From positions 48,970-112,969 of the forward strand of contig JALMLS010000491.1 in assembly GCA_038496445.1 (NCBI GenBank): a DNA stretch of 64,000 bases, written 5' to 3'. Made by a program: the position numbers and the translations under genes. A model generated the notes under the pieces. The model saw only the letters and a program-made list of their open reading frames with translations. It searched no databases and was not told where the DNA came from. Positions 1 through 64,000 of the stretch are shown here, piece after piece. This stretch comes from Trichosphaerium sp. ATCC 40318. Lineage: Eukaryota > Protista > Tubulinea. How positions within the stretch are numbered: position 1 is the stretch's first letter; every line of letters begins with the position of its first letter.

Positions 1-551
1 GATAAAGTTGAATGTACAAAAGGATTTCTGGATTTCCAAGATAATGGAAAGCAAAAGGAGTGTGTGTTCTCTTGGCGCTTTCTAAATAGAAAATAACGAC
101 ATGATTTGAAGTTGATGAGAATTCAGTGCCTCGAGGTATCGTACCTGATTCTCAACACAAACATCAATCTAGGATCATGTTAGACTGAGAGAAACTGGTA
201 TGAACTGGTACAGTTCCTTGGTCTCGAGTGTCCTTTGGCCGGTGTTCCAGTGTACGCCGTTGTCAATGGAGTGGGGCGCTCTGTGGGTTATTAAGGAGAG
301 GATGTCTGCTCGGCCTATCTTTTTGTGAAAAAAAGGATTACAAGTTTTATTTTGCTATTTATCTAAAAAACACTGTTGGCCTCTTACTGGTCTGTTGATA
401 GTTATTGCTATCCTCAACATTGTACTGAAGGTTTTTTCCAAGAGTAAGTTTGAGTGATTAAAGGTAAGGACACAAAAACTAGTAACTAGTACTTGAACAA
501 CTATGTATTTTCTTTTTCTTGAAAAAAATATACAATTTATTGATACAAAGA

Positions 552-1283
552 TTAGTCGGAAAGAAGTGAAGGATCATCAAAAGCCTCAAGTGCAACACCA
601 AGTTTCTTTTTTCTATCCTTTGTAATAACTCGAACATAAGGTTTAAGTAATTTCGCAAAATCATTCAAGCTCTTCCTGCCAACTGCAAAGCAAGGTGTAG
701 TCCCTAACAACCATTAGATTTATGTTTTGTATTTTTAAAGACAGTACCTTTGCCGTCTGGATCACGTGCATAGAGCCTCACTTGATCTTTAGAAGTTTTA
801 TTAGTGATTTTGCCCATTGTCCATTGCTTATCTCCGCGAAGTACAAGTGGAATACAGTGATTAGGTTGTCCAATAGGACCTGAGTAAGAATAAGGACCAC
901 CTTTTCAAAAAGTTTTCAAAGTGTACCTCTGCTTTCTTCATACAAGACAAGAAGAGCATTCTGAACTCTCTCGTCTTCCTTTTGAACGTAGGCCATAATG
1001 AAACAAGGTGTTGGTTTGGCACGACTTGCTGTTTTGAACATATGGAATGGCCTAACAGAATAAGCACGTGACATAGTTTTCATTGTACAGTACCAATAGC
1101 CTATAGGAGATATGATAGTGTCAGCATTATTTATCTCTTCTTGAAGTGATTTTAAGTCGGATTGAACACCTCCAATGGCAGTTGGTCCGAAGTAGTGTCC
1201 TTTAATTTTGATTGTCTAAAAATCACGTGTTAAGTTTACTGTTAGACAAAATAATCAGCGCATACGTTTTCAGAGTCTGACAT
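552..1283 (-). CDS. Spliced hypothetical protein (MSDSEN-TIKIKGHYFGPTAIGG...AFDDPSLLSD*)
   Basis: ATG at 1283; four short GT-AG introns join open exons to a TAA at 552-554; no recognisable domain. Confidence 0.5.
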
Positions 1284-1890
1284 TTAGTTGATTTAGTAGT
1301 GGTAGTTGTTGTTGTTGGTTGTTATTGAGAATGGTTTTAAGTAGACGTAAAGATATGACTTAACTCCTTTCACTTAAATCTCGAAGCGCTCTTGATACCA
1401 CGTTCTTATCTCGGGCTATTCCAGTACTATATTTAAATATGGGCCATATAACTGCCATAGCATGGACATAACACGTCAAGCAACAGCGTGTAAGTTAGGG
1501 TTTAAAAAAAAATATAAAACAGGACCGTGCACCACTCCATTCACTGTATATGCTTATGGTCATATTGCGACACCTTTACCAAGTTACACGTGATGCTATC
1601 AAGGGCCTAGTGTCGATAAATAAACAATTAAAGCGATGACGTGTACTTTGCTTTCTCATGTATCTACGAAAGGCGCTTGGCATGTCAGTTGGCTACCAAC
1701 CCTTTTTTGCTGTTAAAACGTAGCTTTGTGACTTGACCTTTACATTACTACTATTCATTCGAAAGATCTTTTCTATTGGTGACGCCTCATGACACGTGTT
1801 TTGAATATTGCGTTGATCTTGCGCAATATGCATATTGGCCACTGTCGCAAAGGAAGATTTTGGCCATCAAGTATGGCGCTTTGAGCCAAA

Positions 1891-2635
1891 ATGGAAGCGG
1901 ACAGTTCCAAATTTCTGTTGGATATTGCTGAAAAGTTGAGCTTGGATGTATAGTTGACACCCGAACAATTATTAATGGGAAAAATTGGTATTAAGCGCTT
2001 TGAGTATGTTGAGGATGTTCAATGTAATATCAACTTTACTCATTGTCTCCTGTCTTTTACTAAGTTTTAGGTTCTACCTTGTGGTCAAAGGATACACTTA
2101 ACTTGTGGTCTCATAGAGTGGTATTACCTTTCATTAGCCCAAATGGCAAGTTCATCTTCTTTAACTACAAAAACAACAACTGTGGTGTTTGATAATAACA
2201 CTGGCAAAAAAGTTGGTGTATTGAATCACCCTGTAAGACAAGTCATTGGTCAGGGTGATTACTTAATCATTATCAATAGAGATTGCATGTACAAGTACCT
2301 GGAAGATAACAACACATTTAATCTATTGTGGAAGACAAAATTCAAGAAATCGGAAATAGATACAGTTTCTGCTTATCATTTTTCCAAATCAATTCATCCT
2401 CCTGATTAATGACAATAAAACCGGTTAGATGTCCAAAATAAGTGTCACTCTTGTTGATGATATGGGTAATCAGGTTTGGCAGAAGTTTGTAGATATTGAA
2501 GGACTTGCATTGAAGTGCTATCCCGATGTTCATTATGAGATAAGAGGAAAGCAAGGCATTATTTTAAAAGCATTTGAATATGAGAATGCTTTAATGGAAT
2601 GTATCGGATGGGATGGCTCAACAAAATGGAGATAG
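1891..2635 (+). pseudogene. Degraded coding remnant, possibly beta-propeller-like
   Basis: Coding-like ORF pieces (2143-2409, 2429-2635) in the same orientation, interrupted by stops; LLWKT / QVWQK / STKWR motifs recall propeller blades. Confidence 0.3.
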
Positions 2636-2690
2636 AGCGATTCATACCTATACCAGCTTGAAAGATGTAAAGTTTTTTTTCTTATATTAT

Positions 2691-4671
2691 TTACAGTGTA
2701 CACCATAGTACTACAATCATTGTTATTATCGATTCAAAGGTTATTTTTAAAATATTTCCATTGTTAATAGGTTCTCTACATTTAGTGATTTGAAGACGTA
2801 GAATTGAGGAGGTTCTTAGGTTTTTTCTTGATTTTCTGACACATTGAGTATAATCTTTGTTTACTTCTGGGCTAATCTCTTCACAATTCTTTCGTTGAGC
2901 AATTAACGCTGTTGTTGACTTTATAGTAATAAATTCAATTAGTCTACGGATGTATCATGATATGATTTACCTCTATATTCTTCGAGTCTATCGTGAACGA
3001 ACCTGTGAAACATTCCGAAACATCAACAACTGCTGTATCTTTTTTAATTTGTAAAACACTTCCTACGTTGATACTTATATTTCCTTTAGAAATAATATAG
3101 TTAGCATACAATACACGCTATTTTATAGGTACGTACCAGGTACGTATAGATTTGAATTGACAACCACTACTGGAGCGTTGCTCTCCAAGTTTTCTAAATT
3201 TTTTTTAATACTCTAAGAAAAAAGCAGGAATCTATTTGTTACCTCTTGTTCTTGGATCATTTTCAATCTCGCAAATAACGTTTATTGCTCCGACAGTATC
3301 ACAACGATAATCGGCCCACCTTTGGGCAGAACCCCTATACTCAACTGTTAAGAGACATGCTTTGAAGAACTAACATGGCTTGAAAATGCAATAAACAAAG
3401 CACGTGTGTGACACGTGCTCGTTCTGAAAAAAGAAAAGCGAAAGAAAAAAAAACGCACAAAACAACACAGTTCTCTTTGACTGAACCTGGAAACTTCTTG
3501 TTCTGAGGTTCTCGGCTAAACCAAGGATATTTCTTTATTGTTCTACCAAACTCCCTCTTTTCTTTTGTTACAGCCTAAGTGAGTATCACGTGTTAGTAGT
3601 TAATAAATAATAAATGAAAAGGTACCCATTTAAAATCAAAGTGATTACTACTAAATCCACTAGTAAGCCCTATCCATACACCTTCTCTGTTGAACTCTTG
3701 TTTTCTTACACTATGAACAAAAGTTTGCTCATCAGCAGTTGTAATCGTAGCGATATAACCACACTGCCCTAGAAACAATAGCCGTTAATAAAAAAATCTA
3801 TACTTGTGATACAACTTACCTTGTGCTTCTATCCATGTCAACCTTTTTTTAATACCGTTGTAACAGTGACCTTTTATAATGTAAGTCAATGAGATGACAT
3901 GTTATCTAAGCCGAAGAATGCCTGAAGTCGAAAATGACAAAGGATCTGTTTTTCAGAAGTAAGTTTGCTGCTAAAAATGTACCCGCTAGTACGTGATCGC
4001 AAGGTACCTCGTCAGGTACCACAACACATTCTTTATCTACTGATATATTTGCGTTATGAATTGCTTCGCAAATAAAGCGATTTGGAGCACATCCAGGAAC
4101 GAGTGCCTTTTAGAAAAAAAAAGTTACAAAAAAAAAAAAGTGAAAGATCTATTAGGTTTATTTTGTGTACACACTGTACGTACCCCTCCTTTGAAAGTAG
4201 CGCAACCACCAATACCTGATTTACTATTTACTCCAAAATTTCCCTTGAATAGAGTTGGAGAAACGCTTGAGCCATCAGACCAATAAAATTTTGAGTTCTT
4301 TCTTGTTAACATCACTTTAATGTCCTTCGTATTGTCTTAGGCACGTGGTAAACGTAAAAAACCCGATGGTACCTTGAATAGCGAAATAACAGAAGCTTCC
4401 ATAATTGAATCAATGACCAAAGGATGTGAGCCTGGATACTATTAACAAGATACAAAAACGCGAAATGGTTTGGGTCGAAAATGAAATTGTTTTTGATTTT
4501 ATTTTTTTTGTCCCTTGTGATCCCCATTCGATGCTTACCTGCTGCGCATGAAGTATTCGTATTATTTGTAGAATCGTGTAGGTAGTAGACTTTATTCTGC
4601 CACTTACAAGACGATATTTGCGTAGCTGTACATGACGTTACGCACAGAATAACACAAAGCCAAAGAATCAT
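2691..4671 (-). CDS. Secreted/GPI-type protein with two C-type lectin-like domains (multi-exon)
   Basis: Signal peptide MILWLCVILCVTSCTA; CTLD motifs FYWSDGS, LTWIEAQ, GYIATITTADEQTFV, VWIGL, WADYRC...VICE; hydrophobic C-terminus (IITMIVVLWCTL*). Confidence 0.8.
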
Positions 4672-5239
4672 GGTTTCGTTGCCACAAAAGAGAAAAACAA
4701 AGTTCGATAAGTCATTTTTTTTTTGGTGTACACGTGATTTATTTTAGGTTATCACTCGATTTGAATAATAAAAACCATAGAATCTTCAATAAATACTCAC
4801 GCGCTCAAAAATTACGCGATAAGTATCACGTGATAAATTGAGGAAAAAAAAAGAACCGGATATAGCGGTTTTGTTGGTATTTTTTTCATCCTAGTGTGGT
4901 GTCATTTACGTTCTACTACGCCACTATTTTCACCCGGAGCTCTGACAAAGCGAATTACTTGCGCGTACACATATCAAACTAAAGAACGCTCAATGAACGC
5001 TGTCGTGCATCTTTTTAGCGTTTTTTATGTAATATGAGCGCTAGCCAACACCTTTAATCCGTACACACTATTAATCTTGTATATTTTACCCTCTGAGGCT
5101 GAGGATGGTGACCCTAGCGTTGACAGCCTGGGTTTGATCGAATTGATCAATCAATTCTTTTACCTTCATCGAGAAGTGACTTGTATTTCTTTGATAACAA
5201 ACCAACTTTTATGAATGCAGCACATGTTAGTCGTATGGA

Positions 5240-5500
5240 CGTTCATCTGTAATGCGCATACAGCAACTGAGATTAACAGTATGGAAACCAGACAGTGACT
5301 GGTACGCCATTGGTGTAATGGTATTCTTCAATTAATTCACCATTGCCAGACCAGTTGTACTCCATGAAGTATACCATTGGCATAAATACACTCATAAGAC
5401 TGCACGATCCTCCCACAACTCTTTATACTCTCCTTCTATCTCGTCATTTACATAGTTACATGTGTACCACACTTGACACCTTTGTACCAACTTGTGACAT
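5240..5500 (-). pseudogene. Relic of MORN-variant (YwqK-like) repeats adjacent to an LRR relic
   Basis: Minus-strand translation gives CNYVNDEIEGEYKELW, YECIYANGILHG and NGELIEEYHYTNG with frameshifts, then SLSGFHTVNLSCCMRITDE, the same LRR consensus as the intact F-box/LRR genes. Confidence 0.55.
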
Positions 5501-6660
5501 GTCCTTCTTTTTTACCACCAACACTGAGACCTAGTGTCTAGAATCTTCTATTATGATTTAGCAGCTCACGTCTTCAGGTTGCTATTCTTCAATTTGTAAT
5601 ACTTGGAAAGTTGCCATTAAGACTTTGGCGATTGTTACATGTGCGTAGGTATGTGTGGTGCGATTGTTGGTCACCTGACATTGGGACATTTTGTGAAATA
5701 TACAAAAGCAATCTATGTTTGTATCTTTATTGTCCGTATCATTCAAGTTTGCAAAACTTTGCTACTTTTTGCTGTTTGTGACTTTTGGTTTTCGTGTTTA
5801 GTCAGATCTGACAGATCTTGCAACTTATGTTAGTTCTTGCAAGATCTGTTAAAAACTACAAGATCTGACAGATCTTGTCAGTTCTGGAAAACTAAATCCA
5901 CGTGTTTTTAACCATTATTTTATTTTGTACATTGTTAGCAGTTCTGTTGACGTCCTATAATGTTCATCAGTTGTCTCCTATACTCTAAAATGTACTATTA
6001 CGCCATACTAATACCATACACTCAACGCAAGATACTTTGGAAGCGCTTGAAATTTTCTTAGAGATTTTAACGTTATCTCACGTTTAATAACCCCTGTAAA
6101 TAAAAATACAAACTGTACTTCTATCTATGCACAACTTCTTTGCGTACATACTTAAAGAATACAAAAGGGAGCCAGATCTTATTACAAGGGCTACAGTCAA
6201 AACGTTACAGGTCTTGATTTAAAGGTGGTAAATGATAATTTTTTGGGATTAGCGAATTTTGCTAAGCAGTGCCACTTGTTGTACACACGTAAATACGCAT
6301 GGGAAACATGTTGTCACTAGTTTTAGTGCGTTTGTGTTATTTTGAAAGTCAAAAAAAAATCAATACTGTTTACGGGCAAAAAAAGTCAAATTTTTGCTGC
6401 GAAGAATTTAAATCACTATTTCCTCCACCTGTTAGGCTTTGGCAGTACTGATACTGCTGTTGCATGGCGCAGGTGGAACGTTGTGTGTGCTGTGAATACG
6501 TCAGGGCTGCTAAAGGCTCTAGAGTTACAGTACATTACAAAAATGACCAATGGCACATGGGAAGCTTTCTTTGTTTGTTAGATGTGCATAGCGAAGCGGA
6601 TAAAGGATTTGCGTGTGCTCAGTGACGGAATGAAAACGCAATTGCGGTAAAGGTATGTCT

Positions 6661-6751
6661 AAAACCAAAAAACGGCAGCCAAAAGCCGACAAACTCTACA
6701 GCACCTATTTTACTACTACTTCTGAGAGTTTGGCTGCCGTTTTTTGATTTT
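6661..6751. repeat. Short inverted repeat / MITE-like foldback
   Basis: AAAACCAAAAAACGGCAGCCAAA (6661-6683) pairs with TTTGGCTGCCGTTTTTTGATTTT (6729-6751) with one mismatch. Confidence 0.6.
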
Positions 6752-7702
6752 GGCTTGAGATTTCAGGCCAACACAAAATCACGTGCCTATTTTGTTTTTT
6801 ACCAACTTCTGCAAAGTGTTGTTAACGCATCTATAAGGCGTGTAAGAGGAGAGGAAGGCTTATTGGACCGTTTTCAAAACTCAAATCAAAAAAATACCAA
6901 AAACAGTGCGTCAAACTACTCCAATAATCACACTTACACAAGGATAGGCAGTTGGATGCGTTTAACAACAAAGTGCAACAACACGTGGTAGCGTTTCTTA
7001 AAACTCAAAGTAGGTATGCAAGAAGGTGCAGAGTTACAGTATCAAGTTCGAAAAATAGAGTTGCTTGAATACGAGAGTAGTAAACAAGAAAAACTTTGAA
7101 TTTTGGGAATTGGATGATGGATTTTGTTGCTAGTCAAGTTCCTGCTAATGATAAAAGAGTACGCAAGGCATTTGACTGGAGCATACTAGATGTTTTGGAT
7201 GAAAATAATGTCATTGGAGATGAGACTTTTTGTCTTTAATACGGAAAAATGACAAAAAAACTTAATCAACTGATGGGGAATGGTCAATAGTTTTTAGAGC
7301 TCTCTTAAGCTACACGCATATACCTAACATATAGTAGCTTGTATACAAAAAATAAATTCACTGTTTTACGGGTTTCTAAGTTGTTGACGATTTTTTTTCC
7401 AAATGGGTACTGCTTAGTAAAATTCGCTCTACTTTAGCTGGTTAGCCAAAACGGGGTACAAACATTTCTACGGGAAAACTATTTTTTTTTTGCGGGAAAA
7501 TTGTTCAAGTTGGTAACACCACCCAAAAATTACATATTAATATAGTTAGCTTTACTCTGACTCGATTATAGGTAGATTTATCTGTTCACGTGAAATGTCA
7601 CGTGAGCAGTTCACCGGGAAAAAACAACAATCATCAAGCAAGTATAAATCTCAATCATCATAAACATCACAACCACTAGAACAACAACAACTAAAAAACC
7701 AA

Positions 7703-8663
7703 ATGTCTAAAGCACCTAAGAAGAATGACCCAAAGTCTAAACCAACAAAGAAGGACAACGGAGAGAAACCAAATCTGAAGGAATGGATAAACCCCGACAA
7801 GAAAGCACCAAGCTTGAAAGATATCCTCAAAAAAGAACCTAAAGACAAGCATCCTGCTAAATTCACACTTCCTTTGGAAGATGACAATATTAGACAATTA
7901 TTGCTGGCATGTTCACAAGACGTATACGATTTCAAAGAGCAGGGCAAGTTTAAGGATCATTTGAGGAACCTAAAAAAACAGAAGGAGTATTTTACAAGTG
8001 GTAACTTTATTCAATATGGATTGTACTTGGTTCTAAAGGGCAAGTACAAGAACAAGAAGATACTTGCACTCAGAGGAACAGATTCGCTATTTGGTGAGTT
8101 TTTTTTTGATTTTTGGTTAAATAAATAATGTACTCATGTACTTTGTAGGTGTTGTACAAGATATCTCTCTGATTTACTCAGGACCTACAATCAGCAAGGC
8201 CAAAAGATGTGCTGTAGAAATAGCAAAGAAATCTGACGTGAACCCTGACTTTATTACAGGTACACAAAAACAACAAGAGTGAAATTGGACCCTTGTAAAA
8301 ACAAAAAAAAAAACTAACTTTGGTTTTCCTTAAGGTCACTCACTTGGCGGAGCTCTTGCTGAAATGGTAGCTTCTGAAATACCACTCCCTGGCGCTTCAT
8401 TTAATTCACCTGGAGTGTATTCTTGGTTCAAACTGTTTAATCTGTGCGGTGAAAGCAAAAAGTATGCTAGCGTTTTAAGATATGAAGTGCATTTGACCAA
8501 AGGTGACCTTGTTTCCAAGTTTGCTGGTTGCCGTTCCCCTGACAATGGGCATATTGCAAAGCCAATATGGCACAAAGCTGTTGCGAAACCTGGTGGACCT
8601 AAGGAAGCAAAATGGAAGCATGCTATCAAGGGCTGTATTGCTAGAATTGGAGCACTCGAGTAA
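7703..8663 (+). CDS. Class-3 lipase-like alpha/beta hydrolase (3 exons)
   Basis: ILALRGTD oxyanion motif; splicing joins FITG to HSLGGALA, giving the GHSLGG nucleophile elbow; followed by ASFNSPG and GDLVS. Confidence 0.85.
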
Positions 8664-10521
8664 GAATTGCAGTGCTCTTGGTATTAGAATAGATAAGAAA
8701 TCGAGAAGAAATTATTTGTCAGAATAAAACAAATTACCTTTTAGATCGTAGTTTCTTTATTGTCCTCCTAAAGCTTCTAAGGAAACTATACAATTTCAAT
8801 TTTTATTGTAGCGGATACAACTAAGTTAATGACACCACCTTGTTCTATAATATGCGCTGACAACTAGGGTGTACATTCTGCGTTCTTATACAATTACTTT
8901 TACTTTTGTTCGCAAAAAACCCTAAATAGTTCACTCTTGGTTTACGTCACAACGACAATAAAGACAAAGGGCATCGTTGGGAAATTGAACTGTACCTAAA
9001 GTAGTGTAGTTAGATATCTCTCCTGTACCAGTTCAATTGTAAGTCCAGTGTTAGATGAAGTATATTGATCACAAAGTATTGATGCATCAATATTCCAAAA
9101 CGAAAAAAACAGCTTCTTTATTAGGAAAGTACACGCGTACTTTCAACATGCTTTACTCAAAGGTTACATGACACTTGTTCTCGTTGTCTCGACACCTTAC
9201 TAATACAATAACATTGACGTAGATCAAATTAAACAACAGTGTGCGCTTGATTGAGCTAGCGGTGATGTTGTGGTTATCTTTTAGAACAATACTCTGAACT
9301 CCCGCTAAAGGAGTGACACCATTCTAAGTATTATCAAGACAAGCTATAAACAGCGTGTCCCAGCAAGAAATGACATCAAGAATAATAGCATGGAAACCAG
9401 CAAGTGCTTTAACACCTTATCAGTTAATGAGACAAATAGTACTTTCGATGTACGTAGCTTATGACAAGGATTTAGCGAAGCTGTCAGTTTCGAATAAAAA
9501 TACAACTGCAGTGATTATCTTGTCTTGGAATTGACTTAGACTATCGTTGCTACAACGAAACAAATTGCATAAACTCGACCAAAAATACCTTTGATAACAC
9601 TTTTCTCCTCATTAGTATATCTTGACTTGCAAGTACACCTAATATTCACCTTTGGTGAACGCTATTTTGTACTACAATCTATTCACCACACCACAAAAGG
9701 TCACTCTTATTTTCCATTAAACTTTTATTGTACGGATTTGACATGAAATAACGATTTTTTAAAAGACCACCCCCGAGTAGCTTTCTTTCTTTTGTACATG
9801 TTAAGTACTCTATACTTATACACTAATGTTATCTTGCAGAGTTTCAAAAGGCTACGTAAGTAGTAACGTTCTCAAACTCTGGAATTCGAATATTGTAATA
9901 ATACACGTATAAAGATTTTAATAATAAAAATAGAACAAACAAAAGTGCTATTTTGGTGTGCAACAATGAAAATAGGATAGTATTATTCCGTTCTCAAAGC
10001 GGCAACAATATGTGCAGTAGCAATTTCTCCGTGATTGACCAAGCTGACTTCCATTTTTGCAATTTGAACCACCCTTAATTGAAGGCTTTGAACACATCTA
10101 TGTGTACGCAATTGACATTTACAGCCTTTGGGGGTATAAAAAACGCCACAAACATATGTGGGGTCAAGGAAAAAGCACTAACAGAAACGACAACTGTAAA
10201 GTTGAATCTTTTTGGTATTCGTTTTATTCAAAACTGCAAATAATTCCTAATTTGAGAACGCTACTATGTAGTTAAAAATACAAACCCCAACACCCCTTGA
10301 ACAATTACAATGGCCTCTAAAAATAAACTCATTCCGAGATTTCTGCAAGAAATTTACAATTTTTGCAATTTTGAAGTTAAAAAGGTGGAGAAATGTGTAA
10401 AAAAAGCAGCTCAAAAAACCTCTCTTCTCACCCACTTAGACCATGTTTGCTGTCAAGCCTCCACAAAAATTCTTGTATTTTCTCATCTTGCGCTAAAAAT
10501 AACAAATCAGACTTTCATACA

Positions 10522-11696
10522 ATGATTAAAGCACTTGCGATTCTATTTACTCTAATTTCCTTGACGCACTCACTAAGTAAGTCAATGATGTTTTAGCTCT
10601 ACCATTGTGTTAAACGAAAAAGAAAAATAAATGTATGGAGGCTGAAAACTAAGTATGTGGTAGGTGTAGGCGATAGAGGAGCTTGTACGATAACACATCA
10701 AATGACCAATCTCTTGGCACCGTCTGCCTAGTAAACAACCCTGATTTTATTGTTAACGATACAGCAATAGAATATCGTAACGAGTTTGTCTCAACTATAG
10801 TTGTTGATATAAACACAGACTCGTTTCAATTAACCATGTCATCAATGTTTCGACAAACTACAACCGACATCTTTTTAATTGCATGTGTTATGGAGCAACC
10901 AGTTATTGTTGAAGGTACGGTGTTAAAAAAGTAGGATGAACATTAAAATAGAATTTGTGTTCTATTTTTGTGTCATAGAGGCTATATATACCATTTTTTT
11001 TCGACTTTGTTTTTGTAACTATTTGAAAACTAAAATCTGAGACTTCGCTCAAGCTAATGACGTGTGACTTAAGTTGATCGACTTAGCTTCTTTTTTTTTT
11101 TTTGATTGAAAACGTTTGCAGTCACAGTGATAGTACTATATCTAACGCTTTAACTACAGGTATATCATTGGTTTCTTCTAATTTCACCAATAATCCCGTA
11201 AATCCTTCCTTCAATCAAACAACATTCAGGTGTGTAATTATCAAATTGAGGCTGTTGGTTTAACTTTTTTAATAGTTTCGTTATACCCATTACAGACTTT
11301 CCTCCAGGTTTGTATGAACTGGAATATAGCATAGCTTCATCAAGAGCGCCAACGACACTACCACCTACAACATTACCTCCTACAACACTACCACCTACAA
11401 CACTACCTCCTACAACACTACCTCCTACTCTAGCTCCTACAACTCTAACTCCTACTCTAGCTCTACCTCCTACAACAGCGCCTCCAACAACTCTGCCGCC
11501 AACAACACTACCGCCAAATATGCCACCGTCAAACGTATTTCAATCAACTCCAACTCCCACAACACAAGAACCAACTGCCGTTCCAACACAATCTCCTGTA
11601 ACTCAGCTGTGTTCTTCTTCAGAACAATTGAAGTCTATCAATCTCGTGTTTTACGTTTCTTTTGTAGCACTGTTAAGTATATTATTGTTGAATTGA
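10522..11696 (+). CDS. Mucin-like Pro/Thr-rich surface protein with probable GPI signal (multi-exon)
   Basis: Signal peptide MIKALAILFTLISLTHS; PPTTL pentapeptide (15-nt) repeats at ~11345-11520; hydrophobic C-terminal tail. Confidence 0.75.
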
Positions 11697-11924
11697 ATAA
11701 AAATTATTGAGAAAATACATCTCTGTCACATTCCTATTAAATATCTAGATAATATGTTAAAAAATGGCGCGTGGTCGAGCAAGTGTGCTCAACTAAACAG
11801 TTTGTAATATACGCTATGTGCGAAAACTGTGTTTTATTGAGACTGTTAAAATCAGGTATGTCATTGCACTAGATGCATCTTGCTTTATGGTAAACTTGTT
11901 TTAGAGTAAACTTCCACTAAGACA

Positions 11925-12040
11925 TCTCTTAGTGATTGAATACATTCATCCGTAACATACCTACAATAAAAAGAGAAATAGTATGAACACATGTTTGAGC
12001 GCTTTAACACCTTCATCTGTGAACGAAGTTTCGCCTTCAT
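11925..12040 (-). pseudogene. 3' relic of an F-box/LRR family gene
   Basis: ETSFTDEGVKALKH / HTISLFYCRYVTDECIQSL closely matches the C-terminus of the 20280-21857 protein; contains a frameshift and lacks the 5' part. Confidence 0.7.
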
Positions 12041-12101
12041 CTTTTGTTCAAAGAATTGAGTTGATTACAGCTGTTGTGAAGTTTACTCTATATGTTTAAT
12101 T

Positions 12102-13522
12102 TTACTGTACATGTACACTTGAAGATGCAGCATCCCTTCTTACAACATTGAGTTCAATAAAGTATGCATACTGTGATAGAATAATAAAAATTCTTCTATA
12201 CCAAACAAATTGAGATTTATGTTTTGTCATCGCTCTCCAGCTACGCCATGGCGTCTTACTTGCCAAAACAAGGTGTGAATTTAATCTATAATAATATGTT
12301 AATAATGTTTTATACAAAATATACATCATATGGTTGGTACCTATGAGATGGCTTGAAGTCAAGTAAAAGTCTTAACCAAGATGTAAATTTCATGAAAAAA
12401 GATTGTGTTTTTAAAGTGTAGTAACTAATCTTGTTGTATAAATGTTCTTGTGAATGACATATAACCCCATTATATGTATCAATATGATTTGGATGACCTG
12501 AAACACCTATAAATAGCGTAAATTGACAGAACTCTCAGAGAACTTCAAAATTCAGTTAAAATAAAATATGTATTTTTGTTACAAACCTCCTTTATCAAAC
12601 GTCACAATAACTGTGCATTTTAGTTCTTTGGCTATGTCTTCTATACGCTTAGATATTTCAAAAGCGTCCCATTTCTTATCGAAACCATCTGGAAAGTTAC
12701 CAAGACGTACTCTAAGAGGTACGTCAAACAACAACGGAACAAGATAAATATCACTAAAAAACGGCAAAAAAAAAACCACAAAAGAACAGCCAAGAAATCA
12801 ACAACATCTCTATGTGTGGCCATTAAATGACGCTATAAACATTCAAAATATACTAGAGATAATCTCTAGACTTCCAAAGCTTCGTCTCAAAGGCTGTAAA
12901 CTGCTTTTTTGATGAAAAGGCAAAAAAAAATGTTCAGAGTTTAAACTTTTGTTTCACGTTACCTGTCTGGAGTTATTCCCCATGTTGTCGCTGCGTTATA
13001 TAATTCTACGTTTCTTCCTGGTTCTAATCCAACACTCAGACACAATATAACTGTTATTTAAAGTCAGTAATCCGAAGAAGAAAAAAAACCACGTTGTGCG
13101 CGTTTTACGATGTCAAAAACCGACGTTACGTACAAACGCGAGACCCATAGAGCTCTAGAAGGGGAGAAAAGAACATTGACTCGTCATCAGGATGAGCCTA
13201 AAAGTCTGTTTAAATAATAATCATGACATTTGTCTTGTTTAGAGTATTGGAGCAGTGTAGAGTGAAAACAAAAGAAATGAGTGACGTTTAATCTGTTTGA
13301 TGTAAAAAGCGTACGGTTACTAGCAGTATAGTATCTCCACGCATTAAAAAGGTGTTTGACGCAGTATTATGCTTTGCAAGGCGTAACAATCTGAAATGGT
13401 ACTACAAATAGGTGTGAATACGCGGGTACGCCGCTAGCGCGTTGGTAGCGTACACCAAACCATCCAAAAGCCAAACAAATACAAATTGCAATTATCTCGC
13501 TAAGAAGTAATACTGATAACAT
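12102..13522 (-). CDS. PIGL: GlcNAc-phosphatidylinositol de-N-acetylase (PIG-L/GPI12), multi-exon
   Basis: N-terminal TM anchor MLSVLLLSEIIAICICLAFGWFG; spliced ILLVT-AHPDDESMFFSP; FPDG..KKWD; VTFDKGG-VSGHPNH; C-terminal AMTKHKSQFVWYRRIFIILSQY. All are PIG-L signatures. Confidence 0.92.
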
Positions 13523-13647
13523 TATGGTCCTCAGAGCGGCGCCAGCCGAAAAATTGCCGATAAGCGCCTGTTTATGTAGTACTGGAACAACGCATTAATC
13601 TGAAGCCATCCAAGGGCTGTAAGGTGGCCGTAGTCGTAAAACGAGTT

Positions 13648-14598
13648 TGTTTGTTTGTTTGTTTGTTTGTTTGTTTATTGTTTTTTGTCTGGGGTTGACT
13701 TTCAGGGCGCAGATAAGGCCGCTATAGAAAAGACGCCACACCACCCGACATGGCTACTAGAGCCTATAATGTAAAAAAATAAAATAAGAATTAAAATAAT
13801 GGAGGAAAAGTTACAGAAAACCCCCCTTGCAGGAAAAGCCCCCTGGCATAAAAACCTGCGACCCCGTCTACATAGTCTGTTCCGCTCCCTTATCTACCAA
13901 TACCCTTTCATCCCGACTCACTCGTCCAAGCGTTCACTCCTCTTTCTCTTGACCTTCTTCCATCTACCTTTACCAACTGTTCTACCTCGCTCACTCCTTA
14001 TTTTTGCCTCCGTTTTACATCTCGCTTTGTATTTTCGATACAATAGCGTAATGTATGCCACGTTGATCATACTTGTGGCCATCTCCGCTTTAGCCTTGGA
14101 CAATCCAAGTATGCCTTTCACCTTCTCACACATTCCTTTAATCACCCACCCCATGGACGTGCGATACGAGAAATTATCCTTACTATCCGGTTTCACACCC
14201 CATATCTCCGCCAATTCCGTGGCTCTTTGTATGTTTGACATTCTGCCATGTAGTAATACCTCTTGTCTTACACGCCATTCTCTAATCTTCTCCTCACTCA
14301 TCCCCAGCAAGGCCACTTCACGCATTTCATTTGTGACCCTCCAAGTTTTGACCATATCCGGTAGCACAAATGTGTTACCTGCCGTCACTCCCACTATAAT
14401 TGACCTGTTAGCATCCGATTCATCCCACGATAACTTAGGATGCGGCCATTGAGTCACATGTTGAAGTATGCGGGAGACCTGCGTTACAAAGTGAAACTCA
14501 AAATCAAAGTCACAATTGACACAGCTAGCAAAATGGTGAAAATTTTCCGTAGCTTCAACGCCAACTGCCAAGCAAGCTCCACAAAGTGCATGCGGGTA
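13648..14598 (-). mobile_element. 5'-truncated non-LTR retrotransposon (LINE) copy
   Basis: 12-bp TSD GTAAAACGAGTT at 13636-13647 and 14599-14610; (AAAC)n 3' tail at ~13648-13677; ORF remnant begins with a CCHC knuckle (CGAC...ENFHHFASC) and ends at 13918; GC-richer than the flanks. Confidence 0.9.
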
Positions 14599-15285
14599 GT
14601 AAAACGAGTTGAAAAGGTAGTTAAGCCAATATGATGAAAAGCGGTCAATCCTCCGCTTTATCCGCAATCAAATACACCTTGCTACGCTATGGAGAATCAA
14701 ACTAACACTACAAACATAGCGAAAGACACCACAGTCGTAGCTCCCGCTAAACCAAAGCTTAAGATTTGCTGTGCATGCCCAGAGGTACTTTAAAAGCGAT
14801 TTGTATGCAAAGTCGCGATTCTTACGAGTATTCAGACAAAAAAAATACGAGATAACTGTATCGTTATGAACGGCGAGGAACAGTGCGGTGATCTCATCGA
14901 GAACCATAAACAATGCCTAAGAGACGCTGGTTTCATAGTGTGAGTTTACAACTTTCATAACAACGCAAAAAATGCACTTGACGCTCTCTATACACCCGTA
15001 ACGTATTAAACAGGCGTTTAAAAACAATTTTTTTCCATTACTCGCCTAAACCATCACCTTGTATACATAAACGTGTATTCTATTATACTATTAGTACTAC
15101 AAACGTCTAGCACTCAATAACGGCTGTAACAACGAAAAATGTTTTGCTTTTTTTTTTCAATTTCGCGACTTTTTGTTGACCGACACAGAAAAAGTCGTAC
15201 ATTAGTATAATGTTCGCCTTCTAGCCCGCGGCAACTCGTTCACACGTATATTACGTCATAGGGTTTATACTACATTGATTCTATA

Positions 15286-18200
15286 ATGAATAATCGCCTA
15301 CAGGGCTCAACAATCAAGCGTATCGAAGCAGGTGTTAAAAAACTATGTAATGATATTGTTGCGACATGCAGGTAACTTTATAAACCACGTGTGTTCTATT
15401 TCGAAATATTTTTGTCTTTTTTTTTTTTTTTTTTTTTCAATCATTTCCTAATCGTAACCTCTCTTGTTCTGGATTTTATTACCTTTTAAACAATTATAGG
15501 GGTGTTATTGTATCTCTTACGGATAAATCAGCTTTGGAAAAGTACACTACTCTGTACGAGACGCGCATCACATCAACTTTTTAGGCTTTTTTCTTTTGGT
15601 TATTTTTTGGAAGTCGCTTTCGCTGTGGTTGAACCCGTGTGTCGCTCGTCTCACTTTTTATAGGGGATTGAGACAAGTACAGAAACTTAGTTCTATGACA
15701 AATACTCTGAGAAATATAAATGACAAGAAAGGGACTCAGGCCGCTCCTGCATTGCTTGAGTTTTCAAAGACAATAGATAGTTTGAAACAAACTGTACTTA
15801 AGCTTATAAACGCTGCAAGCAGAGTAAGTGTAGCTACAAATGGAAGTAGTAACTTAGTCAATAACGAAAGAAATGATCTAGTAGCTATTAGAGAGCACGT
15901 GGTACGTCATCACAAAAGCAAACAATTTTTTTTCGTAAATAACAATTTTTTTTTTTCAAAAGGTAATGGCAATGGCGATTGCTTCAGCGCTTAAAGATCA
16001 AGCTTGTAGAGTATTCTCAGAGAAATTCTGGGTAACAAAACCAAATAGAGTAAGTTTGACAAATCACGTGACTGTTAATGCTAACACTTATTTGACAGTC
16101 TAAATCTGTGCCGCCAAAATTTCAAAGATACAACCGTATTCGCACCATCGCTGGTAGTACTGTTTCAGCGAAGAGGCCAAATTTATACCCGAAAAAGAGT
16201 CCAGAGTCAGCGCGTAGGCGTTATAATGGGGAGCAAAGTGTTAATTTAGCCAAGAGTCGCATCAACCATAGCAACAGAGCTCCATCTAAAAGCAATAAAG
16301 CGCCACCTAAAACATCATCGATAACGAAAAAAATACCAACAATCAAAGAGCCTAAAATTGCTATCAAAGCGGAGACACGTGAAGATATAGAAAAGATAGA
16401 AGAGGTTAATTCAAATCACGTGATTAATTTATTTTTAAATAATCGTTCGTTCTAGATCACCAAGAGGCTACGAGACGGAAAGTCTGGTATTGTTGTTAAG
16501 AACCACAAGCTTTTGTATAGGTACATTATCTATTTTTTTTTTGAAACAGTTTTAACTAAGTTCGTTTTGGCTTAACTCCTTTGTTTTGGGCGCTGGAGAT
16601 TTGTTTGAGTGTTTATTTTATTTAGGACATATAAGGAATGCTTTAAAGGATCTGAATTAGTTGATTGGATGGTTAATAAAAACTTGGCACCTTCAAGAGC
16701 TCATGCTGAGTTTTTCGGAAATAAGCTTTTAATAGAAAATGTAATCCAACATGTCACGAAAGGTAAGGAACTACTTGTAGGTTCTACTTAAAACCTTTGC
16801 TTTAATTGATTGTTATTATTACAGATAATATATTCAAAGACAGGGATATTGCATTCTATAGATTTACAGAAGACGTCCCGGATATGGTAAGTTTCTTGCA
16901 ACTCTGTTCAACTCTTTTTTTCTTTTGCGTTTTCTTTCATGATTGTGACACCCATTCGCTTAAATCTTGTTTGTATATCCATATGAGCCATATATCGCCA
17001 CAAACATTTAGTGTGTTGTAAAACAATATAGAGACCCTTGAACTTACAAACAACCGAACCTTCTTTTTTTTTTGACACATTTCATTTTATCTAATGTTAA
17101 TTTTTTTTGTTGTATCTTAGTACGCCTTGGCAGATGTCATGAAAGTTTTGGACGCGTATTTTAGTAAAGATATGAGAACTACATGGTATATAGGTATTTA
17201 GAAAACTTGAAAAAATATCACGTGTGAATTTATAAATATTATGTGAAAAGATACAAAGAAAGAGCTGGATCCATATGGATTTATTATACCTGAACGAGTA
17301 CTACTTTTTTAGTTTCAATTATTTTTTTTTCACTTACAGCCCTTTTTAGTTCCAAAAAAAGACGAATTCGTTCTTACCAAAATACGTTGAAACTATGGCT
17401 AACATGCATGACAAATGGTAAGTAAGAGAATGAGGCAAGACTCGCATAAAAGAGAATTATGAAAAACCTAAAATTTTGTGGTTTTTTTTTCTCTCTTTAT
17501 GAGTTAGGTTTTTTTTTACTAACAATTGAAATCAAGGGCAGCGTTTCATAATAGAAATATCAATAGAAAACTATTTGCAGGAACAAACCTTACTCATTCT
17601 GAACGTCATCAATTTAAACATTTAGCAAGACTTGGATTTCCAGCGCAAATACGCGGTACTGTATGAAAGCCATCCAAAAAAAAAAATCCAAAAAAAAAAA
17701 ATCCTTTAAACCTTTCTGCATGCGTTTTGAGTTGATTACTTTTAGTTTTGGACGTTATGCTCAGGAGCTGATAAAAAGCGTTCTCAGAAGAGTAATAATT
17801 ATTATAAACAAATTTTCCAGAGAGACAAAGTATCAAAAGCGAACGCACAACAAATCTTGAAGGCACGAAAAAAAAAAAAAAATCAGACACCAGTTTCGAA
17901 AAGTCTTGTTTTTTGTTTTGTGGTACAACCACTGAACTTCTTTATTGCCAGCAATTAATCTTTGATAACTCTTTTAACAACTAGATCGAAATATTTTTAA
18001 TTTTGTGAGCAGAGCACAAAAGTGCCATGCCGCAAAGAAATTTCCTTATTTTTTTGAAACAAACTTGCTTTTGATCAAACCAAAAGAGTTTTTGTCGATA
18101 TGTCTCACATATCTCCTTTAGGATATAACAAGAACATTCCCAACTAATAAAAGATTTGATAAAAAGCGCCAACAACAACTAAAAAGAATACTTGAGGCAT

Positions 18201-19097
18201 ACAGTTGCCATGACAAAGAAATAGGTAAGACAAAGAAAAAAAAAAACCACAAAACAACTTTACCTACAACTTAACTTATTGATTCAAAAGGCTACTGTCA
18301 GGGAATGAACTTTATCGCTGGTATGTTACTTTTATTCTTTAATGATGAAGAAGATGCATTTTGGGTACTAGCAGCGATTCTAGAGGACATACTACCAGGA
18401 TCATACCATGCCAAAGTAAGCTTGCTTTTTTTTTTTTTCATGGCGGCTATATTTATTGTTCGTGCTTATGCTGAACTCTAGGGTATGGCTGCATTGAGAT
18501 GCGATGTTACAGTACTTCAAATACTTGTCAGAAAAGAGCTTCCACGTGTTTACAACCACCTACAAGCGAATGATGTGCCATGGATGCTTGTTGGTAGTAA
18601 ATGGCTTATGCCTCTTTTTGTACTTGGATTACCAACTGAGGCACGTGATTACATGATTTTTTAGCTATCTAAAATTTTCACGTGATTATTTGGTGTTTTT
18701 TTATTAATACACGTGATATTTAGAGCCTTTTACGAGTATGGGACGTATTTTTTCTTGAAGGTTCTCAAGTTTTATTGGGCGCTGCTTTGGCAATTTTAAA
18801 GATTTGTAAAGATGATATCCTTGCAGCTACTGATCAAACTGAGTTGTTCGCAATGATTGCTAATTTGCCAAATACTATTTATGATTGTGAAGAACTATTA
18901 AAGGCACGGTAGTTAATAGAGATTCTTTAAACAAGTTTCAAGCATTGAAAAAAGTTCTTTTTTTTGTTCTAATAATAACTTTCTTCAACAAATAGGTGTG
19001 CATGTCCTTTAAGTTAAAGAAAATCGATAAAATGAGGAGACAACAGCTAGCATCTTACATTGATGAACGGGGAGAGTCAAGTTCAAGAAAATCCTAA
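15286..19097 (+). CDS. DEP-domain + TBC (Rab-GAP) protein, many exons
   Basis: DEP motifs YKECFKGSELVDWM...LLIENVIQHV...FKDRDIAFYRF; TBC motifs GFPAQIRGT, ILK-DITRTFP (Arg finger), GYCQGMNF (Gln finger), EEDAFW, LRVWDVFFLEG. Confidence 0.9.
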
Positions 19098-19582
19098 CAA
19101 ATGACAACTGCTCAATCAATAAATTATCAAAATCCTTCTGACTGGAGTAGTATGGTAAAATTTGTTACTAGAATCTATCTCAGAAAGCCTATGCAAGCAT
19201 ACTCTTGAGATTCATCAGAAAACATGCCTGTTCACGTGTCTTTTAAAAACATATTAGGTAGGTCACAATGATGTTGAACACTTGCCACTTTTTTAACTGT
19301 AACTTAACAACAATTGTGATTCTGGCGGATAGGCAAATTCTTTTGCAATATCCACCCAAAGTCCAATAGCTCGTACACGCAATGCTCCTTGTTTTGTGAA
19401 TCCTGCGTACACTACATATGTTTTACATCCCAAGTTACGTTGTCACTGTACGTTTTCCGCCCAGCACACAGCAATAAACAAAGATCAGTTCAACAATACA
19501 AGAAACACTATTTGAGCATCCCTACGGCCCTAAACACATCTAAAAATGCGTAATAGTCCTTTTGTTTTCTAGCGGACCCATG

Positions 19583-19812
19583 TTTTTTCCGAATTTTTCA
19601 AAAGAAAAATTTGAAAAAATAGAATTCGATACAAAAACCGAATGCCTATACCCACCAATGGATCACTATATGTGAGCGAAGGTCAGGTTCTAGTTCCAAG
19701 CACAGCGATGACCCGACCATAAGTGAACCAGGCGCTTTCTAGTTTAGTGGACTGCCCTAGCTATGCATCTTTCTACACTTTCAAATTTTTGTTTTTGGAA
19801 AATTCGGAAAAA
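19583..19812. mobile_element. MITE-like element with ~40-bp imperfect inverted repeats
   Basis: TTTTTTCCGAATTTTTCAAAAGAAAAATTTGAAA at the left end; the right end reverse-complements to TTTTTTCCGAATTTTCCAAAAACAAAAATTTGAAA; non-coding interior; TSD not resolved. Confidence 0.55.
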
Positions 19813-20279
19813 ACTATATCCCGTTTCTAGTTTGGGTTTTTAATTGTACATGGCACAAAGAATTGTTATTAGTATTATTTATAACGTGTACCTAGTGGTA
19901 AAATTTTGGGAGTAAAAGTGACTTGTGCCTGATTTAGGTTTTTGTTACAAAGTTACGTGAAAACCAAAAGTCATACTAACGTACAACAACTGACCTGTAA
20001 CTCCTTAAAACCATTCTATTAGCTAATGTAGATGTAATTGGAGTGTGTCAGTACAAAAGGTAGAGTTTACACTATAAAACAAGCAAAGTTCCTCCCAACC
20101 ACATTACTTACGCATAAGAAACGTCACCAAATAGCAGTGGAGTACAAGGAAACTTTGTATTTGGAAAATCATGAACGATTTTGACTATCTGCTCGTACCT
20201 CGAAGTTTGACAATTGCTTGACTTGACTTGCTTAAACACGTGGCAACTTTTTAAATACATACACACAACGTAATAAATC

Positions 20280-21857
20280 ATGAGCTTCACTGGTATTTCA
20301 ATTGATGAAGCATTCGACTACTATCATACAAACCATTCAGAAGAATTCAACAAGGTTATGTCTGAACAAAGCCAGACATTCATAAAACGACTTGAAACAA
20401 CGTTAAATATCGTAAACGATAGCATTGTAAAACAACTCGATAATATCCTGTTGAAACAAACAGATACCTCCTTGAAACGACCTAATCATGTAACTCTTGC
20501 AGAAAATGATGTTTCGTCATCAAAACGAAAACAGCTTCAAGAGTAAGTCGTTTTTTTTTCATTAAATTTAAGGCTCTTCAGAGCTCGTTGACAAACCAAA
20601 GTGTGTTATTCAGAAAAATTTTGGCAATCGCTTATTTCTAAGAAATCACGTTCTTGTGTTTTCGAGATGCCGTTTTTTTTTTGTTTCTTGTATCTTTGTG
20701 CTAATGACCATAGTATACAACCTACATTGGCGCTCAAAGAACCAAGTATTGTTGATTTTCCACCAGAGGTTATTTCAAATATCTTACGTCAAACAGAAGC
20801 AAAATCAAGATTCAGTGTTGCTCAATCATGTCACTTGATGGCTGACATCATCCATGACATTGTTGGATATGACATAGTTTATCTTAAAAGTGTTTCTGAT
20901 GTTTTACGGATAAGAGAGTACAAGGGTATCATGAGAAACACTACAATTGCATTCAACACCTTACTTAACTCAAAAACTTTATATTCACTATTATCTGGTT
21001 GTAAATACCTTAATATATGGAGTAAATATCACAAATGTCATATAACTGATGAAGATCTTGTAGAGCTTGCAGGTGTACATACAATCACCCTTAATGATAG
21101 TGCTATAACAGACTATGGTATTGAACAACTCAAAGGAGTCCATACAATTAATCTTGAGAATTGTTATGGTCTGAAAGGTGAAGGCATCAAAGCACTTGAA
21201 GGTGTTCACTCAATTATGCTTAAAGGTACATTGATTACAGATGAAGCTGTTATTTGTCTTAAAGATGCTCATACAATTGATCTAAGCTTTTGTAATCATG
21301 TGACAGATGAAGGGATAAAGGAGTTACACAATGTGCATACAATCAATATCAGTAATACTTCAGTTACTGATGAAGGTATCAAAGCTTTAAAAGGTGTACA
21401 TACCCTCGAGCTTCAAAGCACTCATGTTACAGATGACGGCATTAAAGCACTTCAAGGTGTTCATACAATTGATCTTCGTGGGTGTTTCTCTATAACGGAT
21501 GAAGGAATCAAGTCATTAAGTGGTGTACATACCCTCAAGCTTCAATACACTAATGTTACAGATGACGGCATTAAAGCACTTCAAGGTGTTCATACAATTG
21601 ATCTTCGTGGGTGTGAATCTTTTACGGATGAAGGAATCAAAGCGTTAAATGGTGTGCATATAATCAACCTCAGTAAAACTTCAGTTACAGATGAAGGTGT
21701 CAAAGCACTCAAAAATGTTCATTCAATCAACCTCAGCGAAACTTCAGTTACTGATGAAGGTGTCAAAGCACTCAAAAATGTTCGTGCTATCTCTCTTTTT
21801 CGTTGTAAGAATGTGACATTTGAATATGTTCAATCACTAAAGATACCTAAATTTTAG
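20280..21857 (+). CDS. F-box + leucine-rich-repeat protein (2 exons)
   Basis: Exon 1 from 20280, intron ~20543-20713; F-box-like IVDFPPEVISNIL...AQSCHLM; about 12 LRRs with consensus GVHTINLxxxxVTDEGIKAL. Confidence 0.85.
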
Positions 21858-22665
21858 TTTACTAGCAAAAGAAATCTAGAGCAATGATGACAAGAACTTG
21901 TTAACCAAATTGATGAATTGTAACTTGAGAGAGAGAACACATTGCTAATTCATCACCAACTCAATAAATAAGCTTTTATTTGTCCAAGCGTTACGGTTCT
22001 GGTTTTGTGTGTACTGACTAATTAAATAAAATTGGTTGTGCCTTGTCAATCGCTAAATATTTCGTAGCTTGGACAATTGCGTGGATGACCGCACTTCACG
22101 TGTACTACTAAGAAATACATCTGTGGTGTTATTAACTAAAGAGCAGAGGAGCAATACTTAGACGACTGAAGCGAATCTTGCTCACTTGGGATTTGAATCA
22201 GTGCCAAGTGATTGTCAGTTTTGAGGAAATGCATGTTGTAATGCGACAAAAAGACATAGTGAAAAAATGGTTCTTAGTTTTTTCGTAGTTTTTGCCTTTC
22301 AACATCGTGATTTTCATATTTACCTGTTACGTTACCTGTATTATGAGGGATACACAGTCTGAATATACAGTGGAGTCTAGAAAGGAGAAACAAAGGCTAT
22401 AAAAAAAGTACGAAGTACACAATGCCTTGTTTTACTTCAGTAAACGTCAAAAATCAGCTAAAGTTCCCTTTTTCATTGGGAACCCGTAACTCTTTGCAAA
22501 TTTCTCATCACATTGATTACGCCAAGAACGAGATCTGGATGACCTTAAGCAATGGCAGCCGCCATTCACGCAATCAATAGGGAAAAGTGGTTGAAAATTT
22601 CTTTTGTTGACTTAATTCAAAGTTTAAGTCTGGTAGTCGACAGGAAGCTTTACAATCGACACATT

Positions 22666-23444
22666 ATGACTTTCTTAGGCTTCACCAATACCGAAATGTT
22701 CAATATAACTCATTTGGCACTAATTCCATGGCTTACAATGGTTTTTTTGCCTAGATGGCGTTATACACGTCGTATTGTGTTTAGCTTTGCTCTTTTCTTC
22801 TCTGTGTGCTATTTAGTGCTTATTGGAAACGTTTTCATGCAAGGAGGCATTGAGAAGTTTACAAGCATGATGCAGGACTTCACATCGCTCAAAGTACGAC
22901 AAAAACAAGGTAAAACGATAAAACCCACAAGCATTTTAGGGAATCTCAGCTCTATTCAAAAATGAGGACGTCGTATTCATTGGTACGTATAATAGACACT
23001 AAAACTACTAGTTCAAAACCAAAAAGAATCAAAAAGGTTGACGTTTAGACTAAATATGCTTATTTACAAAAAGGTTGGCTTCATTACCTCGCCTTTGATC
23101 TTTGGACAGGTGTTTGGATTTTATTCGATTCTCAAGCAAACCAGATCCCTCATCTACTCACTGTCGTGTGTTTGTTCTTTACTCTCATGTTTGGACCTGT
23201 TGGATTCGTACTTTACGTAGTACTAAGGTAACAAAGGAGTAAACTTTTTGATTTTTTTTTCTTCGAGAAAAAAACGAGAAAAATTGATGATGGGAAACGT
23301 TTTTTTTTTTTTGGACTTTTTTTGCGCCTTAGTGGTTTAGTGTGTTTCTCTGCTTTATGTTTTTGATGAAGCTGTTTATGTTATCTTACTAACTTATATA
23401 GATTCTTATTTGGCAGTCAACCTATGAGAACTAAACTTGAATAA
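22666..23444 (+). CDS. ABA4-like / DUF4281 membrane protein (4 exons)
   Basis: PWLTMVFLPRWRYTRR; spliced IG-WLHYLAFDLWTG and LFFTLMFGPVG motifs, which are diagnostic of the ABA4/DUF4281 family. Confidence 0.85.
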
Positions 23445-24113
23445 CTCCTAAAAAAAAACTTGTAAGTTTTTGAGTTAATTAATAAACACGTGATCGAAAT
23501 GAGTCTTTTTTTTGAATTTCGTTTATTATTCGCTAGATATTGATAACAACTTAGTACATGTACAAGTTAACAACAACCATTGAAAAGAGGTTTTCAGACT
23601 CCTTTGGGAATTACAAAGAAAGTGTCAACTTCTTATTGACAACCAGTTGACTTGAATTGTAACTTATTCAAAAAACTCCAACGACAGTCAAAGAAGAATA
23701 AAAGAAGGATTTTTTTCTGAAATTAGTACTTACACATTTTAAGTTCTCCTATCAATGTCAGGACTGTTTTAAAGAAAATGCTTTATTGTTTATCTCGATT
23801 ACATTGATAAATGTGGTGTTGTGTCTTGTATTGTCTCGTTTATGCCCATACCAATATGAAAAGTAGGTCCGTTGACGATATCTAGCAAATTGTTTGCCTT
23901 TTGTAGCTTTGGAAATTTCGGTAGTTTTGCACTCCGCACCTCACGATAGAGCCTTGATGCCAGCAAAACTAGTGTGTAAAATTGAATTTACCATGTAGCA
24001 CTAGTTGCTACAGTCTACTCTTTGAAAAAATTTTTGACTCATAATGGAAAAGCGACGTCGCTTTTTCAGTTAATGGAAAAACGTAAAAATAAACTCAACA
24101 CAAACTGTATACA

Positions 24114-25405
24114 ATGGGAAGCTCTATTGCCAAGCTTTTTGAGCCTGAACCATCTAGAATATACATGACAGGCTTAGATGCTGCTGGAAAGGTAATAATA
24201 ACTAATTCTGCTGCAAATAACTCACTATACGTAGACTACTATCCTATACGCGATGAAAGTATGTTTTAGGGAGTATAAAGACAAAATAACAATTTTATAG
24301 CTTGGTGAGATAGTAACGACAATACCTACTATTGGTTGGAATGTAGAGAGCGTAAAGTACAGGAATACACAGTTTATGGTTTGGGATTGTACGTTAACGA
24401 AATGTTTTGGTTGAAATTGATTTAAAACACCTTTAAACGCTTGATATATGTTTATTTATTCTGTTTTAGGCGGAAGAACACCTGTACGTGTATTATTAAC
24501 AGAGTTTGCTTGAAAAATCCAAAAAAAGAACCCCGCTTGGTTTTGTTGATTCGTATTTTTTAGATGCGGTACTTATGGAGAACCGAGTATAGAAAAGGTA
24601 CTTTTGTGGATTTTCGTTTTCGTTTTTTTCTTTGTTCAGCACGTGCTGTATACACTCTTTATCAAATAGAATTGTGAAAATAGATTTAAAACTTGCACTT
24701 TGAGTGTTATTTGTGAAACTGAATTCCATGTGCTGCGAGGGGTGAAGAAAACAAACAATTCCATTTTTTTTTTCGCATTTTTTTTGTTGGTTTGTACATT
24801 TAGTAGCTGCAAGTGCGTTTAATCTAAAACAATTGTAGGTGTTTCTGCAGTAATTTACGTCATTGATTCAAATGATAGACACCGTATTGATGAAGTCAAG
24901 TCAATGATACAACAAGATTCAGAGTATTTTAAAGAAGAATTTAAAGATGCTCCGATGCTCTTTTTCATGAATAAGCAAGGTAAATACCAACGTCTTATAC
25001 ACCTTAAAAAACCATTAATTCATGTGAATAGATTTACCAAATGCAATGAGTCCAGAAGAGGTAAGGGCGGTGTTGAGAATCAGAATTTTCATGGTTTTTT
25101 TTCGTGTCCGTTTGCTAAAAGTTTGTCAAGGTTGCTAAGGCTGTTGGTCTAAATGAGGTAAAAGATAGAGTATATAGAGTTCAAGGTTGCTGTGCTACAA
25201 GCCGTAAAGGCATATACGAGGTACGGTCAGCGATAAAATGATAGGAATTGGCAACCATCAAACATATTGTTATTTTCAACGAGCTGTATGACGCTGTTGT
25301 GATTATAATATTATATTACTCTGTTTTTGCGATTTTCTCACGTTATTATAGGGCTTAGAATGGCTTAGCGATGTACTAAATAAGAAAGAAAATGTTCATA
25401 GTTAA
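24114..25405 (+). CDS. Divergent Arf-family small GTPase (multi-exon)
   Basis: MGSS myristoylation start; [40 protein letters not shown]; the G3 region reads WDCGRTP. Confidence 0.9.
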
Positions 25406-26049
25406 TAGTAAGATGTATTGTTACTTTCAATAAAAAGTATATTAGTTAGTATTTGTTACAACTCGCTGCTTCTCACATGCCTGCTTCACTAAAGTAACCG
25501 TCATGTGAAGTTACCAGCCTTTCAATTTTGTAGGCATTGTGTGGGATAACCTCTCACAATAATACTGAGATAATTCACCACACCGACTTTATTTAACACT
25601 GGGCATTTGCTACTTATTTCCACCAATGAAATGTGGGAATAAGTGCTCATTGTATATCATCAATGTACTTTGGTTTTTGTTGTTGTTTTTACCAAACAGA
25701 ATGTTCGAATATAGATTATTTCGAGCGTACTCTGATCTCAACAAATTGACTTTAGCAAAACGATTAACTATGGCAAGCAACAAAACAACCAAAACTACAC
25801 GAGTACTATAGTACAAGGGTGCGTTAGAGCCACTAGATATTGATTTCTTCCTCCTAATCGTGTGTATGTTGAAACGAATGAGTAGGTGTTAGGGAACGAA
25901 TGATCTAATGTGAGGGATCTGCTTACAAAATCGTAGTGCTTCATGATAACAAGCAGTAATTGGCCAAAACAAGATATTTGTAAGTGATATCACTACAGCA
26001 CGACTAAAACCAAGTTTATTGTGACAATCGTCTTACACAACGTCCTCTA

Positions 26050-28700
26050 TCAACAAACGCTGGTGCTGGAGGATTGAAATTAAAAGCAGATAAACCAAAG
26101 CTTACTGGAGCATCAATAGCCATCACAGTTACAGCATCCGTACTGATATCAACAGAGATATAACGTCCATCTAGGCATGATCCAATTAAAGTGCTTGTTG
26201 ATACTGATGTTAAACCTAGACAAGAAGCAACCTGTGAGTTACAGGCAAATCAAGCTTTTATGACTTACCTACGATAGCACAACCCTGTGTATCAATTGTG
26301 CGTTGTGATGCACATGATCCAGAAAGAAAACCAGGCAGTACTTCCAAAAAAGGAGAAGGAAGGTATAGAACACCATCTAGAGATGGCAGAAATACCGGTC
26401 CGAACCGGTTCCGGACCGAAACGCAAAGACCGGTCCGTAAACGGTCCAAACGGTCCGCTGTCAAAGGGAGTACCCTTGGAAAATCAGAAAAATAGCCGAA
26501 AAAGGAATTTTTGTCAAAGGGTACTCCCTTGGATTTTTATCGGTCCAAACGGTCCCTGTCACAAAATCTCAGAACCCTCCATCTATTGACCTACTCACTG
26601 TGTGCATGCACATAAGGTGGCTGTACACTTTTTGTGGCAGGTTTGAATATCACCACTTTTTTTTTTCATACCTAAAATAGTTTAGATACTATTATTTCGC
26701 GTAAGCAATGCACTTGATAAGTTGCTCTACGCGCACAAAGTGATAAAAAGATGTTTGGGTGAAAGTGTATGAAAGTATGTAACATCACGTGATTTTGTCC
26801 AAATGTCAAAATAACGTCACCACAGGCACATTTTGACTCAAAAAAAGTAGCGGTTAGGCCAGCGTGACCTTGTTTTACCGCGCTAAACTTAATTTTGTTA
26901 AAACGGGCTGATTGAGGGCTTTCAACCACTCTATGTGTAGCTCTCAATTTTAAGGCGTTTCAGGCTACTTTTATTCAAAATAAAGTGAGTGGTGGTTCAA
27001 AAAGAAGCCACTTACATTGTTATTCACTGAATGAATACTGCTCTTGTTCTAAATCACGGACCAGTTACGGACCGAAAACCGATATATTGAAACCGGACCG
27101 GTATCGGACCGGTATTTGCCACCTCTAACACCATCAACAATTTCTCCTGTTGATAAAAAAACAAAGTTAGAAAAAACAAAAACTAAAATAACTAAAGAAA
27201 AACACGTGCCACTTATCCCAACAGATGGTTCATCATTGCAAACGAAACTAAATTTACATTTTTCTAAATCAAATTCGTAAGCAAATGGTCCTGGAACCTC
27301 TGCGAATATTCGACCACTCTCTTTATCTATCATCAGCGCATCAATTCGAAGACTGCTCGTACATCTTTTGTCCTAAGAATGGAAAAAACTAAGAAATCTA
27401 TGGCTTTTAAAAGTATGCCATCGTACAATTTCACAAGTGTAAGGATTGATTGAAAATAGCTCTTGGTTCATATTAACATACAATACTCTATCGAATACAG
27501 TACTGTACTCCATTGCTGATGGCTGTGTCATCAATTCTGGGATATCACATGCTAATACTATGTTTTAGTGGATGTTTCATTTCAAATCAAAAAAATTCGT
27601 ACATTGTATAATCTCGTTTGTGTTTGAAAGTAGTCGATAGTCAAAGCCTGGCAATGGATGTTTTGATGTAATTAGAGTATCAATCACACCTCCTTGAGGA
27701 GCTCTTGTTGGAGGTGGCGTTGGCATGACTGGTGCAACAGGTGGTATTGTTGTTTCATCTGGAGGTGGCGGTGGTGGCGTTGCCTCATAGAATATTGTAG
27801 TAATGGCGTTAGTTAGAGGTAATGATGTTGTAAGCACAGTCATTGTTGAGGTAGCAATGTCTAGACTAAAATAGCTACCAACAGGGGTAGAAGAGCCAAT
27901 AATTTGATTATCTGATACTGCGGTAATATCTAGGCAACAGATACTAAGATAAAAAACAACTAGTAAATGTTATGTACCAGCAAAAAAAGCTAGTAATGTT
28001 GAAGGATATTCCACGAATTGAGTGGCAATGCAAGATGAAGGGCCTGTCAAAGGTAAAATAGCCATTCTCACAAATCCTAGAACATATATTGTATCTCCAA
28101 TGATCTCAACTATGCAACAATTGAATTAGGAAAAAAAGAAAACGATAATCAACAAAAACTCACTGCCACTAGCAAAACCTCCAAGATTTGTCAAGTCTAC
28201 CCGACAAAAATGACAAAATGAGCAATCTGTTGGATCTATCTGTGCAATATCACCGTTCATAGTAATGCCATATAGTACTTGTGTCACCTTATCAAGAGCA
28301 ATGTGTTGAAAGTCAAAGGGCAAAGCACAAGAACTCTACAAAAGTAAAAAAAAAAACTTGTTTGTTACAATCGGGGTGTGTACCTTTACTCCACACGTGC
28401 GTGGATCTACCTCAAGCAAGCTGAGTAGCTCTTTTATAAATATTGTACGTGTTGAAGGAGAATAAGACATAGATACTGGCGACTGAGTAAAGGTTGGGAT
28501 GCCACAGGCTAAACAAAGAGATTAGATTAAGAGAGTTTCGAGAAATCGTCTGTACTGCGTAGAACATCTGTTGGATCAGCTATTGACCTTATTTCAAACC
28601 CCGCAGTCCGACCGTTGATGACATACGCGTTGATCTCTTGGCAGAGTGTATATGGCAAAAATAAGGATAGAACGAGGAATAAGAAAGGTGTTGCGTTCAT
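26050..28700 (-). CDS. Secreted Cys-containing beta-rich (propeller-like) protein with a Pro/Thr linker; one exon interrupted by a hAT element
   Basis: Signal peptide MNATPFLFLVLSLFLPYTLC; short exons with GT-AG boundaries; ATPPPPPPDETTIPP linker; GEIVDGV|LYLPSPF becomes continuous once the element and one TSD are removed; ends PSTSVC*. Confidence 0.65.
26378..27127. mobile_element. Non-autonomous hAT-type DNA transposon (750 bp)
   Basis: 8-bp TSD ACACCATC at 26370-26377 and 27128-27135; TIRs TAGAGATGGCAGAAATACCGGTCCGA / TAGAGGTGGCAAATACCGGTCCGA; subterminal CGGTCC/GGACCG repeats; no transposase. Confidence 0.92.
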
Positions 28701-28919
28701 TGCGTTTGCTTGCGTAGGCCTTCATTTTTGACCATTCTGTTAAATACAAATCTCTAGATGTCACGTGATTTATTTTGACACTGAGAAACAGCTCGCAAAT
28801 TAACCAAGATCTCTAACAATCACGTGAATTGTTTTAACGAAGTGCATCCACTGCCTAAACAAATGTGAGAATGTCCTACATTAATCAATCATATGTACTA
28901 AATCTTCTGTTTTGGCAGC

Positions 28920-29055
28920 AAGGCTACAAAAGAAGGTATTAAGGCTTTTAGCTGGGTTCATACTCTCAAACTAAATATTAGTGGTTGCCTTGTCTCTGAT
29001 GCTGTTAGTGCACTTCCTGGCACTCAACTAATAAACACGTGCGGATGTAATTATT
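28920..29055 (+). pseudogene. LRR relic of the F-box/LRR family
   Basis: TKEGIKAFSWVHTLKLNISGCLVSD...INTCGCN with no start or upstream exons. Confidence 0.5.
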
Positions 29056-29292
29056 GATACTCTGAAACGGTGCCCATACAATTGTTGATACAATAATTTT
29101 AGCCAGATGTTTAACTGAAGATTTTATATGACTCCAATCTCTAGCAAGACGGACAGGTGAATATTAGAGCCTGTAAACCTGACCTCGAGCTGTATTTAAT
29201 AACAAGTGTCATTAGGCTTAACTTAAGTTGATTTTGATTAAGTTGTTCACGTGATTTACAAAAACTACATAACTTGGTTGGTACAGAGTAAA

Positions 29293-31035
29293 ATGGAATT
29301 ATTAGAATCGCAAAACGTTCTTCCACCTATTTATTCTCTTCCGCTTGAAATTCTGGTAGAAATAGCTTGTTTATTAAAACTAGAAGAGCTCATTACACTA
29401 CGACTTGTATGTAGGGTTTTACTAAAGTCAGCAGGGTTAACAAGTGTAATGAAGGCACGTGCAGTTCAAAAAAAAATAAAACGCGCTTTGATTTTTTTTT
29501 AAGAAGGAACTGACGAGGATTTCTTGTTTTTAGGACTATTTGACGACATTCAAGGTTGAATTTCTGCATGAAAACCTACAAGACTCTGGAGATTCTTTAA
29601 CAGGTCTTGCAGTGAGGAAAAACGGCGACGTAAGTCATTCTTTTACAAAAATAGGAAAAAAAACAAACTTGTTTTTTTTGTAAGATCTATGCTCGTTGTT
29701 ACGAGTATAATTGTCAGTACAAAAGGTCTATATTTTATGCTTTCGTTATTAATAGGTTTTATCATCGTTAGGTCTACTGGGTAGATGCTACACATCACAG
29801 GATTTTTAAATTTTGTATTAAAACGTGGAAAACACTTCTTGTCACTGGTGAGCGCGATTACAAGCATACAGGCACGTGATGGTGTTTTTTTTCAAGAATT
29901 CGAAACGTTTAAAAATTATATAATTTCAACACGTGACATCTCACGTGAAATGTTCGAGCGATAATTGATGTTTTTGTTATTTTCTTTCAATTGTGTTAAG
30001 ATAGTTGACAGGTTTGCAAAACGGTCCTCTGGAGCAAGCGACGTTTCGAAATCCTAATGCATTGATATTTGATAAAGATGATAACTTACTTGTTGTTGAC
30101 TACAGACATCATCAAATACGCAAGATAAACTTCAAAACTGGAATGTGCGTTTTGTTTTGATGTTCATTTTTTTTTTTGCTCTTTCTAGACCCGCATGGCA
30201 TCATGTATTTTACTGAGTGTTATGGTTCCTTAACATATAAATTTATAGGGTTGAATCATTAGTTGGAAGCGACTCAGGTTACCTAAACGGAAAACGAGAA
30301 ACAGCTTTATTGAACGGTCCAGAAAGTTTTTGTTGGGACAGCAATGGCAACTTAATTATTGCCGATAATGGCAATGGGTGCATACGCCAAGTACGTGATT
30401 ATATAATCCAAACAATCACATATTCATTATTTAAAACTATCACATGCTTAGCACGTGTTATATATAAGTTGTATTCGACACTTCTGATATCTGTGTAGCT
30501 CTCAAACAATGGAGTTGTTTCAACAATTGCAGGGAATCCAGGGAAGGATAGGACACACCTTGATGGGAAAGGTCAACACGCTGAGTTCTCATTACCTCAC
30601 TCTATAACATGCGATTCAAGAAAAGGATCTAATAGACTTTATATACTAGATACAGTCCGTATAGCTAAAAAGAAGAGTCTTTGTCAAATCAATACTTCAG
30701 GAAATGTTAAAACAGTTGTTAACGGAAACTCTCACCCGGACTTTTGTTGGCCTTATGACGTCACTTGTGATGATAAAGGGAACTTATATATAGGTGAGAG
30801 TACAGGTGTATGGAAGTATTATACAGAAACAGGAGACTTATTCAGACTACGTACAAGTGTGCAGATTTATTCGATTTATTCGATAGTTTATTTTCCACCA
30901 AAGAAAAAGATTTATCTTTCTGGTACAAAGACAAGAGACGGTGGTGCTTACTTTTTAATGACTATTGATGTCAGCCATTACAAACGAAATGAAGAACGTC
31001 TAGATTTTGGTAAGAAACGTGAAGATGATCGTTGA
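29293..31035 (+). CDS. F-box + NHL-repeat beta-propeller protein (multi-exon)
   Basis: F-box IYSLPLEILVEIACLL...LRLVCR; NHL blades ATFRNPNALIFDKDDNLLVVD, LNGPESFCWDSNGNLIIADNGNGCIR, VSTIAG...DGKGQHAEFLLP, WPYDVTCDDKGNLYI. Confidence 0.85.
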
Positions 31036-31806
31036 ATAGAGATCACTTGTTTTTTTAACTGGTTAAAAAAAGCAAGACCAAAAAAGTTTGATGGACTAAG
31101 TGTCGACTTTGTAATTGTAGTGTTGATGTTATACACAAAATAAATCAGCCCACATTGTAGAAGAGATCTAGAATTCATTTTTTTGACTTAATTTGGTATC
31201 CACTTTTCCTGCGCAACAGCTCAGTCTCTACCAATAAATGTAGCGAAATTAAGGTGTTTCTCTTATCACAGCATACTGTTGTTATTGAAAATAAAATGGG
31301 TTAAATGTTGTTTTTAAGGAAAATGAGCGAGGAGACTTGTACATCATGTGCATTTAAAGCAAGGAATTGGCTTGGTTTTTCTCATAAACTTATAGAAGAT
31401 AACATGCCTTGGGACAATTACAAGGCTTGGGTGCTAGACAAAGATCAAATTTAAACAAGAATACTTGGAACAACTCAAGTCTGTATTACATCCATGTTAT
31501 CAATGTGTTATCCCTTTGATAAGCAAAGAGCAACCTATTAATGTGTACGATTTTATTATGCATCTTTTACTTTATTTATTTCAAGCACCTAGTGGTATGA
31601 ATTGAATGACTCTATTAGGAATACTATTGGAAATATCTTGATTATTTGTTGAAGTCATCTACTTTCGAATCTGAGGTTGAGAAAGTCGCTTTTGTACCGG
31701 TCAAATAAAGTAAAATCACGTGGACTTACTAATTACGCACTAGTCCTTTTGCGACCTAACATTCTTGTATCCCATCCAAAACGATCAAAGCCATTATTGT
31801 ATCAAA

Positions 31807-32760
31807 ATGGAAGAAAATAACACCGAAGGCGTTAATCTGTACTTATTCGACCTGTTGGCGCTACCAGTTGAAGTAATAGTTCATATTCTTAAACAAGGAA
31901 CTTATACGCTCCACTCAGCTCAAACATGCCGTCTGATGCGAGATATTGTCAGAAACCATGTTGGATATGGTCATATCACTATTACCAACAAAAGCCAATT
32001 GAAGATGCTTTCAGGGAGTCCTTTATTGAAGAATACAGCCATCTGTTTGAATGATCTACCAATATATGATTGCCACTTGCGTTTACTTTCAGGTGTCCAA
32101 AGTATAAACTTGAGTGGTACATCAATAACTGATGAGGGCTTGAAGGCATTGTCAGGTGTACACACAATCAACCTTTCTAAATGTAAAATAACAGATGAAG
32201 GTGTCAAGATGTTAATAGGTGTACATACCATTAACTTGCATGCTTGTAAATTAATAACAGGTGATGGTATTAAAGCATTGGCTGGTGTACATACAATTAA
32301 TTTGGGATCTACATATGTAACAGATGAAGGTCTGAAGTCATTGTCAGGTGTACATACAATTTATTTGAGTGCTTGTAAATTGATAACAGATGAAGGTGTC
32401 AAGGCTTTGGCAGGGGTACATACAATTAATTTGAGTGCTTGTAGATTGATAACAGATGAAGGTGTCAAGGCGTTGGCAGGTGTGCATAGTATCAGTTTAC
32501 AACTCACAAATATAACAGATGAATGTCTCAAGGCATTGGCAGGTGTACACACTATCAACTTGTTTGCTTGTAATTCAATAACAGGTGAAGGCATCAAGGC
32601 ATTGGCAGGTGTGTATGAAATTCGTTTGTCAGGAAAAGCTGGAACAGATGAAGGTTTAAAGTCTTTGGCCGGAGTTCACACTATCTTTATTTATAACCAT
32701 TCAGTTACAAAAGAACATGTTAAGGCATTAACTGGCGCAACCAAAATACACTGTTTTTGA
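31807..32760 (+). CDS. Intronless F-box + LRR protein
   Basis: LLALPVEVIVHIL...AQTCRLM F-box; about 10 LRRs GVHTINLSACxLITDEGVKALA; paralog of 20280-21857. Confidence 0.88.
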   Translation: MEENNTEGVNLYLFDLLALPVEVIVHILKQGTYTLHSAQTCRLMRDIVRNHVGYGHITITNKSQLKMLSGSPLLKNTAICLNDLPIYDCHLRLLSGVQSINLSGTSITDEGLKALSGVHTINLSKCKITDEGVKMLIGVHTINLHACKLITGDGIKALAGVHTINLGSTYVTDEGLKSLSGVHTIYLSACKLITDEGVKALAGVHTINLSACRLITDEGVKALAGVHSISLQLTNITDECLKALAGVHTINLFACNSITGEGIKALAGVYEIRLSGKAGTDEGLKSLAGVHTIFIYNHSVTKEHVKALTGATKIHCF

Positions 32761-34028
32761 ATTGTAGCTTCCTGCCTTTCACTTCAATAAACTCTTAATT
32801 ACTTCACTCTGTCTAACAATAGTTTTGGTACTTGGTAACTAACCATTTCCTTTTGCCCTTTTTAAGCAAGAAGTTTTATAATGTTGATCTCTGACGCCAA
32901 AGCATCATTCAGATGACCCTAAATGACTTACATCAGCTGATATATAAAAACAGACAAAGGCTTTAAAAAAAGGAATGACATCGCATTGTAAAGCACTAGA
33001 AATGTTGCCTGCTGTTGTTCTTTGTTTTGGTTTCTTTTTTAGTAATATGTACATAACTGATACAAGCTACTATGTCTTCCCGCATTGCTGGTTATATGTT
33101 GAAGTTCTACTATGGTTGCTTTGTAGTATTCAGCTGACCATGACCAACAAAAATTTTTGTCACGTGCATTGCAAAAATGACGTTTGAACCTTATTTGCTC
33201 AACACGTTTTGTTGACTGATTCGAGGTACTATTTACGACGTTTAATGCTCTGCTATAGTGGAAGAAGTATGGCAGCGTCTACACCTGTGTTCCGTTCTTA
33301 ATTTGTTGTCCTCACTGAATACGAAGACATTCGCAAAGTTACACTTCAGCGCCCTAACGCAGCTTTCAATAGCTTTCTGTTTGACAACATGAAAGCGATT
33401 GAGGTAATCCGATACTTAGTGCGATGTATCTGATATGTTTATAGATTGAATAATGAACCAGATGTACAGGTATAAGCTGAAAAAAGGTCAATAACAAGTT
33501 ATGACTGGGTATTCAACAGTCACTCCAAGTTTGTAGCCAGCTTAAGAGCATACACATAGTGGGTAGGGTAATGGATAATGGCTGGACGGTCTTTGTGACA
33601 GGGACCGTTAATGAACTGTTTTTTCTTTTCAGCCCGAGACCGTTATATTCTGATAACAGCTCTAAACCAGATGTCAGTCAATAGACATTTTTTAAGTATG
33701 AACCAGTTCAGACCGTATTTGGGCATCCCACTATTTTTCCAGTATTTCTTTGAATCGAACTTCTACTTTCGCTAAAAATAAAGGAAAAGTCAACCGTAAT
33801 AAACACTCTCTCGTTTCACCTTGTTCGTTGAACTATTTACAGTGTAACTAACTCTCGTACAACATTCTTGTTGGATTATTCTACAAAAAAAGAGACGATT
33901 ATTGGCTATTGTACCGGTATTGTTATTTAATAGCACTTTCTTTGCGCTTGCATGGTTTAAGCTTAACTTTTCTGTTTTAGTTCGAAAATATCTCGAACTC
34001 GGTTTAATCTACTGTTCTGCGTTTAAAT

Positions 34029-35403
34029 ATGGCCAACATTGATAGTACAGACAACGGTAAGTGAAGCTCCTCAATTTTCAGCTCCATAAAAAAAAAAATT
34101 TGTCACGTGCCATTACGATTTTCACGAGAAACGTTTCCGCTTTTCGGCGTGGGTTGCCCATTGCGAGAAAAATTCGCTGTAGCGTTTTTTGCACACAATT
34201 TTGGCGCTGTCACTAACAAGCAAAAGTGTTTGGTTTAGTATGTCCGTGCGTAGGCAAGACAACCCACAAATTATTAAATCTTTTTGTGTGAAAGACTTTT
34301 TGATAAGTCCAAAGAAGTTTTCTCACTGAAAAAAACCAATTAAAAACATTGTTTGGCATCACTTCGCGTAGAGGATGCTACATAGGCATTTTTTCAACTT
34401 TTTGCACAAAGTTAGGGAATCGCAAGAAACTCAAAAGTACTTTTTCGTAACCCATACTTTTTCGTGATATATTCAAAGCCTAAAAGATTTTTCTTTACAT
34501 TGTTGTGCTTATTGTACTCACAAAGGTTTGGACATAAAAGAAGAGTATGAAGTAGGAGGTCATCTCAGATATAGGGGAGAGGTAAAGAATGGCAAGCATG
34601 ACGGTTTTGGTGAGCTGTATCATATAAAAGATATTGGCGAAATCAAACAAGGCGATACTCTCGAATACAAAGGTCAGTTTAAGGACAATGAGTATCATGG
34701 TGATGGCGAGCTGTATCTCTCAGATGGTACTCTACAATACAAAGGCCAGTTTAAGGACAATAAGTATCATGGTGATGGTGAGCTGTATCTCTCAGATGGT
34801 ACTCTCGAATACAAAGGTCAGTTTAAGGACAATGAGTATCATGGTGATGGTGAGCTGTATCGCACAAATGGTACTCTCGCATACAAAGGTCAGTTTAAGG
34901 ATGGTGAGGTTCATGGTGATGGTGAGTCTTATGACTCAAATGGTACTCTCGCATACAAAGGTCAGTTTAAAGGCGGTTTATATCATGGTGAGGGTGAGTT
35001 TTATTTACATGGTAGCCTCTATTACAAGGGTCAGTTTAAGGACCATTACCGTGATGGTTTTGGTGAGCTGTATCATATAAAAGATATTGGCAAAATCAAA
35101 CAAGGTGATACTCTCAAATACAAAGGTCAGCTTAAGGCCAATAAGTTTCATGGTGATGGTAAGCTGTATCACACAAATGGTACTCTCGAATACAAAGGTC
35201 AGTTTAAGGACAATGAGTATCATGGTGATGGCGAGCTGTATCTCTCAGATGGTACTCTACAATACAAAGGCCAGTTTAAGGACAATAAGTATCATGGTGA
35301 TGGTGAGCTGTATCTCTCAGATGGTACTCTACGATACAAAGGTCAATTTTTGAACAACCAGTATGAGGGTGTTGGAGTGTATTTTTATCAAAATGGTACC
35401 AAG
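34029..35403 (+). CDS. 5' part of the MORN-Roc-COR-PARP gene: MORN-repeat array
   Basis: ATG at 34029, intron ~34056-34524, then about 13 MORN units (YKGQFKDNxYHGDGELYxxDGTL). The frame is cut at the TSD GGTACCAAG; the ORF-track tail to 35466 is transposon sequence. Confidence 0.85.
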
Positions 35404-35457
35404 GTTCTCATGTTAAATGTCGATAAATTGACAAAAAATGTCAACTTTTTGGAAAAT

Positions 35458-37420
35458 CAGGTCTGAAAATTATCATGGTATTATACCGTATTTTATGGTA
35501 TAATCACCTTTTATGGTACAAGCTCAGTATAATTCATAATTATACCATATAATTATACCATAAAATATGGTATAATACCATGTTTTTTGGACAAATGGTA
35601 TAACAGCCATTATACCATGTTTATACCATATTTCAATTTATAGAATATAATTATACCATAAAACATGGTACTATACCATGGTATTATACCACATTTTACA
35701 GTACATTATACCATGCATTATACCATATAATTATATCATAAAACATGGTACTATACTATGGTATTATACTGCATTTTAAAGTATATTATACCATGCATTA
35801 TACCATATAATTATACCATAAAACACAGTATTATACCATGGTATTATATTGTATTTTAAAGTATAGTATACCGTGCATTATACCATATAATTATACCATA
35901 AAATGTGGTATTATACCGTGGTATTATACCGTATAAGTATAAGTTAGTCAAAGCTCACTTGGTTTACACTTGATTTAATAGCCTTTGGCCCTACGCAAAC
36001 GCCATACCACACAATGCTTTGACAGTAGCCGTTATTGAACATAATTGGCATATAAATGTGTGAAAAACAGTTTTAAGAGAGAAATCTGGTAACGTGCCCC
36101 AATTGCGGGCGTTTTAGGGATAAATTGGCCAATTTTCTCCGATTGACGGTATTTGAGGAAGAAACCACTCCATGTACCCCATGTTAGAACGCTACAGTGG
36201 TAGACACACCAAAAACGCGTTTAGTGCTCGAAAAATGCCCATTTGCAAAAAACCTCCAATTGGAGGTTTTTTTCCCCGGCTCTCATTTTTTTCTCCCCTC
36301 CATAGGCATTTTTACACTCAATCAATGCCATACAGCCTCATTTACCAAATCAGGAGCAAAATTATTTATTTTTTTTTGACATTTTTGATATACACTCCAA
36401 TGCATGTTAAAACGCGTGAATAGTGCTATAAGGCCAAGTTGTTTCAGAGCCTACCCATTTTTTGAGTTTTTTGGTTTTTTTTGGATTTTTTTTGAATTTT
36501 TCCCTACTAAATGCCTGCATTTGCCAGAACAGATAGCATTTAGGCTTCACACCCATGTGTTGACCTTACGAGTGATATTGTAAACCAATTGGCTAAGTCA
36601 GAGCACAAAACTAAGTCTTGTCCAGTTTATCGCCCGCACAACACAAGGTACGCTAAAAGTAGTTGTTTTGAAGCTGCTTGCCATAGGTTTTAACCAAGCT
36701 AGATAGATGATAAAAAAAAAACCAAGATGTGTTAGCTAACAGGTACGATTCTGCTAGAACTTGTTTCTGATGAAGTTGGCAGTTATTTTCATTTCTTTGT
36801 TTTAGTCTTGGTTTGGCTCCACCGCACAGGTCATTTGTTACTCCCAGTGCCGCCACCACAACAAAACAGCAATTTTTGTACGACTATTTATTTTGTGCAT
36901 CAAGTCTTCACTAATTCTTCTTCTAGTTTTCATGCTATGTCCATTCGATGCACTTACAGCAAGTACAATATTTTTTTTGAAAGTTATTTGATGTGTCAAC
37001 TACCACAAAAGAGAATATGGACAAAACCAAAGGTCATGGATGTAAACAAAAAAATGTATTAATAAATGTGGTTTTATTATTAGAACAGTTTTTACATGGT
37101 ATAATACACCTGGTTTTGTGGTATAATCTACCAAGTTTTAAGGTATAATATACCAGACTTTGTGGTATTATACTGTGTTTTATACCATGTTTTATGGTAG
37201 AATTATACCATATATTGCATTTTTTCAGGTGAAAAAATATGGTATAAATTCGCACTTTCTACTGCATATTTGTGGTATAATTTGGCTGTTTTATGGTATA
37301 AATCCTTTGATTTATGGTATATTATACTGGAATTTGTGGTATAAAATTGGAATCAATGGTATAATTATACCACAAATCCATGGTATCTACCATAAAAACA
37401 GCTCGAAAATTTTAGACCTG
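35458..37420. mobile_element. Nested non-autonomous TIR element with subterminal TTATACCAT arrays
   Basis: Ends CAGGTCTGAAAATT...AATTTTAGACCTG, flanked by AT on both sides; dense TTATACCAT repeats at ~35470-35935 and mostly inverted ATGGTATAA repeats at ~37095-37395. Confidence 0.8.
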
Positions 37421-37991
37421 ATGTAGCGTTCTAGGTCTGTTTGAGTAATTTTATTGAGTGAGTGCTGGAGTACATAGTACATACAAAAATCAAACGTGCT
37501 TGCATGGGGTAGACAGAAAATAAACCTCCTTATTTTTTGTAAACATGCAACTGCCTATTAACGTTATTCAAGGCTAAAAACCGCATGTATACATTGAAAC
37601 AAAGCAATGTAGAATAAAGAAACAGGATTTTGAAGTTGTTGAAAGGTTCAATGAACCACTTCTTTTAAAACAGCTCAAAACACAATAAATAATATTCACT
37701 ATGCGTAGAAAAGCCATACACCACTTTAACTGTTTTTTTACTTTTTTTAATTGTAAGAAACCCACGCTGTTGCATTAGTAGTATACAACAATTTAATATA
37801 CTACTATACATTGAATGGGAACTTTAAAGGCTACTTTGAACAGGCTTGGGGCTTCAATGAACTATGAAGTACCAAACTGCTTTAAAACTCATGGATACTG
37901 TTTCTAGCGCGTAGAAATAGTGTCAGTGTGAGTATTGCCGAAAAAGGCAGTGAACTTAAAGCTCATTTCTTATTTTAGTTAAAACAAGTTT

Positions 37992-40153
37992 ATGGAGGAA
38001 GCCACACCTCCACAATACAATTGTGCAGCTGATGTTACACCACATCTATTCAATACACTCGGTGTATGGATTGGTGGTGAGCGACTAGTACTTTACACCA
38101 ACCATAAAAAAGAATTTGCTTACCAATGGCACGTTGATCAGAAACCTAAGCTCAATGCAAAAGGAACAGCCATGATACACTATTTTAAATGTCCTAACCG
38201 CAATATGTGTAATGCCCGTGTGATATTACATCAAAAAAACTCTTTGAAAGGTCCTATAATCAAACTAGCTCAGAACAAAGGTGCAAACACTGGTTTCAAT
38301 ATTTTTTTCCAAAAAATAGTAATTTTTATTTAGAACACAATGAGCATTGCAAACCTACTCCAGAGCATAAATTAAAGTTACAGTATGCTGTAGGAAAGAA
38401 AATTCAAAAAGACCTTCGGCGCGGCATTGCACCAAGCACAGTGGTAAGCTTGTGTTCTCCCATATACCAACACTAACAACTTCATAGATGAAGACTTTAT
38501 TAAATGATCCAACAAAAAATATTCTAAACACTTTTGAAGTACCTAGTGGCCATGCCATGGCGTCACAAGTGCGTAAAGCTCGCAATTTGGAACGATTGCA
38601 CCCTGATGTACTAAAACAGCACAAACTCCTACTAATCCGCCATAGTTATTCATAAACATACATCTACAGTATCCTAAAGAGATTAAAATTCTAATTGCGA
38701 AAGAATGTGTTATTTCTTTTGTAAATCTTAGAGTGCTCTCTATAATCAAGAAGTTGAACACTAAAACACTCTTCCTTGATGCCATTCACAAGGTGTCAGA
38801 TACTGGCGCCAATGTACTGTTTTTTCGGTTAAATCTCTTCCCTCCATAACTCACTTACCCTTAGGCAATGTTGTATTGGGTCAGAGTAGAATCAGAAAAG
38901 CGTACAAAGGGAGTCAACCTTGGTTGGGCAATCACAGAAGGAAAAAACTTTGATGAGTATGTTTTCGCGTTCCGCCATATTAAAGACACCTTTGGGATGT
39001 TTTTTGAGCGTATTATGGCAGATTGTGAGCTCAATATAAGAAAGGGTATTTGGAAAAAAAAAACCCTTTTTTTTTATTTACACTTTTTTTAGCTGCACGA
39101 AAAGTATGGCCAGAGCAATTTGATGTTCACCATTGTCGCTTCCATGTGGCGGACGCATTTCGCAAAAAGCGCATTGAGCACGGGCTGGGTGGCAAGGTCA
39201 ATGATGGGGAGCGTTTGTGGTGTGAGCACATTATTGATAAGCTATTTTCAGCAATTACGAAAGAAGAATTTGATGAAAAATGGAAAACCTTTTATGAGGT
39301 ACAAGTGCCTTTTTGAATACTCATAACTTCAAATAGGACGGCCAATACCTCAGTGATAAAGTTAAAAAACATTTAAAGTACTTAGACAAACATTACATGA
39401 AGCCAGCATCAACAAACAATTGGTACAGTTCTTCTCTTTAGGTTTATTTACTAAATTTTTTACAAGGTGGCCACCAAGTACATGGGCTCCATATGCGTAT
39501 TTGAACAATGATGAAGCTAACTCTCACCGTACCAATAATACTAGTGAAGGAAATAATCGAGTAGTTCAAGAAGCATTGAAGTGGGAGGGTGCTAAAAAAG
39601 GAACATCAGAAAAAGTTGTTAAGGCTTTGGTTAGCTATTCTCATCTTTCCAAAGATGATGCTGTACGGTTGTTAAAAGGTGTTGGGGGAGTAAGAACTCC
39701 TAGAACCGCTAATAGACATCAAAAAGTTGTGCAAACAAAGGCACTTGCTAAGAAAAGTAAGTGCGAGTGTTTAGTTTTTTCATTTAATTATTCACAGGAA
39801 AAAACAACTCACCGAAAATAGCACACAAACTTATTAAGTTGAAGGAAGTACGAATGGTTCCATTAGCACTTTCTAAAATAATCTTTTATTAGGCTGAAGA
39901 AAAGAGGGCAAGGCAAGCTAAAAAAAAAGAAGCACATGCTAACAAAAAAGAACATGTGCCTACCAAACGCAAGAAACGCACAATAACTGTCAAAAAACGT
40001 CGTTTAGAGCCATCACCAAGAGCTGGAAAGCGCCAAAAAGTAGTTTCCAAGATTTCAAGCTCTGAACAAGATGAAATCATAAAGCAGTATGAAAAACGCT
40101 TGAAAGTAACTTCATTAAAGAGGACAACTCGCAAAAACTATGAAGAAAAATAA
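37992..40153 (+). CDS. MULE transposase with N-terminal WRKY/FLYWCH-type zinc finger (intron-containing)
   Basis: YFKC...C.A......HNEH finger; DDE triad LFLD(AIHK), IMAD(CE), RTNNTSE; CRFH (CxxH) motif; basic C-terminus. Start codon uncertain. Confidence 0.85.
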
Positions 40154-40369
40154 TAAAAAAACTTGTCGAGGATATTATTTTTTATTCTTTGAAGTAACCT
40201 AACATTCCTAAGTGACAAAATTTGTACTAGTAGCTTCTATTATCGTATATAATGTCCCTTTATACCGTATGCCGTGTAGGCACTTCATTAAATATGTCTC
40301 TGGTTATCAATGGGCCATCAAAAAAAAAGTTGACATTTTTGGTCAATTTATCGACATTCCCCAGCAGAC

Positions 40370-43300
40370 GGTACCAAGTACATTGGGCAATTTGACAACA
40401 ACAAGATTCAAGGTATTGGTGAGAAGTATTGGGCAGATGGTCGCAAATACATTGGTAAATTTGAGAATGCTAAGGCAGTAGGTAAAACACAGAAAAGTAT
40501 TGCTGGAAAACCAGACCAGGCTGCCTTTTCTAACAACATGGATAAAACATTCTGTGAAGAATCCGTTTTTCCTAGCAATGACATACAAGAAGATATAACA
40601 CCAGTTACTGTGTGTTCTGATGGCACTACAGATGAGAGAGATCTCAAGAAATTGTTTCCGAATCCAGATAATGCTATCCTTGATATCAATGATCCAACTG
40701 TACAAGGTATACCAGATGGAAAAAGAATGGTATTTGAATTTTATTCTAAAAGACGCTACCAATACTGTTCCAGTATTATTTTGAACCACCAAGATAGCTT
40801 TGAATCAGGTCTTTATGGTGATATTGTATTTATCTATGACCTTTGTAAAAAAGATCCTGAGATATCACTTCATGAAGGTGCGGTGTCTTTTATACAACTA
40901 CCTTTATACTTATTGATTATTTAAATAGTAACAACTATGGCACGTGGTCTTTCTGGAGTACGTGTGATACCCATAAAAAAGGACAAAATATCAGACAAAA
41001 TGATACAACAGTTTAAAGCCATTTATTGGAGTGACCTCAGTAAAAAGGCTAATTTAATGAGACATCACATTGCTGATGGAGTGAGTCATAACAACTACGA
41101 TTTTGTTGAGCAATTAGAAGCCAAAATAATGGTTGTAGGTCATGAAGGAGCAGGTATTTTATCCGAGTTGGATGACTGATACACTAAATATTAATTAGGC
41201 AAGACAACACTTGTGAGGACATTGGCAAAGGAAACAAATATAATAGCGGATTCAACTATTGGTTTTGATACATCACATCTCTCGTATGTTTAACTACTTT
41301 AGCGCTTGGGTTTAATGTGCTTTAGGTTCCAGGGCGTATCATTCACAGTGTTAGACTTTGCTGGACAGACGGAATACAAAGGATTACATAAGTACTTTTT
41401 AGCAAAGCAACTTACAATTTACATCATCGTTGTAAGTTCATAGTGCACCAATATCACACTTGTTTCCTTATCATTCATCTTAGATTGACTTGTCAACATC
41501 AATCAAAGAGCAGCAGAAACACCTTAAATATTGGTGTCGGGCTTTAAATGAGATACTACATGATCAAGATCCAGAACTATACTCAGTGATTGTATTTGGA
41601 TCCAAGTTAGATATCTTTTTAGGAGATATCAAGGCCAATAAACAATCACTGCTCCCTATCGGACTATCACTAGTACAGTACTTGTGCTTAGACGGTACCA
41701 CCTTTATAACTTTTTTACAATCGCTTATTCTTTGTTGTTTAGGAACAAGTGCTCTCGTCAAATTATTGGATCAGCAAGCCAAGTACTTGAAGGCCCAATA
41801 TCCAAAAGTACCATTGATCTACATAGATGTAAAAAAAGCACTTGAGAATACAATCACAAACAAGGATACCCTAAAAGGTAACATCATATCAGTGTACGTT
41901 GTGTGTTAGCTGTAGTGGGTCTTGCTTTTGCTAATCAAGTATTTAATTAGGAGGAAAGTAGTAGAACTGATACCCAAGATATGTGCAATGTCTCCAATAG
42001 AGTTGATTGCTGCATTGAATTACCTTCATTCCATTGGTAGCATCATGTTTGATGAGGTGTGCGCTTCTCAAATGAGTAATATGCTTGCTTAAACAACTGA
42101 CTTGTCTGTGTTTAGTCATCGTACATGCTATGTTTGAACCCTCCTATTCTATCTCGTATCATGAGTGCTTTTCTAGCACCCAAAGAACATCTTGATAGAT
42201 TGATCAAAAACAACACTCATAATCATCATGCTGTATTCACTGACTCAGAAGCTAAATCTCGAATCTCAAAGCTATTTCCAAAATGCACTAAACGTGAAGT
42301 GAAGCAGGTGATGAAATTCTTGGTACAAATGTCGTTCTGCGTTCGCTTGACAGAAGAAGAAAAGGTAACAGATAGTGTATGTACTCTATAACTCATTGTC
42401 AATGTATTTATTCAGGTTGTGTATGGCGCTGCTGGATACCTTATTATATCGCTATTACCTAAAGCTGATATGTTTTACTTTCCTCCATTAACCCAAAAGG
42501 AGCAAAGTATTACGTTAGTTAAGACAAAGAACAAGAACCCACATGAGTTACCAGAAGTATTCTCTTTATCTAAATCACCAACAAAGTGGAAGATATTATC
42601 GTACACACCTACAACAGACTCTAAAGTTGAACATAAAGTGGTAGAAATAGTCACCATAAACAAGGAAACCAATAAAATAGTACGGCGTATTTCGTATTCC
42701 ATAACAATTCAAAACTAACAATATCACGTGTTAGTCACTACCTGATCAATATGAGGTCATACCACATGTTTCAAAGTTCTTGGCATACACCTTTAACTCA
42801 CAAGATCTACCTATAGACATATTTAATGACTTGCAGAGAAGACTGAGAAGTACGCCAACATGAACGGTTTATGATTATGATTAGATACTAAACACTTACA
42901 ATAGAGTTCCAAAACAAAGAGTTTCGTTTGTTTTCAAACTTGATTGTACTCTCTGATTTCTATGGCAATATCATCACATTGTATTATGTTGATCATAGCA
43001 TCAAAATTGTCATTAGAGGCATAGTACCACAGCTATGGATGGTAATAACATGAACAGAAGTTTAAACATTGACATTTTTAGGAATCTCTTGCTAGTTACC
43101 TAAAACCTTTGGACATCACTCCAATTCCGCTATGTCCAGCCAGCATACAATTTGGAGAGTTTGTTGAGGTCACAAACAATTTGTATGAGTGCAAGAAGAT
43201 AAGTGAGTGTATTAGGCATACATTTATACACGTGTAGTTGTCATATTATACAACTAGATGGCATATTTCCAAGTTAACAAACTGATTATTTCTTAGAACA

Positions 43301-45067
43301 TGTTGTCACTGAGAGTCATTTAAAAGAAGGATTTCCTGTACTCGAACATGCACGACATAATATATGGGGTAGCTTGCATGGAGAAAGATTTCTGAAAATG
43401 GGTGACTGGGAAACACCTCAACAGTATCCTGGGTTACGAATCACGTTTCTCACAAAAGATGAAAAAAACAAAGTACAACCCACATTTGAATACCATGACT
43501 TTCTTACTAAAAGCATTGATAAGGAACGTTATGATGAGTATCTGAGAGCTAGCAACATGTTTTATGAGTTCATGGGGACTGACAGTGCTTCATTTTATGA
43601 GTTGGAGAAGATTGCATTCTTGAACAATCCAAAACTTGAAGACAAATTTGAGGAGCAATACAATACTTTTGTCAAAAAAGTACTTCAATCCAAAAAATCA
43701 GGCAAGTTACACCCTTGGTCAGCTTTTTCTAATAGTTTAGATGTGAATGATGATTCTACTGTGGATGAAGATACACGTAAATTACAAGAACGGACTTTGA
43801 ATCATTTGAAGAGCCATGTGATGCGTGTTTCAGGCAATGAGCAAATCAACCTCATGCCAGGATTACATGGTACATCAGAGGTATATCACATTTATTCTCA
43901 TTACTACCAAGAAATAGTTAACCTTAGATTTTAGGATACTAGCTTTAAGATAGCTTGGAACAACTTTAGAGAACCACATGAGAATACAAACAAGAAAGAT
44001 GAAGGATACTTTGGTATGGCTTAGTACCAAGTTAGTTTAATTAACTAAATTGTAACCAGGAAATGGGATTTACTTTACTCAGTATCCTGATTGTGGTAAG
44101 TCATTTTATGCAACCGTCGTGTATAGTGGCCACTACCCATGTACCAATTTGTATTCTTGCATTAACAATTGAGGTAGGAAGGAAGTATGCTGAATGGGAT
44201 AAAAAGGAGAAGAATCCATGCATGTTGATATCATGGATAATGATGGGAAAACCTTATCCAGCAACAGAACAACCAGCGCCAGGCGATACCAACTCTCTTT
44301 ATGGAAAAGAATGCAAGGTACAACTCTTTTTTTTCTGCATGTGCCTTCTTACAGTTTTATTTTCAGAAAGGTTATGATTCTCACTATGTACTCACTAAAT
44401 CGACTGGGTTTCCAAGTGGCATTGATGATAAAATAGATCAAAACGAGATTGTTGTATTTTCAAAAAACCAAGCATGTAGACATCACAAGCGAATGTGTTC
44501 TTATTTCATGATTTAGATTCTTCCACGATACCTTGTATACTACAAAGCAATAGACAGTACCAATATCGACTCATATGAACTCAAGTACAGGGATGCTAAA
44601 TGTCTTGTTTTGTGGGTTGACGCTAATCTATCAGTTGAAAACAAGAAGATAATGGAAATGCTTAAAAACAGGCCAAAGAAGACAGAGGTACACAAACCAA
44701 ATACAGGCATTCATCTAAAGAAATACAAAGGTGTTGGTGATGAAGTCATCATCTGCGGTTTTGGCATGGATCGATAAGTTCAAAGGGTTCTGTAACAACA
44801 GATTACATATCATCACAAATAGATATCGAAAAGGTGATGGAGATGAGCTAGCAGCAGAGAAGTTGATAAAGAGCATTAGAAAAATTAAAATATGTGCCAA
44901 AACACCTATTCTTGTTTTTTGTGGTATGTCAAGTAGTCCTTTATTAATCACGTGATTTTTTGTTAACACACTGTTTGTTAGGAGACACGTCAAAGGCAAA
45001 ATACCTCAAGAAAAAATACAAAAAGGTTTCCATCACGAATAAAGTTCAAGATGTATTGGAAATTTAG
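40370..45067 (+). CDS. 3' part of the MORN-Roc-COR-PARP gene: last MORN repeats, Roc GTPase, COR, PARP-like ART domain, receiver-like domain
   Basis: GTKYIGQFDNNKIQGIGEKYWADGRKYIGKF (MORN); KIMVVGHEGAGKTT, STIG, LDFAGQTEY..LHKYFL, FGSKLD (Roc); ALNYLHSIG (COR-like); LHGT, GYFGNGIYFT, GYDSH, NEIVVFSKNQILPRYLVYY (ART with H-Y-E); VLWVD...IITNRYR...PILVFC (receiver-like). Exact 3' end uncertain. Confidence 0.85.
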
Positions 45068-45183
45068 GAATGTAAGAATAGCTTACATCTTTCCTCAAAA
45101 CTTTACTATTACTCAAGTTATGTTCAGAGTTCAGACATTGCTTCTTGCTTCTACCAACAATGTTAATAAATTAAGAACGCACT

Positions 45184-45244
45184 ATTTTGAGTACCGTTTC
45201 AACAGTACTAGAAAAAATTATACTGTTGAAACGGTACTCAAAAT
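45184..45244. repeat. Perfect 24-bp-stem hairpin with a 13-nt loop
   Basis: ATTTTGAGTACCGTTTCAACAGTA-CTAGAAAAAATTA-TACTGTTGAAACGGTACTCAAAAT. Confidence 0.95.
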
Positions 45245-46106
45245 GTAATAACATAGTTGTCAACGAACAAATGCCACTTTTATACAAGCTTGTCTTTTTG
45301 GTGCTTCAATGAGAGACGACACGAGGAGCTAAACGTTAATCCCATTAAATAAGTACATCACCTTTTTATGGAATGACGTTATTGTAAAATGTGAAAATCC
45401 CCGCTCCCAAACTTCCTGTGATGTATATAGTGCTTAAGCCATAGCGTATTCAACCGCGCAGCGAAAATTTCTCTACTTCTCGATTGGAACACCGGAAAAG
45501 GACAAAGTCGCGAAATGTTTTCGGCGGATTGTTTGCATAGTATACCGCCTTGTATCAAGTGCCTTGATGTTAATTAAACGGGTTTCGGCCTAAATCATGG
45601 TGGGTTAGTTCAGAAAGACAAAAACCAAATCAAAACCATCTATTACGCGGCTACATGACAGAGTTTATCACATACTGCTGTTTCTTAATGCTACTTTCTA
45701 AACTTGCTTCCAAAAACAGCAAAACGCGAATAAATACACGATATCGACTACACCTACGCATTAAAACACTGTAACAGACGAATAGTAGAATTATACTAAT
45801 TAGGAAACCAGAAATGCGCTTTTTTAATAAAAATAAACAGTTCTGCAAGTAATTAGATCTCGACGCGTAAAGAGTAGTATCTAGTCCAAAAACAACAGAA
45901 AACTAAAAAATTTCATATTTAGCGAAAATAGGTCAATAATTAACGACAATTATCGTACACCGTCATTGCTCTAGTTTTATTGCAAACATAGGGGTTGTAG
46001 CGGATCCGAAGCGAAAACCGAAAACCTGAAATTGTTATTTTTAATTAGCTAAAAAAATCAAATAAAGTCAATAGAGGACCTCATTTTCTGCAACTATTTG
46101 ACAAAC

Positions 46107-47453
46107 ATGCAACACGTACAAGCTGTCATATATTTCTGTTTTTTAGTCTTTTTCGGACAACTCGCAGTTGCTCAGACTCTAGAATACGAGTTTAACTTTA
46201 ATGGAAATCTATTAGATGACGTTGGTGACGGGTACCCCTTTTAGATGTTCCCTCACATGATTATTTACTTTTTCTCAAATAGAAACTTAACAATAGGCAT
46301 ACCAGAGGTCTATAACATGACAGAGGGCTGTCTAGAGCTACCATTAAACACAAACCCTTCGTTGATACTAAACAACCCGGATATTCTAAAAAACGCACCA
46401 TACACTGTTATACTTCAAGTCCAAGTACTACAAACAAGTTCTTTCGGGAGAATCCTTGGATGGGTACCTTCCAGTGACAGTGGCTTGCTCTTTCAAGGAA
46501 ATACCATTGATTATTTTGGATTTTCTGGTAGAACTGATTCCTACAATGTGCTTGATGATATCAGCTTGATCTTTTTCTCGTACGCCAAAGAAATTTGAAA
46601 CTGAAAAAGAAACGAACCTATACTTCTTGTTTTTTCTTACTCTTTCATTCACAGGTATGACCCTGCAACAAAAAATGCTACGTTTGGTCTTGTGGATAAT
46701 TCAACAATACGGTCATCAAACATTGTATCAACTGGGGCCCCAAATATTGTGGATACAGTACGAATAATGACAGATAATACTGGAAGCTTCGGAAATGAGC
46801 ATTACAAGACATGTCTTTACAAAGTGATGTTCTATTCCGGAGCTTTTATTCCAACATCAATCGAGCCACCTACATTACCACCACCAACAACTACAGCACC
46901 AAGTACTGTGTCTCCAACAACTGTACCTCCAACAACGCTACCTCCAACAACTGTGCCTCCAACAACTGTATCTCCAACAACTGTGCCTCCAACGACTGTA
47001 CCTCCAACAACGCTACCTCCAACAACTGAGTCACCAGCAACTGTGACTCCAACGACTGTACCTCCAACGACGCTACCTCCAACAACTACAGCACCAAGTA
47101 CAGTGTCTCCAACAACGATGGCGCCTACAACTGGAGCTCCAACAACTGTACCTCCAACAACGCTACCTCCAACAACTGTGCCACCAACAACTATATCACC
47201 AACAACGCTAGCTCCAACTGAAGCACCAACAACTGCATCACCAACAATGCTAGCTCCAACTGCACCTCCAACGACTACAGCTCCAACGACTGAAGCACCA
47301 ACAACTGCGTCTCCAACAACGATGGCGCCTACAACTGGAGCTCCAACAACTGATCAACCAATTACTGTGGGATTAGCATCTAGCTCTTTTTTTATGATAC
47401 CTTCATTAGCTTTGTTTTTTGTTACAACAGTTGCATTACTTGCAACACAATAA
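46107..47453 (+). CDS. Mucin-like surface protein: signal peptide, beta-sandwich (LamG-like?) head, Pro/Thr stalk, GPI-like tail (3 exons)
   Basis: MQHVQAVIYFCFLVFFGQLAVAQ signal; YEFNFNGNLLD start typical of LamG-like heads; PTT(V/L)P 15-nt repeats at 46865-47350; hydrophobic C-terminus. Confidence 0.8.
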
Positions 47454-48415
47454 ATGTATTTATTGTTCTATTAAATAGCATTCTCAACTTTAAATTTTAG
47501 CAGGCGTAGCTACAAACAAGTTTGCGATATTCTACATTTAGAACACGTTGAACCAGGATTACACCATTTTTACAATTGCCTCTACAATCCCTACATACTC
47601 TAACACTTGAAGAAAGTTTGTGATAACTTGCGCATGTTGTTGTGAGAAGTGGGTTTGTGATCATTTGACTTTATCTAGAAATAGCAAACCCCTCTAAGTG
47701 CTTCAGTATCAGTAATCTGAAAAAACGCCCGCCTTTCAAAACACCAAAGAAGTCAAGTATCTCGGTGTTTACTTCCGTGCTGACGAAGGAGTGGCTAACT
47801 ATGCCTCTGATGTTGTTGACAAACTCTCCAAGCGACTTTTTCGTTAGCGTTACCTGGCACGTAAATGTGCTCCTCTGGTTAGGGTACTACACTCAAATCT
47901 ATTTTGAGATTTCTTCCTTGTGCATATGATGCGACACATGACCGAATCTCATACATTCTTTTTCGGTCGCTTGCGGCCGATGTTATGCATCACTAAACAC
48001 TCCCTTGGTCTTTCTCAAATGGCTTTATTGGTTATCAAAGAGGCTATTATAAAAATTGGTTTTTACAAAAGTGAGGCTAGCCATTCCGCCCTATCCAACA
48101 GAAGTAATTGATACTTGTAGGATTTGGTTCGGTCGTAGACATTTATCGTACTGTATGTATTCAAGATGGGCTGTCTAAACGGTGACATCTAACTAGCACA
48201 TCAAGTGGTACCCATGTACAATTAAGGCAGCATTCTTTATATATCCACGTTCTGCAATGACAACAAAGTTAAATTCCAAGTCAAACTTATATTTTTCTTG
48301 CTATACTTTGTTAAAGTGAATTTTTACAAAGGAAAAGGTAGTTCTAGAAACACATTCCTATAAATATCTTTAACACCATTACTGGTGACAACACAATTTA
48401 TTCACATTTCTAAAT

Positions 48416-50936
48416 TTATTTTACTCTTATTAGATTTGCTCTATCATTGCACGTACATAAAGAAGGGTACTTTGCACATTTCGTACAACGATTATCAGAA
48501 GTACTTGAAATACAATTGAGGATTTCATTTAAAACACCTTTGTAGTCCGTGGCCTCTGCTCGTTGCAAACAACGTCTCCAATTGAACGGTAGAACTCTTG
48601 CCCACGTCTGTTCTAGTGCTTCAGCACGCACTCTTTTAAAAAGCTGATTACCATCAATGTGTGCTTCTAGTAAGCCCTGGTATGCTATATCAACTTTATC
48701 CTTGTTACTCTTGGACAGGAAAAAGTATACCATCACGAAGGTAAATGAGTACAAGTCATCCTTTGGTGCATAAGCATGTTGTGGGGAGGTACCATACCAC
48801 GTTTTGTACAATTGTGGTGCAAACTTGACACCTCCACTTATACTTATTGGAGCAGTCTCTGTTGTGGCAGCTCCCCAATCAATCAACATATATCGTTCGG
48901 CTTCTTCATAACCTCTCGGGAGTAGCATGATATTTGAAGCTGAAATATCTCTTAAAGAACGAAGAACATTAATAATTTTGTAGAATAATTAATGAGTACC
49001 TGTGAACAACACCTTTTTTGTGAACAATCTCAAGAGTTTCAATGACTTGGTTTGCAAGCAACTCAAAGTCAAACGGAGCTTCTTCGTAGCTTTGGCAAAT
49101 ACAATCCATTGCAAATCCATTTGGAGCTGTACCAACCTGCAGAAACAATTAAAGCAAACTTGAGAAGAACAATAAAATGTTAAGCGTTTTGAAAAACCGT
49201 TGATAACATGACTTAAACGTACAACTTTTGGAACACCAGGAACATCTTTGAGAAGATCTAATATTCTCATTTCTCCATCCATTTTTGGCTTTATTGGGGA
49301 GTCCACGTCTTCCAAGTAGTTCTTAAATGCAACATACTTTGGAGGATCATTATTGGATAAGTACGTCATGTAGACTGTTCCATGAGCACCTATGCCAAGT
49401 ACTTTTCGTGGTACATACTCAAAACCGTTGATTGTAAATACTTTTGAATGGTACCCAAGGTCACCGAGCTTGTAATTTAATAAACTTACCAAATGCTTTA
49501 GTCCTTCACCTGGAGCACTTGATTGGATCAAGTCCATTTCAGGAGTTGCATAATACATAGTCTTGGCTACAAGACTGCGTTGTTTGGCAACCTTGAAAAA
49601 TTGAATTTTCTGATAATTTTGAAGTATTCCATACACAAATTCACGACGAGGCCGGGCTTTAAGAATCCTGTTCATGTCACTCCATATCATGCCTTTGTTG
49701 TGTGCGGTGAATGAAGCTATAAATAATAAGCAACAAATAAAACCATGTAAAGTGTCAGTACATACCGTTGCCTTCTAATATGTCCCAAGTTAACACGTGA
49801 TGAAACAATGTACAATCTCTTTCACGAATGGTTTTGAGTTGCGGTGTGATGCGAAAACGACTTGGAAGAAACGATTTAGCATCTGGAACGACATTTGCAC
49901 GAATATTTGGACAAATATCATCACGTGATAAAAATGATGCAAAGTCAGCAGTGTATTTGTCAAGCGAACATGATTTGAGCTTTAACATCATCGATTGAAA
50001 TGTTTGACATGACTCAATGTATTGCTTGGACGTTTCAGGATGACAAAATGAGTGTTGATGTTCTGTGTTTTTAGCGATGGATTAGGCAATGGCAGGATAC
50101 CCTTACAACAAAAATAAGAAAAACTTGAGTGCTACGGCATGAATCAAAAAGAAGAACAAAAAAAAAAAGCAATGTTTGGAAGAAAATATTACCTTGCATC
50201 GTTTTCTGGCTCAAGGATGCATCTCTAAATGAATACAGTAACTTCAAGTACAAATTCTCATTCCTATTTTCCATAGCTCTATGGCGTTTGTATTCAGCTT
50301 CGTTTTCTTCTTCAGAACAACGCTGTCTTTTTTTAAGAGTCCGTAATATTTCTTTGTTTTTTTCATCTATTCTTGCATTTTTTTCAATTTCTTCTTTCAT
50401 TTCTTCTTCAACTTCCTTCCGCATTTCAACTTTAAGAACTTTGGATACTAACGTATCGAAGTAATCAGCTAGTAGCTTTTGGCCTATATAACTTTCAGGC
50501 GGTTTGTAAGTGTCTGGATTTTTCAATTCTAGAAATATATTGTGAGCTGACCAAATCCATAGTGTATGAGATAATGAGTACCTGCAGTCTGTTTGCTACA
50601 AGCATCAAACACCCTATCCACTATATCCACCTTACGCAATCCCTTTGTAACTGTGACATTATACTGTGCAGCCATGGCAGTGAGCTCGTTGATGGAGAAT
50701 CTTTTCAATTGTTTTTTTGTCAAATTTACACTAGCATTATCCTGGTATCACTTAGCAAGGTACAAGAGTGACCCTGAACTTACCTTTTTGTTGTTACAGG
50801 CGTCAAATACCAATTTTGCAAGCTCTGTCTTACGCAATCCCTTAGTGACAGTGACGTTACACTTCGTTGCAATGGCTGTAAGTTCCTTGACATTGAATTT
50901 GTGGAATTGTTTCTTTCGCAATAAAGCTGTTGTCAT
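48416..50936 (-). pseudogene. Crinkler-like HeH(x2)-REase-like-protein kinase paralog 1 with one in-frame stop
   Basis: Kinase motifs LGIGAHGTVY, VAFK, HRDISASNIM, LIDWG; exon structure matches 54696-57188; TAA at 50082-50084 where the paralog has CAT. Confidence 0.7.
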
Positions 50937-52077
50937 TTGCGCTCTGGTATAAAGTCAACTAGCTACGAAAAATCAGGGCGAAAGCGAAGTTGTGACACGA
51001 AAGGCAGTAAAGTGCAACTAGCTTCGCTAATCGATTTTATTTTAAAGTTAGCGGTTAGCCTACGAGTCGCCTTGTAGACTAACGGACGTAAGAAAAGGCC
51101 GATTTGGTGGCGTTACTCGATTTCTAGAATTTATTGGCGCTGTTTTGATCAAAAACGCCTCAAAACACTTGGAATATATTGTTTTTGGCGGTTGCTGTCT
51201 TAAAAAATGACAAAATAGAAACGTTGATGAAGAGTTACGTACAAGGTCGTACAATACTACTAGTTCCAAAATTGAAGGCTACGTAGTAGTTGTAGCGTGG
51301 TTTGATGGTTTACTAGAGTGATTGATTAGAATTGACCTACCACCAAAAAAGGAAGGATAAAGTCAAGTTGTGAAAATATCTAACAGCCCAAATTAGATTA
51401 ACCACAGCTATCAAAAAGCTGTTCACATTAATTTAAAGGATCTATTCTTTTCAAGGTTGTTCGTACCTTTCTTGTTAGATATTAGTTTGTGAGTTTCGAG
51501 AACTGGCCTAAATTGTGCGACTTAGATGTGTACGCTGTTTTTGCATATACTGTTCTGGACCTAAAACCAACGTGAAATAAATGTGAAGGCTATTTGTTCA
51601 CCAAGAATTAGTTTCCCATAATCTCTTGTGCTACAAAGGTTTTGACCCAATTTATCGACAACAGCATTGTCAGTCATTATCCATCATACTACGAGGATGT
51701 ACATCATTTTACGAAGCTGTATGTACACATCTTACAAAAAGCGTCACACAAAATATGAGGCGTGGAGATAGTTTGGGTTACGAGTAATTAGTAACAATAT
51801 TGCAAACCCGTAGGCTTGCACTTTTTCTTTTATTTTTCACGCCGGATTTTGACAATCGTTACGTAACTGAACAAGTTTTTGTGTTTTCTACCAGTTCAGT
51901 CTTCTTGCTGAGGAGTAAACATAGTAAACACGGATAGAAATCGGGTTTTAAGCGTATTCAAAGTAAAATATTTCAAATAAAACGCAGCAACTCAAACGGA
52001 TACGCGAGGGGTCTATTTGGTGGTTTATTTAAGCAAGTAATACAACGTATCGAATACATATCTATTCGCGTGAGCAT

Positions 52078-52317
52078 TCAGATTACTCTAGCACGCCAAT
52101 TTTGCCATTCCCAGGTCGTGCAATAGCCCATTGCTTTTCCTGTAATCTGCCTCCACCACATATTCCTGCAATTACGAGTGTAAAAAGGGCGATACCGACT
52201 CAAGCATATCCTTTCGTTGTTACTACAACAGCAAACAGGTGATCGTATGAAACTTTGCACCTCTACAGCAACAAAAGCGAGCACTACTATCGCAAGGAGA
52301 AGGTGAGCTAAGCGCAT
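52078..52317 (-). CDS. Small secreted cationic Cys/Trp-rich peptide (79 aa)
   Basis: Clear signal peptide MRLAHLLLAIVVLAFVAVEVQS; 57-aa mature part with 6 Cys, 9 Arg and 5 Trp; AATAAA ~50 nt downstream. Confidence 0.7.
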   Translation of the reverse strand: MRLAHLLLAIVVLAFVAVEVQSFIRSPVCCCSNNERICLSRYRPFYTRNCRNMWWRQITGKAMGYCTTWEWQNWRARVI

Positions 52318-53271
52318 TGTTGATAGTATTTTATGGCTAGAAAAAGGCGAAAACGACCCGATTTGACGTCAAAGAACCTAAAAAAGGAAGCGATCTTTCC
52401 CAACTAGCGCCTACCTAGAGAGAGGTAGTTAGTTATCATTGGTTGGCCGCTACGCGTAGTAGATATTTACTTCAACTAAAAGCAAAAGAACTGCTATCAA
52501 GGACATCCTGAGTTTAACTACGTCCAACGTTATACTAATTGCGTAAAAGTTTCATCATGCTGGTTCTATTGGACAATCTTTGCGGATTAGAGTTTGTTTA
52601 AGTGTGCAACGATGTTCATGAGCACTCCTATAACATTTGCAGCGCTTACACGTTTATCTATCTTTTATTTTTGTTCTCAACAATTGTTACAATTGACTGC
52701 AACAGTATACCCGCGCGTAGAGTTATCTATTTTTTAGGTTTAAAGTTGCGGAAAAAACCCTGGAAGCGACTTTAAAATCAAAACAAAGAAAAATCTCGAC
52801 AAGGCGACCTTCTAACACTGTGACCTTCCTCAACACCTTTTCAATACCTCATGTTATACGTGATGGGGCGCTATGCTCTCACAGTGACGGACAAAACGAG
52901 TTAACGACTAAGCAGTCACCCACAAAAATTTGTTTTCCGAAGACTTCTAGTGCGTAGTAGACCACAACGACAAAAAAATTCGGAGATATCAATGTCTATT
53001 TTGAGTAAGTCTAGAAAATTAACGAAACGAAAGTCAAATTTTTTATTATTCGAGCTGCACTTTACAACTGGAATATACGATTCGATAAGACTTTGACATG
53101 TTTCGAATTGACTTGCACGCCAAAAAAGGAAATACTGCGTACTGTCTAAAACTAGCGTTACACACTCAATAACGAAGCACAGGTACGTCTGACTTTAACG
53201 TCCTATAAAGCTATAACTTGCTAGTAAGTATTAACACGCCTTAGAAGCAATACAAGACAGTACAATTCGCT

Positions 53272-54321
53272 ATGAAGCTTTGCGTATTTGCTCTTTGCTG
53301 TATCGCTGTTATTCACTGTGTTATCCCCGTTGTGGGTGGTGCCGTAACGTCAGATACTGAAGTTGAAGAGACAAGCAACGCTGGCTTTACCGTTTGCGGC
53401 AAAAACCTTGGTACGTAAACAACTACATTGAATGCAGAAATACTTCGAAAGTGGTGGAATATTCCCATTTTAATTGCTCATTGTTGGTATCTAGGTAACC
53501 TTACAAACATGTTAACTGCTATGTATAAGCAAATAGAAATCTCAAAAATGAGTGGAAAAGCTTGTTACGCGCAAGTGGCTATTGTAAATCAAATTGCAAA
53601 CATTGTAAGGTGCGTACAAATCATACAAGTCAAGCAAATTAAGCGATTTCTCTTAATTTATATGTACTTAGATTACAAATGCCTGGTTTTCTAGATAAAG
53701 CATCTATTATTGCATCTGCCGGTGTTACTGGAGGCGCTTACATTCATGGTTCAGGAATAATGTCAACTGCTGTGAGCAATAAACAAGCAGGATGCTATGT
53801 TACGCCTTCTGCCGGTATGCTATTGTTTGCATTTTGTTCATTTCTCGCTTGTGCTCATCCATATTCAGGTATAGGATTCACTATGGTATTAGAAGCACAA
53901 CTAGGAATCGGTATTATATGTAAAGCTAAAGATTTAGAAGGTAAGTTTGATGACACTTATTGATACACTAACGAAGAAAAAAATAGGAATGTTTATGTCT
54001 GCAAGGCTTGAATCGAACTTTGCAGTTGGTTTTGGTGGTCGATATTATATATATCCATATACCGGTGTAGAGTTATATTTAAGTACAGGGCTGGGTTTTG
54101 AACTCGGCAGTGAGGTGGGATACACGATAGCATGGAAGAAACTAAAATTGACATCAAAAAAAGAACATAACGAAGTAAAAAGAAAGAATAGACTGTATAA
54201 GGAGAGCATACTAAAGGAATATGAAGAAGAAGCAAGGAAAGAAGAAGAAGAAGCAAGGAAAGAGGAACAAGCAAAGAAAAAGGAAGAAGAAAAGCGCAGA
54301 TCCATATGGCCTTTTAAGTGA
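53272..54321 (+). CDS. Secreted Gly-rich beta-hairpin protein with a charged C-terminal tail (5 exons)
   Basis: Signal peptide MKLCVFALCCIAVIHCVIPVVG; exons join in frame through short GT-AG introns; alternating Gly/hydrophobic strands; EEEARK repeats. Confidence 0.7.
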
Positions 54322-54695
54322 GCGCAAGCTTGGCGTATTGTTTTAATGTATTTGCCCGCTTTAAGCCGTCTAAAAAATTGTTTGTTTTGAGTAGTCTTTC
54401 AGGGCCTTGATTTGTTTTATATCACTACATCAATTGCACGGTAAAAAGTGACAATATTGTTGAAGACTTACAAGGTTATTGCGATTCAGGTAGTAATTCA
54501 GCTGAAACACTACAGAAATTGATTTATGTATCTTTCTTGTATAATGTTGCAAACAACTATCTACACTACAACACCTGTTTTGGTTCTAATAAGCATCTGG
54601 AGCGTAGAAGCTTTATTTGTACTTCACTTTTAGGCAGAACAACCCGGTGTTTGTATCTTGCACAGTGGACTAGAAAATCTGATTTACAATAGTTT

Positions 54696-57188
54696 TTATT
54701 CTCTGCTTAGGTTATATACACCATTGCATGCACATAAAGAAGGAAAATTTCTACATTTTGTACAACATTGATCTGTGGTACTCGAAATACAATTGAGGAT
54801 TTCATTTAAAACACCTTTGTAGTCTATGGCATCTGCTCGTTGCAAACAACGTCTCCAATTGAGAGGTAGCACTGACGCCCACGCTTCTGTAAGTATCTTA
54901 GCACGTGCTCTTTTTAAAAGCTCATCTGCTTTAAAATGGGCCTCTACGAAATGCTGGTATGCTGTATCAACTCTATCCCTGTCATTCTTTGTTATATAAA
55001 AGTATGCCATCACGAAAATGAATGAGTACAAGTCATCCTTTGGTGTATAGGCATGTTTCTTTTTTGGATATTCGTCAATCCACTCTTCGTACAATTGTGG
55101 AGCGAATTTGAGACCACCACTTATACCTATTGGCGTAGTATCTGTCGTGGAGGCTCCCCAATCAATCAGCATGTATCTTGTTATGTCTTCTTTGTAAGCT
55201 GGTGGTAGCAGCATGATATTTGAAGCGGAAATATCTCTAGAGGAAGAATAATAAGTAGTTTGTAGAATTAATAGGCAAGTAAGTAGTTACCTGTGAACAA
55301 CACCTTTACTATGAACAAGCTCAAGAGTTCCAATTATTTGTTTTGCTAGCAACACATGATCAAACGGAGCGTCTCTGTAGCTTTGACAAATACAATTCAT
55401 TGCAAATCCTACACCTGGATCTACGCCAACCTGTCAAGGCATTAAGACTTGAGAAGTATTAAAAATATTTCAAAAAACAGAAGCGTTGATCAAGTGTGAC
55501 ATGTTGATAAACGTACAACTTTTGGAACACCAGGAACATTTTTGAGAAGATCTAATATTCGCATTTCTCGATCCATTTTTGGCTTTATTGGATCATCCAT
55601 ATTTTCTATGTAATCCTTGAACGCAACATACTTTGGAGGATCACTTTTGGATAAGTACATCATGTACACTGTTCCATGAGCACCTATACCAAGTGCTTTT
55701 CGTGGTACATACTCAAACCCATTGATTGTAAATACTTTTGAAATATATCCAAGATCGCCAAGCTTGTAATGTAGCAAACTTACCAAATGCTTTAGACCTT
55801 CACCTGGAGCATTTGAATCAAGTAAATCCATTTCATATGTTGCGTGATGCGTAGTTTCGGATACAAGAACGCCTGCTTTGGTAATCTTGAAAAATTGAAT
55901 TTTCTGATAATTTTGAAGTATTCCATACACAAATTCGCGGCGAGGTTGGGCTTTAAGGATTCTGTTCATGTCACTCCATATCATGCCTTTATCATGTGCG
56001 GTGAATGAAGCTAATAACACAAAATAAGCAACAAATAAAACCAAGATAAAGTCAAGCACAAGCCAAGTACATACCGTTGCCTTCTAATATGTCCCAAGTT
56101 AACACGTGATGATACAATGTACAATCTCTTTCACGAATCGTTTTGAGTTGTGGTATGATTCGAAAACGATTTGGAAGAAATGATTTAGCATCTGGAACGA
56201 CGTCTGCACGAATATTTGGACAAATATCATCACGTGATAAAAATGATGCGAAGTCAGCAGTGTATTTGTCAAGCGAACATGATTTGAGCTTTAACATCAT
56301 CGATTGAAATGTTTGACATGATTCAATGTATTGCTTAGACGTTTCAGGATGACAAAATGAGTGTTGATATTCTGTTTTCTCAGCAATGGAATGTGCAATG
56401 GCAGGATACCCTTACGAAAAAAATTAGAAAAAAAACGCCTCATTGGAAAGAAAACGGAGATACCTTGCATCGTCCTCTGGCTCAAGGATGCATCTCTAAA
56501 TGAATATATTAATTCTAAGTACAGTCGGTTGTTTTTGTTTTGCATTGCTCTGTGGCGTTTGTATTCATAGTCAGTTTCTTCTTCAGAACGACGCAGTCTT
56601 CTTTTAAGACAGTTTAACGCCTCTCTATTTTCTTCTCTTACTTCGTTTATTACTTCCTCCCTCATGTCTTTTTTCACGCCGGCAATAATAAGATCAAAGA
56701 AGTCGTTCTTACTAGACATGTTTTCTTCTTCTGATTGGTCTTCTTTTGGAGCAGCTTGGGGCACTGTGTCTATACTTTCTGCTATAATAAAACCAAATCA
56801 ATAAAGTGTATTTTGCTGTTATTGAGTACCAGTGGTCTCTTTGTTACAAGCATCAAACACCATATTGATGATCGCTACCTTACGCAAACCTTTGGTTACA
56901 ACAGTGATATTACACTGTGTTGCCATGGCTGAGAGCTCGTTGATGGAGAACTTTTGCAGTTGTTTCTTTGTCAACGCTGCTCTCACAGTGTCCTACATCA
57001 ACCACTTAGCAGGTGTTAAATGTCTTTGAACGAACTTGCTGATTTCCACAAGCGTTAAATACCAAATCTATAAGTGCTGTCTTTCGCAAACCTTTTGTGA
57101 TACTAACATTGCATTGAGTTGCAATGGCCGTAAGTTCTTTGATGTTGAATTTATGGAATTGACTCTTTTTTAATAAGTCCGTTGTCAT
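54696..57188 (-). CDS. Crinkler-like HeH(x2)-REase-like-protein kinase paralog 2 (apparently intact)
   Basis: Two N-terminal ELTAxAxQCNVxxTKGLRK helix-extension-helix repeats; QPRREFVYGILQNYQKIQFFK; kinase motifs LGIGAHGTVY, VAFK, HRDISASNIM, LIDWG; C-terminal CxxC...CxC. Confidence 0.8.
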
Positions 57189-58704
57189 ATTGTGCTGCGG
57201 TAAAGTGTCAGTGGGCTTGTGAAACAAAACCGCTGGCTGTTTGAAGGAGGAACTGTTTTCTTGCTCGGCAAATTAGAATAGCTTTTCGTGGATTACCACG
57301 CGTTTTAAAGGCTATGCGAACAAAATAAGTGAATATGAAACGAGCTAGAACGTTTTCATTTTCTACTTTGCTGTTTCGCACTATAATACACGCACGGCAC
57401 CAGAAAAAGTTGTTTGAGCGTACCCAAGTGGTCAAAGAGGCAAAATAAAACTACTCTGATTGAGAGCTACAAAGTACCTGTTGAAGTACTTATATTCTTT
57501 GTGTAGACTCACTAATAGTAACCAGAGCTGGTTTGCGCGCTTTTTTAAACTTTGGATGACTTCTGATGGCTAAGTTTCTTAAATTGGTTTTTTCTACATT
57601 ACCCATTCATGTTCTATACGTTTGCACTCAAGATCTCCATTTTTGATGTGACTACGATACCTAAATAGGAATAATTTTTTTATGTGAAGCCTACGTTAAC
57701 AACACACCATCCCAAGATGATTTTCACGTACAAACTAGCTCGGTTAGTAGTGCGTGATGATTTACTAGTAATCCTTTTTCAAGTAAGGCCAGAATATGAG
57801 TCATGACGCTCTATCTTGCGTTTACACACGTATTACAAGTTATGTTGTATTTTTTGTGACACAATCGAAAGTGGCTCGAGTATTATCGAAAAAAGTTAAT
57901 GTTGATAAGTAACAGCGGAATGTATCAAGCTATTCCTATACCTAAACAATCTCGACTGGAACCCGGTACCTCGGAGTTCTTAAATGGGCACTGCTTTTGG
58001 CTGTGATGCTTAAATAGGACCCATATACCACAAACTGGTTCCGCAGGTAAAGATGCTGAGAGCGTGAAGTTGATGTGTATCATGCCGCTTGCTTTTTGAA
58101 CTCAAGCACAAACAACAAACTACATAGTTTTCCACAAAAAAGTATTCTTTCAGAATGTTTAAGTTCGACATAAGCATTAACAAGATGGCACTTTAGTTCA
58201 TGTTCTGACCTTACTTAAAAAAGGCCAATACATCTTGTGGGAAAATACGCTCATTTAAGATTAAGATGGGCACACGAACCTAATTTAGAACTCCGTGACG
58301 CACTTATAGATGCAGTTTTTGGTACCTAATTTGGGTGTCACTGGTAAACTTTGTACTGGCTTCTAGGGTTGAGGTACACTAGAGCAAAGCTCCGTATTAA
58401 TTCCAAGAAACAGCAGTGTTTTTGACTACCAAACGCATACTTGAGTCCTATTATTTACCACTGTAACAGCTTCACAACAGCTCGTCCATAGATAAACCTA
58501 CAAGCAAGGTTATCACTCCGCCAAACTACTACCATATTGCACTAGAACTCTTCAAATTGTACGTTAGCTTTTCTGTATTGGAGATGATAGTGTAGGCCTT
58601 TTGCTATTACCAACGTGAACTTTGCAATACAAGATTGTCTGAACCTTTACTTTGATTTGTCAGTTTATTTGTATTTCTTGTTTTGCTAACGGTTTGTGCA
58701 GCAA

Positions 58705-59730
58705 ATGGACAAGTGCCAAAAAGAGCTCATCAAGTGTTTATCAATAAAGAATCTCGAAATTATAGCCAAGCTTAACAAAATCCCTACTGGTGATGAGCCT
58801 ATTGCTGAGAGAGCATTGGTTTAATTAATAATAGATGCAGGTATGCCTGAAATATAGCTTGGATATTAGTTTGCTTACCTACTCACAGCTAATGATTTTG
58901 ATGGTGATAAACTTGCATTGTTAGCAGACCATGTTGTCACTTTTATTGGTGTTGAACGGAAAGAACGTGAAGCTCGCAAGCGTCCAAGAGACGAAAAAGA
59001 AGAAAGAGACACAAACCAAGATGGCAATTTAACAACAATTCAACGTGATCAAAGAAGCAAACGAGCTAGAGCAGATAAAAATGACACCAGTAAAGTGTAT
59101 ATAGAACTACAACGTCAGTTTAGACAGTTGTCTTTAGGTCAAAAAGTAAAAATAGGTACGGTTGTTCTTTTCTTATATTTTTCTGCTAATGCTTATACTA
59201 TAAAGACCTAAAGGATGCCGCTCATATGTTCTTAAAGGAAATGAAAGACAAGAAAAAGCAAGATAACCGCTTTGAACAAGTGAACGTAGGCGGTATGTTC
59301 AAAAAAGTACAATTTAAGCACGTGATAGACTTATCATCATCTTAAGGATTAATGCTGGTCTCAAATCTTCAAAAAGACGAGAAAGATTTTTCAAAAACAA
59401 TGCTTGACATCCAGCGATCACTCTCTACTGCAAAGACTGATTCTTGCCATAACATTAGTAGCACTCTCAGTGTTTTAGTAACACCGCAAAGAGTAAGCTC
59501 TGATATTCAAGTATTTCCGCATCTGCCTAAGGGTACTCTCCCTGGAGCAAAAGGTCATGTTACAAAGTACCACCAAGTGCTATGTTGGAAGCTCCTTGAA
59601 GATGAGAGTACGTGAACACGACAAGTTCTTATTATGATTTACTAACTGGTTTGTTTAGAAAATGGCTTCACAGCAGATGAAGAAGGTAGAGTTTGGAGAG
59701 AAATGCACGAGATAATGCAAGCACAACCGA
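58705..59730 (+). pseudogene. Third, divergent Crinkler-like paralog (5' half); has an in-frame stop and is truncated at a chimeric junction
   Basis: YHQVLCWKLLE..GFTADEEGRVWREMHEIMQAQP aligns to HHVLTWDILE..SFTAHDKGMIWSDMNRILKAQP; TAA at 58822-58824 in exon 1. Confidence 0.65.
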
Positions 59731-61681
59731 CTGTACTTAGAATTATATATTCATTTAGAGATGCATCCTTGAGCCAGAGGACGATGCAAGGTATCTCCGT
59801 TTTCTTTCCAATGAGGCGTTTTTTTTCTAATTTTTTTCGTAAGGGTATCCTGCCATTGCACATTCCATTGCTGAGAAAACAGAATATCAACACTCATTTT
59901 GTCATCCTGAAACGTCTAAGCAATACATTGAATCATGTCAAACATTTCAATCGATGATGTTAAAGCTCAAATCATGTTCGCTTGACAAATACACTGCTGA
60001 CTTCGCATCATTTTTATCACGTGATGATATTTGTCCAAATATTCGTGCAGACGTCGTTCCAGATGCTAAATCATTTCTTCCAAATCGTTTTCGAATCATA
60101 CCACAACTCAAAACGATTCGTGAAAGAGATTGTACATTGTATCATCACGTGTTAACTTGGGACATATTAGAAGGCAACGGTATGTACTTGGCTTGTGCTT
60201 GACTTTATCTTGGTTTTATTTGTTGCTTATTTTGTGTTATTAGCTTCATTCACCGCACATGATAAAGGCATGATATGGAGTGACATGAACAGAATCCTTA
60301 AAGCCCAACCTCGCCGCGAATTTGTGTATGGAATACTTCAAAATTATCAGAAAATTCAATTTTTCAAGATTACCAAAGCAGGCGTTCTTGTATCCGAAAC
60401 TACGCATCACGCAACATATGAAATGGATTTACTTGATTCAAATGCTCCAGTGAAGGTCTAAAGCATTTGGTAAGTTTGCTACATTACAAGCTTGGCGATC
60501 TTGGATATATTTCAAAAGTATTTACAATCAATGGGTTTGAGTATGTACCACGAAAAGCACTTGGTATAGGTGCTCATGGAACAGTGTACATGATGTACTT
60601 ATCCAAAAGTGATCCTCCAAAGTATGTTGCGTTCAAGGATTACATAGAAAATATGGATGATCCAATAAAGCCAAAAATGGATCGAGAAATGCGAATATTA
60701 GATCTTCTCAAAAATGTTCCTGGTGTTCCAAAAGTTGTACGTTTATCAACATGTCACACTTGATCAACGCTTCTGTTTTTTGAAATATTTTTAATACTTC
60801 TCAAGTCTTAATGCCTTGACAGGTTGGCGTAGATCCAGGTGTAGGATTTGCAATGAATTGTATTTGTCAAGCTACAGAGACGCTCCGTTTGATCATGTGT
60901 TGCTAGCAAAACAAATAATTGGAACTCTTGAGCTTGTTCATAGTAAAGGTGTTGTTCACAGGTAACTACTTACTTGCCTATTAATTCTACAAACTACTTA
61001 TTATTCTTCCTCTAGAGATATTTCCGCTTCAAATATCATGCTGCTACCACCAGCTTACAAAGAAGACATAACAAGATACATGCTGATTGATTGGGGAGCC
61101 TCCACGACAGATACTACGCCAATAGGTATAAGTGGTGTCTCAAATTCGCTCCACAATTGTACGAAGAGTGATTGACGAATATCCAAAAAGAAACATGCCT
61201 ATACACCAAAGGATGACTTGTACTCATTCATTTTCGTGATGGCATACTTTTATATAACAAAGAATGACAGGGATAGAGTTGATACAGCATACCAGCATTT
61301 CGTAGAGGCCCATTTTAAAGCAGATGAGCTTTTAAAAAGAGCACGTGCTAAGATACTTACAGAAGCGTGGCGTCAGTGCTACCTCTCAATTGGAGACGTT
61401 GTTTGCACGAGCAGATGCCATAGACTACAAAGGTGTTTTAAATGAAATCCTCAATTGTATTTCGAGTACCACAGATCAATGTTGTACAAAATGTAGAAAT
61501 TTTCCTTCTTTATGTGCATGCAATGGTGTATATAACCTAAGCAGAGAATAAAAACTATTGTAAATCAGATTTCTAGTCCACTGTGCAAGATACAAACACC
61601 GGGTTGTTCTGCCTAAAAGTGAAGTACAAATAAAGCTTCTACGCTCCAGATGCTTATTAGAACCAAAACAGGTGTTGTAGT
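59723..61681. repeat. Inverted near-identical copy of 54565-56532
   Basis: Same translated ORFs as the kinase paralog 2 region; differs mainly by scattered 1-nt deletions. Confidence 0.95.
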
Positions 61682-63584
61682 TGTTGGAGGTAGCGTCGTT
61701 GGAGGTACAGTCGTTGGAGTCACAGTTGCTGGTGACTCAGTTGTTGGAGGTAGCGTTGTTGGAGGTACAGTCGTTGGAGGCACAGTTGTTGAGATACAGT
61801 TGTTGGAGGCACAGTTGTTGGAGGTAGCGTTGTTGGAGGTACAGTTGTTGGAGACACAGTACTTGGTGCTGTAGTTGTTGGTGGTGGTAATGTAGGTGGC
61901 TCGATTGATGTTGGAATAAAAGCTCCGGAATAGAACATCACTTTGTAAAGACATGTCTTGTAATGCTCATTTCCGAAGCTTCCAGTATTATCTGTCATTA
62001 TTCGTACTGTATCCACAATATTTGGGCCCCAGTTGATACAATGTTTGATGACCGTATTGTTGAATTATCCACAAGACCAAACGTAGCATTTTTTGTTGCA
62101 GGGTCATACCTGTGAATGAAAGAGTAAGAAAAAACAAGAAGTATAGGTTCGTTTCTTTTTCAGTTTCAAATTTCTTTGGCGTACGAGAAAAGATCAAGCT
62201 GATATCATCAAGCACATTGTAGGAATCAGTTCTACCAGAAAATCCAAAATAATCAATGGTATTTCCTTGAAAGAGCAAGCCACTGTCACTGGAAGGTACC
62301 CATCCAAGGATTCTCCCGAAAGAACTTGTTTGTAGTACTTGGACTTGAAGTATAACAGTGTATGGTGCGTTTTTTAGAATATCCGGGTTGTTTAGTATCA
62401 ACGAAGGGTTTGTGTTTAATGGTAGCTCTAGACAGCCCTCTGTCATGTTATAGACCTCTGGTATGCCTATTGTTAAGTTTCTATTTGAGAAAAAGTAAAT
62501 AATCATGTGAGGGAACATCTAAAAGGGGTACCCGTCACCAACGTCATCTAATAGATTTCCATTAAAGTTAAACTCGTATTCTAGAGTCTGAGCAACTGCG
62601 AGTTGTCCGAAAAAGACTAAAAACAGAAATATATGACAGCTTGTACGTGTTGCATGTTTGTCAATAGTTGCAGAAAATGAGGTCCTCTATTGACTTTATT
62701 TGATTTTTTTAGCTAATTAAAAATAACAATTTCAGGTTTTCGGTTTTCGCTTCGGATCCGCTACAACCCCTATGTTTGCAATAAAACTAGAGCAATGACG
62801 GTGTACGATAATTGTCGTTAATTATTGACCTATTTTCGCTAAATATGAAATTTTTTAGTTTTCTGTTGTTTTTGGACTAGATACTACTCTTTACGCGTCG
62901 AGATCTAATTACTTGCAGAACTGTTTATTTTTATTAAAAAAGCGCATTTCTGGTTTCCTAATTAGTATAATTCTACTATTCGTCTGTTACAGTGTTTTAA
63001 TGCGTAGGTGTAGTCGATATCGTGTATTTATTCGCGTTTTGCTGTTTTTGGAAGCAAGTTTAGAAAGTAGCATTAAGAAACAGCAGTATGTGATAAACTC
63101 TGTCATGTAGCCGCGTAATAGATGGTTTTGATTTGGTTTTTGTCTTTCTGAACTAACCCACCATGATTTAGGCCGAAACCCGTTTAATTAACATCAAGGC
63201 ACTTGATACAAGGCGGTATACTATGCAAACAATCCGCCGAAAACATTTCGCGACTTTGTCCTTTTCCGGTGTTCCAATCGAGAAGTAGAGAAATTTTCGC
63301 TGCGCGGTTGAATACGCTATGGCTTAAGCACTATATACATCACAGGAAGTTTGGGAGCGGGGATTTTCACATTTTACAATAACGTCATTCCATAAAAAGG
63401 TGATGTACTTATTTAATGGGATTAACGTTTAGCTCCTCGTGTCGTCTCTCATTGAAGCACCAAAAAGACAAGCTTGTATAAAAGTGGCATTTGTTCGTTG
63501 ACAACTATGTTATTACATTTTGAGTACCGTTTCAACAGTATAATTTTTTCTAGTACTGTTGAAACGGTACTCAAAATAGTGCGT
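61676..63584. repeat. Inverted near-identical copy of 45177-47090
   Basis: Contains the 5' part of the mucin-like gene, its upstream region and the 24-bp hairpin, in reverse orientation. Confidence 0.95.
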
Positions 63585-64000
63585 AGAGTTATCTATTTTT
63601 AGGTTTAAAGTTGCGGAAAAAACCCTGGAAGCGACTTAAAATCAAAACAAAGAAATATCTCGACAAGGCGACCTTCTAACACTGTGACCTTCCTCAACAC
63701 CTTTTCAATACCTCATGTTATACGTGATGGGGCGCTATGCTCTCACAGTGACGGACAAAACGAGTTAACGACTAAGCAGTCCCCCACAAATTTTTTTTTC
63801 CGAAGACTTCTAGTGCGTAGTAGACACCACAACGACAAAAAAATTCGGAGATAGATATCAATGTCTATTTTGAGTAAGTCTAGAAAATTAACGAAACGAA
63901 CGTCAAATTTTTTATTATTCGAGCTGCACTTTACAACTGGAATATACGATTCGATAAGACTTTGACATGTTTCGAATTGACTTGCACGCCAAAAAAGGAA
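63581..64000. repeat. Direct near-identical copy of ~52715-53131
   Basis: GCGTAGAGTTATCTATTTTT...CTTGCACGCCAAAAAAGGAA matches the upstream intergenic segment with a few small differences. Confidence 0.95.

Follow-up and report, generated by a model that had tools for sequence, protein, structure and literature searches.

Exon 8 of a protein-coding gene of the amoeba Trichosphaerium sp. ATCC 40318 is split by a 750-bp element which, judged from its ends and repeats, is a non-autonomous, MITE-like DNA transposon of hAT-like type. A transposase cut the target GATGGTGT with an 8-bp stagger, and a sister copy of the gene keeps the intact site. As the evidence stands, this is an ordinary young transposon insertion, which probably disrupts exon 8 of one of the two sister copies and truncates the encoded protein. 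An earlier, sequence-only reading of the window (the whole 64,000-nt stretch of DNA that was analysed) had suggested that the element could be spliced out in frame and that it represents ongoing, Introner-like intron gain.

The inserted DNA amounts to 758 nt, consisting of the element and one 8-bp duplication, and the element is oriented in the sense of the gene. On the minus strand, the upstream junction leads from the exon (...GAAATTGTT) through GATGGTGT into the element start TAGAGGTGGCAAATACCGGTCCG, and the downstream junction leads from the element end CGGACCGGTATTTCTGCCATCTCTA through the second GATGGTGT into TCTATACC.... The exon text reads ...GGAGAAATTGTT before the upstream GATGGTGT and TCTATACCTTCC... 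after the downstream one. A repeat finder returned a 9-nt direct repeat at 26369-26377 and 27127-27135, with a spacing of 758 nt, as well as inverted arms close to both element ends. The termini are TAGAGGTGGCA...TGCCATCTCTA; the terminal inverted repeats (TIRs) TAGAGGTGGCA and TAGAGATGGCA match at 10 of 11 positions and are identical across all copies of the element. Both ends carry short subterminal repeats of the transposase-binding type: within 71 nt of the element start, GGTCCG is found four times, and within 80 nt of its end, the complement is found three times, as compared to an expectation of 0.09. The TIRs of hAT transposons begin with 5'-YARNG, and the TIR of the element fits this start. 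Given the 8-bp duplication, the TAGAG end and the subterminal repeats, we assigned the element to the hAT-like non-autonomous transposons. Its internal ORFs (91 and 100 aa) had no Pfam match. The coordinates, duplications, TIR ends and exonic position given in the sequence-only reading are all correct, and its call of a hAT-type MITE is borne out by the 8-bp duplication, the TIRs, the subterminal repeats and the multicopy family. The features are collected in Table 1.

Table 1. The insertion and its host gene, in window positions
Feature	Position	Strand	Basis
Host gene with nine exons, eight introns (45-66 nt each) and a signal-peptide-like start	26016-28700	-	Paralogue-guided reading, phase check
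Exon 8; 120 nt without the insertion, split by the element	26269-27146	-	Paralogues; uninterrupted on C206
Non-autonomous hAT-like element, MITE-like, without transposase, 750 bp	26378-27127	-	Identical termini in 13 full-length copies
Upstream target-site duplication GATGGTGT; bears the proposed donor G/GT at 27131-27130	27128-27135	-	Repeat finder (D13)
Downstream target-site duplication GATGGTGT; supplies, with its first base, the final G of the proposed acceptor CTCTAG	26370-26377	-	Sequence
5' terminal inverted repeat TAGAGGTGGCA	27117-27127	-	Copy comparison, terminus scan
3' terminal inverted repeat (reverse complement TAGAGATGGCA)	26378-26388	-	Copy comparison, terminus scan
5' subterminal repeats; GGTCCG four times, ACCGGT twice	27052-27113	-	0.09 copies expected by composition; repeat families D1, D6
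3' subterminal repeats, in inverted orientation to those at the 5' end; three copies of CGGACC, one of GGTCCG and three of ACCGGT	26393-26457	-	Repeat finder
Hypothetical 755-nt intron; donor ATG/GTGTTAGA, acceptor TTCTGCCATCTCTAG/ATG	26377-27131	-	Arithmetic checked
First in-frame stop on read-through (unspliced); ...GEIVDGV RGGKYRSDTGPVSIYRFSVRNWSVI, then stop	27049-27051	-	ORF 27049-27333

The exon model of the host gene was built by tblastn of each open frame against six paralogous loci, together with an exon-by-exon phase check. The coding sequence is 1509 nt long over nine exons, with the ATG at 28700, the stop codon at 26018-26016 and no internal stop. The nine exons close in phase, in agreement with the earlier remark that no other lesion is visible, and the element is the sole lesion of this copy. 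The paralogues conserve ...IVDGV and DGVLY... around the insertion site, which shows that exon 8 is real. Upstream of the host ATG, CACGTG is found twice within 130 nt (28821-28826 and 28762-28767), and the same hexamer is present inside the element (26787-26792) and in intron 7 (27202-27207).

The host family has at least 44 matches in the genome, many of them clustered on one contig, C106. At least 12 host-family matches lie between about 74 and 166 kb on this contig (G000). The proteins of the family carry a recurring ...(I/V)DPxTC... motif, whose recurrence suggests repeated blades. No Pfam domain was detected in the host exons. An exhaustive HMMER search with exon 5 against 1.84 billion representative proteins returned only one remote metagenome relative, and a word-index protein search with exon 9 gave no match. 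By these sequence criteria, the host appears to be a member of a lineage-restricted, fast-expanding orphan family, with a product that is predicted to be secreted. The protein collections contained no transcript-derived protein of the host gene or its close paralogues; since the collections seem to lack the proteins of this organism altogether, this silence is uninformative about the expression of the host gene.

The sequence-only reading had proposed a search for empty-site alleles, and a precise empty site was found on contig C206. This contig and the window are colinear for more than 50 kb, with the exception of one inverted block, and their identity is about 96% (93-98%). The corresponding position of C206 has the sequence ...GTTGATGGTGTTCTATACC..., in which GATGGTGT is present once and the element is lacking, and the context of the empty site, ...CAACAGGAGAAATTGTTGATGGTGTTCTATACCTTCC..., is exact to the base. 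Identity of the inserted copy to its nearest relatives in the family reaches 99.3%, as compared to a difference of about 3.5% between the sister gene regions. Together with the exact empty site, this difference indicates that the insertion is young and occurred after the split of the C206 and window sequences. C206 may be either an allelic haplotig or a segmental duplicate of recent origin. Some regions of the assembly are present in a single copy.

The coding differences between the sister copies comprise 11 synonymous and 8 non-synonymous changes (pN/pS 0.23), implying that the host gene remained under constraint until recently, for most of the period after the two copies diverged. The C206 copy has changes of its own, which were compared at window positions 28057-28059 and 27601-27603 (loci L032 and L038). 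A 2-bp deletion in exon 4, opposite window positions 28057-28058, turns TTTT into TT and breaks the MAILPLTGP frame conserved in the paralogues, the donor of intron 5 is changed from GT to GC, and 6 bp are deleted in frame from the proline-rich part of exon 5. The 2-bp deletion may be an assembly error, since it lies in a homopolymer and the published Trichosphaerium sp. draft, if it is the same assembly, was built from noisy long reads (PMC10521059). If the lesions are real, each sister copy bears its own disabling lesion, as would fit a dispensable member of a large family; equally, only the element-bearing copy would then have intact exons, leaving room for selection on splicing.

Both sister copies might accordingly be viewed as decaying pseudogenes, in which case splicing of the element would be irrelevant. 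The element in one copy, the 2-bp frameshift and donor change in the other, and the size of the host family (at least 44 genome matches) are consistent with this view, but the pN/pS of 0.23 reflects constraint over most of the time since the split, and the frameshift lies in a T run where an assembly error may be at work. The lack of transcript-derived proteins of the gene and its close paralogues in the protein collections could also be cited in its favour, but with the proteins of the organism seemingly missing from them, it says nothing about expression. We consider it highly improbable that both copies are pseudogenes.

To place the insertion among its relatives, the DNA search covered the assembly of the window itself (70.3 Mb, 642 contigs). 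The element family has 54 genome matches, including 13 full-length copies with 92-100% identity. The termini are identical in all 13, and 12 of the 13 are flanked by perfect 8-bp duplications of unrelated sequence. One insertion, with the target CGCTTAGA, occurs three times among the full-length copies. Further complete derivatives of 393-1083 bp, which keep both termini, have perfect 8-bp duplications in four out of four cases. With the triplicated insertion counted once, the full-length copies and derivatives occupy 15 distinct complete sites. The exact 23-25-nt termini occur 43 times in the assembly, as compared to none for a control pattern, and the terminal 11-mer 145 times, as compared to 46. 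These copies define an active hAT-like MITE family in the Trichosphaerium amoeba.

The hAT dimerisation domain PF05699 has 22 matches in the genome. The terminal repeat of the element was absent within 1.5 kb of all 10 loci inspected out of these 22 matches, and in a whole-genome scan the terminal 11-mer adjoined no PF05699 match among the matches listed. A pair of termini 4 kb apart on contig C460 was considered as a larger, autonomous element and rejected, as it is an inverted duplication. Several partial or full copies (L014, L015 and L054, at G000:C460:3812-7838, and L010, L012 and L013, on C22 and C233) lie within large inverted or repeated duplications, and C460 is palindromic around 5.8 kb. 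Given these copies, the palindrome and the triplicated insertion, the assembly therefore appears to hold duplicated or unmerged segments. The flank of copy L002 is repetitive, while that of copy L003 is single-copy in the assembly.

Two further insertions distinguish the window from C206. A MULE at about 35404-40369, which splits a MORN-repeat exon, is absent from C206; it is flanked by a 9-bp duplication, GGTACCAAG, and C206 keeps one copy of this target. A 948-bp repeat at 13648-14595 is likewise absent from C206. It starts with (GTTT)n, is flanked by the direct repeat GTAAAACGAGTT and has 99%-identical copies on contigs C81 and C11. This repeat is probably a young retroelement-type insertion in non-coding DNA, and no coding frame was found to span its site. 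Contigs C194 and C206 are thus sister sequences, set apart by three or more recent transposon insertions. From the two 'spliceable' insertions in the window, the sequence-only reading had concluded that such insertions are preferentially retained. This explanation is not needed: the hAT-like element and the MULE are both simply absent from C206, implying that they are young insertions not yet tested by selection, and the two cases are simply two of the three young insertions in the window.

The splice arithmetic of the sequence-only reading is correct. Removal of the 755-nt intron from 27131 to 26377 leaves GTT GAT GAT GGT GTT, that is, three extra bases, and the protein would read VDDGVL instead of VDGVL. 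For a reference, we used 51 introns of the host gene and six of its paralogues (loci L033-L042), deduced from frame and homology alone. These introns are 44-162 nt long, with a median of 53. Their donor consensus, GTAYG, is unusual, with A in 75% at +3, C in 65% at +4 and G in 56% at +5. The acceptor is mostly TAG, and a yTnAy motif is present at -40 to -6 in 46 of the 51. As compared to the mean of 6.2 bits for the reference donors, the proposed donor ATG/GTGTTAGA scores 2.9 bits, which places it at the 14th percentile; among exonic decoy GTs, 37% equal or surpass GTGTTA. At the 39th percentile, the proposed acceptor TTCTGCCATCTCTAG is average. The final 60 nt of the element are 58% G+C and lack a yTnAy branch motif. 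The proposed intron is 14 times as long as the host-family median and far exceeds the maximum of 162 nt. Moreover, sites inside the element outscore the proposed pair, for example AAT/GTAAGT at 27015 and TTTTAG/ at 26672.

In the predicted RNA fold, the element ends pair into a long stem (z = -12). Donor positions +4 to +6 lie within this stem, as does the entire 3' splice region. According to this model, the terminal stem could either hide the splice sites or bring them together.

How often such a configuration arises by chance was estimated by inserting the element in silico at every position of the host exons, in both orientations (2400 trials). A strict pattern, which requires the CTCTA+G acceptor together with a GT inside or directly before the duplication, in frame and without a stop, was obtained in 5.8% of the trials. 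A permissive pattern, which accepts every in-frame GT/AG pair up to 12 nt from the junctions, was obtained in 19.6%. A rate of 6-20% is therefore the baseline at which 'spliceable in frame' patterns arise by chance.

The sequence-only reading had also proposed a genome-wide search for copies that coincide with introns. For each copy, the element and one duplication were removed in silico, and the junction-spanning frames were given a log-likelihood score based on codon usage. This score, for which 16 long ORFs served as the training set, has a null mean of -0.09 and is positive for nine of nine host exons and for 87% of the paralogue exons. Only two of the 15 distinct sites, the window copy and L008, are clearly exonic by this score. 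With the marginal sites L022, L024 and L010, at most five are exonic, and the remaining 10 show no coding signal. Copy L008 (G000:C349:10326-11059) splits a single-exon gene with a 366-codon ORF and an LRR_6 match of 59 bits; the start of this gene is possibly F-box-like. Neither junction of L008 has a GT or AG within 12 nt and there is no splice path, but the insertion is retained all the same. Its nearest homologous copy, on C137 (flanks 97-98% identical), has an empty site. Site L024, if coding, would end in CTCTAA.

The published Trichosphaerium sp. draft has 70.87 Mb and 37.7% GC, its exons average 154 bp and its introns 75 bp, and about half of it is exon (PMC10521059). If that draft represents the genome analysed here, about half of the sites would be expected in exons, so that two to five exonic sites of 15 show no enrichment and perhaps a deficit. 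An association of the family with exons or introns was not seen, with two sites surely exonic and at most five. In Introner families, many copies are introns of unrelated genes; by the codon-usage score, the 15 distinct complete sites do not show this. Nor are there consistent splice sites at or near the element ends, as L008, L024 and the weak donor in the window illustrate. At the level of the family, the element does not qualify as an Introner.

Against this background, a nascent intron in the window, in which the spliceosome would remove the insertion at G/GTGTTA...CTCTAG/, add one Asp and leave the allele functional, seems rather unlikely. It predicts the junction GTTGATG/ATGGTGTTC and would amount to an intron gain observed at a stage when the sister copy still lacks it. 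The in-frame GT...AG is present as described, but 6-20% of exonic insertions would display such a pattern by chance. While the acceptor is of average strength, the donor is weak, no better than a third of exonic decoys, and the branch motif is absent. The host exons are intact apart from the element and the C206 sister copy may be broken, but the MITE family has no association with exons or introns. Pairing of the element ends could bring the splice sites together, but better donors and acceptors inside the element would compete, and the intron would have 14 times the family median length, with a mean intron of 75 bp in the draft, if it is the same genome (PMC10521059). Precedents are available, as splice sites derived from TIRs and target-site duplications are documented for Introners (PMC11282704, PMC9860276) and, according to titles cited in PMC3260210, the hAT element Ds1 is spliced from maize exons. 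Precise splicing in vivo at G/GTGTTA...CTCTAG/, by which a hAT MITE would have given rise to a new intron in an amoebozoan, is unlikely from the sequence signals; the long terminal hairpin would then have to substitute for the missing branch motif and for donor strength. Given the weak donor, the lack of a branch motif, the length of 755 nt, the chance rate and the lack of family association, the proposal of ongoing Introner-like intron gain is not supported.

A leaky allele is also unlikely. Some transcripts may lose most of the element through stronger internal or flanking cryptic sites, giving products that are aberrant and mostly out of frame, as with many exonic transposon insertions in plants. 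Several donor- and acceptor-like sites inside the element do outscore the proposed pair, and the reference list of PMC3260210 points to a maize precedent, the alternative splicing of Ds1 from exon sequences. However, long-range pairing of splice sites would be disfavoured if the short introns of this organism are recognised as whole units, an assumption based on their small size, and the RNA may instead be targeted for degradation on account of its strong terminal hairpin.

The disruptive insertion, the reading that we prefer, accounts for these observations as follows. A recent cut-and-paste event would have placed the non-autonomous hAT-like element into exon 8. The primary transcript would run into the element and reach a stop codon after 26 foreign codons, and about the last 99 of the 503 residues would be lost or the RNA degraded. 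The GT in the duplication and the TAG formed by the element end and the duplicated G would be a coincidence, of the kind expected in 6-20% of random exonic insertions. The young age of the copy, the existence of a sister locus and of dozens of paralogues, and the short time available to selection would explain why the copy persists; its persistence would not be owed to an adaptation of the element for splicing. The average quality of the acceptor and the lack of any other lesion in the host copy count against this reading. So do the lesions of the C206 copy, which, if real, favour splicing that rescues the element-bearing copy.

Compared to known systems, the element shares several features with the Introners of Micromonas, Aureococcus, dinoflagellates and other organisms, which are DNA-transposon-like and have TIRs and target-site duplications (PMC9860276, PMC12130899, PMC11282704). 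As in the Micromonas family IE1, the AG would be completed by the duplication (PMC11282704), and the host is probably a marine protist, fitting the reported aquatic bias. In contrast to Introner families, in which many copies are introns of unrelated genes with consistent splice sites, only one of 15 sites is so configured here. Furthermore, unlike Introners, the element supplies neither the donor nor the branch point, and its length exceeds the reported medians of Introner families (30-654 nt). The main text of two Introner surveys does not mention Amoebozoa. If the element were spliced, it would represent a dated intron gain with the pre-insertion sequence in hand, of a transposon-made kind not described in the host lineage, and would help to address the amount of splice signal required by a new intron.

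The closest transposon counterpart is found in maize. Like Ac/Ds, the element has an 8-bp target-site duplication and 11-bp TIRs starting with YAGNG (C/TAGGGATGAAA in Ac/Ds, TAGAGGTGGCA here), and like Ds1 it has subterminal short repeats, a short non-coding body and an insertion in a coding exon, as in Adh1-Fm335 and the wx alleles (PMC3260210). Splicing of Ds1 from exon sequences is indicated by the titles of Dennis 1988 and Wessler 1991 in the reference list of PMC3260210; there, splicing was seen in RNA, whereas the present case is known from DNA. No autonomous partner with the terminal repeat of the element was found among the PF05699 loci inspected, unlike in maize Ac/Ds, and the host is an amoeba with introns of about 50 nt. 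By analogy, the element may work like a Ds1-type hAT insertion in an exon. With its young copy, exact empty site and premature stop, it corresponds in every feature noted to an ordinary MITE presence/absence polymorphism that creates a null or hypomorphic allele, and this is the reading adopted here.

Follow-up and report, generated by a model that had tools for sequence, protein, structure and literature searches.

The locus analysed in the window (the whole 64,000-nucleotide stretch of DNA) is a single Roco gene of the LRRK2 family, which is split by a transposon and otherwise intact. The gene lies on the forward strand and was modelled with 21 exons from position 34029 to the stop codon at 45065–45067, yielding 302 + 1,220 residues with no internal stops or frameshifts. 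In order, the product contains 13 MORN repeats, a linker of approximately 190 amino acids, Roc, COR-A/B, a Cys/His motif, a PARP-type ADP-ribosyltransferase (ART) with an H-Y-E triad, and a C-terminal pseudo-receiver. Eight introns of the model were confirmed by spliced contigs of the public runs X3 and X4 (42365–42415, 43042–43081, 43881–43934, 44014–44059, 44096–44177, 44318–44366, 44472–44516, and the last intron of the gene, 44924–44981). These runs were taken as RNA, given that introns with GT-AG borders are missing from their contigs. Exon 1, intron 1, and introns 41695–41742, 43203–43296 and 44688–44730 are predictions from the sequence. The putative exon 1 (34029–34056; ATG, 9 codons plus 1 base) starts with the only ATG that joins the MORN exon in frame, via a GTAAGT donor at 34057, and the frame is restored by the GTAAGT...AAAG borders of the putative 469-nt intron 1 (34057–34525).

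The MORN exon that follows (34526–35403) encodes 11 units of 23–24 residues in an array that begins at about 34570, and scored 95.4 bits against Pfam MORN (cut-off 22.5). Two further units (40379 to approximately 40486) were found by Pfam and pattern in the exon at 40379–40877, which also carries the start of the linker, a region with no recognised domains. The pattern count of 13 repeats, 11 upstream and 2 downstream of the inserted element, corrects the approximately 15 of the original prediction. The element sits exactly between units 11 and 12. The left copy of its target-site duplication (GGTACCAAG, 35395–35403, encoding G-T-K) closes a MORN unit (...YQNGTK), and the next unit (YIGQFDNNK...) follows the right copy (GGTACCAAG, 40370–40378) in the same frame. 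Since frame and unit phase match across the element, removing it together with one duplicate leaves an uninterrupted repeat array, in which YQNGTK joins YIGQFDNNK in a continuous MORN reading frame as had been proposed.

This arrangement bears on whether two unrelated genes, one for a MORN protein and one for a Roc-PARP protein, merely look fused. The element does part most of the MORN repeats from the remainder of the gene, and no RNA among the contigs of the public runs crosses the element junction. However, MORN units 12 and 13 and the linker form one open exon with no preceding start codon, paralog RNA shows this exon joined to its successor (a paralog contig supports the 40877/40929 splice with a loose end), and the match of frame and repeat phase over the insertion is exact. 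Because units 12 and 13 lie in the linker exon that leads to Roc, we regard the two-gene reading as highly improbable; the prediction of one chain with MORN, Roc-COR, a PARP-type ART and a receiver-like tail was borne out.

The inserted element is a TIR transposon of 4,966 bp (35404–40369), bounded by the duplication and with the host frame continuous across it. Its inverted-repeat arms of 35 nt each, identified by a repeat search at 35416–35450 (12 nt inside the element end) and, on the reverse strand, at 40324–40358, are complementary at 34 of 35 positions (97%). The 30-nt arm pattern occurs at two sites in the window, both of them the arms, with 0 expected from 100 shuffles. Sub-terminal repeat arrays of 80-nt tandem units with TATACCAT-type motifs (35467–35938; families D1–D12, with many inverted pairs) are followed by a second cluster (37093–37376) and by a predicted transposase gene of about 590 amino acids (37992–40153), modelled by script as 10 exons with host-type introns and open throughout. 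The earlier assignment to the Mutator-like elements fits the 9-bp duplication and transposase motifs recognised by eye, but no profile confirmed it: single transposase exons gave no match in Pfam. The insertion looks recent, because the duplication copies are identical at 9 of 9 positions, the inverted repeats are complementary at 34 of 35, and the transposase frame is open.

Because this copy is interrupted, the locus may not produce the reconstructed protein, and we lean towards the view that the insertion prevents full-length protein synthesis. The public runs yielded no contigs or reads across 39500–40663, which includes the right element junction. Two contig pieces downstream of the insertion are identical to the split copy (42193–42362 and 43081–43195), which points to expression of that part, and contigs of the same runs revealed many transcribed paralogs with 90–95% identity. 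It is conceivable that the transposon is spliced out as a giant intron (35404–40378), restoring the exon exactly so that full-length protein is still made: the element starts with GT, AG forms the last two bases of the right duplication copy, the exons beyond it are intact, and the two contig pieces match them with zero differences. We consider this unlikely, since the donor would be GTT whereas the 19 downstream introns all lack a T at +3 (14 GTA, 4 GTG and 1 GCA), the intron would span 4,975 nt compared with 40–94 nt for local introns and about 470 nt for the first, and its junction is covered by no contig. A second possibility, to which we also give little credence, is that the downstream half is expressed on its own, from a putative start within or just after the element, as a MORN-less Roc-COR-ART protein. 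N-terminal repeats are absent from the relatives with short N-termini, namely P0005 and the protein of Mastigamoeba, the linker contains an in-frame Met, and contigs identical to the split copy do exist downstream of the insertion. Nevertheless, depth is zero at 40276–40663, and the identical pieces are short (115–170 nt) and could stem from an identical paralog or an insertion-free allele.

The part of the gene downstream of the insertion is collinear with the public 1,131-amino acid protein P0005 from Roc through the C-terminus (E 7.8e-82, Z = 1.8e9), and collinear matches to relatives range from E 8e-82 to 6e-49. Domain calls at the locus are based on a relative at roughly 30–40% identity and on collinearity. 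Pfam Roc and PARP both scored above their cut-offs in P0005, P0018, P0036 and P0048. The Roc GTPase of the split gene occupies five exons (41117–41792), and the predicted G1 (GHEGAGKT, 41138–41206, interrupted by an intron), G3 (DFAGQ, 41354–41368) and G4 (GSKLD, 41598–41612) motifs are all intact in the model. An exon fragment of the locus gave 20.2 bits against Pfam Roc and P0005 gave 48.3 bits (cut-off 27), and the family profile matched the Roc domain of LRRK2 at about 1e-16. The COR-A/COR-B region (seven exons, 41814–43120) was assigned by collinearity with P0005. The expectation of a COR-like region held at the fold level through P0005, the closest full-length relative, but not at the level of Pfam, where COR-A was a sub-threshold top match (13–16 bits, cut-off 35.3). 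The P0005 model, for which confidence in the Roc-COR part is modest (pLDDT 62), aligned with LRRK2 residues 1329–1789 (Z 20.8, 409 residues), LRRK1 (Z 20.1), and the C. tepidum Roco Roc-COR (3dpu; Z 18.6, 385 residues), whereas plain small GTPases align across only about 160–186 residues.

Between COR and ART, alignment located a Cys/His motif (43130–43301) that is conserved in the family as C-x2-C...C-x3-H, with Ser replacing the second Cys in the split copy. The ART is encoded by six exons (43413–44552) whose five introns are all contig-confirmed, and it is part of a stretch collinear with residues 702–1081 of P0005 (i-E 5e-40). As predicted, it carries the H-Y-E triad: His in HGTSE (43866–43880, His codon 43866–43868), Tyr in GIYFT (44065–44079, Tyr codon 44071–44073), and Glu in QNEIVVF (44439–44459, Glu codon 44445–44447) are placed by profile alignment on the triad residues of PARP4 and PARP2. 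The family profile matched PARP4 with E 8.9e-11, and the fold model of the ART retrieved PARP2 in Foldseek (4.8e-8) and aligned with tankyrase 2 over 177 residues (VIA Z 16.3, rmsd 2.6). ZAP (Z 15.1) and the TASOR pseudo-PARP (Z 14.7) were also among its top structural matches, and the family has a Gly that aligns with Ser904 of PARP1, a residue that binds nicotinamide. Both observations would suit a non-catalytic, ZAP- or TASOR-like binding module in a protein that acts as a scaffold and not as an enzyme. This reading is doubtful, given that nearly all aligned relatives keep the H-Y-E residues together with the NAD+-site motifs around them, whereas the inactive PARPs known to us have lost the triad.

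The C-terminal domain (44589–45064; ITNR motif at 44812–44823) has the five-stranded alpha/beta fold of CheY-like receivers, and its best natural fold matches are receiver domains (VIA Z 7–7.8, 105–116 residues). De novo designed alpha/beta folds scored higher (Z 10), so the receiver resemblance may be generic. The proposal of a receiver-like C-terminus agrees with the fold but not with the functional residues: an invariant Asn occupies the position of the phospho-acceptor Asp (alignment A3), the conserved receiver Thr and Lys positions, placed by eye, are not kept, and Pfam Response_reg did not match the domain. At best, the domain is a pseudo-receiver.

The core of Roc, COR, Cys/His motif, ART and pseudo-receiver is shared with unnamed relatives from Mastigamoeba balamuthi (EP00727_P001066), Clydonella sp. 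ATCC50884 (EP01094_P000972-974) and Logan/metagenome data (P0005 and P0048), all annotated as hypothetical or without annotation. Their N-termini differ, with ankyrin repeats in Clydonella and no repeats in P0005 and Mastigamoeba, in contrast to MORN in the split gene. The Clydonella relatives are Trinity transcripts, which places ankyrin, Roc and PARP on one mRNA in that organism. The MORN-Roc-COR-PARP combination was not mentioned in full-text literature searches or in the Roco and PARP surveys consulted, consistent with the earlier impression of an undescribed architecture.

In LRRK2, LRRK1 and the Dictyostelium Roco kinases, as here, COR-A/B directly follows Roc, with repeats N-terminal and an enzyme C-terminal; these proteins have a kinase output, ARM/ANK/LRR repeats and WD40, whereas the split gene has a PARP-type ART, MORN repeats and a pseudo-receiver. 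The Roc-COR tandem is also common to the Chlorobium tepidum Roco and Methanosarcina barkeri Roco2 (profile match to 4wnr, E 1.6e-17), but these prokaryotic proteins carry LRRs and no enzymatic output domain. From PARP4 (vault PARP), PARP2 and the tankyrases, with which its ART fold and triad align, the family differs by the Gly at the Ser904 position and by the fusion of the ART behind Roc-COR. Scans of the relatives found no other PARP-associated domains, giving only Roc/Ras-type GTPase, ankyrin and PARP. Taken as a whole, the data are probably best explained by a single Roco gene, split by a transposon, with a PARP-type output.

The architecture had been described as NLR-like, which proved to be an analogy of logic only: a repeat sensor, an NTP switch and an NAD+-using enzyme are also combined in NLR/STAND receptors with NAD+-using effectors such as plant TIR-NLRs, but those have an NB-ARC/NACHT NTPase and a TIR effector where the split gene has a Ras-like Roc and a PARP fold. 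By this analogy, members of the family might be innate-immune or cell-death receptors, in which exchangeable N-terminal repeats would detect a ligand and Roc-COR would act as the switch. The ART would then kill or protect the cell, by using up NAD+ or by modifying targets. The varying N-terminal modules (MORN here, ankyrin in Clydonella) and the many closely related transcribed paralogs fit such a role. We nonetheless think it improbable: the protein has no STAND NTPase, a scan with PADLOC defence models gave no match to the Roc or ART parts, and MORN repeats usually serve as adaptors to membranes or to the cytoskeleton. An immune-receptor role has been proposed for brown-algal LRR-ROCOs (PMC11378527), but the Roco proteins studied so far function in trafficking, chemotaxis and the cytoskeleton (PMC6337361, PMC11378527).

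For a Roco protein with a PARP-type output, LRRK2 and the bacterial Roco proteins suggest by analogy how the chain might work. The MORN array would dock the protein on a membrane or partner, and GTP binding together with COR-mediated dimerisation would control whether the C-terminal enzyme is active. In place of phosphorylation, the output would be NAD+ turnover or the ADP-ribosylation of targets close by, and the pseudo-receiver may be a regulatory or oligomerisation module. In this protist gene, an LRRK2-type GTP switch bears a PARP-like ART where its known relatives bear a kinase.

The forward-strand gene at 34029-45067 has a real MORN-Roc-COR-PARP architecture, which is a variant of the Roco type and is without description in the literature searched. 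Its model was built from contig junctions, tblastn alignments to relatives and the local splice consensus. Translation starts at 34029 and stops at 45065-45067, with 302 residues before and 1,220 after an inserted element (35404-40369), and the model contains no internal stop or frameshift. Downstream of the element are 19 introns of 40-94 nt, and a putative first intron was placed at 34057-34525.

The element is 4,966 bp long and lies in a single plus-strand gene (34.0-45.1 kb). The 9-mer GGTACCAAG on its left (35395-35403) is repeated on its right (40370-40378), forming a perfect 9-bp target-site duplication. To the left, the host frame closes a complete MORN unit ending in YQNGTK, of which G-T-K corresponds to the duplicated 9-mer; to the right of the duplicate, the next unit opens with YIGQFDNNK and the frame is unchanged. 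The original prediction that removal of the element and one duplicate restores an unbroken MORN repeat was borne out, as frame and unit boundaries match on both sides. Just inside the duplication copies is a 35-nt inverted repeat (35416-35450 versus 40324-40358) that is complementary at 34 of 35 positions; its 30-nt core has no further copy in the window, where 100 shuffles gave an expectation of 0 matches. The inverted repeat begins 11-12 nt inside the element ends, and the outermost bases pair at 4 of 11 positions by eye. Because these outermost 11-12 nt are non-complementary, the ends were set by the duplication and the host sequence and not by the inverted repeat.

Mutator-like elements (MULEs) are recognized by a 9-11-bp target-site duplication together with terminal inverted repeats, and the 9-bp duplication and the 35-nt repeat supply both. 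A transposase gene at 37992-40153, modeled by script only, would encode about 590 amino acids in 10 exons that are open throughout; in this model its introns (38-51 nt, GTA...TAG) resemble those of the host. By eye, the predicted product carries MULE-like D...D...C-x2-H and N-x2-E-G motifs. Ten single-exon pieces of the element gave no match in Pfam, including to the MULE-type DDE transposase family PF10551. The duplication and the by-eye motifs are consistent with a Mutator-like element, a putative assignment at the superfamily level. Sub-terminal repeats on the left side of the element (35467-35938) comprise three 80-nt tandem units and dozens of TATACCAT / ATGGTATA copies in direct and inverted orientation, and a second cluster is found 1.3 kb further into the element at 37093-37376. 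The TATACCAT / ATGGTATA repeats may serve as transposase-binding sites. The perfect duplication, the open transposase frame and a gene that is otherwise intact point to a recent insertion, and the element as modeled may be autonomous and recently active.

Splicing was assessed by comparing 39500-45300 with contigs of X3 and X4, two public runs from one organism. These contigs skip eight stretches (42365-42415, 43042-43081, 43881-43934, 44014-44059, 44096-44177, 44318-44366, 44472-44516 and 44924-44981) with borders that are GT..AG or compatible with it, and GC..AG in one case (44472-44516). Support for 43881-43934 consists of a contig loose end at 43881, a nearby listed joint having other borders; 40878-40928 is also backed by a contig loose end. 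The two runs, whose kind is not on record, behave as RNA. The intron at 44472-44516 reads GCATGT...TTTAG and contigs from both runs omit exactly these 45 nt; a GC donor appears to be in use in this gene family. Two contig pieces (42193-42362 and 43081-43195) match the gene with zero differences, and most others diverge from it by 5-10%, so several paralogs of the gene are transcribed. Within the compared span, 39500-40663 had no contig coverage.

We also considered whether the gene is a decayed pseudogene with internal lesions and rejected this explanation, since both apparent lesions fall in introns. A TAG at 43932 is located within 43881-43934, the intron with loose-end support, and a frameshift near 44720 is located within a predicted intron at 44688-44730, where a metagenome paralog has a 2-nt indel too. 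With both the stop and the frame change being intronic, the gene is intact apart from the insertion.

The interrupted copy has most likely lost its full-length product. Were the element to be removed like an intron, the donor would be GTT, a form found at 0 of the 19 introns downstream, and the intron would be about 50 times the usual length; we therefore favor loss of the product and regard such removal as improbable. Synthesis of a truncated, MORN-less product from the downstream half is likewise an outcome we think unlikely. An apparently autonomous Mutator-like element has landed inside a coding repeat array, and the interrupted copy offers a natural test case for loss of function or splicing.

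The MORN exon upstream of the element scored 95.4 bits against Pfam MORN (PF02493, cut-off 22.5) and displays the tandem 23-residue YxGxW/F...G.G repeats of that family. About 15 repeats had been anticipated; the count is 13, with 11 before the insertion and 2 after it. Two consecutive units at residues 57-103 (34690-34833) are identical in protein to residues 232-278 (35215-35358), and the atypical 32-residue units at residues 25 and 176 correspond, a pattern suggesting that part of the array was recently duplicated or converted as a block.

Pfam gave almost no matches on single exons of the gene, and the domain calls by Pfam, AlphaFold and fold searches were made on P0005, the closest full-length public relative (1,131 amino acids), and on other relatives rather than on the gene's own spliced protein. 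When the largest exon was used as query, exhaustive HMMER searching of 1.84 billion representatives yielded no more than 27 relatives, and a homologue search with P0005 contributed only two more. A metagenome scan with the largest exon gave no match, and neither did Rfam across the window. The spliced protein downstream of the element is collinear with P0005 through Roc, COR, the PARP-type ADP-ribosyltransferase (ART) domain and the C-terminus (E 7.8e-82), and it also matched proteins from Clydonella sp. ATCC50884 (2e-54) and Mastigamoeba balamuthi (6e-49). P0005 and three further public relatives (P0018, P0036 and P0048) pass Pfam for both Roc (37-48 bits, cut-off 27) and PARP (30-50 bits, cut-off 26.7). 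In the Mastigamoeba protein (EP00727_P001066) PARP is above the Pfam cut-off and Roc below it at 22.7 bits, and in the Clydonella transcripts (EP01094_P000972-974) a single mRNA encodes ankyrin repeats as well as Roc and PARP. The Mastigamoeba protein is annotated as 'hypothetical protein', and all relatives other than the named ones are unnamed or 'hypothetical'.

The G1 (GHEGAGKT), G3 (DFAGQ) and G4 (GSKLD) motifs of Roc are intact in the gene, and four of the relatives pass Pfam Roc, in agreement with the predicted GTPase; the Roc exon fragment of the gene itself reached 20.2 bits. The family profile matched LRRK2 Roc at about 1e-16. The Roc-COR profile matched M. barkeri Roco2 (1.6e-17) and residues 1332-1582 of LRRK2 (about 1e-15), a span that runs past Roc into COR-A. 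An AlphaFold model of P0005 residues 125-640 (pLDDT 62) aligned with LRRK2 1329-1789 over 409 residues (Z 20.8), followed by LRRK1 (Z 20.1) and C. tepidum Roco (Z 18.6). Only Roco structures aligned over 380-412 residues, COR-A and COR-B included; the alignments with ordinary small GTPases extended over only ~160-186 residues. Pfam COR-A was the top match in three of five relatives, below its cut-off. The expected COR-like region was therefore recovered at the level of the fold on P0005, with sub-threshold Pfam COR-A matches. That Roc, COR and further domains reside in one polypeptide is evident from the open spliced model, the eight contig-backed introns and the single Clydonella transcripts. 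The predicted protein is a Roco protein by definition, its COR part being modeled from the fold of a relative.

The profile of the C-terminal half matched PARP4 (8.9e-11) as well as PARP2 and ZAP. The family motifs wHGt, GiYF and DEiVVf line up with the H, Y and E residues in PARP4 and PARP2; in the gene they read HGTSE, GIYFT and QNEIVVF, and the relatives pass Pfam PARP, confirming the prediction of an ART with an H-Y-E triad. The ART of the gene lies within the stretch collinear with P0005 (i-E 5e-40), and the PARP fold and PF00644 were established through the relatives. An AlphaFold model of P0005 residues 600-1131 (pLDDT 72.8) retrieved PARP2, PARP4 and PARP1 in Foldseek at about 5e-8, and in VIA it matched tankyrase 2 (Z 16.3, rmsd 2.6, 177 residues), with PARP matches overall at Z 14-16 and PARP15, ZAP and PARP10 also among them. 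The closest PARP is PARP4 by sequence and tankyrase by fold. Throughout the family, Gly occupies the position of PARP1 Ser904. At 43699-43743, contigs from paralogs lack 39 or 42 nt without splice borders, which means that an acidic/Ser-rich insert in the ART domain varies in length and stays in frame. The relatives have a C-x2-C ... C-x3-H motif with a PLC-x2-C start, possibly a small zinc site, between COR and ART. In the gene, 43130-43144 reads PLCPAS, such that Ser replaces the second Cys, and one extra residue is present ahead of the His.

The last 125 residues constitute a five-stranded alpha/beta domain, and the proposal of a receiver-like C-terminus held in part. Receiver domains were its best natural VIA matches at Z 7-7.8, a level that the tool regards as unspecific (de novo designed folds reached Z 10), and ESM features fell in OKR_DC_1_N and Response_reg clusters at 0.89-0.90, a lead only. 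By eye, the residue that we take, by reference to CheY, to be the phospho-acceptor Asp site is an invariant Asn (ITNR), Cys stands in for Thr, and Lys is absent; the full set of acceptor Asp, acidic pocket and Thr and Lys positions that marks a receiver was not found. Pfam Response_reg gave no match to the domain, and a PDB profile search no significant one. The domain is at most a pseudo-receiver and not a working receiver.

No further paralogs of the gene were found in the window. A paralog transcript has 16 listed differences from the gene in ~125 nt of COR-B (42447-42571), out of 19 over the whole 199-nt piece. Twelve of the 16 alter a residue (residues 555-596 of the part downstream of the element), and protein variation between the paralogs seems to be concentrated locally in this segment. 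The synonymous to non-synonymous count against the paralog contigs was 16:24, which is too low and too heterogeneous to be informative. Marine metagenome contigs (X1 and X2) match 42386-42687 at 100% over 302 nt and 44376-44720 with 6 differences, followed by a 2-nt indel inside the predicted intron 44688-44730. These matches indicate that the marine sample contained either the organism itself or a close strain that has paralogs.

In the Roco proteins studied, among them the Parkinson's disease kinase LRRK2, the Roc-COR switch is combined with a kinase or with no enzyme. Full-text literature searches returned no paper that describes a Roc-COR protein whose output is a PARP or ART, and targeted term searches gave no mention of this combination in a brown-alga ROCO survey, PARP family surveys, a Roco review or an eLife conflict-systems paper. 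The partner list of the brown-alga survey consists of kinase, death, TIR, helicase, LRR, ANK, TPR, DEP, WD40, RhoGEF and PH only (PMC11378527). Within the literature searched, the claim that no MORN-Roc-COR-PARP protein has been described therefore stands. The locus newly provides the transposon interruption, the contig evidence for splicing and transcription in the family, and the closest PARP relatives.

By analogy with LRRK2 and bacterial Roco proteins, the MORN array would localize the protein, GTP binding and COR dimerization would gate the ART, and the pseudo-receiver would be regulatory. The original prediction called the architecture NLR-like, which is apt as an analogy only: the NTPase is a Ras-like Roc and not a STAND NTPase (NB-ARC or NACHT), the relatives gave no STAND match, and PADLOC models run on the relatives matched only the ankyrin part of one of them and nothing in the Roc/ART core. 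Again by analogy, the Roco-ART genes might represent an intracellular surveillance system, with detection, switch and ART output, that has expanded in the lineage of an amoeba-type protist. A pathogen or damage cue would be sensed by exchangeable modules at the N-terminus (MORN, ankyrin and others), Roc-COR would oligomerize, and ADP-ribosylation of targets or consumption of NAD+ by the H-Y-E ART would result in defence or death. Taken as a whole we consider this scenario doubtful; it differs from NLRs in being an analogue built on a Ras-like NTPase instead of a STAND one. If true, receptors of the 'sensor-switch-NAD+ enzyme' kind would gain a new NTPase class. The family would add a putative GTP-regulated branch to the PARP superfamily, one that is absent from the PARP surveys checked for GTPase-related terms. 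Joining a Roc-COR switch to a PARP-type ART, it provides an independent system for how Roc-COR controls an output domain.
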